64,000 nt of DNA from contig OY970061.1 of the NCBI GenBank assembly GCA_963705255.1, positions 1,824,001 through 1,888,000 of the forward strand. The letters run 5' to 3'. Positions 1-64,000 of the stretch are shown one piece after another; the stretch's first letter is position 1, and each line of letters opens with the position of its first letter. Made by a program: the position numbers and the translations under genes. Source of the DNA: an uncultured Methanoregulaceae archaeon (GTDB lineage: Archaea > Halobacteriota > Methanomicrobia > Methanomicrobiales > Methanospirillaceae). The notes under the pieces were generated by a model. It had not been told where the DNA came from, did no database searches, and worked only from the letters and a program-made list of their open reading frames with translations.

Positions 1-1242
1 ATCGTGTTTTGAATCAACCTGGACCGGCGGAGCGGGTGTTTCCGGGACCGTGGCCGGTACTTTCATGTCACCGAGGACCTGATCAAGAGACTGTCCGCGT
101 ATCACCCGGGCGCGGACCTCGTCGAGATCATGCCCGGGCGGTATCCGCTTCACCAGGTTCTGGAACTTCTGGCGGTACTGGCGGTAGGCATCGAGCGCCG
201 CGGAGAGTGCGTCCCGTTCATGGTCGTTGGCATATGCAAACGGGGCGGTGAGGTCCACCTTGGTCTCAACACTCACGTCCTGCCGGGGCGTATAGGCAAC
301 CGCAGAAAATGCCCGGCGGATCTTTTCGACCGTATACGGCATCTCCTGCACATCGGATGCGATGATCAACGGCTTTCCCACTTTGTAGAGTGCCTCGATC
401 ACATCGGACATGGTCATCTGCCGGGAACTTGCAAGCTGGAGGAGGTTGCCGTCAAGGTCAAGGGCCGCAATCGCTGTCGTTGTACCTGGATCAATCCCGA
501 CGATCAGGTAACGGGGCTTGCCGGACAGCGGGCGGAACTGTATCCGTTCGAGACGCTTGCCGCTGATCCTGACCTGCACGTCAGCTCCCCGGTAGGTCGA
601 AACCGGCACCTGATCCCGGGTAGCAAAGACCCGGAATGCCACACGACTGCACCCGCCGAATGCACGGGTCTCCTTCTTCACGTACCTGAGCCCGGCAGCG
701 GCAAGGGCCATCTCGATCTCCCGCCCTTTGAACTGCACGGCCCCGTGCATCTTCCGGACATACCGGTTCTGGCTCCACCCGCCCTTGCCCGGGGAGCGGT
801 GGCGGCTCACGACGACCTCGCTCTCGTTCACAAAGGCTATCACTTCTGCACCCGCGCCCAGCGATGCCACCTGCGCAGTCGTCCTCGCTTCGGCGAAAGG
901 ATCGAACCGGTTGAAACTGATGTTGTACCGTGCAGCTACTTTTCCGAGCGTCTCCTTGCGCTCCCCCCCGGTAACCTGAACGAGCCGCGTCCGGGGCGGA
1001 AGTCCCTGCAGGAAGAAATAAAGCTCATGCTGGTCGGCTGCAACCTCCTGCAGGCTGTCAACCGCGAGAATATCCGGCTGCTCATCGGCAAGCATCCGGA
1101 AGAGACGGAACATCGAGACCTCCAACTCGCCCTCGATGGTCTGGCCGTCCATGCGGACAAGGGCATACATCGGCCGCCGGGACCTGGACCGGACAGAGCC
1201 CCTGATGATATCGATGCCAAAGATCTTCAGCCGGTCACGCAT
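1..1242 (-). CDS. DUF460 (COG2433-like) conserved archaeal protein, runs off the left window edge
   Basis: Absent from the ORF track because it has no stop in the window. Manual translation from ATG at 1242: MRDRLKIFGIDIIRGSVRSRS...YLIVGIDPGTTTAIAALDLDG...NDHERDALSAA. GIDPG and HERDAL are the motifs I associate with DUF460. The start overlaps the end of rio2. Confidence 0.85.
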   Translation of the reverse strand, partial: MRDRLKIFGIDIIRGSVRSRSRRPMYALVRMDGQTIEGELEVSMFRLFRMLADEQPDILAVDSLQEVAADQHELYFFLQGLPPRTRLVQVTGGERKETLGKVAARYNISFNRFDPFAEARTTAQVASLGAGAEVIAFVNESEVVVSRHRSPGKGGWSQNRYVRKMHGAVQFKGREIEMALAAAGLRYVKKETRAFGGCSRVAFRVFATRDQVPVSTYRGADVQVRISGKRLERIQFRPLSGKPRYLIVGIDPGTTTAIAALDLDGNLLQLASSRQMTMSDVIEALYKVGKPLIIASDVQEMPYTVEKIRRAFSAVAYTPRQDVSVETKVDLTAPFAYANDHERDALSAALDAYRQYRQKFQNLVKRIPPGHDLDEVRARVIRGQSLDQVLGDMKVPATVPETPAPPVQVDSKHD

Positions 1243-2082
1243 TGGATCGCATCCCTGCGGTCGTATGTCAACTGGTATTTCCGGACAAAGAAGGAGAGAA
1301 TGTTGTCGATATCCCGTGCCACGATGGCGGCTGCATTCGGGTGGCTGGTCTCTACCCACTGTGGCCAATCGATGAAGACGCACCTGCCGTCCTCAACAAG
1401 GATATTATATTCTGAAAGGTCGGCATGGATGACACCTGCCCGGTAGACACGGCGGACACCATCGAGGATCTCATCGAGCACTTCCCGGGGACATTCCAGG
1501 CGGCAGCGGTTGAGGATCGTGCCGTGTATCAATGCCATGACGACCGTGTGCCGGTTCTGGCCGATGGGGAGCGGCACGCTGACGTGGGGGTGAAGTTTTG
1601 TCAGTGCCAGAAACTCCCGCTCTGCAGACTTCCGGGAGGCGATGAGCCAGGGACAGTGCCCTTCCTCCATGTACCTCCCGGTTCAGCCGTGCGGAGGCAA
1701 ATGACCGCCCTCCGACCCGGTGGAACTTGATGGCAACAGGCCCGAGCCCGAGGGCTTCGTATACCACGGATTCTTTACCTTCCCCGATAAGCGGGCCGAG
1801 GGCCGTGATCGTCCCATTGCGGGAGAGCGTGGCAAGCGCAAGCGTATCGTATCCGCCAAAAACCAGGGCATAGCCGTCATAGGGAACCGGGTTGAACCGG
1901 ACCATCCCCCACGCGATCAAGCGGGACAACCGGTAGTTGACTTCTGATTCCGACAGTTTTGTGGCAGTCCGGATCTGCTCGAGCGGGACCCAGGCGTAGC
2001 GTTTCATCCCGCGTTCAAGGGCAAGGAGTATCGTCTTTTCGTATTTATTGAGGGTGCGGATATGTTCCGCTGCAACGACCAT
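1227..2082 (-). CDS. rio2: RIO2-type atypical Ser/Thr kinase with N-terminal wHTH; one frameshift near 1672
   Basis: ORFs 1471..2172 (wHTH, GEGKESVVY, AIKFHRVG) and 1227..1670 (IHADLSEYNI, FIDWPQ) join into one RIO2 if one extra G is removed in CGGGAGGTACATG. Confidence 0.85.
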
Positions 2083-2195
2083 GATCGTTAGAGTGGTTAT
2101 TTCGCGGACTATAAAATCACATCTTCCGTACCAGCCCGGGAGGATTATCACAACCTTAAACATCTTTATCATCGAGAATAGATCGGAAAAGACGA

Positions 2196-3092
2196 ATGCA
2201 GTGCGACAAGTGCAGAAGAGAGGCGATCATTTTCCAGCCGTATTCGGGAAAGCATCTATGCAGGGAGCATTTCCTGGCAGATGCTGAGACAAAGGCAAAG
2301 CGAACAATTCGCTCTCACCAGTGGCTGCGTCCGGGCGATCATATTGCAGTCGCCCTTTCGGGAGACAAAAAGAGCAGCGCAGTTCTCTTTTTTCTCAAAA
2401 AGCTTACCGGAAAACGCCGCGACATCAGGGTCTCTGCCATCTTCATCGACGAAGGGATCGGTGGTTACCGCGATAGTTCCCGCGCCCGGGGGGTTGCGGA
2501 CGCGCTGGAGACGGAATGCCATACGGGCTCACTGCAGGAAGAGTTCGGCATAACGGTGGACAACCTCGTAAAGGAGAAAGGACGCAATTCCGTATGCACC
2601 TGGTGCCGCACCCTTCGCGACACCCTGCTTATGAAAATCGCTTCTGAACAGGGTGCAACAACGATCGCGAAAGGACGGTCACTCGATGAAAATGCCCTGT
2701 CAACGGTGGAGTTCATGCTGCAGGGAGAGCCGGAGCATCTTTTCAGTTCCTGCCGGGGGGTGCAGAACGGGATATCGTGGATAGAGCCGTTCAGTCATAT
2801 TCCCGCCGATGAAGTGGATCTCTACGCGGACCTGCAGGGGATCGGGTTCCCGGCGACCGGATGTCCTTACGGGAAAATGCCGTTTCACCGGGATGTGAAG
2901 GTCCTGCTGGATGAGTATACCGCCAGCCATCCCGCAACCCGGTATGCCGTTGCAAACCTCGCTGAGACGCTGGCCGGGTACGCGACGCCGGCAGGAGGCA
3001 GCGTCCTCACCTGCGGGCAGTGTGGTTCGGTCATCCGCGGTATATGCAGGGCCTGTGAGATACGCTATGAGGTGAAGCACCGTGGTGCATAA
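2196..3092 (+). CDS. TtuA/Ncs6-like tRNA 2-thiolation PP-loop family protein with a degenerate PP-loop
   Basis: N-terminal CDKC...LCREH Zn finger, ALSGDKKSS at the SGGKDS position, CTWC, CPY and C-terminal CGQC..CRAC. Confidence 0.8.
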   Translation: MQCDKCRREAIIFQPYSGKHLCREHFLADAETKAKRTIRSHQWLRPGDHIAVALSGDKKSSAVLFFLKKLTGKRRDIRVSAIFIDEGIGGYRDSSRARGVADALETECHTGSLQEEFGITVDNLVKEKGRNSVCTWCRTLRDTLLMKIASEQGATTIAKGRSLDENALSTVEFMLQGEPEHLFSSCRGVQNGISWIEPFSHIPADEVDLYADLQGIGFPATGCPYGKMPFHRDVKVLLDEYTASHPATRYAVANLAETLAGYATPAGGSVLTCGQCGSVIRGICRACEIRYEVKHRGA

Positions 3093-4791
3093 ACCCGGGC
3101 ATATCTGGAGGGCGATCCGTAACTCTCCGGGGATCCAGATCTCGATCTACTTCGTCGCCTTTGCTTCGCTCATCGGCCTGTATACCTATATATTCCACGT
3201 CTTCTACCCCATTCTTGAGAACAATACCATATCCTGGTCCCATGCCCTGTTCTTTGTCGTCGAATCGATGACTACGGTTGGATATACGGACATTCCCCCC
3301 TTCACCAACAATCTGACGATATTCCTTGCCATCCAGATCATGCTCTCGGGCGTCATCATGATCTTCATCGTCGTACCGCTCCTTCTTGCCCCGTTCCTCA
3401 CCACGCTCCTTGCACCGACCCCGCCAAAAAAGACTTCCCATGTCCTCAAGGGGCACATCGTGATCTTCGGCTCGGACGAGCTCACCCGATCGGTGATCGA
3501 CAGCCTGACCATATCAGAACATGATATCGTCATCGTTGAGCAGGATAAAGCAACGGCCCTTGAGATCGCAACCCACTACCGCAGGAAAGCGTATGTCATC
3601 TGGGGCGGATACACCGACCCGAACACGTGGTCTGCGGCACATATTGCCCAGGCAAGCTTCATTGTCATCAGCAAGGATGAGCGGCTGACGGCTAATATCA
3701 TCCTTGGAATACGCAAGATGGCCGGGGGCAGGATCATCTCGGTTATCGATAAGCTCTCATTTGACCGGTACCTGCGCTATGCAGGTGCTGATTATGTCCT
3801 CTCCCCCAAAAATTCGACCGGCAGGATTCTTGCCCGCCACGCGGTCCTGAATCCCGAGGGAGATACTGTCCAGGAGATCCCGGGTATGGACCGGATCACC
3901 ATCAATGTCAACCACACGCCTGACCATGAGATCCGGTTGATCAACATTCCCGTGGTGGCGGGATGCATGGCGGAAGGGAAGAGTCTCAGGGAACTCCAGC
4001 TGTTCGAAAAGTACGGGATCCTCATCCTGTTCCTCTGGAAGTCAGGGACATTTGTCGCACAGCCGGGCAACGCCGTGATCGTTGATGACAGCACCTCCCT
4101 TTTCCTTTTCGGCAGGGCGGATGCAATCATCAGAGCGATTCACGCCGAATTCGATGCCGGAGGGGGGAGGGATGCCAGGGCGGTCATCGCAGGGTTTGGC
4201 GATGTCGGGAGAGCGGCGTACCAGGAACTCCTGTCATCAGGAACGTCATGTACCGTTGTCGATTCAAGGCAGCACGAAGTTGCTGATCAGGTTGTCGGGA
4301 ACGCCGAGGACGAACAGATCCTCAAAGATGCCCGGATTGTGAACGCCCAGTTCTGTATTGTTGCCCTGAACGACGACGACGTGAACATTTTCACCACGCT
4401 GATGGCCCGCAACCTCAACCCGAATATCCGCATCCTCGCCAGGGCAAATGAACCGGCTTCGGTCGACAAACTGTACCGTGCAGGGGCGGACTATGTAGCC
4501 CTTCTCCCCATGATCGGCGGCCAGACAATCGGGAGGATCATCCTCGCCGATACCGTGACCATCCTGCTCGACCTGCCAAACGGCGACATCGTGGTGATGA
4601 AACAGGTCATGCTGAGCCATTCCCGGACAGCCGGGTGGTTTGCACAAAAGAGCGGTGTGCGGATCATCGGCATCGAGAGTATGAACCGTTCGATAATCGC
4701 CCCGGGCCCGGATGAGGTTCTCAAGAGAGACGATAGTATCATCGCTGTCGGGAACACCGAACAATTAAAAAAGTTTATTCATCTACTTTAA
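3082..4791 (+). CDS. Potassium channel-like protein (2TM pore plus TrkA-N/TrkA-C RCK domains)
   Basis: Two hydrophobic helices flank the pore motif SMTTVGYTD. Two Rossmann-like RCK domains follow (HIVIFGSD; VIAGFGDVG). Confidence 0.85.
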   Translation: MVHKPGHIWRAIRNSPGIQISIYFVAFASLIGLYTYIFHVFYPILENNTISWSHALFFVVESMTTVGYTDIPPFTNNLTIFLAIQIMLSGVIMIFIVVPLLLAPFLTTLLAPTPPKKTSHVLKGHIVIFGSDELTRSVIDSLTISEHDIVIVEQDKATALEIATHYRRKAYVIWGGYTDPNTWSAAHIAQASFIVISKDERLTANIILGIRKMAGGRIISVIDKLSFDRYLRYAGADYVLSPKNSTGRILARHAVLNPEGDTVQEIPGMDRITINVNHTPDHEIRLINIPVVAGCMAEGKSLRELQLFEKYGILILFLWKSGTFVAQPGNAVIVDDSTSLFLFGRADAIIRAIHAEFDAGGGRDARAVIAGFGDVGRAAYQELLSSGTSCTVVDSRQHEVADQVVGNAEDEQILKDARIVNAQFCIVALNDDDVNIFTTLMARNLNPNIRILARANEPASVDKLYRAGADYVALLPMIGGQTIGRIILADTVTILLDLPNGDIVVMKQVMLSHSRTAGWFAQKSGVRIIGIESMNRSIIAPGPDEVLKRDDSIIAVGNTEQLKKFIHLL

Positions 4792-4803
4792 CCGGGTGAA
4801 ATA

Positions 4804-5556
4804 GTGTCAGAAGATCTGGGGTGCAGGATGGGACAGGTCGAACAGATGATCCGCTTCGCCTACTGGAATGCCGGGTGCAGGGGGATCATTGTCGGGCTCA
4901 GCGGGGGAATTGACTCTGCAGTTGCGGCAGCATTCTGCTGCCGGGCTGTCGGTGCGGACAAGGTGCTCGGGCTCTCCCTGCCTTCAGGAGTGAGCAGGGC
5001 GGTTGATACCAGGGACGCCGCGGACCTCTGTACCGGGCTCGGCATGGCACACCGTACCGTACATATCGACCCCATGCTTGCAGCGTTCAGGTCCATGCCG
5101 GAATTCAGGGACACGCCGTATCTCTCGGGAAATCTCATGGCACGCATCCGTATGACCGTCCTGTACTATCATGCCAACCGGGATAACCGGCTCGTCTGCG
5201 GGACATCAAACCGGAGCGAGTACATGCTCGGGTACTGCACCAAATTCGGGGACAATGCAGCAGATATCCAGCCGATCGTCCATCTCTATAAAACTGACAT
5301 TTACCTTGTTGCCCGGGAACTTGGCATTCCCGACCCGATCCTACAAAAGACGCCTTCCGCAGGATTATGGGAGGGCCAGAGTGACGAGAGGGAGATCGGC
5401 CTTTCCTATACCGAAATCGACACAGCCCTCCGTGCTCTCGAGGACCAGGAATGGTCTGCCAGGACACCGGTGGAAGAGAGAGTTCTCGCACTCGTAAAAA
5501 AGAGCGAGCATAAGCGGATCTCCGCACCTAACCTTTTAGCAGTACCTCAAAAATAG
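4804..5556 (+). CDS. nadE: NH3-dependent NAD+ synthetase
   Basis: GLSGGIDSAV, NLMARIRM, GTSNRSE, GYCTKFGD and PSAGLWEGQSDE motifs. Confidence 0.95.
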   Translation: MSEDLGCRMGQVEQMIRFAYWNAGCRGIIVGLSGGIDSAVAAAFCCRAVGADKVLGLSLPSGVSRAVDTRDAADLCTGLGMAHRTVHIDPMLAAFRSMPEFRDTPYLSGNLMARIRMTVLYYHANRDNRLVCGTSNRSEYMLGYCTKFGDNAADIQPIVHLYKTDIYLVARELGIPDPILQKTPSAGLWEGQSDEREIGLSYTEIDTALRALEDQEWSARTPVEERVLALVKKSEHKRISAPNLLAVPQK

Positions 5557-6238
5557 CGGCATATTTTTCCGGCCGGTTCAGGAACGCGAGTGCATCCCCG
5601 TTCCCGATAAGGTTGTACAGCGGCCCCCTGATGATGCGGCGGGCCCCGTGTCCTGAATTGGGCCTGAGGTGCCGGACCGGCGGCAGGTCCGGATACTGAG
5701 GGTTTTTCTCCATGTCGCCGGAACACAATTCGAAATATGCCGCACCGTGACGTTCCTCGTATTCCCGGTAATCACTCTCGAATGCGGTTGAGACGATATT
5801 GGCCATCACCAGGGTCTCGTCAGGCGTGGGATTTATCGACACGTGCCCGTAACCGGGAGGGATGATAACAAGGTCTCCTGCGCATGCCGCGATCAGCACG
5901 ATATCGTCAAGGGTGCGTGACTGGAGGAGGTAATGCGCCTGGCCTTCAAGCACTTCATAGATCTCGGGATATCCCACGCCGGCCATATTATCAGGGTGAT
6001 AATGGCCTTTGGTCTTGACCCATTCGCCACAGAGATCCCGGGGGGGAATGACCGTGAGATCATACCGGAGGTGGCGGGAATGGAGCCACCGCCAGTCGGC
6101 ATCCGATCTCGCAAGATCGCGGTACATAAAATAGAGAGGATCTTCGGATGTACAGAGGGGATTGGCAAGGACAGGGCGCATGTCCCCGATTGTCCGGACT
6201 GCAGGGGCTGGAAGATCCCCGTCCCATCCAAGCATCAC
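5528..6238 (-). CDS. Cupin-type (archaeal) glucose-6-phosphate isomerase family protein
   Basis: KTKGHYH, YPEIYEVLEG and IPPGYGHVSIN cupin metal-binding motifs. Confidence 0.85.
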   Translation of the reverse strand: MMLGWDGDLPAPAVRTIGDMRPVLANPLCTSEDPLYFMYRDLARSDADWRWLHSRHLRYDLTVIPPRDLCGEWVKTKGHYHPDNMAGVGYPEIYEVLEGQAHYLLQSRTLDDIVLIAACAGDLVIIPPGYGHVSINPTPDETLVMANIVSTAFESDYREYEERHGAAYFELCSGDMEKNPQYPDLPPVRHLRPNSGHGARRIIRGPLYNLIGNGDALAFLNRPEKYAAIFEVLLKG

Positions 6239-7563
6239 TTCTTCTTTCGCGTTCCAAGTACATAATACCCGGCGCCGGCCATGAGCAGGACGATGATTAC
6301 AACCACCGGCAGCAGCACGACACTGCTGAATGCCGGTTTCTGGACTACCTGTACCGGTACCTTGAACGTGTCGGAGACCAGGTTGTTATCCAGGGAATCC
6401 TGGTAACTGACTACGGTATCGAGCGCGTAATTATTGACTGCCGCATCAGAACCTGTGCTGATATCGTAGCGTGCGGTTGCCATATCACCGGGTTTCAGGT
6501 CGCCGAGGTATGCGGTGTTGTCAGTACTTGAGAACGGATCGACCGCTGATAACCTCGATTCTGCATGGTAAGCAGTAACCGTACCGGTATTCTGGTACTG
6601 GACGGTGATAACACTGTCCGAACCCTGGGTCACCCTTGGCGTTGCGGAGGTGATGGAAAACGTGATCTTGGCCTGGACCGGGACTCCAATCGTCTGGGCT
6701 TCCGAGGTTACCGTATCTCCATAGCTGTTCTCGTAGGTCACGGCGACATCAACCGGATAGGTCTGATTTTGTGCATCGCTGGAAGCGGCGACCTCATACC
6801 TGCAAAAAACCGGTTGATTCCGCGGGAAGTCCCCGATAAAAATGCTGCTGTCGATCGGTATAACCGGGCTGTTCCCGTTCTGCAGTACCTTTACTATCGC
6901 CTCCCTCCCGTCATCTGACCCCATGTTGACCAGGGTGAGGTCCAGGTATCCGGTGGTACCGACACTCAGGTTCTCTGCCACAGATTTGGTTACCTTGATC
7001 AGTACCGTCGGGGTGATTTTTATGGTGATCGGGAACGTAACATTTTCCCTGACATATATGGAATTGAGGGTATCTGCTGCAGGCTGGGTCGAGGCGGCGA
7101 GATACGTGTAGCCGACCGTGAGCGGGAGCTGGTATTCACCGATCGTTGCATCCTGGGTTATTTTTACAATAATATTTACCGGGACCTGGCCCTGGGTGGG
7201 GATATCTCCGATGTTCTGAGGATCGCTCTTTACAACAACAGGGGCATTACCCGCTGAAAGTCCGACCGTAACCATTTTTGCCGTGGTGGGGACATCGTCG
7301 CGTGGGATGGGACCGGCAGAGTCGCAAATAGTTTGCGTGGATCCCATGGTGCAGGTATAATCCACGGATTCAATGGTACTGATACCGCTGTTCTTCACGA
7401 TCACGCTTATCGTGGCATCCTGCCCCGGCGAAAATTCGTTGACACCTGATAGTACAGCGGACATATAGGGGCTCGCGCCAGAATATGTCGTCACACCCAT
7501 GACCGGAAGCGTGCACAACAGTGACAGGAGCAGGAAAAGGAAGATCTCTTTGCGATATCTCAT
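6235..7563 (-). CDS. COG1361 S-layer-domain / cell-surface protein
   Basis: Signal peptide, repeated beta-rich Ig-like domains (YLGDLKPG, IGDFP), and a C-terminal TM helix with a basic tail (RKKK). Confidence 0.8.
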   Translation of the reverse strand: MRYRKEIFLFLLLSLLCTLPVMGVTTYSGASPYMSAVLSGVNEFSPGQDATISVIVKNSGISTIESVDYTCTMGSTQTICDSAGPIPRDDVPTTAKMVTVGLSAGNAPVVVKSDPQNIGDIPTQGQVPVNIIVKITQDATIGEYQLPLTVGYTYLAASTQPAADTLNSIYVRENVTFPITIKITPTVLIKVTKSVAENLSVGTTGYLDLTLVNMGSDDGREAIVKVLQNGNSPVIPIDSSIFIGDFPRNQPVFCRYEVAASSDAQNQTYPVDVAVTYENSYGDTVTSEAQTIGVPVQAKITFSITSATPRVTQGSDSVITVQYQNTGTVTAYHAESRLSAVDPFSSTDNTAYLGDLKPGDMATARYDISTGSDAAVNNYALDTVVSYQDSLDNNLVSDTFKVPVQVVQKPAFSSVVLLPVVVIIVLLMAGAGYYVLGTRKKK

Positions 7564-7628
7564 CGGGCATCACTTGTTGTTATCGCTATAACAACATTTA
7601 CTATTGCAGGATATAACGTGATGGCTCC

Positions 7629-8380
7629 ATGACAATGTCGTCAGAAAATCAGTTCCGGCTCATTGAAGGCCTCAAATCGCCTGGATTGACAAAATACGAA
7701 GCTCTTGTCTCCATCGGGATTCTTAAGGTGATGAGAGCCACTGCAACGGAAATCCATGGATCGTCGGGCGTTCCGCGCGCATCATTCTGTCCGGTCATCG
7801 GCCAGCTCCTGGATAGACCTCGTTTCAGTCTTCCGTCGATCCCGAAACGTTTTGCGGCCATACCGCCGGAAGAAGCCATAGCCTGGCTGCGGGTACATTT
7901 CGACCGCGACGCGGATTATGCTCCCGGAAACTCCCCGGCTATCCACAACGGCAGGATGAGGGCTGGACAGGGGGCGAAGAACTGATCTGGAATATTCATG
8001 GCAGGGAGAGCCTGCAAAAAACCCGTCGATCTCATTTCCCGTGCAAAAAGGATATCCGGTTTTTTGCCCGCACCCGGATCTTTTCCGGTGATGTCAGAAA
8101 GGCACTCAACGCTGTCCCGGATATGGTCGACATAATGGTTATCACTTCCCCGTGTGAAGGGCCATCGACCGGAAAACATGAGATCTCTATTAAAAAACAC
8201 CTGCGATGCCAAAGGAACCGGACACGGCCTGGGACCTAGTGGGCGGGGGCATGTGCATCATTGGCGGGTACAGGGTAGTCGCGATTGCGGGATCCGGTGA
8301 TGTGGATGCCGTTGCCCTGTTTTCAGAACCGGGAGGTTTTGCCCGTTTTTTATCCGGTATTACAACTTTAATGTTGAATG
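7629..8380 (+). pseudogene. Degraded TrmB-family transcriptional regulator
   Basis: N-terminus LKSPGLTKYEALV..ATATEIHGSSGVPRAS matches the TrmB HTH. Stop at 7985; later fragments lie in other frames (e.g. GGMCIIGGYRV). The end coordinate is approximate. Confidence 0.65.
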
Positions 8381-8416
8381 GGCAAAAAAGAGACCACAGA
8401 TCTCCCTTTCTCAGTT

Positions 8417-9181
8417 CTAGTAATCACGGATCTCTTCCATGTCGGAGATATCCATGAGGCCCTTCATTGCCTGGGTCTGGACCCACCGCTCCCCTTCCCT
8501 GATCGCGGCCATCGGGTTTGTGCCCCCGATTGCTGCGATCGCAACAAACTGGGGGTTCACCGGCACGCCGAGGAGCGGGACATTGGGCATACCCACTTCA
8601 AGGATACCCGAGTAGCTGCTGCTCGCGAGTTCATCCAGCACCATACCGACGAGGGGTTCGGCCTCCATGTGGAATTCCCGGATATTGGCAAGGATGTTCC
8701 CGCTCCCCCGCCGCATCACGCTGGTGACGGACGTGGTATTCTGGGATATGAGGACCTGGAGCGGGTCGATCGTCGTATGCTCGTAGAGGATGATATGGGT
8801 GAACCGCAGGGGGGTGCGGTTTTCGATCTCAACAACACCTCCGCCGATCGGGTTTATCGGGATCCCCCGCCGGATCAGGAGGCCGTCGAACGTGATGCTG
8901 CACATGGTACAGATTCCCGTACAGCCTTTCGGTATGACATAATCGGCGACCTTCTGTCCCTGTGAATAAAATTTTACCAGTCCGCTGACACTGACTCCCG
9001 TTTTATACGCGTCCTTGAGGACGGATATTGCATAGTCCAGATCCTCGTTTTTGATCAGGGACAGGTTGTAAACAACCTTCCCCTCCCCCGTAACCGGATC
9101 AAACGTGACCTGGATGGCATAATCTTCGATGTTGTGATTGACAAACTTGAGCGGGAGCATCATTACACTAATCTCGGACAT
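8417..9181 (-). CDS. NrpR regulatory-domain (DUF128) protein lacking a wHTH (NrpRII-like)
   Basis: GICTMCSITFDGLL, GNILANIRE and AIGGTNPMAA motifs of the NrpR domain; 254 aa with no N-terminal DNA-binding domain. Confidence 0.8.
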   Translation of the reverse strand: MSEISVMMLPLKFVNHNIEDYAIQVTFDPVTGEGKVVYNLSLIKNEDLDYAISVLKDAYKTGVSVSGLVKFYSQGQKVADYVIPKGCTGICTMCSITFDGLLIRRGIPINPIGGGVVEIENRTPLRFTHIILYEHTTIDPLQVLISQNTTSVTSVMRRGSGNILANIREFHMEAEPLVGMVLDELASSSYSGILEVGMPNVPLLGVPVNPQFVAIAAIGGTNPMAAIREGERWVQTQAMKGLMDISDMEEIRDY

Positions 9182-9223
9182 CGCAATAGAAAAATTGTTC
9201 TATAAGACCATGGCAATTTATTT

Positions 9224-10177
9224 ATGATGGAACAAGACATGCGGGAAAAAGCCAAGAATGCGATGCGACTCATTCTTGAAGCGGCTCGTTTTGAAGTCGA
9301 AGAGGTCGACGACCCTCTCGACATTTCAGCAGTGCGTGACGGCACGTGCCTTCTTGTGCTCTGTTCGAATGACCGCGACCAGATCAGCCAGTTCGACAAG
9401 ACAAATTACAGCCTCATGATCGATGATCACGAGATGAACTGCAAGAAACTTCTGTTTTCACTCGAAAAGGACGTCGCTACCGAGAACTGCATCCAGTGGG
9501 GGGTTGACGAGTTCGTGCGGTACACGGGAGAGGTCGTTCTTGCAGACATTTTAAACCGCGAGCTGGCACTGGACCTGACTCCTTCCAAGGCAAAAAAGGC
9601 AGCAGTGGCAGCTGCCGCTGCGGAAAAAGAAGAACCCTCGGGGATCACCATCCCCCATTTCCCGATAAAAATTTCCGAGCAGGCAGCCATCAGGACCGGC
9701 GGCGTACAGGGAGCGGCAAAACTCCGTTTCATACCATATTTCCTCTTCCATTACCAGAGCTCGGGCGAGCAGGTCTACAAGGACCGGCGTATCCCGTTCG
9801 ATGCGGACGGGTGGGGGGCGATCAACGCCATCAACGGCATAAAGATCGACCTCGATGGCAAACTTGTCGAGGATACCGAGATTCCCGGGGGTGCAGAAGT
9901 CTGCGATCCCCACATCCGGAAGGAGGAGGCGACCGAGAGGATCGTGAACGAGCTGATCGACCGGCTCACCCAGAAAGTCCGCATCAAGCAGGAGAAGGGA
10001 GATGCGATCTTCTATGAGGAGAAGATCCTCAAGCCGGACAAGAAAAATATCACGGTCGACGCAAAGCAGGTCTATATTCCCGTATGGCAGATCAGGGGCA
10101 AGAAGATCGTGGAAGTCAATGCATTTACCGGCGAGCTCCTCTCGGAACCGATGGACGAAGGTGTCGAAGTCTTCTAG
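9224..10177 (+). CDS. Hypothetical protein (317 aa)
   Basis: Long ORF with host-like codon usage, divergent from the DUF128 gene. Two domains joined by an Ala/Lys linker; ends in VNAFTGE. Confidence 0.8.
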   Translation: MMEQDMREKAKNAMRLILEAARFEVEEVDDPLDISAVRDGTCLLVLCSNDRDQISQFDKTNYSLMIDDHEMNCKKLLFSLEKDVATENCIQWGVDEFVRYTGEVVLADILNRELALDLTPSKAKKAAVAAAAAEKEEPSGITIPHFPIKISEQAAIRTGGVQGAAKLRFIPYFLFHYQSSGEQVYKDRRIPFDADGWGAINAINGIKIDLDGKLVEDTEIPGGAEVCDPHIRKEEATERIVNELIDRLTQKVRIKQEKGDAIFYEEKILKPDKKNITVDAKQVYIPVWQIRGKKIVEVNAFTGELLSEPMDEGVEVF

Positions 10178-10306
10178 ACGAATGACCGTAATTCAATGGA
10201 TAGTATCCGTGGGGAGAGGTCCCTCCACGTTCTTTTTTGTCACGGGTTTCTCCCGTGACCGGGTGCAGATATCGCCAGTGGACAGCCCGGCATTTCCGGA
10301 GTCCTC

Positions 10307-11641
10307 ATGATCGTTATCCTCGGCGGCGGACCTGCGGGAAGGCTGGCTGCAATGCGGCTCGCGTCGGCAGGCAGGGAGGTGAAGCTCATCGAGAAGGGGG
10401 GCATCGGCGGCCAGTGCCTCCATTTCGGCTGCATGCCGGTCTGTGCCCTGAACGATGTCGCCCGGCTGGTCCACACCGCCGCGACGCTCAACACCCTCGG
10501 CCTTACTGACTCTGTCCCGCAGGTCAATTTCCCGGCCATACTCCGCGAGATGCAGAACGTCCAGTCAACGATAGCCTCGGTGCTCGACGCCGAGACAAAA
10601 GAGGCAGGGGTGGAGATCCTCTACGGTAAAGAAGGGGGGTTTGACGGGAAGCATGTCGTTGTTGGCGATGAAAAGCTGGACGCCGAATCCGTCATCCTTG
10701 CAACCGGGTCCCGCCCCAATATCCCGGAGATCGCGGGGATCACAAGCCCCGGCATCTTCACCCCGCATACGCTCCGGGATATGACATGCCTGCCGGAGAG
10801 ACTCGCCATCATCGGCGGGGGGATCGTGGCAGCAGAGTTTGCCTGGATCTTCTCCCGGTTCGGAAGCAAGGTGACCGTCCTCTCCCGGAGCTCGTTCCTG
10901 AAGACGATCGATGAACATCTGAGAAAGCAGGCAGCCCGGGAACTGTCCGGCGTGCATATACGGGAGCACACGGATGTCCTTGCCGTGGAACGGCAGGGGG
11001 GATGCCTCCATCTCGGCCTGGAGAGTGCCGGCGGTGCTGCTGTACTTGACTGCGACGCGGTCCTGATCGCTGCCAGTCTCGTTCCCCGTTCCGAAACACT
11101 CTGCGGTGTCAGCAAGCGGGCGAACGGCGAGGTGATCGTGAACGAGTACATGCAGACAAACCTCCCCAATGTCTATGCCTGCGGGGACGTTACCGGTCCC
11201 CCGTACCTGGCCCCGGTCGCACGGCTCCAGGGGATCGTCGCGGCAGACAATATCCTCGGGAAACAGCGCAAGATGGACTGTTCCGTTCTTCCCCAGTCGA
11301 TCAATCTCGGGTACGAACTCGCGTTCTGCTCAAACGGGAGCACGAGCGCCAGGTCCCTTGTCATACCCGGGCCTGCCGGCCCGGACACCTTCTGGTCGGT
11401 GCCAGCCTCGGATACCGGGCTCGCCAAGATCATGGTCGAAGCGGACGGCACGATCAGCGGCATCTGTTCTGCCTCACCGGGAGGCGGGCTCATCGCCGGC
11501 TATATGGCATTCCTGATGAAGCGCCATTTTTCGGTACACGAGTTCGAGGACTTTGTCGAGGTCCACCCTTCGACTGACGGGGTCTACGGCCTCGCAAAAT
11601 ATGCATCCGAGGTCCTCAGAAAACGCAACCATCCCGGTTAA
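10307..11641 (+). CDS. Dihydrolipoamide dehydrogenase-like pyridine nucleotide-disulfide oxidoreductase
   Basis: GGGPAG FAD motif, GGQCLHFGC redox disulfide, IIGGG NAD motif, YACGDV and C-terminal HPS. Confidence 0.9.
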   Translation: MIVILGGGPAGRLAAMRLASAGREVKLIEKGGIGGQCLHFGCMPVCALNDVARLVHTAATLNTLGLTDSVPQVNFPAILREMQNVQSTIASVLDAETKEAGVEILYGKEGGFDGKHVVVGDEKLDAESVILATGSRPNIPEIAGITSPGIFTPHTLRDMTCLPERLAIIGGGIVAAEFAWIFSRFGSKVTVLSRSSFLKTIDEHLRKQAARELSGVHIREHTDVLAVERQGGCLHLGLESAGGAAVLDCDAVLIAASLVPRSETLCGVSKRANGEVIVNEYMQTNLPNVYACGDVTGPPYLAPVARLQGIVAADNILGKQRKMDCSVLPQSINLGYELAFCSNGSTSARSLVIPGPAGPDTFWSVPASDTGLAKIMVEADGTISGICSASPGGGLIAGYMAFLMKRHFSVHEFEDFVEVHPSTDGVYGLAKYASEVLRKRNHPG

Positions 11642-11742
11642 GCTCCATTTTGCGCGATTTCCGACGCAAATGCTGATGGTATTATTACGGTTTACATCGC
11701 ATAATACGATACACAGCATCCACAGTCACCGGTGTTTTCCCC

Positions 11743-13272
11743 ATGACCAGTCCCCCTGAAAACGTTGCATTCGAGAGTACCAGGCTCGATAAGATCCGGG
11801 CGCTCCAGGACAGAGGCATCACCATCTTCCCGCCCACCTTTGACCGGCAGGATACCGTCCTCGACATCAGGACCCGGTACAAGGATATCACCCACGAGAA
11901 GAGCCCCGAGGAGGTATCCACTGCCGGCAGGGTGTATATCGTGCGGAACCACGGGAAGACCCTCTTTGCGGACCTCGGGGACGAGAGCGGGAAGATCCAG
12001 CTCTACATCCGGAAGAACGATATCGGGGAGGAGCAGTTCGATCTCTTCAACCAGTTCATCGAGCGGGGGGATATCATCGGGGTCACCGGGCACGTGTTCC
12101 GGACCAAACTGGGGGAAATCACCATCTGGGTCGACACTGTCACCCTCCTGTGCAAGGCCGTCTGTTCGCTGCCGGAGAAATTCCACGGCCTGACGGATAT
12201 CGAGAAGCGCTACCGCCAGCGGTATGTCGACCTGATCGTCAACGAGGAGAGCAGGCAGACATTCCGGAACCGGAGCCGGATCGTCTCCCTCATCCGCAGG
12301 TACCTCGATGATCACGGGTTCCTCGAGTTCGAGACCCCGATCCTGCAGCCGGTCTATGGCGGGGCTAATGCCCGGCCGTTCACATCATATCACAACTTCC
12401 TCGACCAGAAGCTCTTCCTGAGGATTGCACCCGAACTCTACCTCAAGCGGCTGGTGGTCGGGGGGTTCGAGAAAGTCTTTGAGATCGCCCGGAACTTCCG
12501 GAACGAAGCCGTGGACACCGATCACAACCCGGAATTTTCCATGGTGGAGATCTACTGGGCATACAAGGACTTCCAGGATATGATGGCACTTACCGAGGAC
12601 CTCATTGCCTCGATCGTTTTTGAAGTCCACGGGAAATTCGAGATCTCATACGGGGAGACCGTACTCAACTTCCAGAAACCGTGGAAAAAACTCTCCATGT
12701 CCGATGCCGTACGGGAGATCGCCGGTATCGACATCTTTGCCCATACCGTAGAACAGCTGCGTACGCTCGCACAGCAGCACAACCTGAACGAGTGGGAAAA
12801 GCCCGCAACCCAGCGGGAGTTCCTCATCCTCTTCTTCGAAGGGCTCGTCGAGGAGAATCTCATCCAGCCGACCTTCATCTACGACTACCCGGTCGAGAAC
12901 TCCCCGCTGGCAAAGCGGCACCGCACCAAGGAGGGGTTCACCGAGCGGTTCGAGCTCTTCATCCACGGGATGGAAGTGGGCAACGGGTTCTCCGAGCTGA
13001 ACGACCCGGTTGACCAGAAGGCCAGGTTCGAGGCGCAGGACGAGAAGCGGAGGCTCGGCGACCTCGAGGCCCAGATGATCGACTACGATTTCATCAATGC
13101 CCTCGGGTACGGGATGCCACCCACGGGCGGCGTGGGTATCGGGATCGACCGGCTCGTGATGCTATTAACGAATAATAATTCTATTAAAGAGGTCATCCTG
13201 TTCCCCTCAATGAAGACGCTGAAGGAGGGGGATGAAGAGGACCAGGGGCAGGCAGAGAATGAGAAGAAGTGA
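11743..13272 (+). CDS. lysS: Lysyl-tRNA synthetase, class II
   Basis: OB-fold anticodon domain, RYRQRYVDL, FETPIL..GGANARPF, LRIAPELYLKRL, FRNE and GMPPTGGVGIGIDRL. Confidence 0.97.
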   Translation: MTSPPENVAFESTRLDKIRALQDRGITIFPPTFDRQDTVLDIRTRYKDITHEKSPEEVSTAGRVYIVRNHGKTLFADLGDESGKIQLYIRKNDIGEEQFDLFNQFIERGDIIGVTGHVFRTKLGEITIWVDTVTLLCKAVCSLPEKFHGLTDIEKRYRQRYVDLIVNEESRQTFRNRSRIVSLIRRYLDDHGFLEFETPILQPVYGGANARPFTSYHNFLDQKLFLRIAPELYLKRLVVGGFEKVFEIARNFRNEAVDTDHNPEFSMVEIYWAYKDFQDMMALTEDLIASIVFEVHGKFEISYGETVLNFQKPWKKLSMSDAVREIAGIDIFAHTVEQLRTLAQQHNLNEWEKPATQREFLILFFEGLVEENLIQPTFIYDYPVENSPLAKRHRTKEGFTERFELFIHGMEVGNGFSELNDPVDQKARFEAQDEKRRLGDLEAQMIDYDFINALGYGMPPTGGVGIGIDRLVMLLTNNNSIKEVILFPSMKTLKEGDEEDQGQAENEKK

Positions 13273-13308
13273 CCTCCCTTCAATAACGAAAATGAGTGAT
13301 CTCAGAGA

Positions 13309-13443
13309 ATGAATTACGGGTCCACGAACGAGACAACCAGGGTCCTTTCCGATAAGGAACTTATGGCTCAGATCAAAAAGGGCAGGCGGAAAGACGTGAA
13401 ATCCCGTGACTTTGAAGAAGTGGCAAAGGAACTGGGAATCTAA
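13309..13443 (+). CDS. 44-aa antitoxin-like small protein or remnant
   Basis: Manual translation MNYGSTNETTRVLSDKELMAQIKKGRRKDVKSRDFEEVAKELGI*. The ET..LSD..LM and EEV.KELGI pattern resembles RelB/YefM-type antitoxin C-termini. Confidence 0.5.
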   Translation: MNYGSTNETTRVLSDKELMAQIKKGRRKDVKSRDFEEVAKELGI

Positions 13444-13632
13444 AAATCATCCGTGTTTTACGCATAGACGACCTTGTAAGGAGTGGCAGGCAGATATGAA
13501 GGGTGCGCAACGGGACGGGTGTGTTGTGACGGGATGATTATGGCGCCGGAAATGATCCTGCCCGTGTCCCGTTCGTCTCTTTCCTTTTTTAACAGCAGAA
13601 TAATTATGCCCATGTTGCACCCACCTTCCTCC

Positions 13633-14223
13633 ATGACTCCCAGCGAAAATCCCAAAAAACACCGGCATCACGAAGTCTTCTCAGCATCCCGTGCCGGCCA
13701 CCTTGATTCCCGCCTGCGCCGGTTCCTCTACCGCCCCGACCGCCTCGCGGAGCGGTACGTGAAGCCCGGCAACCGCGTGCTTGACTTCGGCTGCGGGCCA
13801 GGGTTCTTCACCCGTGAGTTTGCAAAACGGATCGGGGAGAGTGGGCTGGTCTTCTCCGTCGACCTCCAGGAAGAAATGCTCCAGATTCTGCGCAAGAAAC
13901 TTGAACCGGAGGGCCTCCTGCCGCGGATCAGGACGCACCGGTGCGAACCGGACTCAATAAATCTCCCCGGCGACCTGAATGGAACCATCGATGCCGCATT
14001 CACCATCTTTGTTGTCCACGAAGTGCCGGACCCGGGAAGATTGTTCCGGGAGATCGCAGCCCTCCTCAGGCCGGGCGGGACGCTCTACTATACCGAGCCC
14101 CCGTTCATTGTTTCGGGCAGAGAGTTCCGGGATAACCTGGCGCTGGCTGAAGATGCGGGTTTCCGGCTGGTGGAAACGAGGTTCTTTTTTGTGAACCGGG
14201 CGGCATTGCTGAAGAAGGAGTGA
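13633..14223 (+). CDS. Class I SAM-dependent methyltransferase
   Basis: VLDFGCGPGFF motif I, VDLQEEML and VHEVPD..LRPGG. Start placed at ATG 13633. Confidence 0.9.
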   Translation: MTPSENPKKHRHHEVFSASRAGHLDSRLRRFLYRPDRLAERYVKPGNRVLDFGCGPGFFTREFAKRIGESGLVFSVDLQEEMLQILRKKLEPEGLLPRIRTHRCEPDSINLPGDLNGTIDAAFTIFVVHEVPDPGRLFREIAALLRPGGTLYYTEPPFIVSGREFRDNLALAEDAGFRLVETRFFFVNRAALLKKE

Positions 14224-14229
14224 GAGAGC

Positions 14230-14755
14230 TATTCTCCACCCGTGGGGGAGGGAGACCTTAAAGACAGGGCTACCCCCCCTCCCGTACGAAGACAAGTGGG
14301 TAGGGGGTGGTCCCCCTGCCCTGAGGATGGGGTGGGGGAGGGGGTACCCCTCCGGGCACAAGAGAGGTAGCTGACCCCCCCGCCCGGCAATGACCAGAAG
14401 AATGAACTTTCCGACGACGCTCCACGCGAAGCGCTGGACACCCGGCTGCAAAACGAGGGGGGGAGCTACCCCTCCCTTCCTCAGAGAGGTGGGTAGGAGG
14501 GGGGTGCCTCTTTGACATGAGGGGGTGGGGGGTAGGGGTACCTCGGTACCTGAGGCAGGGGTACCCACCCCCCTGTCCGAAAGGGGGGGGCAGAACGGGC
14601 CTCCGACGTGAACTCCACAGGAAAGCATGGCTTGGGCGATGCGGTTGAGGAGGGGTACCCCCACCCGGGTGCTGAGGGGGGAGCTACCCCTCCACTGCTA
14701 AGAGGGGTAGGGGGGGGAGGGGGTACCTGCACCTGAGGGAGGGATGAGGGATTTC
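14230..14755. repeat. G/C-tract-rich non-coding region of degenerate GGGGTACCCC / GGGAGCTACCCC palindromic repeats
   Basis: About ten variants of GGGGTACCC or GAGCTACCCC (e.g. ~14341, 14461, 14535, 14558, 14652, 14678, 14720) between convergent genes. Confidence 0.7.
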
Positions 14756-14775
14756 AGTTGACAAAGAGGATGCCG

Positions 14776-15537
14776 CTACAAGAGATCCCCGGGGTTCAAT
14801 GACCGGTAAAGATCAGAGACGGCAGTCATAGTCCTGTAACCCTTGTCCGTGATGATATAATCCCCCCGCTCGTGGCGCTGGAGGATCATGCCGGAGTCCG
14901 CCAGTTTCCTGATGTGGAAGAGGAGGTTGCCCCCCCGCAGGCCGGTCAGCTGGGAAATGTCCGAGAAGGTCCGGGTCTGGATGGCAAGTGCTTTTAAAAT
15001 CTGGAAGCGCTGGAGGTTTGCCACCGGCTCCAGCAGGTCCTTTACCACGGTTTCCTCAGGGATTTCCGCAGGGGTATCTCCCGTCTCGCGTGCCTTGGCA
15101 TAGATCCCAAGCGACTGCATCAGGTCGACCTGCTTCTCGAACAGCCGGGATACTTCGGTGAAACAGGTATTGCACCGGTCGAAAGGGCCCTTTTTGCGCA
15201 TCGCCTTCATCTGTTCGCGATACGACCGGATGATCTCGTCAGAGACCTCCCCGTCACGGATATGCTGTGCGGTATTCTGCAGGAACTCCATGAACAGGGC
15301 AAAACAGGTATCCCGCATCTTGCAGTCCCCGACCATGTGGGCAGTGAGGTCGACCTTTGCAGAGTCGACCTGGTGGTTGGTAAACATCTCCGCATAATTC
15401 TTTTTAAGGTCGCCAAGGACCGAGTCGACGTGCTGCTGGTTCGCATGCTCGATGAACCGTTTGAGATCGGTCCGGAGCCCGGTGATCTCGGTCTTCAGCT
15501 CGCGGATTTCCGTAAGGGTTCCCAGTGCCGCTCCCAT
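14776..15537 (-). CDS. ArsR-like winged-HTH transcriptional regulator with a Cys-containing N-terminal domain
   Basis: C-terminal RFQILKAL..TFSDISQLTGLRGGNLLFHIRKL..Y.IT.KG; N-terminal CKMRDTC and CNTC. Confidence 0.85.
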   Translation of the reverse strand: MGAALGTLTEIRELKTEITGLRTDLKRFIEHANQQHVDSVLGDLKKNYAEMFTNHQVDSAKVDLTAHMVGDCKMRDTCFALFMEFLQNTAQHIRDGEVSDEIIRSYREQMKAMRKKGPFDRCNTCFTEVSRLFEKQVDLMQSLGIYAKARETGDTPAEIPEETVVKDLLEPVANLQRFQILKALAIQTRTFSDISQLTGLRGGNLLFHIRKLADSGMILQRHERGDYIITDKGYRTMTAVSDLYRSLNPGDLL

Positions 15538-15675
15538 GCTTCATCTCCTCTGTATTGCTGGTAAGAATACCCTCATTACTGTACGGGTCATTTTTCTGTA
15601 CCATCTTTCGCTTGTATAGTTTAATGCCGCTCAAGTATATATTTCTAACATCGCCATTCCTGTACGGTGAAAGGA

Positions 15676-16077
15676 ATGCCGACATGGAAATACACGGACA
15701 CAGATGTGTCGAAAGCAAAGGCAGAAGAATCGTTGAAATCGATCAAGGGTGCGTGTTTCGGATGCGGTACCCATAACGCTGACTGTTCGATCGCAAAAGC
15801 AGCGGGAGAGATCTCTGAAATGCTCTCCTGCGAGTCTCTTTCAGTCAGGGAGCAGATCCATTCACAGATCACCGGAGCACTCAAGGGAGCAAAGTTCCCG
15901 GTCAAGACACCCAAAGACCTGATCGCAGCGTTCCCGAACGGTGCTGATACCACCTGCCAGGTCGGGGACCTGAAGATGACTGCCGGTGAGGCAGGAAAAC
16001 TCCTCAAAGCTTCAGATTTTCCGTTCAGGAGCGCAAAGGCAGTCGCTAACGTCATCGTCGAACGGGCAGGACTCTAA
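15676..16077 (+). CDS. MTH865-family protein with an N-terminal Cys-rich extension
   Basis: ALKGAKFPVKTPKDLIAAFPNGADTTC..DFPF is the MTH865 pattern; N-terminal CFGCGTHNADC. Confidence 0.8.
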   Translation: MPTWKYTDTDVSKAKAEESLKSIKGACFGCGTHNADCSIAKAAGEISEMLSCESLSVREQIHSQITGALKGAKFPVKTPKDLIAAFPNGADTTCQVGDLKMTAGEAGKLLKASDFPFRSAKAVANVIVERAGL

Positions 16078-16272
16078 ACATTCCTTTTTGCACGATTCAC
16101 TTTTCCCTCCAGAAGGGGTACATGGGTTCCCGAAAGTACATGAGATGGTACTGTACATCTGGGGAGGGTAGTACTCCCTACTGAGGAAAGAGTGTCCCTA
16201 TCCGGGATCATTTATTTGTTGTATCCGGCCGGGAAGAGGAAAAGGATTTGAGCCGGCGGGGTCGCCCCCATC

Positions 16273-16719
16273 TCACCAGTTCCCGGACCTGCCCAGCATG
16301 CTGCCGGCATAGGACCGGATCGCCGGGTCCTCATCCTCATCGGCAATAAACTCCTTCAGGCCCTGGACTGCGCCGGTACTCCGGATAGCGGCGAGCGCTG
16401 CCGCTGCCTGTTGCCGGGTGGAGACCCGCTCGTCCCGGTCTCTCAGGCGCCCGATCAGGACTTCAACCGCCCGCCCGCTCTTCAGCGTGCCAAGGGCGCA
16501 TGTCGCATAGACCCGGATCTCCGGATCACGGTCGCTCAGGAGGTCCATTAAGGGACGGACTGCCCGCGGGTCATCACTCTCCCCAAGCGCGATCACTGCC
16601 TTCAGCCGTTCCCCTTTGCCATCCCCGTAGGCTGCCGTATTCGCAAGATCATAGATACCACCTTTCCCGGACGTGGCATTATACCATTCAATATCAGATT
16701 TTTCGATGCTCAAATCCAT
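16273..16719 (-). CDS. HEAT/PBS-lyase repeat protein
   Basis: Repeats ALGESDDPRAVRPLMDLLSDRDPEIR, ALGTLKSGRAVEVLIGRLRD and ALAAIRSTGAVQGL. Confidence 0.85.
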   Translation of the reverse strand: MDLSIEKSDIEWYNATSGKGGIYDLANTAAYGDGKGERLKAVIALGESDDPRAVRPLMDLLSDRDPEIRVYATCALGTLKSGRAVEVLIGRLRDRDERVSTRQQAAAALAAIRSTGAVQGLKEFIADEDEDPAIRSYAGSMLGRSGNW

Positions 16720-16995
16720 ACCAACACCGTACATACTCTTGATTTTTCACATAACGATACCAGTTCCCTGCCGGATTACCGGAGAGGCCTGGTCCTAACA
16801 GATGAAGAAAAGCATCCGCTTACCATGAGCGGATCGTACTGTCCCGGCCATTTTTATTTCCCTAAAGATGCCTCGGTACATTGGACTGATATAATGCACT
16901 GGAGATATAAATAATTAATCCGGCTTATCAGTGCTTATGCACATCCGCAAACGCATATCGATGACAGACCTGTCCGGCAAATCACGCTGGCAGGG

Positions 16996-17475
16996 TTATT
17001 TATGGTACGGTTCGCCGTGATTGATCCGTTCTGCCCGGTAGATCTGCTCGAGCAGGATGAGCCGGGCCATCCTGTGGGTAAACGTCATCCGGGAAAGTGA
17101 GAGCCGCACCTCGCTCCTCTCAATGACCTGGGGGGAAAGCCCGAGGTCCCCGCCGATTATGAACGTGAGCGGACCCTTGCCGGCGATCTCCCAGCGCCAG
17201 AAAGCTTCTGCAAGTTCCTGGCTTGACCAGTCAACTCCCCGGGGATCGAGGGCTATCACCAGGGATCCGGAAGGGATCACCGCCAGGATGCGTTCTCCTT
17301 CCTTCTTCTTTACGATCGTCTCAGCGGAGTCCGGGGAAGGGGTCGGTCGCTTCTCTTCAACCAGTTCAAGGATCTGCAGTTTCACGTACGGCCGCAGGCG
17401 TTTTTCATATTCTGCAACCCCTTCCCTGAGATATTTTTCCTTGATCTTCCCGACTGCGATTATTTTGATCTGCAT
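16996..17475 (-). CDS. rlmH: 23S rRNA (pseudouridine-1915-N3) methyltransferase, SPOUT family
   Basis: IAVGKIKEKY, FIIGGDLGLS and LSLSRMTFTHRMARLILLEQIYRA..GEPYHK. Confidence 0.93.
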   Translation of the reverse strand: MQIKIIAVGKIKEKYLREGVAEYEKRLRPYVKLQILELVEEKRPTPSPDSAETIVKKKEGERILAVIPSGSLVIALDPRGVDWSSQELAEAFWRWEIAGKGPLTFIIGGDLGLSPQVIERSEVRLSLSRMTFTHRMARLILLEQIYRAERINHGEPYHK

Positions 17476-17552
17476 TGACCCGATCCAACTCTCAAACCGA
17501 TTTGCATACCTGATGCTATATATTTAAAAAGAGACGGGTGGAACTATGTTAC

Positions 17553-17867
17553 CTATGGATTACTTTTGCGTTCTTTTGCATCGATTTTCTGGTGGGATAA
17601 CACATCCAGAAGCACTTCTTTCATCATGTTTTTCATGAGCTCCCGGCCCTCATCTGATGACATGTAGTCCTTGAACAGCTCTTTGAACTGTCCCATATCG
17701 TGGTGATTATCGACGAAGGATAATAAAGCTTGCGTGATGCAGTCGGAGACCGTGGAGAACTTCTTTTCATCATAAACAAGTTTATTGACCTTCTCGTAGA
17801 TATTGGGCGGCATTTTGTAGGAGATCGCTACACGTTCGCCGCGGACGGCCGGTCCTTTTTCTGCCAT
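17553..17867 (-). CDS. Ribbon-helix-helix (CopG-like) DNA-binding protein
   Basis: RVAISYKMPPNIYEKVNKLV...FSTVSDCITQAL fits the RHH pattern. Confidence 0.75.
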   Translation of the reverse strand: MAEKGPAVRGERVAISYKMPPNIYEKVNKLVYDEKKFSTVSDCITQALLSFVDNHHDMGQFKELFKDYMSSDEGRELMKNMMKEVLLDVLSHQKIDAKERKSNP

Positions 17868-18016
17868 TCCTTATAAACTTGGGTAAATTACTATAAATAG
17901 CCTGTTAATCGCCCTGAATATTCCATAAGTAATTCAAATTTTCTCATCGTAATTCTTACGTCATACATAAGGAGTAACTTTTTATAGCGCGGGAGGCAAT
18001 AGAAAATTGTCGTAAG

Positions 18017-18511
18017 GTGGTTTTGTTGAACGAGATACTCCTGTTACTCCTGCCAATTGTTGGTGTTTTTGCAATCGGCTGCAGTATTGCACTCCTCGCA
18101 CTGGGAAAAATGATCGACAGGTTCCCGGTTGGCGATGAATCCCGGCGGGAACGGGGCCTCGCAAGTCCCGTCGAGTCAACAAAGATCGCAGTCGTCATCT
18201 TCTGGGTATTATTTATTATCGGGTGCTGGAGCGTCCTGCAGGAGACCACGTTCGGCCTCATCCTTGGTATCACCACCTTCTTTGCTGCCTGTCTCTTCAT
18301 GTTCACCGCGCTGGTATTTTCCTTTGCGGTCCTCAGCACCATGAGGAGACGCAGGGACCGGGTGCAGACTCCGGTAATCCATGTCGGCACACTTGATACG
18401 ATCGTAACTATCTCTCAGCAGGGACAGGGACAACCGGCCGTTGTGTCCCGGAAACGGTACAATCACCCCGTATCCAGCTTTATGATTGACGCGTTGCTGA
18501 AAAAAGACTAA
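18017..18511 (+). CDS. Hypothetical membrane protein (about 3 TM)
   Basis: Three hydrophobic segments; fills the gap between the RHH gene and pgk. Confidence 0.7.
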   Translation: MVLLNEILLLLLPIVGVFAIGCSIALLALGKMIDRFPVGDESRRERGLASPVESTKIAVVIFWVLFIIGCWSVLQETTFGLILGITTFFAACLFMFTALVFSFAVLSTMRRRRDRVQTPVIHVGTLDTIVTISQQGQGQPAVVSRKRYNHPVSSFMIDALLKKD

Positions 18512-18517
18512 AAAATA

Positions 18518-19733
18518 TTATCCGAAAATCTTTTTTGACTGTTCGAGAGCATCCACGGCAGGAAGTTTCTTGCCGGTGAGGAATTCGATACAGGCTCCGC
18601 CGCCCGTCGAGATGTGGGTGAAGTCCTTCCCGATACCCAGTTTTTCTATCACGGCTGCCGTATGCCCACCACCGACAACCGAGAATTCCACATGGGACGC
18701 TGCCCTGAGGAGTTCGTACGTACCGGTCGCAAAGTCCTTATCTTCAAAAACACCAGCCGGCCCGTTGAAGACAACGGTCCCGGCTTTTTTCAGGGTCTGG
18801 ACAAGGTGTGCAAGAGCATCCATGCCGAGGTCGAGCACCGGCGCATCCTCGGGAATCTTCGCGACCGGGTATTCGACACGGCGGTTGTTCTCCCGGACAG
18901 CCACCGATTCCGGCAGAACAAGACGATCGCGGTAGCGGGTGAGGATCTCCTTTGCTTTCCCGATCTCTTCCTGATATTTGAGCTGGGCAATCAGACTGGG
19001 TGGAGGGTTTTCCGATGTTATATCCTGCGGCTATCAGAAACACATTGGCAACAACGCCGATGACGATGACCTGGTCTGCGATACCGTTTTCCAGCACGTG
19101 CCGTGCAACATCGATGGAATCATCGACCTTCGTACCACCAAGGACCATGCAGACCGGGCGGGGTGCTCCGGAAAATACTTTCGAGAGGGTGAAAACCTCC
19201 TTTTCCATGAGGAGTCCCCCGGCAGAACGCATGGCGAGCGGGAGCCCGACAACGGTCGGCTGAGAGCGGTGGGCTGTCCCGAACGCATCGTTCACGAAAA
19301 GATCGGCCATCGAGGAGAGTTTTTTTACCAGATGCGTCTTTTTGGCTTCCTCGGGTTTCAGGGTCAGGTTCTCTTCTGCATTGAACCTGACATTTTCCAG
19401 CATCAGGACATCCCCGGTCTTCATGGCCCGGACAGAATCACGGGCATGGCTCCCGAAAATACTGTCCACGTAGGTAACAGGCTTTCCGAGAAGGTGTTCA
19501 AGTTTCTCCGCATGGGCTTCAAGCGTTGTGAAATCCTTTTTCCCGGGCCGGCTCTGGTGGGTAACGATCACGACGCGGCTGCCAGACAGCGCCCTGATGG
19601 TCGGGAGGTGCTCCCTGAAACGCTTGTCATCAAGAATAAGGTTGGTGGCAGGGTCAATGGGGGAGTTGAGATCCAGTCGCAACAGGACGGTTTTTCCTTC
19701 AGCTCCCAGTTCCTTTATGGTTCCCATGGGCAT
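18518..19733 (-). CDS. pgk: Phosphoglycerate kinase; one frameshift near 18995
   Basis: RLDLNSP, HQSRPG, LENVRF, FVNDAFGTAHRS and LGGTKV lie in one frame; NGPAGVFE and HISTGGGA lie in the next. Removing one base in CAGTCTGATT joins them. Confidence 0.92.
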
Positions 19734-19753
19734 CCATACCACACTCTGTGTTA

Positions 19754-20383
19754 TTATGAACTGCTCCTTGCCTTGATCTTCTTCATCCGGAAGAGTTCTT
19801 CCCGCTCCATCTCATCGAGACGCATCTTGATGAAGTCCCGTGCTGCCGTCAGTTCGGGAATGACTTTGAACTCCAGTGCATTGACACGGCGCTTGGTCTT
19901 CTCGATCTCATCGAGCAGGCGTTTCATGGTCGTCTCGATCTCCGCGCTCTCGATGATCGATTCCACGAGTTCTTCGAACGCCGATGCAGTCTCATCGATG
20001 ACAGTGGAAGTTCCGAGCATACCGTAGCCCCTGTCGACGACCGTTTTCCGGACTTTCGAGGACTCGATCTCGGGAACGACAACCCCCATGATGTTCTTGC
20101 TCTTCAGGGTGATCTCCGGCACTTCCTTGACGGAAAATGCGGCAGATTTCACGCCAATGGCACCTTCGACCGTATTTGCCAGCGCCATCATCTCTGCGGC
20201 ATGCCCGTATTTCCTGAGGAGGTCGCCGCGGCTGTCCTTTGCATTTGCCAGGATCTTGAAAAATTCAAGGATCAGTCCATCGCGCTTCATCTTGAGGATC
20301 TTGTAGCCGCGCTCCGAGAGCTGGATCTTCCGTTTCAGGTTGATCAATTCGGAACGGGTTGGCTTGATATCGCGCAGCGCCAT
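19754..20383 (-). CDS. atpD: A/V-type ATP synthase subunit D
   Basis: KPTRSEL, LKMKRDGL and EIEKTKRRVNALE; operon position. Confidence 0.95.
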   Translation of the reverse strand: MALRDIKPTRSELINLKRKIQLSERGYKILKMKRDGLILEFFKILANAKDSRGDLLRKYGHAAEMMALANTVEGAIGVKSAAFSVKEVPEITLKSKNIMGVVVPEIESSKVRKTVVDRGYGMLGTSTVIDETASAFEELVESIIESAEIETTMKRLLDEIEKTKRRVNALEFKVIPELTAARDFIKMRLDEMEREELFRMKKIKARSSS

Positions 20384-20390
20384 GGACTTC

Positions 20391-21779
20391 TTACTCCTTC
20401 TTTGCTCCGGTCTTGAACTTCGGGTGGTACTTGGCGATCAGCTCGCGGTCGATACGGGTCAGCTGCTCTACCGGGAGCGTGGAGAGGAGTTCCCAGCCGA
20501 GGTTCAGGGTGTCCTCGATGGTGCGGTCCTCGTCATAGCCCTGCCGGACAAAGCGGTTCTCGAAGAGGTCCGCGAACTCGAGGAGGAGGCGGTCACGCTC
20601 GGAAAGCGCGTCCTTGCCGACGATGGCCACGAGGCCGCGGAGGTCGTTCCCTTCTGCATAGCCTGCGTACATCTGGTCGGAGACCTTCTTGTGGTCCTCG
20701 CGGGTGTGGCCCTTGCCGATACCGAGGTTCATCAGACGGGAGAGCGAGGGAAGCACGTTGATGGGCGGGTAGATGCCCTTGCGGTGCAGCTCACGGTTGA
20801 CCACGATCTGGCCTTCGGTAATGTACCCGGTCAGGTCGGGGATCGGGTGGGTGATATCGTCACCGGGCATTGTCAGGATCGGGATCTGGGTAACAGAACC
20901 TTTCTGGCCTTTGATCATACCGGCACGTTCGTAGATACAGGCAAGGTCCGTGTACATGTATCCCGGATAGCCACGGCGTCCGGGCACTTCCTCGCGGGCT
21001 GCACCGATCTGCCGGAGCGCCTCGCAGTAGTTCGTCATATCCGTCAGGATAACGAGAACATGCATACCGAGCTCGAAAGCAAGGTACTCGGCGGTGGTCA
21101 GGGCGAGGCGGGGCGTGATGATACGCTCGACGGCCGGGTCGTCCGCAAGGTTGAGGAAGACGACTGCCCGTTCGAGGGCCCCGGTGCGCTCGAAGTCCTG
21201 CATGAAGTAGTTCGCTTCTTCCTTCGTAATACCCATCGCAGCGAAGACCACGGCGAAACTCTCGGTCGAGCCGGGCACCTTTGCCTGCCGTGCGATCTGG
21301 AGCGCAACGTTGTTGTGCGGGAGGCCCGCACCCGAGAAGATCGGGAGCTTCTGGCCGCGGACAAGGGTGTTGGTACCGTCGATGGTGGAGATACCCGTCT
21401 GGATGAAATCTGCCGGCATGCCCCGGGCGTACGGGTTGATCGCGGCACCGGTGATGTCGAGACGCTTCTCCGGGACAATCTCCGGGCCGCCGTCGATGGG
21501 TTTGCCGCCACCGGACAGGATGCGGCCTAACATCTCTTTTCCCACCGGCATCTTAATGGTCTCGCCGGTGAAACGGACGCCGCTGTCCCTGCCGATACCG
21601 GTCGTGGTCTCGAAGATCTGGACAACGACCAGCTCATCGCTCGTGTCGAGCACCTGGCCGCGCTTGGTTGTGCCGTCAAAAAGGACTATGTTCACGAGCT
21701 CCCCGTAGGCAATCGGCTCGGTCTTCTCGACGAAAACGAGGGGACCGGCAATCTTACTTATCGTCCTGTATTCCTTCAT
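20391..21779 (-). CDS. atpB: A/V-type ATP synthase subunit B
   Basis: [23 protein letters not shown] and [14 protein letters not shown]. Confidence 0.97.
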
Positions 21780-23542
21780 GCTGCCGACCTCAGTGTGTTG
21801 AACTCAGCGTCCATCTCCTTCTCGATCTTCGCCAGTTCGGGCTTGTAGTCCTTGATGAACTTGATCTGGGGCAGCTCGTTCTTGGACTTGACTCCGTTGA
21901 TCTGCGCCGGGCTCACGCCGGCGAGCTGGGCCGCGTAGGCAAGCTCGGCGAAGAGCTTGATCGCCTTCATCATGTCATACTGCTTCGTCATGTCACAGAA
22001 CGTGTCGACCGCGTCGTACGCGTTCTGCTGGAGGAAGATCTCACGGATCATACGGGCGACCTCGATGGTCACCTGCTCCGACTCGGGCAGAGCGTCGGAA
22101 CCGACGAGCTGCACGATCTCCTGAAGTTCTGCCTCTTTCTGAAGGATCTCCATGGCCCACGAGCGGATCCTGTTCCACTCGGGCGAGACTTCCTTGTCGT
22201 AATAGTCGTGGAGGGCTTCGAGATAGAGCGAGTAGGAGTTGAGCCAGTTGATGGCCGGGAAGTGCCGGCGCTGGGATAGCTTTGCATCAAGAGCCCAGAA
22301 GACCTTCACGATACGCAGGGTGTTCTGGGTGACCGGCTCGGAGAAGTCACCGCCGGGCGGTGAGACCGCACCGATGACCGAGACTGAGCCGGATCTCCCG
22401 TTCAGGGTCTCGACAAGGCCGGCACGCTCGTAGAACTCGGAGAGCCGGGCTGCAAGGTACGCGGGGTAGCCTTCTTCGCCCGGCATCTCTTCGAGACGGG
22501 ACGAGATCTCACGCATGGCTTCCGCCCAGCGGGATGTCGAATCCGCCATCAGGGAGACGTCGTACCCCATGTCACGGAAGTACTCCGCGATCGTGATACC
22601 GGTATACACGGATGCCTCACGGGCGGCGACCGGCATGTTCGAGGTGTTGGCAATGAGCACCGTCCGCTCCATGAGCGGTTTGCCCGACTTCGGGTCCTCG
22701 AGGTGCGGAAACTCGGTCAGCACTTCGGTCATCTCGTTCCCGCGTTCACCGCACCCGATGTAGACCACGATCTCGGCATCCGACCACTTGGCCAGCTGCT
22801 GCTGGGTAACGGTCTTGCCGCTCCCGAACGGTCCCGGGATAACTGCCGTGCCGCCCTTCGCGATCGGGAAGAGACCGTCGAGGATCCTCTGACCGGTGAT
22901 CAGGGGAATCGTCGGGTTCTTCTTCTCTCTCACGGGGCGGGGGACACGGACCGGCCAGCGCTGGATCATCGGGTACTCGCGCCCGTCGTCGAGAACACAG
23001 ATCGTCTCGTCAACGGTGAAGTCCCCGCTCCTGATCGTCCTGACGACCCCTGCCTTTGCATTGGGCGGGAGCATGATCCTGTGGACGATATTGGTCTCCT
23101 GCACTTCGCCAAGGATCGTTCCCGGTTCGACCTTGTCGCCGGATTTTACGAGGGCCTTGAAGGTCCACTTCTTCGAGTGGGAGAGCCCGGGGGCCGAGAC
23201 ACCACGCTGGATGAAATTCCCCATCTTTTCCACGAGAACCGTGAGGGGACGCTGGATGCCGTCGTAGATACTGGTCAGGAGGCCCGGCCCCAGTTCGACC
23301 GCGAGCGACAGGCCGGTGTTCTCCACCGGTTCGCCGGGCCGGATACCGGAGGTATCCTCGTACACCTGGATGATGATGTTATCACCCTGGATCTTGATGA
23401 CTTCTCCCATCAGCGCTTCTTTGCCGACCTTCACCACATCGTACATGTGGGCGTCAAGGTTGACTGCCGTAACGACAGGGCCGGCGATTCTTTTGAGAAC
23501 CCCTTGTTTCTGTTCTTTTGCTTGTTTGTCTTTTACTTCCAC
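21776..23542 (-). CDS. atpA: A/V-type ATP synthase subunit A
   Basis: Walker [17 protein letters not shown] and [12 protein letters not shown]; 588 aa, no intein. Confidence 0.97.
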
Positions 23543-23835
23543 AGATCAACACCCACCGATCTCTTGATTCTGTCTCTCATTGAAAGGCCCCCTTCCTCGC
23601 CGCCGATCGCAATCACGGTCGGCTTCACGGAGTTTTCCAGCGTGGTGCGGAGCCTGCGGGGAATCTTCTCCATATCGCTGCTGTTGAGGACGAGGATCCC
23701 GACTTCCCCATCCTGCAGGACGCTGGTGATTTGCCCACTGAGTTTCTCGTCATCGTCCGTCGCGTAGGTCTTGCGGATGCCTGCGAGGCGGAACCCGAGA
23801 ATGAACTCACTGTTGCCGATTACTGCAATCTCCAT
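23533..23835 (-). CDS. atpF: A/V-type ATP synthase subunit F
   Basis: [15 protein letters not shown] and [11 protein letters not shown]. Confidence 0.95.
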
Positions 23836-23836
23836 T

Positions 23837-24892
23837 TTACATCACCAGGTATTCCGCTATCTTATCCGAAAGGAGTTTTGACTCCTTTCCTCTGGCAAGC
23901 GCCCGAAGGTTGAAGACCTCGTATTTCTTCTTTTCCAGGTAGACAAGAATCGGGTAGATGGAGACAGGATTGCGTTTGGATATCTGCTCCATCTGTTCAA
24001 GCTGAACACGCGTAAGCCTTACCTCGAAGTCCCGTACCGTTTTTTCGCTTCTCATCTCGTCGAGCAGCGAGATCAGCAACTTCTGGCGGAACCTTGGCTT
24101 GAGCGCATCGATGAATTCGCCCTGGTCCCGGATTGCATTCAGGTTTGCGAAATCCGATGCCTGAAATGTCCCGCCCTGGATGTGCATTTCCCGGACATCT
24201 TCTTCCAACCTGTCGGCACGCAATCGGAACAGGGTCTTGACATTCTTGATGTCGATATCAAACCTGATGAAATCAAGGAACAGTCTGCCTCCCTTGATGC
24301 CGCTCTCGGCTTCCGTGATGATCTCAACATAGAACTGCTTATAGAGCTCATTTTCCATATGGGAGAACGATCCGCTCTCCCTGGCAAAGGGGTATTCACG
24401 TGCCAGCACGGAATACATACGGTGACCTCTCAACGCATCGATAATTCTCTCGGGGTTGTCTTCGGCAAGAAAACGATCGAGTACTGAACTGTCGAGACTG
24501 CCGGCAGGGATCAGGATCTCCTTGATCTTCCCTGCCTTGACACCCTGCATCTTGCCCCGGAGGATCGTGAGAATATTCTGGATATCCCAGCGACGAAGAT
24601 ACGCCCGGGTGAACTGTTTTAAGTTGCCCGGTGTGATCTCCTGGATCTTCTGGTATTCCTTGGCAAGGTTCCAGCTCAGGGCAACCTCAATCAGGTCGAT
24701 ACCTTTGAAGATCGTCCCAAGCTCATCTATCTCCTGTTTGTATTCAGTTTCTCCGATGAACCGGGTGATCTCGGGGAGGCTCATATTGAGCATCCGCATA
24801 TATTCCTCGCGTGGGAGGAGTTTTGCCTTTCTCACCCGCATCCTGGTACACACGTAAATGTACGGTGCTGAGATATACCTCACGCCTGCCAT
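23837..24892 (-). CDS. atpC: A/V-type ATP synthase subunit C
   Basis: [30 protein letters not shown] and [15 protein letters not shown]. Confidence 0.93.
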
Positions 24893-24904
24893 ACGTGTAC
24901 CTCC

Positions 24905-25483
24905 TTACCCGAACAGGATATCGGATGCATCCTTCAACCCGGATTCCCACACCTTCGCAAGGAATGTCCGGTCACTGTAATCAATCTGCAACGCGCCCCC
25001 TTCACCTTCGATGAGGAGCCCCCCGTCGATATCCACGGGAGTACCAACCCTGAACCCGGCAAATTCCGCACTCTCTGCGATGACGACCTTCGCGGCCCCG
25101 ACATCGCGTGCATTACAGGAGATTGTACCTGAGGGGATCTCCTTTTTTGCCTCGGTGAGGAGTTTCTTAATGGCTTCACGATGGAAGCTTTCAGGGAGAC
25201 GGGCAATCTCTGCGCGAGTGGATTCATACACGGTATCCAGCAAAGATTTCTGTGTGTTCAGGAGCTCGCGTTTGACCAGCAGGTTTGCTGCAGAAGCTTC
25301 CTGGCCGATAATATGGGCAGTCTGCTTTTCAGACTCTGTTTCTGCGGCAAGTTTGATCTCCTTGACCCGCTTGTCTACTGCCGAGATTATCTGGCCGGTC
25401 TCCTGCTTGGACTCCGCACGTATCAATTCTGCTTCTTTTTTGCCCTTTTCCCTGATATCTTCAACTACGGCTTCCAGTCCCAT
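24905..25483 (-). CDS. atpE: A/V-type ATP synthase subunit E
   Basis: Starts MGLEAVVEDIREKG with a coiled-coil N-terminus; GGLLIE...IDYS; operon position. Confidence 0.92.
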   Translation of the reverse strand: MGLEAVVEDIREKGKKEAELIRAESKQETGQIISAVDKRVKEIKLAAETESEKQTAHIIGQEASAANLLVKRELLNTQKSLLDTVYESTRAEIARLPESFHREAIKKLLTEAKKEIPSGTISCNARDVGAAKVVIAESAEFAGFRVGTPVDIDGGLLIEGEGGALQIDYSDRTFLAKVWESGLKDASDILFG

Positions 25484-25496
25484 TGTCCGCCCCGTT

Positions 25497-25763
25497 TTAT
25501 ACGAACAACAGCAGGAGCGCAACGACCAGACCGAAGATGACGATTGTTTCAGGAATAACCGTGAAGAGCAGCGCAAGTCCGAACATGTCCTTGTCCTCTG
25601 CAACCGCACCAACTGCTGCTGAACCGATCCCCATTTCGGCAACACCGGTACCGATACCGGTCAGACCAACTGCGATACCTGCGCCGAGTGCCTTCATTCC
25701 CAACTGCGATGCCTGAACTGATGCAAGATCTGTTGCTGCTACTGCTACTGCTTCTGCTGCCAT
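25497..25763 (-). CDS. atpK: A/V-type ATP synthase proteolipid subunit K (c), single hairpin
   Basis: GAGIAVGLTGIGTGVAEMGIG and TVIPETIVIFGL carrying the ion-binding Glu (E..ET pattern). Confidence 0.95.
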   Translation of the reverse strand: MAAEAVAVAATDLASVQASQLGMKALGAGIAVGLTGIGTGVAEMGIGSAAVGAVAEDKDMFGLALLFTVIPETIVIFGLVVALLLLFV

Positions 25764-25766
25764 AAT

Positions 25767-27737
25767 TTAATCCTCCGTAAATCTTCGATTCATTCCGAAT
25801 GGAACGTACTTTTTGCCTCCACCCTTGTAGAACTTGGTGAAGAATTCAACATAGTGCAACCTGATTGAGTGGAGCCCTCCACCCAGAATGCCCAGTGCCG
25901 TGTTGAGCGCGTGCCCGATGATAAACACCCCAATACCGGCAATGATAATGAAAATTCCAACAATTGTGAGATTTTTGAGCTGTGGCGTAATAAACATCGT
26001 AATGGACATAAAATTAACGACCATCGCGATAGCGACCGACGAGAGCCCGACTGCGACAAGACGGGCATAGGACAGCACGTGGGACACAATCGTCGGGATT
26101 TCAACAACCTCGAGGAATGAGTCCCGTGCAATGAACACTACACCGGCAACGATGAGTACTGCCCCTGTGAAAATGCCCAGATTCAACCCGGCCACGATCA
26201 CGGGCAGGCCGGTCAGATTGGGCATCAGCGGTACTGAAGCTACCGACCAGATGGCGATGATAAGCCCCCACATTACCGTAAGCCAACCGAAATTTGCAAG
26301 CACGGCTTTTATCCGGTGCCCCCCATGGTCCTGGCGTGCATGGTTCACCATGCCGAGAACTCTCCCGAGGGTGATATGCAGGATGCCGATCCAGATCGAC
26401 AGGACCATCAGTTCCGGGATATTGGGACCATGTCCTCCATTCTCCGCAGCCATCAGGTGCCGTGAGTAAAACACGGGGCTCCATCCCGGGATCGGAAATC
26501 CGAGGAACTCTGAAAAAAGGATACCAAAGAAGATGCTTGAGATACTCGCGTTCCGCAGCACTGCAAGCATCTGCCGTCCTTCCTCACCTTTCAGGAATTT
26601 CCGGAGCCCGAACGCCATCGCAAGCAATATCAGACCATATCCCACATCACCGAGAATCAACCCAAAAAAGAGGGGAAAGACGATGGATACCATCAGGGTC
26701 GGATCAATTTCAGTATACCTGGGCCGGCTGTAGACATCCATGAGCACCTGAGTTGGTGTTGCAAACGATGGATTGTTATACTCTACAGGCACGTTCTCAT
26801 GTTCATAGTCTACAGATAATTCGGTAACAAAAATTTTGCCGCCTGCAGCCTTTTCCAAAGCCTGAGTTACTGCGGCAACATTTTCGGAAGGGACCCACCC
26901 CTCTGCCACGAAGGTCTGTTTTGTAGTCGCAAACCGGAGCGGAGCTTCGGTCTGCTCAACTTCAGCTTTTAAGAATTCCTCGCAGGCAACAAGGAAGTCC
27001 GCATGGCTCTTTCTGACTTCCCCGAGCTTCTGGTTAATCTCCGCAATTTCCTGATTGAGTGCGGAGATCTGCCCGGCATAATAATCGATACGTCCCTGTG
27101 GGGCGCCGGATTCGTCCGGGAGCGGTACCGACTGGAACGCTGCTTCCTGGAGCGCCTTTTCGACCTCTGTCCGCTGTTCAGCGGGAACAATGGCAACGAG
27201 GAAATTCTTCTCCTTCCCCCTTGAAAAATACATCTCGCTCGGAACGGTCAGGGTAACTTCGCGGGACACAAAACCGGCAAAAACTATGAATCTTTTATAA
27301 CCGTGGTAGAGATCCAGGTCAGCCGGAACGTTTACGAACGGGGTGATCTCGGCGATCTTCTGCTCGTACTCTTTCACCTGGGTATCAAGTTTTGAGCGCC
27401 TGGCCGTCAGGTTTTCGACTTCCTGTTCGAGAACCGGAAGTTCCTGCTCAATCCTTTTTCTGCTCTCTGCCCGCGAACAGTGCTTTGCCGTCTCGATGTC
27501 ATCCCCGCGGACCGAGATGGCATTGGCGATCGCCCGTATCTTGATGAGATCCGCGGACTTTTCGCTTGCTCCCGGAAGAGGCGTCCCGATCTTAAAACCT
27601 TCGTAGCCTTCTGCCCCGGCATCGACAAATTCTTCGATATGGAACAGGTTACGACGGTATAATTCCGCAATAACCGGGACCATCTGGTCCCGTGAGGCGG
27701 CGATGAGGAGCCGGCTCATCTGCTTAGGCTTTAACAT
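25767..27737 (-). CDS. atpI: A/V-type ATP synthase subunit I (a)
   Basis: FFGLILGDVGYG, SHVLSYARL and HSIRLHYVEFFTKFY. Confidence 0.96.
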   Translation of the reverse strand: MLKPKQMSRLLIAASRDQMVPVIAELYRRNLFHIEEFVDAGAEGYEGFKIGTPLPGASEKSADLIKIRAIANAISVRGDDIETAKHCSRAESRKRIEQELPVLEQEVENLTARRSKLDTQVKEYEQKIAEITPFVNVPADLDLYHGYKRFIVFAGFVSREVTLTVPSEMYFSRGKEKNFLVAIVPAEQRTEVEKALQEAAFQSVPLPDESGAPQGRIDYYAGQISALNQEIAEINQKLGEVRKSHADFLVACEEFLKAEVEQTEAPLRFATTKQTFVAEGWVPSENVAAVTQALEKAAGGKIFVTELSVDYEHENVPVEYNNPSFATPTQVLMDVYSRPRYTEIDPTLMVSIVFPLFFGLILGDVGYGLILLAMAFGLRKFLKGEEGRQMLAVLRNASISSIFFGILFSEFLGFPIPGWSPVFYSRHLMAAENGGHGPNIPELMVLSIWIGILHITLGRVLGMVNHARQDHGGHRIKAVLANFGWLTVMWGLIIAIWSVASVPLMPNLTGLPVIVAGLNLGIFTGAVLIVAGVVFIARDSFLEVVEIPTIVSHVLSYARLVAVGLSSVAIAMVVNFMSITMFITPQLKNLTIVGIFIIIAGIGVFIIGHALNTALGILGGGLHSIRLHYVEFFTKFYKGGGKKYVPFGMNRRFTED

Positions 27738-28053
27738 GCAGCTGCTCCTTAAACCGCAAAACCAGCAGCTGCACCGCTTTTGAAAGGTTCTTTTCTCCTT
27801 TCTCTTTCAGTGCCGCTGCGCGCTGATTGCCACTTTTTATGATTTCAGCGTGCTTAAGTGCCGCCTGGTGCCGTGCTTCTTCCAGTTTCAGCTTTTTGTA
27901 TTGTTCTGCATTGCTCTGCGCTTTTGTTACCAGGTTATCAGCTTCAAGCTCAGCCTGAGAATGCCTGAATTTCTTCTCATCCTGGGTCTTGCTGATTACC
28001 GACTGGTACTCTTCTTCAGCCTTTTTGATGTCTTTTAGGACCTCAGTCTTCAT
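27724..28053 (-). CDS. atpH: A/V-type ATP synthase subunit H (G)
   Basis: EVLKDIKKAEEE coiled coil; first gene of the operon and overlaps atpI. Confidence 0.88.
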   Translation of the reverse strand: MKTEVLKDIKKAEEEYQSVISKTQDEKKFRHSQAELEADNLVTKAQSNAEQYKKLKLEEARHQAALKHAEIIKSGNQRAAALKEKGEKNLSKAVQLLVLRFKEQLHVKA

Positions 28054-28166
28054 CCAACCCTCCTCTCACGGCAGTACAATAATTGGTGAAAAAAACCATA
28101 TATGTATTGTTATTTATGACCGGCCTATCACTGCAGGGAGTGAAAAAACGAAAATTTGCACGAGGA

Positions 28167-28640
28167 TCAGGAAAACTCGGTTGAAATATGGTAATTCACG
28201 TACCGTCTGGTAATGCCCGGGGGCAGGCCGGAAATGTCTACGCCCCCGGAAATCCCCTTCAGGGTCAGGCCGGCCAGCTCATCACTTGAACAGACGAGGT
28301 GCTGTTCCGGATGCGTCCCTCTCCTTATACTGCAGCTGGTGGTGATCGCCGGGCCGACCGAGACGAGGTACGAGAACCGCTTCGAACCGGGATGATCCTT
28401 CGCAAGGACGATCAGGGGCATATGGTAGGTCCTGACGAACTCGGCCAGCATGATCGCCGGCTCCAGGGCACCACCTTCCGGCGCTGAAACTACCACAAGG
28501 TCGTCGGGCTCGATGGTCTGGTTGTACTCTTTCTCCGGGGTCTCGATGCGGAGACCAAACAGGGAACCTGCCTTCGCAGCCAGTAAAAAAGAGTGCTTGC
28601 CGTACAGCTGCAGCAACTCGTCCTGCAGGGGCACTAGCAT
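28167..28640 (-). CDS. Hypothetical protein (157 aa)
   Basis: Host-like codon usage; C-terminal SCSIRRGTHPEQHLVC Cys/His cluster; start overlaps the stop of the upstream zinc-ribbon ORF. Confidence 0.75.
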   Translation of the reverse strand: MLVPLQDELLQLYGKHSFLLAAKAGSLFGLRIETPEKEYNQTIEPDDLVVVSAPEGGALEPAIMLAEFVRTYHMPLIVLAKDHPGSKRFSYLVSVGPAITTSCSIRRGTHPEQHLVCSSDELAGLTLKGISGGVDISGLPPGITRRYVNYHISTEFS

Positions 28641-28795
28641 ATTTCAGTCACGTTATCGGACTGACAACTGGAGCAGATGGGTTTCCTGCTGACGCTTTCG
28701 AACTTTTCGCCACAGTCTTTGCAGCGGTAGTTTTTTCCTTTTACCCGCTCGTCGAAGTTGAGATCTCCTGTGGGCCCACCACCAACAGTGCACAT
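28634..28795 (-). CDS. 53-aa zinc-ribbon protein (CxxC...CxxC)
   Basis: Manual translation MCTVGGGPTGDLNFDERVKGKNYRCKDCGEKFESVSRKPICSSCQSDNVTEIC*. SD-like GAGGTGAT just upstream. Below the ORF-track length cutoff. Confidence 0.8.
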   Translation of the reverse strand: MCTVGGGPTGDLNFDERVKGKNYRCKDCGEKFESVSRKPICSSCQSDNVTEIC

Positions 28796-28885
28796 CTTTT
28801 ATCACCTCACTACGACATCTTCATGCGAAGATTTAATGGTATCTGCCTGTAATGCAGCGGTCCTGGGAGTATTTTCCCCGGAGAC

Positions 28886-30819
28886 CTATATGATGATGTA
28901 ATTGAACACCACGAGGGAGATGATGAGGAGGATACAGGAGTGCTTTACTCCTGCTGCTATCGATGACTCCCCCATCTGTCCTGCGATCAACCCCGAGAAG
29001 AGTGCCTGGACGAGGCAGGCATGGTACAGGAGCCTCCCGAATGTCACGATGGGTATGGTACCAATACCGGAAAGTGCGCCGGTAGTAGGGGCACCGTTGA
29101 GATTGATGTGGGCAAGGACCGGCAGGAACTGCGTAGTCAGGACCCCCACGACAAAGAGGAAGACAAAAAATGACAGGTACACAATTGCCGTGTAGATGAA
29201 CATCTCGGCAGTTCTCTCTTTTTTCAGCACTTCGCTCATCTTGGCATCACTGGATGCGATAGACAGGACTTCGCCGATCTGCCCGCTCATCTCGCTGGCC
29301 TTGGTGATGAGCGTAACGGTACGTGCGATAGAGGGGGTGCTTACGCGTTGCTCGAACCGCATCAGCGCCTCCGTGAAGTTCGCTCCCCAGTCCATGTCCC
29401 GCTTGATCCTCCGGATCTCGTAACTGAGCAGCCCGAGGTTGGTATTCACCATGATGGCAATGGCCTGTACAATTGTCAGCCCGACCTGGTTGATGCCCGA
29501 CATCCGCTCAAGAAAATCCGGGATCAGCGCCTGGATACCGAGGACTTTTCTGGACCAGAGCTCATAAAAGATGGCATACGGGATGAGCACGATGAGGAGC
29601 GCTATCACGAAGTGGCTGTCAACGATCCTGATAAGTATCTCGAAGTTCTGGTAGTGTGACACCCGCGTCCAGACGAGTACCATGTAGAGGACTGCAATGG
29701 GTATTGTGACATAGAGCGTGAGGTTGACATTATGGACAAAACTTTCCAGGGGGTGGCGGAGATGATGGAAGAACGTCCTGACCCGGTCATATTTTTTCAG
29801 CTGCTCAAAAAGCGGTTCTTCATCGGTTTTTTTGATGATGGTAACATCGGAATAGGTATGGAGCCATTTTGCCCTGACATACCGTTCAGTCTTTTCCGCT
29901 TTTATTGAGATCAGATCGATCAGCAGGATGAATATCATCGAACCGACGGGCATAACTGCATACACGACCAGTGACAGCTGCAGTACCCGCAGATCCCCCC
30001 ATCATTCCCATGACTACCATGATGATGATGAGGAAGAGGGGGCCGGCCACGAACAGGGTGACGTACGATTCGGCTACGATGGAGAGGAGATTGAGGAACT
30101 GCCGCTGCTCAAACTTCGCTTCTTCCTGGTACAGCCGGACTCTCATCGAGAGGAAATCTGCCATATCCCCGCCACTTTCTATGACGGAGAGGAGGTCTTC
30201 AAGGAAATTTTTCAGTTTTTCTGAGGGGGTGGTTTCCGAGAGATGGTGGATTGCCGAGACGACATCATAGCCGAAAAAATCTGCATCCCGGACAATCTGG
30301 CGGAATTCAAGGGCAACTTCGCCATAAATATTTGCCCGGTCCGAAAGGGAGCGGAAGATAGTCATCAGCTCGGTCTCCGCCACGTCTCATTGCATACATA
30401 TAGGCAACGGCGTTATGCAGGGTCAGGTTGATCTTGATCGCCCGGGTCTTCTTTTCAATACCGGGGATTTTCAGCATGAGAACATAGCCGGCATACAGTC
30501 CTATGAAAAATGAGATTACCATCACGAATGCATGAACATAGATTACAGGAAGGACCGTGTTGAACAATACCGGTATCTGTACATTAAATACATTGGTGAT
30601 ACCGGCGTTCCCCGGGAGTAATGGCAGGAATACGAACGTGGAAACGAAATACCCGACTACTGAAAAAAGGATTGCCGTAAGACCTGCAATGCACACGGAT
30701 CTCCAGAGGTACTGGTCTAAGGTCATGCCGACCCGTGCTGATATCATATCCGAGTGCAGGCTGTGGTACCGCAGGGGGTCGCGTTTGATCCACCGGTAGA
30801 CATACTGCCTGAAGATCAT
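28886..30819 (-). CDS. Type IV pilus / T2SS-F (TadC/FlaJ-like) membrane platform protein; frameshifts near 30375 and 29986
   Basis: Three consecutive fragments (30307..30819, 29886..30383, 28886..29965) join into a two-T2SSF-domain protein with TPSEKLKNFL..ESGG, AESYVTLFVAGPLF and FSGLIAGQM..GVKH. Confidence 0.85.
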
Positions 30820-32557
30820 TTGAGTACCTTTCGCAGGTCAGCGATGTTGGCAAGAACGGTTTCCGGTTCAATATAATAGGCGTGGAAAAGGGAGGCAACA
30901 GAGATATAATCCATGATATCCTGCTTCCTCATGGCATCAAGTACGGATTTTCTGGAGGTTATCTCCGCATCGAGCTGGTCCCGGGTCCACCCTCTCTTCT
31001 CGGCGATATCCGCATATACCTGAGATCTGCCAGTGTACGTGAACACGTCCCGGACCGGATCGTAAACAAAAACATTGTTGACCCTCAGGTTCCCGGTCGA
31101 CGGATCGATACCGGCAATCTCAACGATCTCCTGGACACGCCTCACGCGTTCAGTGCCGCGGTAGATCAGGGCCTGGACACTCATGATATTCAGCGCCTGC
31201 ATCATGTTCCGGGTACATTCAGCGGCTCACTTTCAAGCCGGTGGATGGCAGCGTCCACACTGCCCGCGTGCATGGTCGAGAACGTCGTATGGCCCGTGTT
31301 CATTGCCTGGAAGAGCGTCTGGGCCTCCGGGCCACGGACCTCTCCTACGAGGATGAATTCCGGCCTCTGCCGCATAGCAGCCCGCAGGAGATCGAACATC
31401 GTGATCTCATTTCCTCCCTCGGTCAGTGATCCGCGGGTGATGCTGGCAATCCAGTTGTCGTGATGGAGGGTGATCTCACGGGTATCTTCGATGCTCACTA
31501 CCTTTGCACCGGGAGGGATGAACAGGGAGACCGCGTTCAGGGACGTGGTCTTGCCGGATGCGGTCCCCCCGATGAAGATCAGGCTCTTGTTGTTCTCGAT
31601 GGCAAGCCAGAAATATGCCAGGGAATCTGCGTTGAACGTGCCGTTCTCCATCAGTTCGACCGGGGAGAACGGCTCTTCCCTGAATTTCCGTATGGTGAAC
31701 GAGGTCCCCCTCGTCGTCACTTCCGTGCCGAGGGTGAGCTGCAGACGGGACCCGTCAGGCAGGGTTGCGTCGACCATGGGCGATCCCGTGGAGATATGTT
31801 TACCGGAACGCTGGGCAAGGGTAATAGCAAGTGAATAGAGGGCCTCGGATTCAAAGGAGATATTGGTCTTGATATTGCGGTAGCTCCGGTGGTACAGGAA
31901 GAGGGGGATTTTGTTCCCGTCGCAGGAAATATCCTCGAGGAGCGGATCCTTCATGAGGGCATCGATCCGGGACCAGCCGATAAAGTTCCTGATGAGATAA
32001 TACTGGAGCTTGAAAAGGGCTGCTTGTTCGAGCGAGAGGCCGTAATTATCCAGAAGGCCCTGTATTTTTTCTAGAAGGATGCGCTTGCGGTCCTTTTTGA
32101 TCTCAGCCGATGTGAGGATCAGTACGTCACGTAAATCCTCGTAGAGGCGTTCAAGCAGCTCATATTCGAAGTCGGAAAGCGCCGGTTCAAAAAGGAGGTA
32201 CTCTTTCTGGTTGGTCTTCCTGTTATTGGCAATGATGACCAGCGAGCGCCCGCGTTCAATCCAGTACCGGTCCAGCTGATCGTAACCCTCAGGGACGACC
32301 GCTTCGACCAGCGACCCGTGGAGGTCGAAATCATATTCCTCGATGATCGATTTTTCCTTTCCTTTGAGGAGGTGAAAGTAATGGCGGAAACTCGAATCGG
32401 GTTTTTTTGGTACCGGCAAGGGAATCGGGGCTGCCTCATCCTTCCCGGAGTCCGTCTTTCCGGAGATGGTTCCCGGGGGTGTGGAATCCTGTACCGGAGC
32501 CGGCTCATCCGTCTTCCGGGTCTTAAGGATCGATCGAAAAAATCCGGGTACCTGCAT
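30816..32557 (-). CDS. Type II/IV secretion system ATPase (TadA/FlaI-like); frameshift near 31210
   Basis: EDISCDG, FTIRKF, GGTASGKTT, SIEDTRE, RQRPEFILVGEVRG and TGH..STMHA; continues in 30816..31205 (RRVQEIVEI). Confidence 0.9.
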
Positions 32558-32770
32558 ATATCAGCGCCCTCGCCCGATGGCGATTGGTTCTCTGTTTTAT
32601 GATTCGGGGGATCAGCCTATTAAATTATGTGTGGTTTCGGAACGTTTCGGGGTTTCAGTCCGTTTTTCGCCGCCGTTCCGGTTTTTACCCCAAACAACAG
32701 ATATATTTATCACTCACGTAATGAGAGTTTCTTTCGAGATTTGTCATATCCATCGCCAGTGAGGCTTCAG

Positions 32771-33598
32771 ATGCAGGAATCAACACACCAGAAAATGCCA
32801 ACCGGGATCTCTTCGCTCGATCCCATTCTTGACGGGGGAGTCCCGCCGGGTTCGGTTATCCTTCTCCTCGGAGATCTCGGCGCCGGCAATTATGAATATG
32901 TTTACAGCTCGATCGTCAATATTCTGCAACTCGCAAAAGAGGGGGCTCCCCGGGGAGCCGGAACTCCCCAGGAGATCCGGTATATCACCTTTACACGCCT
33001 TGAGGAAGATGTCAGGCAGGAGATTACCAGTTCGTTGCACATAGATGGGCTGGACTTTCTTCTGGACTCGGTCCATTTCGACGATCTTTCCGAGCTCTAT
33101 TTTGATAACAGCGTCGTGCCTGATGAGTGGTACAGCCACAGCGATATCATGACAAGGCTCCAGAAAAGGACGAGTCGTGAAAATATCCTTCTCCAGCTTT
33201 CCAAGGTAGTTAATGGCGTCAAACCCGGCAGCCTGATCGTACTGGACTCCATTACGGATGTGGCAACGCAGTCGACTATCCCCAATTACTGGACCAACCT
33301 CACCGGTTTCTTGCGGGGACTGCAGCGGGTTTCAAAACAGAGGGGGATAACAAGTTACCTGCTGCTCAGCCGGGGGATCATTGAATCCTCAAAAGAGATG
33401 GAACTGGCTGATATTGCGGACGCAGTCCTGCTCTTCCGATGGGAAGAGATCACCGGTGCACGGCGGCAGCGGGTGATGTATTTCGAGAAGTTCCGGGGCG
33501 TGATGCCTCACCTTGAAGAGAGGGACTTGGTAAAATTCGCGGTGCGTATATCGACAACCGGCGGCTTCGAGGTAAGTAATATCCGGGTGGTCATATGA
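32771..33598 (+). CDS. KaiC/RAD55-family ATPase with a degenerate Walker A
   Basis: PTGISSLDPILDGGVPPGSVILLLGDLGAGNY (no Lys), IVLDSI and EKFRG. Confidence 0.85.
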   Translation: MQESTHQKMPTGISSLDPILDGGVPPGSVILLLGDLGAGNYEYVYSSIVNILQLAKEGAPRGAGTPQEIRYITFTRLEEDVRQEITSSLHIDGLDFLLDSVHFDDLSELYFDNSVVPDEWYSHSDIMTRLQKRTSRENILLQLSKVVNGVKPGSLIVLDSITDVATQSTIPNYWTNLTGFLRGLQRVSKQRGITSYLLLSRGIIESSKEMELADIADAVLLFRWEEITGARRQRVMYFEKFRGVMPHLEERDLVKFAVRISTTGGFEVSNIRVVI

Positions 33599-34293
33599 GC
33601 GGTGAACGGGTCAAAATGGGAATTGCCGGGCTTGATGACATGCTCGGAGGAGGGCTTATCCCTGGCAGCATCTGTGGTATCATCGGCACCTATGGCACAG
33701 GCAAGACCACGTTTTCCATCGAATTTGTCTGGGAGGGGTTGAAAAAAGGCGAGAACATCATCTACATAAGCCTCGAGGAGCGCGAAGAACGGATCATCGG
33801 CTATATGGAACAGAAGGGATGGGATGTCGTTCCGTACCTGAATAAATCCCTGTTCGTGATCAAACTTGACCCGACAGATTTCAACCTTGCAAACAACCGG
33901 ATAAAAAATGAGCTGCCGAAACTTATCGATGAGGTGAAAGCCAGCAGGGTTGTGATCGACCCCATCTCCCTTTTCGAGGATCTTTTTACCCTCGACTCCG
34001 AACGGCGCCAGGAGATGTTCCGCTTTGTCGAAGGCCTCAGGGACAAGAACTGCACGATAGTGATGACATCTGAGACCGACAAGAACAATGTGTTTTCAAG
34101 CCGGCATGCACTCATCGAGTTTCTTGTCGACACCGTGATACTCCTGCGCTATGTCCGGGCTTCCGATCTCACCGATGTCCATCTCGCCCTCGAAGTTGTA
34201 AAAATGAGGATGTCCGCCCACTCCCGCGAGATCAAGCCGTATGAGCTGATGCAGGACCAGGTGCTGGTCTATTCTGAAGCGAACGTCTTCTGA
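33595..34293 (+). CDS. KaiC-domain ATPase
   Basis: GIAGLDDMLGGG, GTYGTGKT, YISLEE, RVVIDPI and VVKMRMSAH; ATGA overlap with the upstream gene. Confidence 0.9.
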   Translation: MSGERVKMGIAGLDDMLGGGLIPGSICGIIGTYGTGKTTFSIEFVWEGLKKGENIIYISLEEREERIIGYMEQKGWDVVPYLNKSLFVIKLDPTDFNLANNRIKNELPKLIDEVKASRVVIDPISLFEDLFTLDSERRQEMFRFVEGLRDKNCTIVMTSETDKNNVFSSRHALIEFLVDTVILLRYVRASDLTDVHLALEVVKMRMSAHSREIKPYELMQDQVLVYSEANVF

Positions 34294-34306
34294 TTTTTTC
34301 TTATTT

Positions 34307-34570
34307 TCAGACAGTTATCCCGAACATGTTCAGCAGGATGAGGATCAGGACTCCCGGCAACCCCCCGACCGCACAGATGATCACGGTTGCAAGAGTGTAC
34401 CCGAGATCGGGTTTTCCTATCCACTGCATGATATGAAAAAAATTGACAATGAACAGGCAGATCAGCCCCAGAACCGCGTTGATCGCAAGGACTGCAAGTT
34501 TTTTCACGAGGTACCAGGCGATGGCGATAACCGCTATGATAAGAACGATGGCAAGGAGAATATCGGTCAT
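34307..34570 (-). CDS. BofA-like (pro-sigmaK processing inhibitor family) small membrane protein
   Basis: LAINAVLGLICLFIVN...GGLPGVLILILL pattern; 3 TM. Confidence 0.75.
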   Translation of the reverse strand: MTDILLAIVLIIAVIAIAWYLVKKLAVLAINAVLGLICLFIVNFFHIMQWIGKPDLGYTLATVIICAVGGLPGVLILILLNMFGITV

Positions 34571-34577
34571 TTGTTCC

Positions 34578-35864
34578 CTATTTACCAATAATATGCAGGT
34601 TATTTATTTTTATTGAGGGGAGGATGAGAGAGCCGACACTGCGCGACTCTTTGCTCAACCCTGATACGGAGCGGTGCATATCAAAGACATTTCCCGACAG
34701 CATGGCACTCCGGACCGGTTTCCGGAACTCCCCGCCCTCCATCCAGAACGCATTCGCGAGTTCAACCGAGAACTCCCCGCTCATCGGGTTTGCGGTATGA
34801 GCCCCTACGACGTTATGCACAAATACGACCCGTTCATCATCGATTGTGCTGCGTTTCCCGTCCACCACAAAGTTATGGTGTCCGATTGCCGGCAGCCCGC
34901 CAAACCCGTTCCGGACAGCATTCCCGGTGCTCTTCTTCCCGAACCGGGAACCCGTCTTTATATCGTAGGCAAAGGATTCGAGGATCCCGTTCCGGATAAA
35001 ATCTGTCCGCTTCGTGCGGGTGCCTTCCGCATCCCAGAGGACGCTCCCGTTTGCTCCGGGCAGGTGGGGATCATCGTACATGGAGATCCGGGTGTCGGCA
35101 ACCGGTTCACCAAGCGACTCTCCGAAGCGGGACCGCCCGGCATGGACATTGCGACCGCTCAGTGCAGGAACAAAAACGTTCCCGAGCAGCTCCGCATAGG
35201 CAAGCGGTGAGAGGAGGAGGTCGTAATCTCCGGTCGGGATATCTTCTCCCCCGGCAGACCCGCACGCGTAGAATGTCGCACGTTCGCCGACGTTTTCAGG
35301 GTAAATCCGGTCGATGGACCAGGCGTGATCGAATTCATATCCGGTTGACTGCCCGCTGATGGCCTCAAGTGAGACAGATACACCTGTATGACGGTCGGTA
35401 TAGCGGATTCCCCTGCTGTTCGCAAGAGTCACTTCCGCTGAAGAAAGTCCTGCAGAACCTGAAGTAATTTCTGCAGGATGTTTTTTTGCCCCTCCGATCA
35501 TGGTTTCCAGCAGGTCCCGGGCAATTTCGGGTTCAACCTTCATGGATGGATCAAAGGTGAGGGGACGCTGCGGGATCTTCTCGGCCTCAGGCAGCCCGTC
35601 CCACTTCTGCGGGGTTGCAAGTTTTCCGCTCGCAATTGCAGCGTCCAGGCATTTCCTCCACTGATCGGGGTTGTTGGTACTCGATGATCCAATCCGGCCT
35701 TCATGGATTGTGCGGATGCCAAGGCCACAGTCTCTGGAGGTTGTGGCAAGGTTAACCTTCTCTTTTTTCAGGTCGGCAGAAACCGTGGTGCCCGTGACAT
35801 AATAAACCTCAGCCTCGTCAACAGCCTTTTCTGCTTCCTGCAGGATCTGATCAATCCACGCCAC
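34578..35864 (-). CDS. pmbA: PmbA/TldE family protein
   Basis: GLGIRTI..GRIG, DDP..DAEG and GAHTANPMSGEFS; coupled downstream of tldD. GTG start inferred. Confidence 0.85.
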   Translation of the reverse strand: MAWIDQILQEAEKAVDEAEVYYVTGTTVSADLKKEKVNLATTSRDCGLGIRTIHEGRIGSSSTNNPDQWRKCLDAAIASGKLATPQKWDGLPEAEKIPQRPLTFDPSMKVEPEIARDLLETMIGGAKKHPAEITSGSAGLSSAEVTLANSRGIRYTDRHTGVSVSLEAISGQSTGYEFDHAWSIDRIYPENVGERATFYACGSAGGEDIPTGDYDLLLSPLAYAELLGNVFVPALSGRNVHAGRSRFGESLGEPVADTRISMYDDPHLPGANGSVLWDAEGTRTKRTDFIRNGILESFAYDIKTGSRFGKKSTGNAVRNGFGGLPAIGHHNFVVDGKRSTIDDERVVFVHNVVGAHTANPMSGEFSVELANAFWMEGGEFRKPVRSAMLSGNVFDMHRSVSGLSKESRSVGSLILPSIKINNLHIIGK

Positions 35865-37181
35865 TGCCACCCACCACCGCATCAGCCAGGAGGATATGGG
35901 GAGCCCCGTCGCTGACCGGAACATTCTGTCCACCCTTCCCGCAATATCCCGGGCTCATGGCCCGGTCGTTCCCGCAGAGGATGATCCCATGGAGCGTCAT
36001 CAGTATCTCTCCGGAAAGCGATACGTCCCGCACCATCGCTGTGCATTCCCCGCCCCTGACCAGGTACCCGTATTCTGCATTGAACTGGAAGATCCCCCGC
36101 CCGGGATCGACCTGCCCACCGCGGGAACCCTTGAGGAAGATGCCGTCCTTGCATTCCGCGAATATCTCCTCGACCGTGGCGTCACCGGATTCGATGAAGG
36201 TATTGCTCATCCGCACAAGTGGCGGTTCTCCGGGCATCGCGCGTGCGTGGCCCGCAACACCGTCGCCAACTGCTGCCAGCGACTCCCGGTTATGGAGGAA
36301 TGCGTTGATCACCCCTTTCCTGATGATCTCGGTCCGGGACACGGCAACCCCTTCCGCATCCACCGGATCAAACCCGAATTCATGAAGGCCCGGATCGTCG
36401 ACGATGGTGAGATTCCCGTCCCCGATCCGTTCCCCGTTCCTTCCTTTCAGGACCGAGTTTCCTTCGTGTATCAGGTCTCCCTCGCTCGCATGGCCGACGG
36501 CTTCATGAGCGAACACTCCCGCAAGTTCCGGGTCAAGGACTGCGCGCATCTTTCCGCCTTTTGCCGCGCCTGCGTCCAGCAGTGCAACGGCAATGTCAGC
36601 AGCTTTTTTGCCGGTATCCTGCTGGTGCCGGAGATTCAGACCGTGGATGGAGTGCTCGCGCTCGTACCCCATCTGCACATTCCCGTTCCGCGATGCGACC
36701 GCGAGTACGTTGAACCCGGACCTGCTCATCTCATATCCGTATTCATTTCCCGAACTGTCGGAGAACCGGACCTGCTCGGTACGTTCGATATAGTTTGCCC
36801 GGCGGTTTACCACGGACGGGTGCACGGCACTTCTCTCAATTCCTGCCAGGAGTGCCGATTTCTCTTCGATGGTCACGTCACGGGGGTCTTCCTTCAGCGG
36901 GGGAACGGCAAGAACACCCCGGGTGCATCCCCGAGCACGACATTCTCCCGGGTAATACCGGCCAGCCTTGCTGCACTCCCGAGAAGTTCATCAAATCTTG
37001 TACCGGAACAGGGCGTATAATTGTCAATCTGGAGAACTCCCCAGCCAGTCCCGGTAAGCACCCTCAGTACGGCCTTGTTGAAAAAAGAGGTCCCGGCAGA
37101 TTCTACAACACCGTTATCGATATCGATGTGGGTGATCTCGCCGGTCACATGCCGCAGGTCGTAATAGGAGATGCCGCCCAT
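35851..37181 (-). CDS. tldD: TldD family metalloprotease; frameshift near 36920
   Basis: HEAVGHASEGD zinc motif, VRMSNTFI and CGKGGQNVPVSDGAPH; the N-terminal fragment 36894..37181 joins if one C is added. Confidence 0.88.
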
Positions 37182-37186
37182 CGTAT

Positions 37187-39247
37187 TCAGGCCGTTGTCT
37201 GGGTGATCCCCGGCGCATCTGCGATCATTGCTGTTGACCGGATCGCCATCTTCCTGAGTTTGGAGAGGAACCCGTCGGAATTTTCCGGGACCAGTGCGAT
37301 CTTGAGGACGTCATCGATATTGTCGACCGGTATGATCGTGACCAGGGATTTGAACCGCTCTTCGATAAGCACGTCCCCGACATTCATGCGGGGGATGAGG
37401 ACGGTCTTTATCCCCGCCTTTGCCGCAGCCTCGATTTTGTATGTCACGCCACCCACCGGCAGGACATCGCCGCGCACGGAGAGCGAACCGGTCATTGCGA
37501 CATCCTGACGGACAGGAATCCCTTCAATGGCGCTTACGACCGCAGTTGCGACACTGACGGATGCCGAATCACCTTCCACACCCATGTAGGTACCGATGAA
37601 CTGGATGTGGATATCGATGTTCTTCACATCCTTGCCGGTAAATTTTTTCAGGATCGCGCTCACATTCTTGATGGATTCCTGCGCGATCTCCTTGAGCAAC
37701 CCGGTCGCAATAACTTCCCCGCCTTCTTTTCCTATCGCAGGAGTCACCTCCGCCATGATCGGCAGGACCGAACCGGCATCGCTCCCGGTTACTGCAAGGC
37801 CATTCACGCGTCCGATACGGGTCCCCTCGACAACCGTCATTTCGTATTCCCGGAGATGCCGGGTGATCTCGTCCGATACCTGGTCTTCGATCGATCGGGC
37901 GGTCTTCTTCGCGGTGGTCACATGGGCTGCTGTGGTGATGGCAGCATTTTCCTGCCGGGCGATATCCCCGGCCACCCGGATCAGTCCGCCGATGTCACGG
38001 AGTTTCAGGGTAAGATGTCCCTTACGGTTCGAGCGCCTGCGGGATTCCCGTATGATCTCATCGATGGCACTCTGGTCGAAATGCGGGATCTTCCCGTCAT
38101 TTTTCACTTCCTGTGCAATAAACCGGACATACTTCTGGCGGTTTTCCGGGGTATCCTCCATGCTCTCGGCCATGTAGACCTCGTACCCGTACCCGCGGAT
38201 ACGGGACCTGAGTGCCGGGTGCATCCCCTGGATTGCGTCAAGGTTGCCTGCCGCGATCATCACGAACTTGCAGGGCACCGGTTCGGTCCGCACCATGGCA
38301 CCGCTCGACCGTTCGCTCTGGCCGGTTATCGGGAATTCACCTTCCTGGAGGGCCGTGAGGAGGTTCTGCTGGGAGTGGGGGTCGAGGGTATTGATCTCAT
38401 CGATAAACAGGACACCCCCGTTTGAACGGTGGATTGCACCGGGTTCGACCCGGTCGTGTGCCGGGGTCTCCAGACCTCCGCTCTGGAACGGGTCGTGGCG
38501 GACATCTCCGAGCAGGGCACCGGCGTGGGAACCGGTTCCGTCGATAAAGGGAGCAATGCTCTTGGTATCGTTCGAAACAAGGAGCTTCGGTACCATCGTC
38601 TCTTCCCGCGGGGTAGTATACCGCAGTGCCATGAAAACGAATGCGCCCGCTATCAGGCCCATCAGGAGCTGCATGGTGATGATCGCATACCCCGCGATAC
38701 CCAGGAGGAGCAGCATCAGGAGGGTCTGGCGGAACTGGATCTTCTTTTTTGCCTCGGCTTTATGGGCAGTAACGATCTGTTTTCCACGCCCTGCCGCCAC
38801 CGTCCTGACAACCGGGTTATTAGGGTCATCGGAATTGGGGTATACCAGGATATCCAGAAGGTCTTCCTTGGGCAGGAGCTCGGCCATCGCCTTGGCGAGC
38901 ATCGATTTGCCGGTCCCGGGACTGCCAATCATCATGACATGCCTGCGCTGGATTGCAGCCTTCTTGATGACTTCCACGGCATGTTCCTGGCCGATTACCT
39001 GGTCGATCAGTTTTGCAGGTACTTCGACCTGCGACGATGTCGCAGCAGCGCTTTCGGCGAGAACTGCTTCCGGGCCTGCACCTTCCGGGCTGGCCGGTTC
39101 CTGGCCGGCTCCTTGGTCGATAAGTTTGGCAGGTACTTCGACCTGCGATGATGTGCCGGCAGTGCTTTCAGTGACAGCTGCTTCCGGGTTTGCACCGTCG
39201 GCAGTGGCCGGTTCCTGCGGCGGAGATAGGTGTTCAGAATTTTCCAT
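37187..39247 (-). CDS. lonB: Membrane-anchored ATP-dependent protease LonB
   Basis: [15 protein letters not shown], two TM helices, LFIDEI, catalytic Ser in EGDSAS and Lys in [10 protein letters not shown]. Confidence 0.95.
39001..39218. repeat. Imperfect 114-bp tandem duplication within the lonB 5' end
   Basis: Copies begin at 39001 (GGTCGATCAGTTTTGCAGGTACTTCGACCTGCGACGATGT) and 39115 (GGTCGATAAGTTTGGCAGGTACTTCGACCTGCGATGATGT). They encode [14 protein letters not shown] twice. Confidence 0.9.
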
Positions 39248-39448
39248 TGCGGTTTTGCCCTCTTTTTACCCTTGGAGTTTCATATAAATTGTCTCATGAT
39301 AGTTTAAGTACTTTCAGCTGATTGCACTCTTTCTGCCGCATTAAACCCTGCCAAGACATACATTCAATGCGAAAAAACTACAATACCTGTCATCCCATAC
39401 TATGTTGCTCAGGCAAACCGCACAAATCCCGGATTCAGGATCGATAGC

Positions 39449-40297
39449 ATGAAAGTAGTCTGTACAGAAAATTCCCAGGTTCTTGCCACCCACCTTGCGA
39501 AGATACTCAGGACTCCCGTTGTAGATGTCCAGTTCTCCCGTTTTCCTGATGGCGAGCAGTACCTCGTGGCAGGAGATCTGGATGACGAGACCATTATCGT
39601 CGGGAGTGTCATGGGCAACGACGCACTTGTCCAGCTGCTGCTGCTGGTGGATGCGTGTGACAATTCTGTAAACCGGCTCGTTCTCCCCTACATGGCCTAT
39701 GCACGTCAGGATAAGCGGTTCAGGCAGGGTGAACCGATCAGTGCCCGGGCCGTTGCACAGGCTCTCAGCCGGGGAGTATCGGATGTTATTACCGTCAATA
39801 TCCACGAGAAAGAGATCCTGAAGTACTTTTCCGTCCCGGCACAGAACATCTCCCTTGCCGGGGATATAGGTGCATATATCAGAACACTGCATCTGGACAA
39901 ACCTCTTATCCTTGCACCTGATGACGGGGCCCTCGCGTTTGCTGAACAGGTGGCTTCCGCCAACGGCTGGGACTTCGACCATCTCGAGAAGACCCGGCTC
40001 AGCGGGTCTGAGGTCAGGATGGCGCCCCGGCAGTTGTGTGCAGCTTCACGGTCCGTCGTCATTGTCGATGATATCATCTCCACCGGGGGGACCATCGCAA
40101 CGGCGACCGGGATGCTGTACCAGCAGGGTGCTAAGGACGTCTATGCCGCATGCGTCCACGGGGTCCTCACGGGCGGTGCGTATGTCAGGCTCATGGCAAC
40201 CGGCATCCGCGATGTGATCTGCAGCGATACGATAGAACGGGCGTGCAGCAAGATATCCGCTGCAGACCGGATAGCCAGTGCCATCAGAAGACCCTGA
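39449..40297 (+). CDS. prs: Ribose-phosphate pyrophosphokinase
   Basis: FPDGE, PYMAYARQD, LAPDDGA, VDDIISTGGT and CVHG. Confidence 0.95.
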   Translation: MKVVCTENSQVLATHLAKILRTPVVDVQFSRFPDGEQYLVAGDLDDETIIVGSVMGNDALVQLLLLVDACDNSVNRLVLPYMAYARQDKRFRQGEPISARAVAQALSRGVSDVITVNIHEKEILKYFSVPAQNISLAGDIGAYIRTLHLDKPLILAPDDGALAFAEQVASANGWDFDHLEKTRLSGSEVRMAPRQLCAASRSVVIVDDIISTGGTIATATGMLYQQGAKDVYAACVHGVLTGGAYVRLMATGIRDVICSDTIERACSKISAADRIASAIRRP

Positions 40298-40345
40298 GGA
40301 GTGCACGCATGGCGATTCATTTTCTGCACTCCAAAGGCCCCTGAA

Positions 40346-40801
40346 ATGCGCTCCGTCCTCGATTCCAGCATCTTTTTTTCCGAATGCCCGGTGGCCGGTG
40401 AGATATTTACCACCCCTTCCGTGTGCGGCGAGCTGGTGGATATCCGGTCCCGGGGGAATTTTGAAAAACTGTGCGCAAACGGCTTACAGGTCATCTCCCC
40501 GGGAGGCCAGAGCAGGGAAACAGTACGGGCTGCAGCCATCACGTCCAGGGATGCCGGGGTGATCTCCGAAACCGACATCGATCTCCTCGCCCTCGCTCTT
40601 GAACTGGAAGCTGCCCTCTACACGGATGATTTCGCCATCCAGAACGTTGCCGCCGTTCTTGGTATCCGGACCATTCCCATCCACCAGCGGAAAGCGCGAC
40701 GCGTCCACTGGAAATATCGCTGCCGGGGCTGCGGCAGGTATTTTGATCATGATGGCGAATGCCCGGTCTGCGGTTCGGCAATCAAAAGAAAACTTAAATA
40801 G
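40346..40801 (+). CDS. nob1: Nob1 PIN-domain rRNA-processing endonuclease with a Zn ribbon
   Basis: [25 protein letters not shown] and CRGC...CPVCG. Confidence 0.9.
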
Positions 40802-40821
40802 ATACCGGCGAATCTTTTTTC

Positions 40822-41430
40822 ATGTCTTCCCTTGACGATCTGATTGGCAGGGCAAAGATGCTCCTTGCAGAAGGGCACAGCCCGGGTCAGATTGCAGACG
40901 AGCTCTCCCTTTCGATGGAAACGGTAACATGGCTTCTGACCCAGGCCAAAGGAACGAGCGCCCCGAAAGATGTCCATATCGACTGGACTGCAGTCTCGAG
41001 CCATGCTCCTCTTCTCGAAGAAACGGCACAGATGCTCCTGAACCGGTACTATCTGGCCCAGAGCGGGGATACGGTCGGGTCGCCCGCTGCGGATGTCATC
41101 GTTGGCATCGCCCTATCGGGAATCCCGCTGGCAACGCTCATTGCCGTGCAGGAGGCGGCAAAACTCTCCATCTATCACCCGGCCAAACAGAACCAGAGCA
41201 AACAGCCGACAGGATCCATCAGCGGGAATTTTTCCACCGTCACCGACCAGCGCTGCATCATTGTCGATGACACCATAACCTCCGGGAACACGATGCTGGA
41301 AGTGGTGAAATATCTGAAGAAGCACAAGGCCATTCCCATCGCGATCTGGGTGATATTCGATAAGCGCGGCATCACGGATGTTGATGGTGTACCGGTCTAT
41401 TCACTCTTCAAAATCTCCCGTATTGACTGA
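40822..41430 (+). CDS. Orotate phosphoribosyltransferase-like protein with an N-terminal HTH (GfcR-like)
   Basis: [25 protein letters not shown] and PRPP motif [10 protein letters not shown]. Confidence 0.88.
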
Positions 41431-41511
41431 TCCATCCTTTTTTCCTGAACGCACACAGTATAATTTATATAGAAGTTCAATTCCACCTTTTACAACATCG
41501 GAGGATCCATT

Positions 41512-43113
41512 ATGCTATCTGGACAGCCAATTATCATCTTAAAGGAAAATGTAGAGCGTAATTACGGGAAGGAAGCCCAGCGCTCGAATATTGCGGCAGC
41601 AAAGGCGATTGCCGGTGCTGTCAGGTCAACGCTCGGTCCGCGGGGAATGGACAAGATGCTCGTCGGCTCCACCGGCGATATCGTCATCACCAATGACGGC
41701 GCGACCATTCTCGGCGAGATAGCCGTTCAGCACCCTGGCGCAAAGATGGTGATCGAAGTCGCGCGGACCCAGGACGACGAGGTCGGCGACGGTACCACAA
41801 CGGCAGTCATTCTTGTCGGCGCCCTGATGGAGCAGGCTGAAACCATGCTCGAACAGGGTATTCACCCGACAGTCATCGCTCAGGGCTACCGCATGGGCAT
41901 GGAAAAGGCGCTCGAGATTGCGAGCAGCCTCTCACTCAAGGTAGACCCGGCGGACCGGAAGACCCTGATCAAGATCGTCGATACCGCTATCACCGGCAAG
42001 TCGATCGAGTCGGTCAAGACCAAGCTGGACGGCATCATCGTCGATGCGGTCATGGCCGTTGCCGAGAAGGTCAACGGGAAGACCAGCGTTGACGAGGAAG
42101 ACGTCATGATCAAGAAACAGAAGGGACAGTCGATGAACGATGCGGAGCTGATCCGGGGCGTCGTCATTGACAAGACCCGTGTCCAGGAGGGCATGCCCAA
42201 GAAGATCTCCAAGGCAAAGGTCGCCCTTGTCGCCACCCCCCTCGAAATCACCAAGACCCAGGTGAAGGCCAAGATCAAGATCTCCACTGCCGAACAGATC
42301 ACGGCATTCAGCGAGCAGGAACGCGATGCACTGAAAAAGCTCGCAGATTCGATCATCGACAGCGGCGCAAACGTCCTTCTCTGCCAGAAAGGCATCTCGG
42401 ACGCAGCCCAGTTCTACCTTGCAAAGAGCGGGATCCTTGCGATCGAGGATGTGCCCGAGAAAGACATGAAATATGCTGCACGGGCTCTCCATGCAAACAT
42501 CGTCAATAAGCCCGAGTCCCTGACCGGAAAGGACCTTGGCATCGCAGACCTCGTAGAGGAGGACACCGAGGGCAAGGTCACCCGGATCTCGGGGTGCAAG
42601 AACCCCAGGACCATCACCATCCTGCTCCGGGGCACGAGCGACTACCTGCTCGACGAGCTCGAGCGTGCGGTCGTTGACGGGACCCGCGTCGTGATGGACG
42701 CAATGGAAGACGGGACGTATGTTGTTGGCGGCGGGGCAGTCGAAACCGAACTTTTCATGAAGATCCGGGACTACGCCCAGACGGTCGGCGGCCGTGTCCA
42801 GCTCGCGCTCGAAGCCTATGCGACAGCATTCGAGTCCATCCCGCTGACGCTTGCCGAAAATTCCGGTTTCAACCCGATCGACAAGCTGGTCGAACTCAAG
42901 AACGTCCATTCAAAGGGTAAGAAGAACGCAGGGCTCAATGTCTACGAAGGCAAAGTCGTCGACATGCTGGCAGAAGGCGTTATCGAACCCCTGAGGTCAA
43001 AACGCCAGTCCATCCAGAGTGCTTCCGAAACGGCGATCATGCTCATCCGCGTTGATGACATGATGATCACCCAGCAGGGTGGCAAGGGCGGTGCCGCTGC
43101 CCACGGAATGTAA
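41512..43113 (+). CDS. thsA: Thermosome (group II chaperonin) subunit
   Basis: [27 protein letters not shown] and GGGAVE. Confidence 0.95.
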
Positions 43114-43294
43114 ACCTCCTGAAAGACAAAAAAATTCAGAAGCCGGGCAAAACCGGCCTCCTCTTTTTTGGCGTGCCCACGCGTACGAAACGAAAAGTGG
43201 TCTGGGGTTTTCGGGTTCGTCAGTACTCCTGAATGGTACGGGCAAACGCAGATAACTATTAGAACAATCGATGAAAAAAATAAGAGAACCGGGT

Positions 43295-43379
43295 GCCGAG
43301 GTAGTCTAGCCCGGGAAGGCGGTAGCCTCGAAAGCTACTGGCGCTCCGCGCCTCGGGAGTTCAAATCTCCCCCTCGGCG
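43295..43379 (+). tRNA. tRNA-Ser (anticodon CGA)
   Basis: Acceptor stem GCCGAGG/CCTCGGC, anticodon arm GTAGC-CT CGA AA-GCTAC, long variable arm, T arm GGGAG-TTCAAAT-CTCCC, discriminator G; CCA not encoded. Confidence 0.95.
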
Positions 43380-43774
43380 TAAAAAATAATCGTTTTTCCA
43401 TTTCCAGGGGGTTTCCGGGTATATTCCTGCCACGACCGTCTTTTTGTGTATACCAGATCCCTTTTCACATGGTACCCCACCCCCGGAGGCATTCCAGAGA
43501 GCCGGACCGGCAGCAAAGGGTTCACACACTATGCTGGACAGCAGGGTGCAAAAGCACCCGGATGAGGGCCTTTCTGCCCGAATGCCACCCGACCACGGAC
43601 ATAACCCCAAAAGATAGATTAAACCGGGATATTCGTTAAAAAAATTGATATATTGTATCTTTTTCATTTCATCCCTTTTCAATAAAATTAAATAGGCCAT
43701 GTTCTAAGTATATGGTTACACGTGACAAGGATCTCCCGCATCGGGATTGTCATGCCGGGGTATGGTGAACAAGG

Positions 43775-43978
43775 GTGATCCGGATAAAACCAAACAAACC
43801 AGCAATTTCACCGGAAGTGAGGTCTTTTCGCGCCATACGCAGACTGAACCTTAACCGCACCTATATGCCTCTGAAGATTGGTGCGATAGTGGGGTATATC
43901 CTCCTTGGTATGCTGTCAGCATCCACCTCCATGTTCGGTATCCTCGTCGGCGCGGCCCTCCGCATCGTAGGGTTATAA
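43775..43978 (+). CDS. Possible small membrane protein
   Basis: 67 aa with a basic N-terminus and hydrophobic C-terminus; follows an AT-rich promoter-like stretch and precedes T tracts. Confidence 0.35.
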   Translation: MIRIKPNKPAISPEVRSFRAIRRLNLNRTYMPLKIGAIVGYILLGMLSASTSMFGILVGAALRIVGL

Positions 43979-44214
43979 CCGGTACTATTCATCTTTTCAG
44001 GGATGTCTCTTTTTGGTCCGGCGAATTTTCTGGATCACGGCAGGGCAGAAGGCAACAGCCGGGCATCGTGCGTGCCACGTGAACGGTATGGGATGGATCC
44101 CTCGGGATCCGGGATCGCTATTGAGACTGTAGGAAAAATGCAAGGATCCCCCGGATAACCCCCTCTATATTCAGTGGTTTCCCGGAAAAAACACAGGTGA
44201 TCCAGGAAGATCGA

Positions 44215-44655
44215 TCAGACCACCGTCACCGTTCCCGGTTCATTCATCTGGACCAGACACGTGTAGGGATATACCCCCGGAGTATCAAACTTCTGGCTGA
44301 AAGACTGGCCTGAGCTGATGAGAGGGGATTGGAACTGCCTATCGGCAAACTGGATCCGGTGTGCGGTGCCGGTGTCTTCATTAGACCACCTGACCGTCGA
44401 ACCTACGCCTACGGTTATGTCTGGCTGGCTGAGCCGGTTATTTATGATCGTAATATCCGGTTCCGAAGGTGTTATTTCCGCGGTCACGAGAGACGTCGGC
44501 TGATGCGCTGGTGTGGTGGGTTTTGCCGTCGTTACTATCGGTGTCGGGGCAGGCGTCGCGGACTGCGTAGCCGGGGGTGAAGGGGATACCCCGGTGCATC
44601 CGCAGGAAAAAACCAGAAAAGCGGCCATGAACAGGAGCACAAGGATTCTTTTCAT
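44215..44655 (-). CDS. Cupredoxin/plastocyanin-like lipoprotein
   Basis: Lipobox-like FSCGC, Pro/Thr linker, ITVGVGSTVRWSNED..H and F.TPGVYPYTC; the copper-ligand loop is atypical. Confidence 0.8.
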   Translation of the reverse strand: MKRILVLLFMAAFLVFSCGCTGVSPSPPATQSATPAPTPIVTTAKPTTPAHQPTSLVTAEITPSEPDITIINNRLSQPDITVGVGSTVRWSNEDTGTAHRIQFADRQFQSPLISSGQSFSQKFDTPGVYPYTCLVQMNEPGTVTVV

Positions 44656-44677
44656 AGATGTACCTCGATAGTATGCC

Positions 44678-46843
44678 TTATAAAAAGTGATCTTCCTCCC
44701 CGTGGATGCCACCGGTCTCCGGAACCTGCAGGGTTTTTATGGCCATTTCTTCCATCCCGGCCATAAACTCCCCGATATGGTAATGGTCCGACCACACTAA
44801 TTCACAGAACATGGGTGCAGGGAGCAGCCGTCCAAATTTCCAGTTGTCCGGGGGCGGGAGGGGGAGCAGGACACCGATTTCGTGCCGGTCAAGAGTCCTG
44901 ATGGTCCGCAGCTCATCTACAATTCTTTCCGTGGCACCGGTGCTGCCCGCCCCGGTAATCCTGACAATAAAATCATTGTACCTCACCCGTGCTTTGCCAC
45001 CGAGGCGTTTCCGGAGTACGAAGGCCAGCACCCGGTTGAACCTGCTTCCGTTCATGGAATAGATGAGAACCCCCGGCCTTCCGGGATCTCGTTTTCCGAT
45101 GACGTGCAGCCCGGCCTGATCGATAGCTTCCGGAATTTTTACGAGTGTTTTCTGCAGGGCATCACGCTCATCCGCCCCCAGCGGCAATACCGAGTCACGT
45201 CGTGCCAGGATCTGCTGTACCTTACGGCAGACCAGGGATGTAAGTCCTCCTTCACCGCTCCCGGTCCAGAAGGTACGCGATGTTTCGGAACCGGATGGGA
45301 CGACAACCACGAGATTGTGCCCTTCATCACACTTTATCATCGTCCAGGTACGACCGCCAAGCGAGATCTCCCCGGCATCATGGCTGTTGACAAAGCGTGC
45401 ATCAAGGTTCCCGACCACGTCCCCCTCCGGGGTCACGGCACGGTACTCGCCGCCCCCGGTTATCACCGAATAGAGGTCTCTCCAGTTCGAACGCCCGAAC
45501 TCCCGCTCCGCTTCCGTCCCCGGCATCACCATCTCCCCGTCGGTCGCGATATATCCCGAGCTGCCAAGGTACCCGATCAGCTGGTCCAGCGTCGCCGGAG
45601 TGATCCCGGAAAATACGGGATATGAGAGCATATCCGAACGGATCTTCCTGCGGCTCACTCTCGGGTGGTTGTGGAGGTAGAGGAAGACCTGCTGGAGAAG
45701 GACATTGTAGGGTCTTTTTTGCGGGACGAGATCCTCGACCTCGCCGTTCATCGCGCATTCGATGACCGCAATACTGCAAAGGAGTTCGCACGGGCCCGCG
45801 AGCACCCACGCGACGTTCGCAGGCCTGCCGCGCCTCCCGCTCCTGCCCATCCTCTGGAGAAACGAGGAGACTGAATCGGGAGGGCCGACCTGGACGACAA
45901 CATCGAGGTCCCCGATATCAATCCCGAGTTCAAGGGTGCTCGTACAGATGATACAGGCACCGTCGCCGGAGGAGAACGCCTCCTCGGCCAATCTCCTTGT
46001 TTCCGGAGAGAGAGAAGAATGGTGGACATGAAGGTTCCGGACCCTGCCGGAGAGCGATCTCACCATCTCCTCCGCACCACTCCGGCTGTTCACGAACACC
46101 AGCGCTTTTCTCCCGGATACGATCCGTACCAGCGCCTCAGTCCTCCGGCTCTCTTCCGGCTCGATGATGAACCGGAAGTGTTTCTCTTGGGGGATTGCGG
46201 GGGCAACGATCACTTCGTGGCCATGGCGGCTCTCGGACAACCAGCGGAGAACCTCTCCCGGGTTTCCGGTTGTGGCGGAGAGCCCGACACGCTGCACAGC
46301 CCGCCCGGCTATCCTGTCCATCCGGCTGAGGAGGACCCTGAGGTGTACCCCCCGCTCGGATTCCACAAACGCGTGGAGCTCGTCAACGATGATGTACCGG
46401 ACCTGCCTGAGGTCTGCCGACAGGGTCGTATCCTGCAGCAGGACCTCGAGGGACTCCGGCGTAATCATCAGGAAGTGGGGGGGTTCGCCGTCCTTCCACG
46501 AACGGTCCCCCTTTGCTACGTCGCCATGCCATTTCATGACGCTCAGGGAGGTCGGGACACAGAACGCAGAAAACCGCTCCTCCTGGTCATTGATCAGTGC
46601 CTTCAAGGGTGAGAGGTAGAGGCAGGTGACCCCGGGCCGCCCGTTTTTCAGGATGTCATCTATCACGGGGATGAGCGCTGCTTCGGACTTGCCCCCTGCC
46701 GTCGGGGCGATGACCAGCACATCGTTTCCTGAAGATACGCTTGCGAACGTCCGCTCCTGCACTTCCCGGAGCTCGGTCCATTCAAACCGCTGGGCCAGCA
46801 CCTGCTGGAGCGATTCGTGCAGTGCTGAAAATACGGATGACAC
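44678..46843 (-). CDS. Lhr-like SF2 DEAD/DEAH helicase
   Basis: APTAGGKSEA, SPLKALINDQ, ITPESLE, VDELHAF, GLSAT, TSTLELGIDIG and QRMGRSGR. Confidence 0.9.
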   Translation of the reverse strand: MSSVFSALHESLQQVLAQRFEWTELREVQERTFASVSSGNDVLVIAPTAGGKSEAALIPVIDDILKNGRPGVTCLYLSPLKALINDQEERFSAFCVPTSLSVMKWHGDVAKGDRSWKDGEPPHFLMITPESLEVLLQDTTLSADLRQVRYIIVDELHAFVESERGVHLRVLLSRMDRIAGRAVQRVGLSATTGNPGEVLRWLSESRHGHEVIVAPAIPQEKHFRFIIEPEESRRTEALVRIVSGRKALVFVNSRSGAEEMVRSLSGRVRNLHVHHSSLSPETRRLAEEAFSSGDGACIICTSTLELGIDIGDLDVVVQVGPPDSVSSFLQRMGRSGRRGRPANVAWVLAGPCELLCSIAVIECAMNGEVEDLVPQKRPYNVLLQQVFLYLHNHPRVSRRKIRSDMLSYPVFSGITPATLDQLIGYLGSSGYIATDGEMVMPGTEAEREFGRSNWRDLYSVITGGGEYRAVTPEGDVVGNLDARFVNSHDAGEISLGGRTWTMIKCDEGHNLVVVVPSGSETSRTFWTGSGEGGLTSLVCRKVQQILARRDSVLPLGADERDALQKTLVKIPEAIDQAGLHVIGKRDPGRPGVLIYSMNGSRFNRVLAFVLRKRLGGKARVRYNDFIVRITGAGSTGATERIVDELRTIRTLDRHEIGVLLPLPPPDNWKFGRLLPAPMFCELVWSDHYHIGEFMAGMEEMAIKTLQVPETGGIHGEEDHFL

Positions 46844-47009
46844 GTTTTCGTTACCAGCGTTGTGCCTGTGGTCTTATGGTCTTTCCGGATCCGCGCGACC
46901 GGGGAGTTGCCGACGGAATGTTTGAACATCCGGCCAGGGTCTGGCGGAGAGGGCGGTTCCGCCCGCCTCCCGGGAGAAACTATTTTGTCCTGAAGGTCGA
47001 GTCATAACC

Positions 47010-47342
47010 ATGGAACTCGCACAGAAAAAGTGCACAACCTACAAGGCCGGCTCCCCGCCGCTGACCCGGAAGGAGACCCTGGAACTCCTCAATGAGGTGC
47101 CCGGCTGGTCGCTCCATAACGGGCACATCACCCGCACCTTCGGGTTTTCGGATGCTGTACAGTGCATTGCATTCTTTTCAGAAGTCACCGATCTCTCGAT
47201 GCAGGAAGGCCATTTCCCGGACATCTGCATGAAGGAGTCGCGGTTCGTGGAGGTCTCGTTTTACACCTACCCTGCCGGCGGGCTCACCCCGAACGATTTC
47301 ATCCTTGCCGCAAAGCTGAACGCAAAAGGGAAAGGCCAGTAA
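47010..47342 (+). CDS. Pterin-4-alpha-carbinolamine dehydratase family protein
   Basis: VPGW..ITRTFGF, EGHFPDI and GGLTPNDFILAAKLN. Confidence 0.85.
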   Translation: MELAQKKCTTYKAGSPPLTRKETLELLNEVPGWSLHNGHITRTFGFSDAVQCIAFFSEVTDLSMQEGHFPDICMKESRFVEVSFYTYPAGGLTPNDFILAAKLNAKGKGQ

Positions 47343-47362
47343 TTTTTTTTTGGTCTACCGCA

Positions 47363-47764
47363 TCAGTCCAGCGCGAATTTCCTGATGATCTTTTCCCGGA
47401 TCGCTTCCTTGGGATACGCGCCGATGATCCGGTCTACCAGCTGCCCCTTGGAGAAGAGCATCATGGCAGGTATCGCGTCGATGTTGAACTGCATGGCGAG
47501 GCGGCGGTTGTCATCGGTGTTACACTTGCCGAACGTCACCCTGCCGGCAAACTCCTGCGAGAGCTCGTCCATGATCGGGGATATCCTCCGGCAGGGCCCG
47601 CACCATTCCGCCCAGAAATCCACCACCACGAAGGGGTGGGTGGCGATGAACTGCTGGAAATGCATCTCGTCGACATTTTGTACCCCGCCTTTTCCCGCCT
47701 GGTTCATCTTCCCGGTTATCTCCTGTATCCTCTTCTCCCGAATCCGCTGGATCTCCTCATCCAT
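47363..47764 (-). CDS. trxA: Thioredoxin
   Basis: VVDFWAEWCGPC active site. Confidence 0.95.
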   Translation of the reverse strand: MDEEIQRIREKRIQEITGKMNQAGKGGVQNVDEMHFQQFIATHPFVVVDFWAEWCGPCRRISPIMDELSQEFAGRVTFGKCNTDDNRRLAMQFNIDAIPAMMLFSKGQLVDRIIGAYPKEAIREKIIRKFALD

Positions 47765-47887
47765 GTTTCACAATATACCGGCGCTTTTCATTTAATCCTA
47801 GCGAAACCACCAATGGTGGCATGAAGTGCAAAGTGAGTAAAGTATATCAGCGAATGCCATCTATATTATTACCCTGATTTGCTGGGA

Positions 47888-47962
47888 AGCGAGGTAGGGT
47901 AGTCAGGATATCCCGACGGGCTCATAACCCGTAGATCGATGGTTCAAATCCATCCCTCGCTA
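47888..47962 (+). tRNA. Initiator tRNA-Met (CAT)
   Basis: Acceptor stem AGCGAGG/CCTCGCT with an A1-U72 pair; anticodon arm ACGGG-CT CAT AA-CCCGT with three consecutive G-C pairs; T arm GATGG-TTCAAAT-CCATC. Confidence 0.95.
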
Positions 47963-47998
47963 CTGGACTGTTCTGAAGATTTTTATCACCGAAAAAAG

Positions 47999-48807
47999 TT
48001 ATTTTCTCATTCCGATGGCGATCAATGCACCGATAACACCGATAACCGCGATCATTCCGCTCACCGGGGATTTCGTGGGTGACATGTTAAAAGGAGCCTG
48101 CGTTGCCGGGGTGCAGGTGGAATTCAGGGCTGCAAGACTCTCACGTGTACCTGAAAAGCCGGGCCACGGCAGGGTGTAATCGGGATCGATATCAAGGGAT
48201 CGCTCCAGAGCTTCCCGGGCACCCGTGCAGTTCCCGCCTGCAGCGAGGAGAACGCCTTTCACATGCCAGTAATGGGCACTTTCAGGATCAAGGGCAAGTG
48301 CCTGCTCAATTGCGGCAAGCGCCCCGGTGTTCATGCCCATGCCCTGCAGTGCCAGTGCTTTCACACTATAGGTCGCCGGGTAGGAGGCGTTGAGCGCGAT
48401 GCCGGTTTCTGCATCAGCGAGAGCAGTCTGGTAATTCCCGAGCGCGAGGTAGCCGTATCCCCGGTTGGCATACCGGACCGGTTTTGGATCCAGCAGGATG
48501 CCTTTCGACACGATATCGACCGATTTTGCGTACTGCCCCATCTTGCGGTAGCTGTAGCCCTGGATGCAGAGAAGGTCTGCATTGTCAGGGTACCATGCGA
48601 TGCCTCTTGTGGTTACGAGAAGAACATCCGTCCAGTTCCGCTCGGCTACCGCCGCTTTTGCATCGCTGATGTAGACCGAGACATTCTGCGGGGGCATTCC
48701 CGGGGAGCCTGAACCCACGGATAATGTTGCCGTGAGGGTATCCCCGGCCCCGCCGGCATGATGAGACAAATCAGGGCACCAATGATCAGCAGTTGCAGGA
48801 TTTTCAT
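47999..48807 (-). CDS. Secreted TPR-repeat protein with a C-terminal membrane anchor; frameshift near 48750
   Basis: Several TPR repeats; C-terminal PTKSP + TM + RK sorting-like signal. The signal peptide MKILQLLIIGALICLIMPA begins at 48807 in a different frame. Confidence 0.8.
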
Positions 48808-49013
48808 GGATGGTTTCCCTGTAAGTGTATTCGGTATTTGTGCCTCTTGATTTTTATTGTCGACGGTTTTGGGAGCGGTAGCTCAGGGCCTGCAGGCCAC
48901 GGAACACACACGGTTTGCCGGTCCGGATTGGGGGAGAAACCAGCACCAGTGAGGGGGAGTAAAGGCGAAGTTGACAGCAGGAACAGGAAAAGAAAGGGGA
49001 CCCGGATCTCCTG

Positions 49014-50585
49014 TCACCCGCGTTTCACCACCGTCGTCCAGTTGTTTGTGAGCAGGAGGTCCACGTCTTCATTGCACGTGTCGCAGGCGATCTTCGGGCT
49101 CTGCACGACCATGCGGAACATCACGGCATTGCCCGGGTCGGGGACGATCGGGATATCGACATCGTTCTGGATGATGTCCCGGTACGGGTCGAGGCTGCCG
49201 AAGTAGTATTCCTTCCACCGGTGGACCTGATCGGGTGTCGCGTTGTATGCCCAGTCGCCCCCCTCCGCAATGGTCACGTCCACCGGGACCCAACCATACC
49301 CGACAAGGTAGTACTCAGCCCAGAAGTGGGTTCCTTCGAGACCCGGCACGAGCTGGTACCCGCCGACGGCCCGGGCCGGGATGCCGAGCGAGCGGCAGAG
49401 TGCGGCAAAATACATGCTCTGGCTCCCGCAGTCGCCAATGCCGGTATCGAGGACGTAGGTGGATTCGGGGACGCCGGCCGCATCGAGATAGATATGCGGG
49501 GCGTGGCTGTACGGCAGGGTATTGACGATGTACCAGTAGATCATCCGGGCCTGCAGGTACGGGTTGGTCTCGTTGCCCACGATCTCCTGTGCCTTCTGCT
49601 TCATCTCCGGGGTGATGACGATGTTCTTCCCGGAAGCTGTATACTTCAGGTATTCGGGGTCGCTCGTATTGTAGGCCCTGACTTTTGCAGGGTCGATAAC
49701 GAAGCGCTGCTCGTGCTGGATGAACCCGTACCTGGTGGTGATGTTGAGGTCCTCTCCGGTCAGGTTGGAAAGCGGGACCTCCATGTACGCAAGACCGATG
49801 TCAGCCCGGGTGTCGGGCATAAATTTCACATACTGCACCGGCTCGATGGAGATGACGGTCACGTTCGTCTGGGAGCCTGAATTGATGGGTGCCGGGACCC
49901 AGAGTCTGAGAACTCCGGTCTTCGGGAGGCTGTCCACCGGGACCGAGAGCTGCTGGGTGATTTCAAAGGTGACCGGTGACCGGTAGGGTCCGCCGGCCGT
50001 AACAGGTGGGGCGAGCGTGAGGTTCTTCACTTCGTCAAAGAGGGGATCCCTGCCCGCAACCGGCAGGTCAAGCGCGAGGTCCTTCACCTCGTCATAGAAG
50101 GGGGATTTGCCCGACGCTGCGGTCATAATGCGCATCAGTGCCGGGTCGTGGTACCGGATGTTGGCGACGGTATCGTAGAAGAACCGTTCCTCTCCGTCGC
50201 TCGTTATCCTTGCCGTATCCCGGGCCGAGAGCCAAGCGTTCACCTGGTCGGCAGAGGCGTCCGGGAAGGCTGCGCGGACGGCGGCTTCTGCATCGGTGCG
50301 GTTGAGCGGGAACTCGATGATCGTGCGGTACGCGATGAACGCGTGGTTGAGGGCGTCCCGGGCAGCACTCGTATTCCCGGCCGCGGTGTACCGAGTGTAC
50401 GAGTCGTTATAGAGCCGGGCGGCGGTCTCGTAGTTCGTGTTCCGGTACGCGAGGTCGGCCTGTGCACGGAGCGCGTCTCCCGATGCTGCGGTGGAGGCAG
50501 GCTGCCCCGTGGTGCAGCCGGCGGCGAGCAGGGCAGCGGCGATCAGGACGGTCATTGCCAGGAAGAAGACGGGTTGTTGTCTCAT
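49014..50585 (-). CDS. Transglutaminase-like (Cys-His-Asp) lipoprotein
   Basis: Lipobox LAAGC; GDCGSQ..AALCRSLGIPAR, THFWAEYY and WVPVD triad. Confidence 0.88.
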   Translation of the reverse strand: MRQQPVFFLAMTVLIAAALLAAGCTTGQPASTAASGDALRAQADLAYRNTNYETAARLYNDSYTRYTAAGNTSAARDALNHAFIAYRTIIEFPLNRTDAEAAVRAAFPDASADQVNAWLSARDTARITSDGEERFFYDTVANIRYHDPALMRIMTAASGKSPFYDEVKDLALDLPVAGRDPLFDEVKNLTLAPPVTAGGPYRSPVTFEITQQLSVPVDSLPKTGVLRLWVPAPINSGSQTNVTVISIEPVQYVKFMPDTRADIGLAYMEVPLSNLTGEDLNITTRYGFIQHEQRFVIDPAKVRAYNTSDPEYLKYTASGKNIVITPEMKQKAQEIVGNETNPYLQARMIYWYIVNTLPYSHAPHIYLDAAGVPESTYVLDTGIGDCGSQSMYFAALCRSLGIPARAVGGYQLVPGLEGTHFWAEYYLVGYGWVPVDVTIAEGGDWAYNATPDQVHRWKEYYFGSLDPYRDIIQNDVDIPIVPDPGNAVMFRMVVQSPKIACDTCNEDVDLLLTNNWTTVVKRG

Positions 50586-50599
50586 GGGTCACCTTGAAC

Positions 50600-51330
50600 G
50601 GATGGGGTATAGTAAAAGGAGGCGGGGGTGGTACTTGAAGGTAGTGAAATGAGCGTGGGGTGGGGGAGGTCGATCCGGAAAAAGGGGGTTCTTTCATTTT
50701 CCAGATACTAAACCCCATCGAAAAACCGGGACGATTGCAGGCCCGCTAAATTGCAGGTTGAAAAAGTGATAAATTCAGGTAATTTCACCAAATACCAGTT
50801 TTAATCAGGATTTTCCACGCGCGTGGACACACCTTCCGGTGCAGAAAAAATGGCCTCCCTCCGTTTGCCAAAAGGAGCCCCATTTGGGCTCCGATGACTT
50901 CAACTATCCGGTGTGGGGGGGGCGTGGTACAAAATCGGGAGAGTCCCGGCCTCCCGGACGGCCCGGATTGGACCGATCTACTGATTGGGTTGTGCGGCTG
51001 GAAGATTTCCCGTGCCGATCGTGATCGTTCCGGATTTTTCCGGTCCGAACCGGTACGGGCCAAAAATAATTTTGGATCGATCTGAGTTGCGGCAAATTTT
51101 TTTTTTTGGCTAACATCTGATGAGGCAAAAAAATTTCCGACGCGGTTGGGACGTGTCTGACCCTGCGTGTTCAGATATGAAGAGCCATTTTTGGGAGGGG
51201 GGCCCGATGATTTTTTTGGATGCAATCTGAGTTGAGACGGAAAATTTTTTGGCGCGAGGGGAGATGAGCAAAATTATTTTTGGAGGCTTACCGAGCCCGA
51301 GCCGGAAAATTTTACCTGATTAGGGGAGCT
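50600..51330. repeat. Long non-coding spacer with degenerate A/T-tract repeats
   Basis: TTTGGATCGATCTGAGTTGCGGCAAATTTTTT (~51071) and TTTTGGATGCAATCTGAGTTGAGACGGAAAATTTTTT (~51213); no credible CDS. Confidence 0.5.
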
Positions 51331-51339
51331 GTCCGCTCC

Positions 51340-52014
51340 CTACCCTTTCCTCGCCACCGTCACGATGAACGTCCGGTTCCGGTACACCACGTCCACGTCA
51401 GCGAACCCGCACTCCCGCAGCCACCCGAGCTGGACTGACAACTTCTCGTTCTTGTCCAGCGTATCCCGGCGCTTCAGGATCTCGGTGTGCTGGGATTCAG
51501 TCATCGGCCCGCTCCTCAGGAAATCGTTCCAGTAGTCAAGGTACCGCTGCTGTAAATAGGGGGTCTCCCCATCCGCCTGGTCGGCATTGACAAAGATCCC
51601 CCCGGGCCGCAGCACTGCATAAATCCTCCGGAAGAGCTCCCGCTTGTCCTCTGCTGCAAGGTGATGGATCGACAGTGCCGAGCAGATGATATCGTAAGGC
51701 CCGCCCAGCTCGCCTGTAGAATAGTCGCTCACAACGTACCTGGTTTCCGGCCGGTCGGCAAACCGCTTCTTTGCCATCTCCAGCATGTTCTCGGAGATAT
51801 CCATCAGGGTCAGCCGGGCATCCGGGAACTTCTCCAGAAGAAACGCGCTCAAAAGACCGGTACCCGCCCCGACATCGAGAATTTCCGGCTGTGCCCGGGA
51901 TTCCATTGCCCAGACTGCTGCACCATAATACTGCCGCATGTCGGGGATGATATACTCCCGCTGCGAGTCATAGTCCTGCGCGAACCTGTTGAACGCCTCC
52001 CTGATATGCTCCAT
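51340..52014 (-). CDS. Class I SAM-dependent methyltransferase
   Basis: ILDVGAGTG, DISENML, SALSIHHL and LRPGGIFVNAD. Confidence 0.9.
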   Translation of the reverse strand: MEHIREAFNRFAQDYDSQREYIIPDMRQYYGAAVWAMESRAQPEILDVGAGTGLLSAFLLEKFPDARLTLMDISENMLEMAKKRFADRPETRYVVSDYSTGELGGPYDIICSALSIHHLAAEDKRELFRRIYAVLRPGGIFVNADQADGETPYLQQRYLDYWNDFLRSGPMTESQHTEILKRRDTLDKNEKLSVQLGWLRECGFADVDVVYRNRTFIVTVARKG

Positions 52015-52049
52015 GAAAAGTCCTGCCCCGGATTCGGTGGTGACCAGAA

Positions 52050-52826
52050 TCACCTATAGGTTTTCTTATTCTCCTTAAGGGACATAACCGAGGCAATGAG
52101 GCGGTCGTGGTTGTCCCTGATCGGGCGGATGGTGAGGATCACCTTCCTGCGCTTCGAGGTCGTTGTCACAATGGAGATGCCGGCATCATAGATGGAGCCT
52201 GCCATATGCTTGGTGGCCGCGGTGACCGGGTCGCTGACCTCTTCCCCATTCGTCTCGCTTACGAACATCATGACATCCCGCCAGTGCCGCATAAATGCCT
52301 CTTTGAACGATTTGTCCACAAACCACGAGGCATAGGTATTGAACAATATGACCCGGCCTCGTTTGTCCAGAATAATGATCGCCTCACTCTCACTATCCAT
52401 CATCTTCCTGGGGTTGCCAACAGGCAGATTCCCCAGCATCCTGATCCGGTCAGCGTAAATCGACAGCGCGAGATCCACGCTTGCCGTGATCTCGATTGCA
52501 GCGAACGGTTTGAAGAGGATCCCGCAGGGCTGTGCGTACGTGATGCGTGCCACCTTCGTCTCATCGGAGGTCCCCGCGATGAAGACGACCGGGACATGGA
52601 AGAGCTGGAAGATATAATGGGCCGCATCAATCGCATCCATCAGCCCGGTGAGGTTCACATCCATGACGACGAGATCGGGGGCCGCATCAATTGTTTTTAC
52701 AAGTGCTTCTTCACTGTTCCTGATCGTCCCCGCGATACTGTATCCTTTATTCTGGAGCATCGAGGACATGAGGTTTACCATGATGACATCGTCGGCGGCA
52801 AACAGGATACGGGGGGCGCGGGGCAT
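52050..52826 (-). CDS. Response regulator receiver plus PAS-domain protein
   Basis: PDLVVMDVNL phosphoacceptor, VPVVFI and FKPF; C-terminal PAS (EAIIILDKRGRVILFN). Confidence 0.87.
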   Translation of the reverse strand: MPRAPRILFAADDVIMVNLMSSMLQNKGYSIAGTIRNSEEALVKTIDAAPDLVVMDVNLTGLMDAIDAAHYIFQLFHVPVVFIAGTSDETKVARITYAQPCGILFKPFAAIEITASVDLALSIYADRIRMLGNLPVGNPRKMMDSESEAIIILDKRGRVILFNTYASWFVDKSFKEAFMRHWRDVMMFVSETNGEEVSDPVTAATKHMAGSIYDAGISIVTTTSKRRKVILTIRPIRDNHDRLIASVMSLKENKKTYR

Positions 52827-53009
52827 GGGGCACCAGATGAGCGATCAGCCTATGCTGCTAGTATCAGTATCTGATGGTTAAAAAATTGATTCCGGGAAAC
52901 CCTGCTGCAAGGAAAAAAGTTCATGAAGGGGTGCACGCCTCAAACGGAGAAAAATATTCCGGCCTGTCGGGTTCTCTTCACCGGCGGCTTACGCTTCAAA
53001 GGACCCGGA

Positions 53010-54431
53010 TTAGGACTCGAACGTGACCAGCTTGGACTGGAACGTCCCGTCCACGAAATTGATCTGGCAGGTCTTCGCCTTCTCACCTTCGATCGGCAGC
53101 GGGTAACAACCGGTGAGACAGCCCGTGCAGAGATCCTCGCGGTCAAACCCGATCGCCTCGATCAGCGCCCCGATCGAGACATGGTGGAGCGTGGTCGCCG
53201 TGATGTTGTGCCGGACCTCCTCTTCGATGCGGTTGCTTGCGATCAGTTCCTCGCGGGTCGGCATGTCCACCCCGAGGTAACAGGGAGCCTTGATAGCCGG
53301 GGAACCGATCCGCATGTGCACTTCCCGGGCACCTGCGTCCCGCATCATCTCGATGATCCGCTTCGAGGTCGTCCCCCGTACTATACTGTCGTCCACCAGG
53401 ACCACCGATTTGTCCTTCAGGTGAGCGGGTATGGGGTTGAGCTTGATCCGGACCGCCTTCTCCCGCTCTTTCTGGGAAGGCATGATGAATGTCCGTCCCA
53501 TGTACCGGTTCTTCATCAGGGACTCGACGAACGGGATCTTCGACCCTTCCGCGTACCCGATCGCGTAGGTGGTCCCCGAGTCAGGGACCGAGCAGACCGA
53601 GTCCGCCTTGACCGGGGCTTCCTCGTGGAGTTTATGGCCGATCTGGCGCCGGACATCATAGACCAGCACGCCGTCGATTATCGCATCGGCCCGGGCAAAA
53701 TAGATGTACTCGAAGATGCAGTGTGCCCGTTTGCCGGCAACAGCAATCTGCGTGCACCGGATCCCATCTCCGTCGATCCGGATAAGTTCCCCGGGCCTGA
53801 CATCCCGGATGAACTTCGCACTCAGGGCGTCAACGGCCACGCTCTCGGACGCAATCATGTAGCCGTTCTCGGTCCTGCCGATGCAGAACGGCTTGATCCC
53901 CAGCGGGTCCCGGAAGCCGTAGAGGATCCCGTCGATCAGGATCACGACCGAGTAAGAACCCACGAGCCTGCGCATGCAGAGATTGACCGCATCTTCCACG
54001 GAGCCGGCGTTGCTGATCGAATCGATGAGGATCTTGGCGATAATCTCCGTATCAGTAGTGGTGGTAAAGATCTGGCCTGCCTGTTCGTATTCGGCCCGGA
54101 GCTCGCAGGTATTGACCAGGTTCCCGTTGTGGGCCACGGAAATGGAATGATCCTGGAACTGGAAGTTCAGGGGCTGGATATTCTCGGGAAGGTTTGCACC
54201 TGTGGTCGGGTAGCGGACATGCCCGACACCGGCCGTGCCCTTCAGATCGGATAAAACAGACGGGGAAAAAACATCGGCAACCAGTCCGTTCCCCTTGAAC
54301 TTATGGAGATTGGTGCCGTCAAACGTGGATATTCCGGCGCTCTCCTGACCACGGTGCTGGAGAGCATACAGGGCATAATAGAGCTGGATTGATACACCGC
54401 CAGCATCGACGATGCCAACGATTCCACACAT
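53010..54431 (-). CDS. purF: Amidophosphoribosyltransferase
   Basis: N-terminal CGIVG, LQHRGQESAG, GHVRYPT and VDDSIVRGTT. Confidence 0.97.
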   Translation of the reverse strand: MCGIVGIVDAGGVSIQLYYALYALQHRGQESAGISTFDGTNLHKFKGNGLVADVFSPSVLSDLKGTAGVGHVRYPTTGANLPENIQPLNFQFQDHSISVAHNGNLVNTCELRAEYEQAGQIFTTTTDTEIIAKILIDSISNAGSVEDAVNLCMRRLVGSYSVVILIDGILYGFRDPLGIKPFCIGRTENGYMIASESVAVDALSAKFIRDVRPGELIRIDGDGIRCTQIAVAGKRAHCIFEYIYFARADAIIDGVLVYDVRRQIGHKLHEEAPVKADSVCSVPDSGTTYAIGYAEGSKIPFVESLMKNRYMGRTFIMPSQKEREKAVRIKLNPIPAHLKDKSVVLVDDSIVRGTTSKRIIEMMRDAGAREVHMRIGSPAIKAPCYLGVDMPTREELIASNRIEEEVRHNITATTLHHVSIGALIEAIGFDREDLCTGCLTGCYPLPIEGEKAKTCQINFVDGTFQSKLVTFES

Positions 54432-54440
54432 GGTACAACT

Positions 54441-54623
54441 CTAATGCGTCGGGATTTTCGGTCGCTTGTTGTTCCACTTGTTGCTGATCATCTTGGTGCT
54501 TCTGCCAAAACCGCAGGCAGAGCAGACTTTCTTCTGGGCATGGAACGAGATCTTCCCACACCGCCGGCAGGCGATATGGGTGAACTTGTTCATCTTGCCC
54601 ATGGATGGAGTGCCTTTTGACAT
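54441..54623 (-). CDS. rpl37e: 50S ribosomal protein L37e
   Basis: [30 protein letters not shown]. Confidence 0.97.
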
Positions 54624-54634
54624 GTTACTTCACC

Positions 54635-54865
54635 TTATTGTTCGAGTGATGGAGAGATATAAATCACGTTATCCCCACGGACGATGAGCGTGCCGACCTT
54701 CTGGGCCTGCCCGTTCTCCACTTCCTCGGCCTTGTCGAGGACGAGGTTCATATGTACATCATATCCCTGGAGAACGCCCCGGATCTCTCTCCCGCCTTTG
54801 AGAGATACAATAACGGGCTGACGGTTCAGCACCTGATCCAAAATATCCAACGGCCTCTTGGTCAT
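54635..54865 (-). CDS. Sm-like archaeal protein (Lsm/SmAP1)
   Basis: [16 protein letters not shown] and IVRGDNV; conserved linkage to rpl37e. Confidence 0.95.
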
Positions 54866-55046
54866 AATACTACCCTGTTACCATCGCTCTGGAGTAATAT
54901 ATGTGTGCGAGCAGGTTACTTAAACATACCGTAGATCCCCCCAGAGCAATAAGGTTTCCTGCCGGTCAGAGGCTTAAAAAGAGGGGGAGTTTTCATAGCG
55001 ATGCAAATTTTTTTCATGCCTGCACTCTGATTGTTGAAGCAGAACG

Positions 55047-55544
55047 ATGAAAAAAATTGTTGTAAAGAAACGCCATTCCATCCGGAAAAGCCAGGGGCAG
55101 GAACTGCTGGCGCGGCTTGCAGAACAGATCGGGCCGTCGGCAAACCTCTTCCATGGGGACATGATCGAAGTGCTCGAAACGAACGCGGATGTCTCCCTCT
55201 TCATGGTCCACAAGAAGCCGCTCCTCATGGCCACGGATGCGTGGGTCTTCCCCACCCTCAAAGGTGCAGTCCAGCTCCCGTTCCCGGAACGGCGGGTTGT
55301 TGTCGACGCCGGGGCCATCCCCTACGTCGTCAACGGTGCGGATATCATGCGGCCCGGCATCGTCTCGGTCACGGATGACGTGAAGGCACAGGCACCGGTC
55401 CAGATCGTTGACGAGCGGCACGGCAAACCCCTTGCCATCGGAATCTCGCTCTTTGATGCGCCCGATCTGCGTGCCAGTACGGCCGGAAAGATGGTAAAAA
55501 AATTCCATCACGTCGGTGATGAGATCTGGAACATGGAGATCTGA
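55047..55544 (+). CDS. PUA-domain RNA-binding protein (DUF1947 + PUA)
   Basis: FPTLKG, VVDAGAIPYVVNGADIMRPGI and HHVGDEIW. Confidence 0.9.
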   Translation: MKKIVVKKRHSIRKSQGQELLARLAEQIGPSANLFHGDMIEVLETNADVSLFMVHKKPLLMATDAWVFPTLKGAVQLPFPERRVVVDAGAIPYVVNGADIMRPGIVSVTDDVKAQAPVQIVDERHGKPLAIGISLFDAPDLRASTAGKMVKKFHHVGDEIWNMEI

Positions 55545-55666
55545 CCAGCGTCCGGGACGTTGGGCATGCGGAAAACAGCCGGTTTTTCCCATTTTTTTTG
55601 CCTAAAACCCTGAGATGAGGCTTCAAAATAGATACTATTAAATAAGTTTCGTCATACAGTTTTTTT

Positions 55667-56035
55667 ATGGTTAAAATCATAGACACCCTTCTTGGTAAGA
55701 GTTCCGCAAGCTCGGACGACGATTACATGGAACTCGACCTCGCTTCTTATGAAGAGCACGGCGGAGCCGGCCCGGCACTGCTCGTAAAGATCGCGACCAT
55801 AACTGACCTCAAGGACACTCCCCGTGTCAAGGACGAGGTCTATTCCGGCAACATCGTGATCGTCGATATCTCCCGCCTGAAGATGGACAAGATCTCGTAC
55901 GAGCGCGTCCTGAAGGACCTAAAAGAAGTGGCAAAGGACGTCAACGGCGATATCATCGGCCTTGGGGACCAGCGCTATGTCGTCCTGACCCCTATGTCCG
56001 TGAAGATCTCGCGCGACAAGATCGGTGGAGCATAA
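55667..56035 (+). CDS. sepF: Cell division protein SepF
   Basis: DYMELDL, VKDEVYSGNIVIVDI and GDIIG..VVLTP. Confidence 0.9.
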   Translation: MVKIIDTLLGKSSASSDDDYMELDLASYEEHGGAGPALLVKIATITDLKDTPRVKDEVYSGNIVIVDISRLKMDKISYERVLKDLKEVAKDVNGDIIGLGDQRYVVLTPMSVKISRDKIGGA

Positions 56036-56560
56036 GTGCAGAGCGTCGTCCCGGGTCCGTGTCCGTCCTGCAATACTGAAATCGAATACCTGTATAAGAC
56101 AGAAAATATCCCCTATTTTTCCGATATCCTCATTATTTCTGCGGTCTGCCCCTCCTGCGGGTACAGGTTCGTTGACACGCAGCTCTTAAAGCACGGAGAT
56201 CCTGCACGGTACACGATGCCGGTGGAATCAGAAGACGACCTTGCGGTCCGGGTCGTGCGGAGCATGAGCGCCAGCATCGAGATCCCCGAGATTGGAGTAC
56301 GCATCGATCCCGGCCCGGTCTGCCAGGGGTTCATCTCCAACGTTGAAGGCGTGCTCGACCGGATCGAGCAGGTGGTGAAGGGTGCACTCAACTGGGGCAC
56401 GGACGTAGAGAAGGAGAACGCGGCGGCACTCCTCACGGATATCGCCCGGGTGAAGAGCGGTGCTTACCCGGTTACGCTGATCCTTGAAGACCCGTGCGGG
56501 AACAGTGCGATTGTATCGGAGAAGGCGAAGAAGGAAGCGTACGTGCCGGAAGAAGAGTAA
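56036..56560 (+). CDS. ZPR1 zinc-finger protein
   Basis: CPSC..IPYF..CPSCGYR, IEIPEIG..PG..SNVEG and LEDPCGNS. Confidence 0.92.
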   Translation: MQSVVPGPCPSCNTEIEYLYKTENIPYFSDILIISAVCPSCGYRFVDTQLLKHGDPARYTMPVESEDDLAVRVVRSMSASIEIPEIGVRIDPGPVCQGFISNVEGVLDRIEQVVKGALNWGTDVEKENAAALLTDIARVKSGAYPVTLILEDPCGNSAIVSEKAKKEAYVPEEE

Positions 56561-56674
56561 ATTTTCTGATTTTTGATTCACCAGAAATCCGAGACCCCCC
56601 TCTTGTGCCTCCGAATGGTTCATCAGGACTATGAGGATGAGAAGAACTCTTCAGAGTTCTTCGAAACCAGAACT

Positions 56675-56780
56675 TCCCCCATTGGGGGGGACGGGGCAAA
56701 TTGGGATAGCCCCATACAGGTAATACGGAGGCATCGCAACTCGGGGATGCCCACGCGGTGGGGGCGGAGCCCCCAAGAGC
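56675..56780. other. Cluster of GC hairpins (REP-like or structured element)
   Basis: CCCCC-ATT-GGGGG, GGCATC...GATGCC and GGGGGC-GGA-GCCCCC inverted repeats within about 100 bp. Confidence 0.45.
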
Positions 56781-57100
56781 GTCAGACCTCTGATTAATTT
56801 TTCACCAAAGTTTGATCGATCCGGATTTTTTTCTCGGTCGCTGCAATCCGGAAAAAATCGATCGCGTCTCAGAAATTCTTAAAAATTTTATAAAGAATCT
56901 TTTCAGCCACCCCCAGCACATCCGGAAAACCAGATCCGCCCGTTTCATTGATCGAACCCAAGTCATCATAATATTATAAATGTCATTGAATCGTACCATA
57001 ACGATAAAAATCCGGCCCGATGGAAAAGATCACGCGGGCCACTCAACACACAGGAGAACCGAGCAATGAATAACGACCCAAACCTAGGAGCGATCCTCCC

Positions 57101-57586
57101 GTGAATCGCGGCCGCCGGGCAACCAAGGGCCTCGATGACGCCGCCCCCATCGCCCAGCGACGCGGCTGCCTGATGAAGGTCGAGTACGGTCCGGAGAGCG
57201 TCTGCGATTTTTTGATCCGGACCGTCGAGCTCGTGATCTTCGTCCGGGTCGTGCGCATCGAGAAGATCGTTGCCTCGGTGAGCGAGATCGGGCACGAGTG
57301 CCGGGCTATCATCGCCGAGCTCCGGCTCTTCCCGCAGTCGCCGCAGATCCGGCTCGAGCTCTGGGCGTACAACAAACACGGGACGTACCGCTACTTCCGG
57401 CTCACCGCGACCGGCCTGGAGGAGATCCGGCAGAGCGGGGAGCCGGAGACCGTGGCCACGGGCGAAGGGGCGGACCAGCAGAAGGCCGGGGAAGCGGGAG
57501 GTACTTCGGGTGAGGGGCTGTCGCTGAAGTTCTCACGCTGGGGATGTTTCTCCGGTTTCGATGATGACGTATCGCATCCCGGATAG
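57101..57586 (+). CDS. Hypothetical protein, possibly a degenerate restriction-endonuclease-like fold
   Basis: AGGAG SD before the GTG start; host-like codon usage; CDFLI..IFVRVVR and RLELW...YRYF strands; low-complexity C-terminal tail. Confidence 0.65.
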   Translation: MNRGRRATKGLDDAAPIAQRRGCLMKVEYGPESVCDFLIRTVELVIFVRVVRIEKIVASVSEIGHECRAIIAELRLFPQSPQIRLELWAYNKHGTYRYFRLTATGLEEIRQSGEPETVATGEGADQQKAGEAGGTSGEGLSLKFSRWGCFSGFDDDVSHPG

Positions 57587-57723
57587 GGAAACCCGTCCAG
57601 ACGGTATTCTGCCTGGCAGAGGGGATTCAAAGTCAGTATTTACACCCTATTTGGAGGGGGTATCCCACCCTACCCTGTACAGGCGGTTCTCCGTCGTAGA
57701 AATCTGCCCCCGGAAAGGGCGAT

Positions 57724-57776
57724 GGGACTAAGTACCCCAAAACGGGGGACTAATTCGGGAAAATGGGGGACTAATT
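57724..57776 (+). repeat. Three phased direct repeats GGGACTAA(TT)
   Basis: Copies start at 57724, 57746 and 57767 (spacing 22 and 21 bp). Confidence 0.7.
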
Positions 57777-57952
57777 ATTTCGAAGTCTTATGATTGGACC
57801 CGGATCGGTCGATCCGGGCCCGCAGCGGACCCTGATAAAAACCTTACTAGACGCAATACACTGGCAAAACTCAGGCTCAGACAGGCTGGGGTAGGCCCGG
57901 ATCGGAAAAAAGGGGGTCCGGATCGGGTCTCCGGACGGGGGGATCACCCCCC

Positions 57953-58230
57953 TTGCGCCAGCCGGCGCCTTGTCGGCGCCTTGTCGGCGCCTTCCTGACC
58001 TGGCTTGTTCCCTTCCTTGCCTCCATCCTGTTCTATGGCAGGGACGGTATGATGATCGATCTCCAGCTCTTCAAATCGCTGATGATCGGTGTCGGATCGA
58101 TCACTACCGCAATCCTGATCGTCTGGCTCCTTCCAGCCGGTTGAGAAAAATTTCACGCACGAGGCCATCGTGACCGGGATCGTCTGGGCTTCGATATCTC
58201 GTGATCCCCGCGATGGTGAGCGCAACCTGG
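57953..58230 (+). pseudogene. Fragment of a small membrane protein gene
   Basis: Hydrophobic AFLTWLVPFLASILFY..FKSLMIGVGS. The 5' end is lost at an 11-bp tandem repeat (CGGCGCCTTGT), and the frame breaks at 58144. The end coordinate is approximate. Confidence 0.5.
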
Positions 58231-58263
58231 GTTGTGATGGAAGAGGTGGGAAAAAGAAAATAT

Positions 58264-58280
58264 TGAAAATTTTTATAAGT
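58264..58280 (+). promoter_or_regulatory. Putative archaeal BRE/TATA promoter of the island operon
   Basis: GAAAA followed by TTTTTATAAG upstream of the first island ORF. Confidence 0.45.
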
Positions 58281-58408
58281 AGTTTGTAATTAACGATTTT
58301 TTTAATTCTAGAAGAATTGGATATCGAACGCGATGACAGCGAAATTATTAACGTGTCTGAGATTTTTAAAACATATTATAATACTCGATCTGATAATGGT
58401 GAGCCTTC

Positions 58409-59257
58409 TTGAGTACTGTTGAATGTGGAGATGTAATCTGCAATTTCACAAATCCATTGAAAATTCATGAAGGAGGTCAACGAATTGTTTATCGAATCGA
58501 CCATCCGAAATATGGATTCGCCGTTTTAAAAGTTGGATATTATGCAACACCTTCGAGTCCGATGGGATGGGAATTAGAAAGGATTGAAAGGGAGGTAGAA
58601 ATTTTACGGGAAATTGATTCACCCTTTTATCCGAAAAATTATGATTTTCAAGTAATTTCAAAAAATCGATATATGATTCTTGAAGAATTTCTTGATTCGC
58701 CAACACTCACATATCAAATGGACAGATTCAATTCTCCAATCGCAGCTTTAAAACTTATAAAAGAGTTAGCAACCGGATTAAAAATTATTTGGGATAAAAA
58801 AATTGTTCACCGCGATCTCAAACCGGAAAATATTTTGATTAACGATAATAATTCCCCGAGAATTATTGATCTAGGGATAGCTCGAGTACTTGATTCAGAC
58901 TCAATCACTAAAACAAGATATGGTGGACCCTTATCCCGTGAATATGCACTCCAGAACAACATCGATATAATAAAGCGTTGATAAATTGGAGGACAGACCA
59001 GTATAATCTAGGAATCATTTTGATGCAATTACTATTGAAGGGTGTTCATCCCTTCTCTCCCTCATTAGTTGGTGGGAACTCCATTCGAGATAATATTTTG
59101 AATAATAACTGGTACCGAATTGCTCTAACTGACATAAGTCTTTTTACCCATACAACCATTCGCGACAAATTTGTTGGGTTATGAACAGTTTGAGCGCTAT
59201 AGAACATTTGAATTTTTCATGAACGATCTTGATTCATGTCTGAAGGTGATGAAATGA
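58409..59257 (+). CDS. Hanks-type Ser/Thr protein kinase; frameshifts near 58949 and 59141
   Basis: EGGQRIVY, AVLK, ERIEREVEIL, HRDLKPENILI and IIDLGIA. After a frame change: PEQHRY..RTDQYNLGI..HPF. After a second change: LLGYEQFERY..LKVMK*, whose TGA (59255-57) overlaps the next ATG. Confidence 0.88.
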
Positions 59258-60444
59258 CGTTTGAAATTTATCATCAACTGGGGCATAGAGACAAATGGAG
59301 TATTGATAGTTATCAGAACGATGGAACTGGAGAAGGAGTGATAATCTCCCCTCGTAGCAGAAAAAAAAGAAATGTGGAGTCTTTAAGCTCTACAGTGAAA
59401 AAGAAAGCAATTTTTGATCCTCAGTTTTTCAATCCGAATGCTGTAATAAAAAAGATGGATTCATATGATTTTTATCCCGATTTAATGATGCCAGGTGGAT
59501 TTGATACAATTCGTTTTTCAAATTATTGTTCGAATGTTGCTGAAAATTGTGTTTCTTTTCAAATTAAGAATAACTTCAGGTACATAGTGATTCCGACGAG
59601 GTTCTATGAGGGGGCACCGGATGCCGAATTTTTCACACGGAATCAAGAAAATGATTTTGTTATTCCTTTTTTAAATGCGAAAGACGCCATTAAGTCAAAA
59701 AAAGATGCGATTCTTCAGTTAGTTCTTACTGGACATATGTTGAGAAATAAAGTCTTTATCGATTATTTGCTTACATGGATAACGGGTCTCGAAGGGATCA
59801 AAGGGATTTATCTTATTACAGAACTATTACCAAGGAATTCTCAAATTACTGATGCCGAATTTTTATTGAATTTGATGAATTTCATCCACATACTCCATAA
59901 AAACAAAATGATTATTGTTTTGGGGTACCTGAATAGTGAATCGTTAATATTGTCGATTGCAAATCCATCGATCGTAACAATTGGTTCTTTCGGAAATTTA
60001 CGAATCTTTAATTCAAAGATGTTCGAAGAAACAGAGGCAGGAGAGATTAAAGTTCCGAGTTATAAGATCTATTCACCCGTACTTCTAGATTGGATTGATG
60101 CCCCATACGTAGATCTTATGAGAGACAGAGCCATAGTTCCTAACGAGTTCTTTGGGAATAATACATATCTGGAGACAATGTTCAGCGACGGGTACAATGG
60201 TAGTGCTCAAAGCAATGAACCATACAAACATTATTTCATTGAAATTTCGAAACAATTACAAGATATTCGATCATCAAATGGTGCGGATAGATATTCAAAA
60301 GTAAGTGAAATGTTACGAAATGCCAAAGATGAGTATTCCCGAATTAATGACACAGGAATTGATATCGGAAGACAAGGTGCCTTCGTTTCTCAATTTGCAA
60401 CAGCAGCAAATTTATTCGCACGTGATCAAGGTTGGAGAAAGTAA
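59254..60444 (+). CDS. Hypothetical protein (~396 aa), island gene 2
   Basis: Uninterrupted ORF with GAAGGTGAT SD and an ATGA overlap with the kinase; motifs YHQLGH, GVIISP and IFDPQFFNP; alternating alpha/beta pattern. Confidence 0.85.
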   Translation: MTFEIYHQLGHRDKWSIDSYQNDGTGEGVIISPRSRKKRNVESLSSTVKKKAIFDPQFFNPNAVIKKMDSYDFYPDLMMPGGFDTIRFSNYCSNVAENCVSFQIKNNFRYIVIPTRFYEGAPDAEFFTRNQENDFVIPFLNAKDAIKSKKDAILQLVLTGHMLRNKVFIDYLLTWITGLEGIKGIYLITELLPRNSQITDAEFLLNLMNFIHILHKNKMIIVLGYLNSESLILSIANPSIVTIGSFGNLRIFNSKMFEETEAGEIKVPSYKIYSPVLLDWIDAPYVDLMRDRAIVPNEFFGNNTYLETMFSDGYNGSAQSNEPYKHYFIEISKQLQDIRSSNGADRYSKVSEMLRNAKDEYSRINDTGIDIGRQGAFVSQFATAANLFARDQGWRK

Positions 60445-60446
60445 GA

Positions 60447-60878
60447 ATGGTATTTAAGACTGAATCCGATTTGGTTGAGGCAATAAAAAGGAATCAACAG
60501 ATTCATGATTTTATGATTTCAGGGGATTTTTTGATGCAAGAAGAAGTATCAGGATTTTTTGGCGTTCCTGATGTCGTTTTTATTAAGCAAAATCACGAGA
60601 GAAAGATCTCATATGCATACGAGGCAAAACTATCCAATTGGCCTAGGGCATTGACACAAGCATTCCGATACAAAGCATTCGTTAATAAATCGTTTGTAAT
60701 TCTGGATCACGACCATATTGAACCAGCGTTGTCAAACGCCGATAAATTTTGTAAGGCGAATGTTGGGTTGATGAGCATAGATTGTTCGGGAATCCTTCAT
60801 TGTCATTATAACCCCTATTATGAGACGCCATATTCTCAACGGTTGGAATATAAGTTCAATGAAAAATATCGATTGTAA
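60447..60878 (+). CDS. Small PD-(D/E)xK nuclease-like protein (143 aa), island gene 3
   Basis: QEEV..GVPDVV...AYEAKLSNWPRALTQAFRY gives E, PD, ExK and QxxxY motifs; starts 2 bp after the gene 2 stop, with GGAG upstream. Confidence 0.8.
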   Translation: MVFKTESDLVEAIKRNQQIHDFMISGDFLMQEEVSGFFGVPDVVFIKQNHERKISYAYEAKLSNWPRALTQAFRYKAFVNKSFVILDHDHIEPALSNADKFCKANVGLMSIDCSGILHCHYNPYYETPYSQRLEYKFNEKYRL

Positions 60879-60935
60879 TTTTTGTAGTTATTGTCTTTTT
60901 CGATTTGATGAAAATTAGAAAGAGATTAAAGCCCT

Positions 60936-61927
60936 TCACGTTATCTCCATCTCCCCGAGCCACGCCCCTGCTTCCCGTATGACTTTCCCGACGACCTGTG
61001 CCCCCTTCACCATCTTCCGGATGCAGGCAACGCTCTCTTTGGGGACGACATATGCGTATCCCATGCCCATATTAAAGGTGCGGTACATCTCGACCAGCGA
61101 AATATCGCCGGCCTTCTGGATCCACGAGAAGATTTCCGGAGGGGTTATGGGCGTGTCGAACCGGAAGCCGTAATCGCTCAGCCGCCTGAAGTTGAGCAGC
61201 CCTCCTCCGGTGACATGACACATTCCGTGGACCGCACAGGCTGCCGTTACCTTCAGGGTCTCGTGGTAAATCCGGGTCGGGACGAGCAGTTCCTGCCCGA
61301 GTGTCCGCCCGTCCCCCAGCTGCTCAGCGTATCCCGCGTACTTCTCCACGACATTCCGGGCAAGGGAGAGCCCGTTGCTGTGGACACCCGTTGACCGGAT
61401 CCCGACAATGGTATCGCCGGGCCGGATCTTTCACCGGTTATGATCCGGTCCTTCTTCTGCATGCCAAGACAGGTACCGGCAAGGTCGAGGCCGTTGACCA
61501 GTCCGCGCAGCGACGCGGTCTCCCCGCCCACGATGTCGATGTTCGCCTGCCGTGCGCCCTCGTTCAGGCCGATTCCGATCTGGGACATCTTCTCTATCGA
61601 GAGCTTATCGGTAGCAATGTAATCGACGAACGCGACTGGTTCCACGTTCATGACATAGAGGTCGTTCACGTTCATCGCGATGCAGTCGATACCAACCGTA
61701 CTCCAGTCTTCCATCCGGTCCGCAACGAGCATCTTCGTCCCCACCCCGTCGGTGGTCAGGGCAAGCGCCATCTCGCCGAAATCGATCAGCCCGGCAAAAT
61801 GGCCGACCGATCCCATCATCGTGGTGCTGCCTTTCCGCCTGAACTTCAGGTTCCCGATGAGGGCTTTGATTGCCGTTGCTTCGAGATCGATGTCCACGCC
61901 GGCTTCCGCATACGCGTTCTTACTCAT
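60936..61927 (-). CDS. purM: Phosphoribosylformylglycinamidine cyclo-ligase (AIR synthetase); frameshift near 61430
   Basis: YAEAGVDI, TDGVGTK, DCIAMNVND and GGETA, then LLVPTRIY, HVTGGG and EMYRTFNMG in the next frame; one A missing in GGTGAAAGATC. Confidence 0.92.
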
Positions 61928-63320
61928 CGCTCTCCTCCGAGAGCCGGAACTCATCATGGAGAACACGGACCGCACGCGGACCGTCGTTCTGGCTCACCAC
62001 GAACGAGATGTTTGCTTCCGAGGAGCCCTGCGAGATCATCATCACGTTGATGCTGGCTGCCCCCATTGCGGTAAAGATCCTCCCGCCGGTCCCCGGCGCC
62101 CCTGCCATTCCTGCCCCGACGACCGCAACCGCGCAGACATCGTGGTTATGGGAGACTTCGCGTACAATGCCCTGTTTCATGAGATCCGACAGGGCCTTTA
62201 CCGCGGCGGACACATGAGACTCGTCCACGATCAGCGATATATTTGCCTCGCTTGAACCCTGCGAGATCATCATCACGTTCACGTCGTGATCGGCAAGGAT
62301 GGTAAAGATCGCCTTTGCCACACCGGGCCTCCCGATCATCTGTGCGCCGTTGATATTGATGGCCGCGACCTTGTCGATATACGTGAGGGCTTTTACCACG
62401 CGGTTGTCCCGCTGCCCGTTCCGGACGATGACCGTACCGGGATGGGAAGGGTTGAAGGTGTTCTTCACCCGGACGAGGATGTTCTTGCGCATGGCGGGCT
62501 CGATGGAGCGGGGGTGCATTACCTTTGCCCCGAAATAGGAGAGTTCCATGACCTCGAGGTAGGAGAGCGAGGGCATCACCCGGGCATCATTGATGACCCG
62601 GGGGTCGCAGGTCATGATCCCGTCGACATCGGTCCAGATCCAGATCTCGTCCGCATCGATCCCGGCACCGATGATGGAGGCGGAGTAGTCCGAGCCGCTC
62701 CGCCCGAGGGTGGTAAGGACCCCCTCCCGCGTGCAGCCCATGAACCCCATGATGACCGGTATCTCTTTTGCGAGCAACGGGCCGACCCGCCGTTTGATCC
62801 GTTCATCGCTCTCGGGAAGGGATGTCGACTCACCGTGCTGGGGGGTGGTGAGGATACCGGCCTCGCAACCGTCCATAACTGTGGATGCAATGCCCCGCCG
62901 GCGGATGGCCGCAGATAGGATCGGGGCAAGCAGCCTTTCACCAAACGAGATGATATAATCCTTCGAGCGGGGAGTGAGTTCCCGCAGGTTATAGACCGCG
63001 AAGAGGATGTTCTGGAGGCTGATGAGCTGCTCTTCGATCTCGGCACCGACCTGTGCAACGGAGTCCGGCGCAGCCCCTTCAAGGGTGGTCATGTGCCGCC
63101 GGGAAAGGGCCTGGATCAGGGGGGCGATGCCGGAGTCGTCCTTTGCTGTCGGAAGCTTGCCGGCGATCTCGATGAGCTGGTCGGTGACACCCCGCTGTGC
63201 CGAGACGACAACGGCAAGTTCGTCGCCTTTCCCGTGGTGCTCTTCGAGGATGTCGACAACGCGTTTGATACACTGGGCATCGGCAACGGATGTCCCGCCG
63301 AATTTCATCAGAAATCTCAT
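61920..63320 (-). CDS. lysC: Aspartate kinase with ACT domains
   Basis: MKFGGTSV, VVVSA, TLGRSGSDYSA, IWTDVDG and two MISQGSSE ACT repeats. Confidence 0.95.
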   Translation of the reverse strand: MRFLMKFGGTSVADAQCIKRVVDILEEHHGKGDELAVVVSAQRGVTDQLIEIAGKLPTAKDDSGIAPLIQALSRRHMTTLEGAAPDSVAQVGAEIEEQLISLQNILFAVYNLRELTPRSKDYIISFGERLLAPILSAAIRRRGIASTVMDGCEAGILTTPQHGESTSLPESDERIKRRVGPLLAKEIPVIMGFMGCTREGVLTTLGRSGSDYSASIIGAGIDADEIWIWTDVDGIMTCDPRVINDARVMPSLSYLEVMELSYFGAKVMHPRSIEPAMRKNILVRVKNTFNPSHPGTVIVRNGQRDNRVVKALTYIDKVAAININGAQMIGRPGVAKAIFTILADHDVNVMMISQGSSEANISLIVDESHVSAAVKALSDLMKQGIVREVSHNHDVCAVAVVGAGMAGAPGTGGRIFTAMGAASINVMMISQGSSEANISFVVSQNDGPRAVRVLHDEFRLSEESDE

Positions 63321-63382
63321 TTGTTCTCTCACTCTGGACGTGCCATTTATTTATGTAACTATACGATCCACAAAATAATAAG

Positions 63383-64000
63383 ATGCTTGCAGATGAGATT
63401 GTGGACTGCCACGTGCTGGTGATCGGGAGCGGAGGTGCAGGTGTCCGCGCTGCCATTGAGGCATCGCAGTATGGCGATACGGTCCTCATCTCAAAGACCA
63501 TCGTGGGAAAAGGGGGTTGCACCCCGATGGCGGAAGGGGGGTACAATGCAGTCCTGAGGGAAGAGGACTCGTGCGGGATCCATTACGAGGATACGATGAA
63601 GGGGGGAGCGTACCTCAACGATCCCGAACTTGTGAATATTCTTGTGAAGGAGGCCCCACTGCGGATAGGGGATCTCGTGAAATGGGGTGCGGTCTTCGAT
63701 TTCACTGACTCCGACGAGGTCGCCCAGCGCCCGTTCGGGGGCCAGCGGTTCCCGAGGACGTGTTATGCCGGTGACCGCACCGGCCACGAGATGATGACGA
63801 CCCTTGTCGAGCGACTCGATGCAACGGAGGTCTCCAATCTGCAGGAGTATACGATCACCGATCTGCTGAAAGACGGAGAGGCGGTTATCGGGGCGATGGC
63901 ACTTGACGAGAAAGGCGGCCTCGTCCTCCTCAAAGCAGACAGCACGGTCCTCGCGACGGGCGGCGGGACGAAGGTCTACGACATCTCCACAAACTCCTCG
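63383..64000 (+). CDS. tfrA: Thiol:fumarate reductase subunit A (SdhA/FrdA-like flavoprotein), runs off the right edge
   Basis: Absent from the ORF track. Manual translation MLADEIVDCHVLVIGSGGAGVRAAIEA...GCTPMAEGGYNA...QRPFGGQRFPRTCYAGDRTG...VLATGG. Confidence 0.88.
   Translation, partial: MLADEIVDCHVLVIGSGGAGVRAAIEASQYGDTVLISKTIVGKGGCTPMAEGGYNAVLREEDSCGIHYEDTMKGGAYLNDPELVNILVKEAPLRIGDLVKWGAVFDFTDSDEVAQRPFGGQRFPRTCYAGDRTGHEMMTTLVERLDATEVSNLQEYTITDLLKDGEAVIGAMALDEKGGLVLLKADSTVLATGGGTKVYDISTNSS

Follow-up and report, generated by a model that had tools for sequence, protein, structure and literature searches.

The window (the whole 64,000-nucleotide stretch of archaeal DNA analysed here) holds a low-GC island with three genes, encoding a Hanks-type Ser/Thr kinase (K), a TIM-barrel protein with a predicted tRNA-guanine transglycosylase (TGT)-type fold (T), and a predicted PD-(D/E)xK nuclease (N). 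We explain the island as a mobile three-component conflict module, most likely of an anti-virus or abortive-infection kind; we give this reading an even chance, the defence role being the part that we infer.

A low-GC island with three coupled genes

The island, its genes and its right border are laid out as follows.

58230..60930, no strand: low-GC island with the cassette, delimited by its GC contrast to the flanks
58372..58383, plus strand: TATA-like box, a candidate near-leaderless archaeal promoter, from an alignment of the upstream regions of the window and of loci L011 and L015
58409..59257, plus strand: Hanks-type Ser/Thr kinase gene K, with two compensating frame breaks (58949/58950; 59142-59147), from Pkinase and tblastn
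59254..60444, plus strand: gene 2 (T), a TIM-barrel protein of 396 aa and TGT fold whose C-terminal part is helical, from the predicted fold
60447..60878, plus strand: gene 3 (N), a 143-aa PD-(D/E)xK protein of restriction-endonuclease fold, from motif and fold
60936..61990, minus strand: AIR-synthase-like flanking gene outside the cassette, forming the right border and split near 61425, from two tblastn pieces

Positions 58230-60930 form an island of 35% GC inside a chromosome of 58-64% GC. In 400-nt windows, GC is 0.335-0.398 across 58200-60999, as against 0.58-0.64 at 57000-58199 and 61000-62000, which bears out the sharply AT-rich island in a GC-rich chromosome that the earlier note on this DNA had described. 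The ORF content of the island includes no mobility genes, again as that note had stated, and no convincing att-like flanking repeats are found around it. At nearly all of the related loci listed, the GC of the cassette is likewise below that of its flanks. The cassette looks like a horizontally acquired, mobile three-gene unit of low GC.

The three genes are co-oriented and tightly coupled, as first described: the TGA of the kinase gene and the ATG of gene 2 overlap as ATGA, and gene 3 starts 2 nt past the stop of gene 2. Upstream, a TATA-like box at about 58372-58383, located 26-35 nt 5′ of the kinase TTG, is kept in three related archaeal loci. The TATA-like promoter claimed earlier thus survives as this conserved candidate box, but the AT-run at 58260-58290 is not that box. 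Neither a sigma-70 scan (6 found vs 9.8 expected) nor a terminator scan rises above shuffles, and Rfam has 0 matches in 56500-61200.

On the right, the AIR-synthase-like gene falls into two tblastn pieces, one in frame -1 and one in frame -3, where L011 and two other genomes (G394 and G354) each have a single ORF; its L011 orthologue carries AIRS and AIRS_C domains. Synteny with same-genus genomes stops at this gene, and local comparison is therefore limited to three flanking genes. Pieces identical to the island occur in four metagenome runs, all from one study; no contig of these four runs spans either frame break of the kinase gene, and no RNA runs holding the island are listed.

Kinase, TIM-barrel protein and nuclease

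The kinase gene starts with TTG at 58409 and stops with TGA at 59255-59257. Its first, in-frame 190 residues match Pkinase (PF00069) at 2.3e-19, with 70.3 bits where the cut-off is 31.7, and the proposed identity as a Hanks-type kinase is supported by this match. As assembled, the ORF meets a stop at 58979-58981 after these 190 residues, before the APE motif. The reading frame is 2 to about 58949, 1 to about 59145, and then 2 again; the intact 282-aa kinase of L011 aligns to the window by tblastn as three pieces in the same frames (2/1/2). The Lys, Glu, HRD, and DLG motifs of the window kinase are in frame, and APE and the C-lobe lie past the first frame break. Among 12 intact relatives, the β3 Lys, the αC Glu, HRD, D(L/F)G, APE, and an activation-loop Thr are all invariant. 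The two breaks may be assembly errors, because frame breaks are common in this assembly: of 52 orthologues shared with a same-genus genome, 7 are split in the source genome, compared with 0 of 38 in the reverse control, and the AIR-synthase-like gene beside the island is split as well.

Gene 2 runs from the ATG at 59254 to the TAA at 60444 (396 aa). Its predicted fold is a TGT-type TIM barrel with a C-terminal extension, a likeness found with VIA-align only; Foldseek returns generic TIM barrels with TM <0.4 from the PDB, and nothing at E<=0.001 from BFVD. At the sequence level, nothing significant is found in Pfam, PADLOC, NCBIfam, or PHROGs, and the TGT family PF01702 is absent even at E<=1. 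A PF01702 search of its own genome finds two other genes and misses gene 2, hhalign of T against 17 archaeal TGTs gives a probability of 0.3%, and the Atlas offers unnamed clusters only. The profiles of gene 2 and gene 3 find nothing under E 0.1 among PDB sequences. The label ‘unknown’ that gene 2 had been given therefore holds for the four profile collections and gives way at the level of the predicted fold. The family is large, with 936 representatives at 50% clustering.

The TGT zinc motif, CxCxxC...H, is absent from the window T, and none of 159 full-length stand-alone members has CxCxxC; with the motif missing, T may not handle bases at all. The zinc site is present in a distant, fused homologue (L110). 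Near-invariant polar residues, including D55-P56-Q57, line the strand ends of the T barrel, and D55 is the only acidic one among them, compared with the catalytic Asp pair of TGTs. The Glu of the consensus YENxR, kept in most members, is replaced by Gly in the clade of the window, and the window T may consequently be catalytically dead.

Gene 3 runs from the ATG at 60447 to the TAA at 60878 (143 aa). The motif E...D...ExK...Q..Y, comprising E6, D42, E59, K61, Q71, and Y75, is invariant in 21 sequences, and the predicted fold is restriction-endonuclease-like. By motif and fold, N is a predicted PD-(D/E)xK nuclease, in agreement with its original assignment, and in the common arrangement it comes without a DNA-recognition domain. 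For gene 3, the four profile collections named above contain nothing significant, the match to phrog_22231 (4e-4) being marginal.

Binding of T to N is weakly predicted by complex modelling. The T-N pair scores 0.53, the best of three controls 0.10, and the T-N runs show contact agreement of at least 76% and a partner pLDDT of at least 89. Of the solved complexes, 116 of 157 reach the mark used for this pair, as do 2 of 215 mismatches; only 18 of the 157 solved complexes, plus both mismatches, have scores at the mark yet no higher than 0.60.

Conservation and setting of the cassette

The earlier note had asked whether the triad is conserved across bacteria and archaea, and it is. All 69 loci that have at least 300 nt upstream carry K as the immediate upstream neighbour of T. 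In all 55 loci in which T is complete and at least 300 nt follow it, the next gene downstream is N, which shares the strand of T in 44 loci and lies on the other strand in 11; the counts are drawn from 72 loci, 10 of which duplicate another locus. All three genes also occur at five further archaeal loci, in the order N-K-T at three of them. The carriers comprise methanogens, haloarchaea-like genomes, Bacteroidota, Chloroflexota, Bacillota, and Desulfobacterota. The spread is patchy, with six real matches in 401 genomes of the host phylum and none in 11 other genomes of the same genus.

Four gene arrangements are seen; in one of them the kinase is fused to gene 2, and another carries a PP2C phosphatase. 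The 689-aa fusion (L110) joins a kinase domain (Pkinase 1e-48) to a T-like domain (T-family profile 1.3e-23), and its gene is followed by a homologue of N (2.6e-21). In 36 of 60 loci, the K stop and the T start overlap by 4 nt, and in 35 loci the gap between T and N has a length between -17 and +27 nt. Where N is on the opposite strand, T and N are convergent and overlap by 17-44 nt (10/10 loci); a PP2C gene adjoins N in 8 of the 10 distinct opposite-strand loci, as well as in L055. The statement that no phosphatase is present is correct for the arrangement of the window, but not for this sister arrangement. Across 45 loci, the three genes co-diverge (K-T r 0.935, K-N 0.798, and T-N 0.752, each reached by 0 of 999 permutations), as is expected for linked genes from shared descent alone.

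The neighbourhood was scanned with Pfam over 264 ORFs (114 + 150), the second batch covering 150 of 188 ORFs and leaving out those <115 aa plus one more. Restriction-modification (R-M) genes surround or precede some cassettes: L008 has its cassette between HsdM/HsdS and HsdR, L053 has HsdS directly upstream, and L062 has a type III R-M system upstream. In L009 and L051, the cassette is located at a prophage end beside an integrase. Transposases or recombinases are near the cassette in L001, L002, L007, L026, L029, L056, L058, and L064, and in L058 an insertion sequence (rve) lies behind a truncated T next to a whole-looking K. About half of the loci are among housekeeping genes (e.g., L003, L004, L010, L023, L024, L038, and L040). 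The defence-island setting that had been suspected is thus supported in part, by the R-M operons, the prophage ends and the IS-rich spots, and opposed by the many loci among housekeeping genes, all of these being raw counts with no background.

Comparison with known systems

The nearest analogue of the cassette is gop-beta-cII of phage P4 (‘TIM-B’). In the sections of bioRxiv 10.64898/2026.10.19.760177 used here, TIM-B systems are borne on mobile DNA and consist of a variable effector gene directly upstream of a TIM barrel resembling deazaguanine transglycosylases, followed by a gene for a restriction-endonuclease-fold protein, which in one subtype runs convergently and overlaps. Gop-beta-cII is also counted as a defence system in the pertinent part of PMC9122126, and PADLOC models the P4 system as ‘beta’ and ‘cll’. 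The cassette shares the upstream effector, the TGT-like barrel, the downstream or convergent restriction-endonuclease-fold gene, and the carriage on mobile DNA; the convergent overlap of one TIM-B subtype recurs in 10 of 10 of its opposite-strand loci. The layout is therefore not without precedent when set beside these sections of the preprint.

The components themselves differ. T belongs to a sequence family separate from Beta_protein, with no match to PF14350 or the PADLOC ‘beta’ model. The T-family profile against 34 Beta proteins gives an hhalign probability of 1.0% (E 0.053), T against P4 beta alone gives 0.1%, and a Beta HMM leaves the T genes of all triad loci unmatched; taken together, these searches rule out T as a Beta_protein at the sequence level. 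The effector slot is filled by a Hanks kinase in the cassette, whereas the TIM-B effectors of preprint sections 32-33 include no kinase. N of the common arrangement runs in the same direction as its partners, has only 143 aa and is without terminal helical extensions, unlike its counterpart in P4/TIM-B. The cassette is present in archaea, whereas PF14350 is missing from all 401 host-phylum genomes searched.

For N, three weak leads point to P4 cII: NF033832 against the L013 homologue of N (E 0.0069, below the cut-off), the nearest named Atlas cluster (PF26915 Phage_P4_cII, 0.87), and hhalign of N against cII/sce7726 (E 0.0011-0.0021, probability 13-20%), in which the D, ExK, Q..Y, and VG motifs are aligned. 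Against P4 cII alone, N gives an hhalign probability of 0.4%. One locus (L123) has a Beta_protein gene and an sce7726 gene that are convergent and overlapping.

No named system matches the cassette as a whole in PADLOC, Pfam, NCBIfam, or PHROGs, just as the earlier note had expected, and T and N go unmatched by any known defence model. The literature search found no system of kinase, TGT-like protein and nuclease, although Figure 6B and the supplementary lists of the preprint might add kinase-linked barrels. A Hanks kinase in a defence-like locus is common to the cassette and to PD-T4-6, the MADS kinase MAD6, Stk2, KKP, and TerY-P. The PADLOC PD-T4-6 model PDLC04047 matches the first 190 residues of the kinase at 4.5e-23; on full-length relatives, PD-T4-6 models reach 1e-33 to 1e-44 and mad6 1e-30 to 1e-45, and the mad6 and MkoA kinase models score K like PD-T4-6 does. 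These matches are generic kinase-domain similarity, equal for unrelated systems. PD-T4-6 and Stk2 are single-gene kinases that stand alone, whereas K is always paired, with T (69/69) and N (55/55), and the cassette is accordingly not a stand-alone PD-T4-6. A PP2C phosphatase is part of KKP and TerY-P and also of the sister arrangement; the cassette has no second kinase, TerY/vWA or methyltransferase set, and the window island, from which second kinase, vWA, and PP2C are all missing, belongs to neither. In the pertinent part of PMC11341870, KKP is a kinase-kinase-phosphatase defence whose kinases act as toxins or effectors.

T has no sequence-level similarity to the tRNA-guanine transglycosylases (bacterial TGT, archaeosine TGT, and QTRT2) or to DpdA, from which it is also set apart by its missing zinc motif and by its partners, a kinase and a nuclease. 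DpdA is the DNA preQ0 insertase of Dpd systems. None of DpdB, DpdC, or the preQ0-synthesis genes (QueC/D/E) is found by Pfam among the 264 neighbouring ORFs, which sets the cassette outside the Dpd systems. Cap10, another TGT-like protein, conjugates a deazaguanine base to a CD-NTase; it belongs to type IV CBASS, where it is accompanied by the QueC-like Cap9 (PDB entry 9ntn).

Proposed mechanism and alternatives

The patchy spread, the foreign GC, the nesting in R-M operons, the prophage ends, and the intact nuclease motif are hallmarks of conflict systems, and they carry the reading of the cassette as a conflict module. In the direction of signalling that we infer, T would be the hub, located between K and N and fused to K in one lineage, with K as the switch and N as the executor. 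The conserved barrel pocket of T would bind or exchange a ligand that presumably bears a nucleobase (modified viral DNA, tRNA, and a nucleotide being candidates) and would thereby gate K. Active K would autophosphorylate the invariant activation-loop Thr and then phosphorylate T, N or host targets; N, once freed or activated, would cut DNA, and the infection or the cell would be stopped. In the sister arrangement, the PP2C phosphatase would reset the switch.

If the module is a defence system, it would be an undescribed one common to archaea and several bacterial phyla, the large unannotated gene 2 family would gain a fold and a context, and the theme of TGT-fold proteins recurring in immunity (DpdA, Cap10, and P4 beta) would be extended. 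To our knowledge, few archaeal defences outside CRISPR and R-M have been characterised. The module also offers a compact model for kinase-nuclease wiring, with three proteins, or two in the fused lineage.

A different logic, of the toxin-antitoxin kind proposed for TIM-B, is possible though rather unlikely. Here the kinase would be the toxic effector and the barrel its constitutive negative regulator, acting either by a covalent mark or through a small molecule that it makes; infection would lift the repression, K would shut the cell down, and N would serve as another effector or regulate at the level of the transcript. The identical gene layout, including the convergent overlapping subtype, the Beta_protein/sce7726 overlap in L123, and the three leads from N to P4 cII speak for this logic, and the PP2C partner of the sister arrangement is in keeping with a kinase in need of restraint. 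Kinases are toxins or effectors in Stk2 and HipA, as well as in KKP (within the part of PMC11341870 noted above), and a broken K beside intact T and N would fit the loss of a toxic part, if the breaks are real. On the other side, T is not a Beta_protein by any of the searches described, the effector list in the preprint sections has no kinase, and the TIM-B model is itself hypothetical. Moreover, the whole-looking K next to a truncated T in L058 does not fit a T that is indispensable for restraining K.

A more specific form of the conflict-module reading, which we regard as unlikely, is that a zinc-less transglycosylase descendant senses or exchanges a nucleobase, from viral nucleic acid or a nucleotide signal, and passes this on to the joined Ser/Thr kinase, which then releases the bound nuclease, as a novel kind of immune switch in archaea and bacteria. 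If true, it would be the first link of transglycosylase-type base recognition to protein phosphorylation in prokaryotic immunity.

It is improbable that the cassette is instead an accessory regulatory or RNA/DNA-maintenance module hitch-hiking on mobile DNA, for example in kinase-controlled handling of tRNA or DNA bases. The half of the loci amid housekeeping genes and the failure of known defence models to match T and N are what such a module would show; the hallmarks listed above argue against it, namely the spread (6/401 phylum genomes and 0/11 genus genomes), the foreign GC, the nesting in type I R-M operons (L008 and L053), the prophage or integrase ends (L009 and L051), and a nuclease with an intact catalytic motif.

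Very improbable is an R-M system of the Dpd kind, in which T would swap a base in host DNA as a self mark, N would cut unmarked DNA, and K would help or regulate via ATP: the Dpd partner genes and the zinc motif are missing, N in the common arrangement has no DNA-recognition domain, and a Hanks kinase with full substrate-phosphorylation motifs would be an odd ATPase helper. Least probable of all, T could, like Cap10, modify a protein, marking K or N so as to prime or silence it.

A three-gene cassette on an AT-rich island

In 400-nt windows the GC content of the island 58230–60930 is 0.335–0.398, against 0.58–0.64 on both flanks, in agreement with the sharp AT-rich island in a GC-rich chromosome that the earlier note had described. 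The genes of the island and its right-hand flank are as follows.

TTG 58409 to TGA 59255–59257: Hanks-type Ser/Thr kinase gene (K), co-oriented with genes 2 and 3
ATG 59254 to TAA 60444: gene 2 (T), 396 aa, co-oriented
ATG 60447 to TAA 60878: gene 3 (N), PD-(D/E)xK, 143 aa, co-oriented
60936–61990 (−): AIR-synthase-like gene right of the island, split over two frames with a break near 61425

The kinase TGA (59255–59257) overlaps the ATG of gene 2, and only 2 nt separate the stop of gene 2 from the start of gene 3; the tight coupling claimed for the three genes was thereby confirmed on the reading frames. Left of the island, the GC-rich stretch contains a 17-nt direct repeat in two copies (57739 and 57760) and a 12-nt GC-rich repeat unit in four copies (57797–57926). 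The segment 56600–58230 is without a clearly coding ORF and has no Rfam match.

Conservation and arrangements of the triad

Relatives of gene 2 were collected at 72 loci (13 from species genomes, 58 from metagenomes and 1 from viral contigs), 10 of which are duplicates. K lies directly upstream of T in 69/69 loci having at least 300 nt upstream, and an N homologue directly downstream in all 55 loci where gene 2 is complete and 300 nt or more of downstream sequence are available, so that the triad is conserved as a unit in bacteria and archaea. A 4-nt overlap joins the K stop to the T start in 36 of 60 loci. Four arrangements were found.

Type A: K-T-N on a single strand; 44 loci plus that of the window
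Type B: K-T, with N encoded on the other strand; 11 loci, 10 of them distinct (L012, L013, L059, L060, L062–L068)
Type C: N-K-T on one strand; three archaeal genomes from the phylum of the window (L098, L099, L100)
Type D: fused kinase/T-like protein, 689 aa; locus L110, 798–2867 (+); Pkinase 1e-48, T-like profile E 1.3e-23

In type B, the T and N genes are convergent and overlap by 17–44 nt (10/10), N contains an inserted winged-helix domain, and a PP2C phosphatase gene adjoins N in eight of the ten loci; the remaining two have an equal-sized ORF in the PP2C position, with no match at 1e-7. The statement that the system has no phosphatase thus holds for the arrangement of the window and fails for its sister type. 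A PP2C gene also follows gene 3 in L055, a locus of standard arrangement at 23% GC. In the three type C loci, the profile match of gene 3 is confined to the C-terminal two thirds. The fusion gene of type D is followed by three further genes.

2868–3521 (+): gene 3 homologue with an insert (2.6e-21)
3692–4615 (+): PDDEXK_4 protein, a second PD-(D/E)xK
4765–6837 (+): HsdM methylase gene

The host of this locus, a Desulfobacteraceae MAG, also holds a standard cassette (L005). At another locus (L058), gene 2 ends after about 65 residues (6001–6213) and is followed by an IS integrase (rve, 6384–7445); the kinase there appears intact.

Over 45 distinct loci, the matrices of pairwise identity for K, T and N are correlated (K–T 0.935, K–N 0.798, T–N 0.752), values attained by 0 of 999 permutations in each case. 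Because linked genes of shared descent should correlate, this comparison of sequences shows joint inheritance and not binding. Complex prediction for T and N gave a score of 0.53, against 0.10 for the best of three controls, with at least 76% of contacts shared among runs and a partner pLDDT of at least 89. The mark used is met by 116 of 157 solved complexes and by 2 of 215 mismatches, and scores of 0.60 or below at this mark comprise just 18 of the 157 solved complexes plus both mismatches. The model lends weak support to binding of N by T.

Gene 2 as a predicted zinc-less TGT-fold protein

Gene 2 has no match in Pfam, PADLOC, NCBIfam, PHROGs or PDB sequences. Its family is sizeable and of uniform length (about 395 aa), with 66 clusters in a word-indexed search and, in an exhaustive profile search, 936, 603 and 133 representatives at E ≤ 1e-3, 1e-10 and 1e-30, respectively. 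Judged by its modelled fold, gene 2 is a zinc-less member of the tRNA-guanine transglycosylase (TGT) fold, and the earlier label of an unknown protein therefore stands for the sequence libraries and falls for the fold. No TGT signal was found at the sequence level, either by a PF01702 search of the own genome or by hhalign against archaeal TGTs, and the zinc motif CxCxxC occurs in 0 of 159 full-length family members. The T-like part of the type D fusion, in turn, has CxCxxC and, further downstream, a His whose relative position matches that in the zinc site of TGTs; since it retains this motif, the link of the family to true TGTs is firmer than by fold alone.

The near-invariant residues of T, notably D55-P56-Q57, are placed at the ends of barrel strands, a clustering which suggests a working pocket. 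The YENxR position is Glu in most members and Gly in the clade of the window. We note that the own genome has, beside its archaeosine TGT (655812–656780), a second, shorter PF01702 homologue (2436491–2437444, a 349-aa frame, E 7.9e-39), and that the same pair occurs in some relatives.

The kinase and its frame breaks

The kinase fragment of the window matches Pkinase (2.3e-19) and, with comparable scores, kinase models that PADLOC assigns to several unrelated systems (PD-T4-6, 4.5e-23; mad6, 1.9e-21). Twelve intact relatives retain the beta3 Lys, the alphaC Glu, HRD, D(L/F)G, the activation-loop Thr and an APE-like motif. In the window, the reading of the kinase starts in frame 2, passes to frame 1 at about 58949 and returns at about 59145 to frame 2, where it stays until the TGA; the intact 282-aa orthologue of a related MAG (L011), whose cassette occupies the same site, aligns to it as three pieces in frames 2/1/2. 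As assembled, the ORF has 190 aa, and its stop precedes the APE motif.

The own genome is one 2.60-Mb contig with a marker completeness of only 89.5%. In a comparison with a 200-kb portion of a complete genome from the same genus, 7 of 52 orthologues (at least 200 aa, 70% identity and 80% coverage) are split across frames, against 0/38 in the reverse control. There seem to be many small insertions and deletions throughout this assembly, and other results drawn from it will be affected. Because orthologues are split genome-wide and the neighbouring AIR-synthase-like gene is also split, the two kinase breaks are probably assembly indels; two breaks inside 200 nt are nonetheless unusual. Four metagenome runs of a single study contain pieces identical to the island, and none of their contigs bridges either break. 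At one further locus (L039, 1–379), the kinase is likewise spread over two frames.

Hosts and neighbourhood

Named hosts include the archaea Methanoregula, Methanocellaceae and Methanofollis, and also Bacillota, Desulfobacteraceae, Smithella, Herpetosiphon and other Chloroflexota, Bacteroides, Parabacteroides and candidate division TA06. Within the phylum of the window the gene 2 family is rare and scattered (6 real matches in 401 genomes), and it occurs in 0 of 11 other genomes of the same genus. Cassette GC is below flank GC in nearly all loci listed.

Among 13 genome loci (114 ORFs scanned), four contain genes of R-M type: in L008, HsdM/HsdS and HsdR enclose the cassette, with AbiEi following; an HSDR_N protein and DUF4007 are encoded at L005, and DNA methylases at L001 and L006. 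Mobility genes likewise occur in four (L001, L002, L007 and L009, the last at a prophage end adjoining an integrase), and seven of the 13 have one or the other. Among 37 metagenome loci (150/188 ORFs), three have R-M genes, namely HsdS directly upstream (L053), type III R-M (L062) and an Eco57I/MmeI-like enzyme (L055), and eight have integrases, recombinases or IS genes. Housekeeping genes flank many loci, and these neighbour counts stand without a background control.

Known systems and a possible mechanism

As the earlier note expected, PADLOC gives no full match, T and N being without any model, and the literature searched contained no described kinase, TGT-like and nuclease system. Dpd, type IV CBASS, KKP and TerY-P each have defining partners that are missing from the cassette neighbourhoods among the ORFs scanned. 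In organization, the closest parallel is the TIM-B or P4 gop-beta-cII type of operon, which follows the same logic; in phage P4 the order is gop, beta and then a convergent cII. A preprint of October 2026 unifies P4 beta (PF14350, 'TIM-B') with the deazaguanine-transglycosylase barrel, describes operons in which a variable effector (Gop, cyclase, HigB, REase, Pol-beta, GNAT, sirtuin, RES, caspase or 2TM proteins) precedes TIM-B, some with a convergent and overlapping REase gene (P4 cII), and proposes TIM-B as a restraint on the effector; no kinase is among the effectors named in the passages considered here (10.64898/2026.10.19.760177).

T itself differs from TIM-B in that PF14350 leaves it unmatched, the whole-genome search included. 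Identity of T with Beta_protein was rejected: hhalign against 34 Beta proteins gave a probability of 1.0%, and the Beta HMM matches no T gene. For N, three weak leads concur in that it may be remotely related to cII/sce7726: one type B homologue matches NF033832 (E 0.0069), the nearest named cluster in the Atlas is PF26915 Phage_P4_cII (0.87), and hhalign aligns the D, ExK, Q..Y and VG motifs (E 0.0011–0.0021, probability 13–20%).

Taken from sequence and models, the cassette appears to be a new version of an already known type of system, and we consider it probable that it is a conflict or defence module whose three proteins act together. The initial observation was real and its reading is largely borne out; added to it are the zinc-less TGT fold, the P4 gop-beta-cII parallel and the four arrangements, among them a fusion and a type with PP2C. 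The hub would be T, whose gene lies between those of K and N; one lineage has it fused to K, and its binding to N is weakly predicted. One specific chain of events within such a module can be put forward tentatively: the pocket of T would bind or exchange a nucleobase-bearing ligand reporting infection and so gate K; K would autophosphorylate and then phosphorylate T, N or host proteins; N, released or activated by this step, would cut DNA; and in type B, PP2C would reset the switch.

The main rival, almost as likely, is a P4-like division of roles, with K as the toxic effector and T as its restraint, in keeping with the shared operon logic. The fold comparison of gene 2 (VIA-align) gives 13.4 for CBASS Cap10, on par with glycoside hydrolases (about 13); the absence of the respective partner genes makes both a Cap10-like and an R-M-like reading of the cassette less likely. 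P4 beta (651–1718 of the P4 locus) also matches the PADLOC PD-Lambda-2_C models (8.1e-14 and 1.7e-8), and the three-gene system PD-Lambda-2 therefore appears to include a TIM-B-type barrel.
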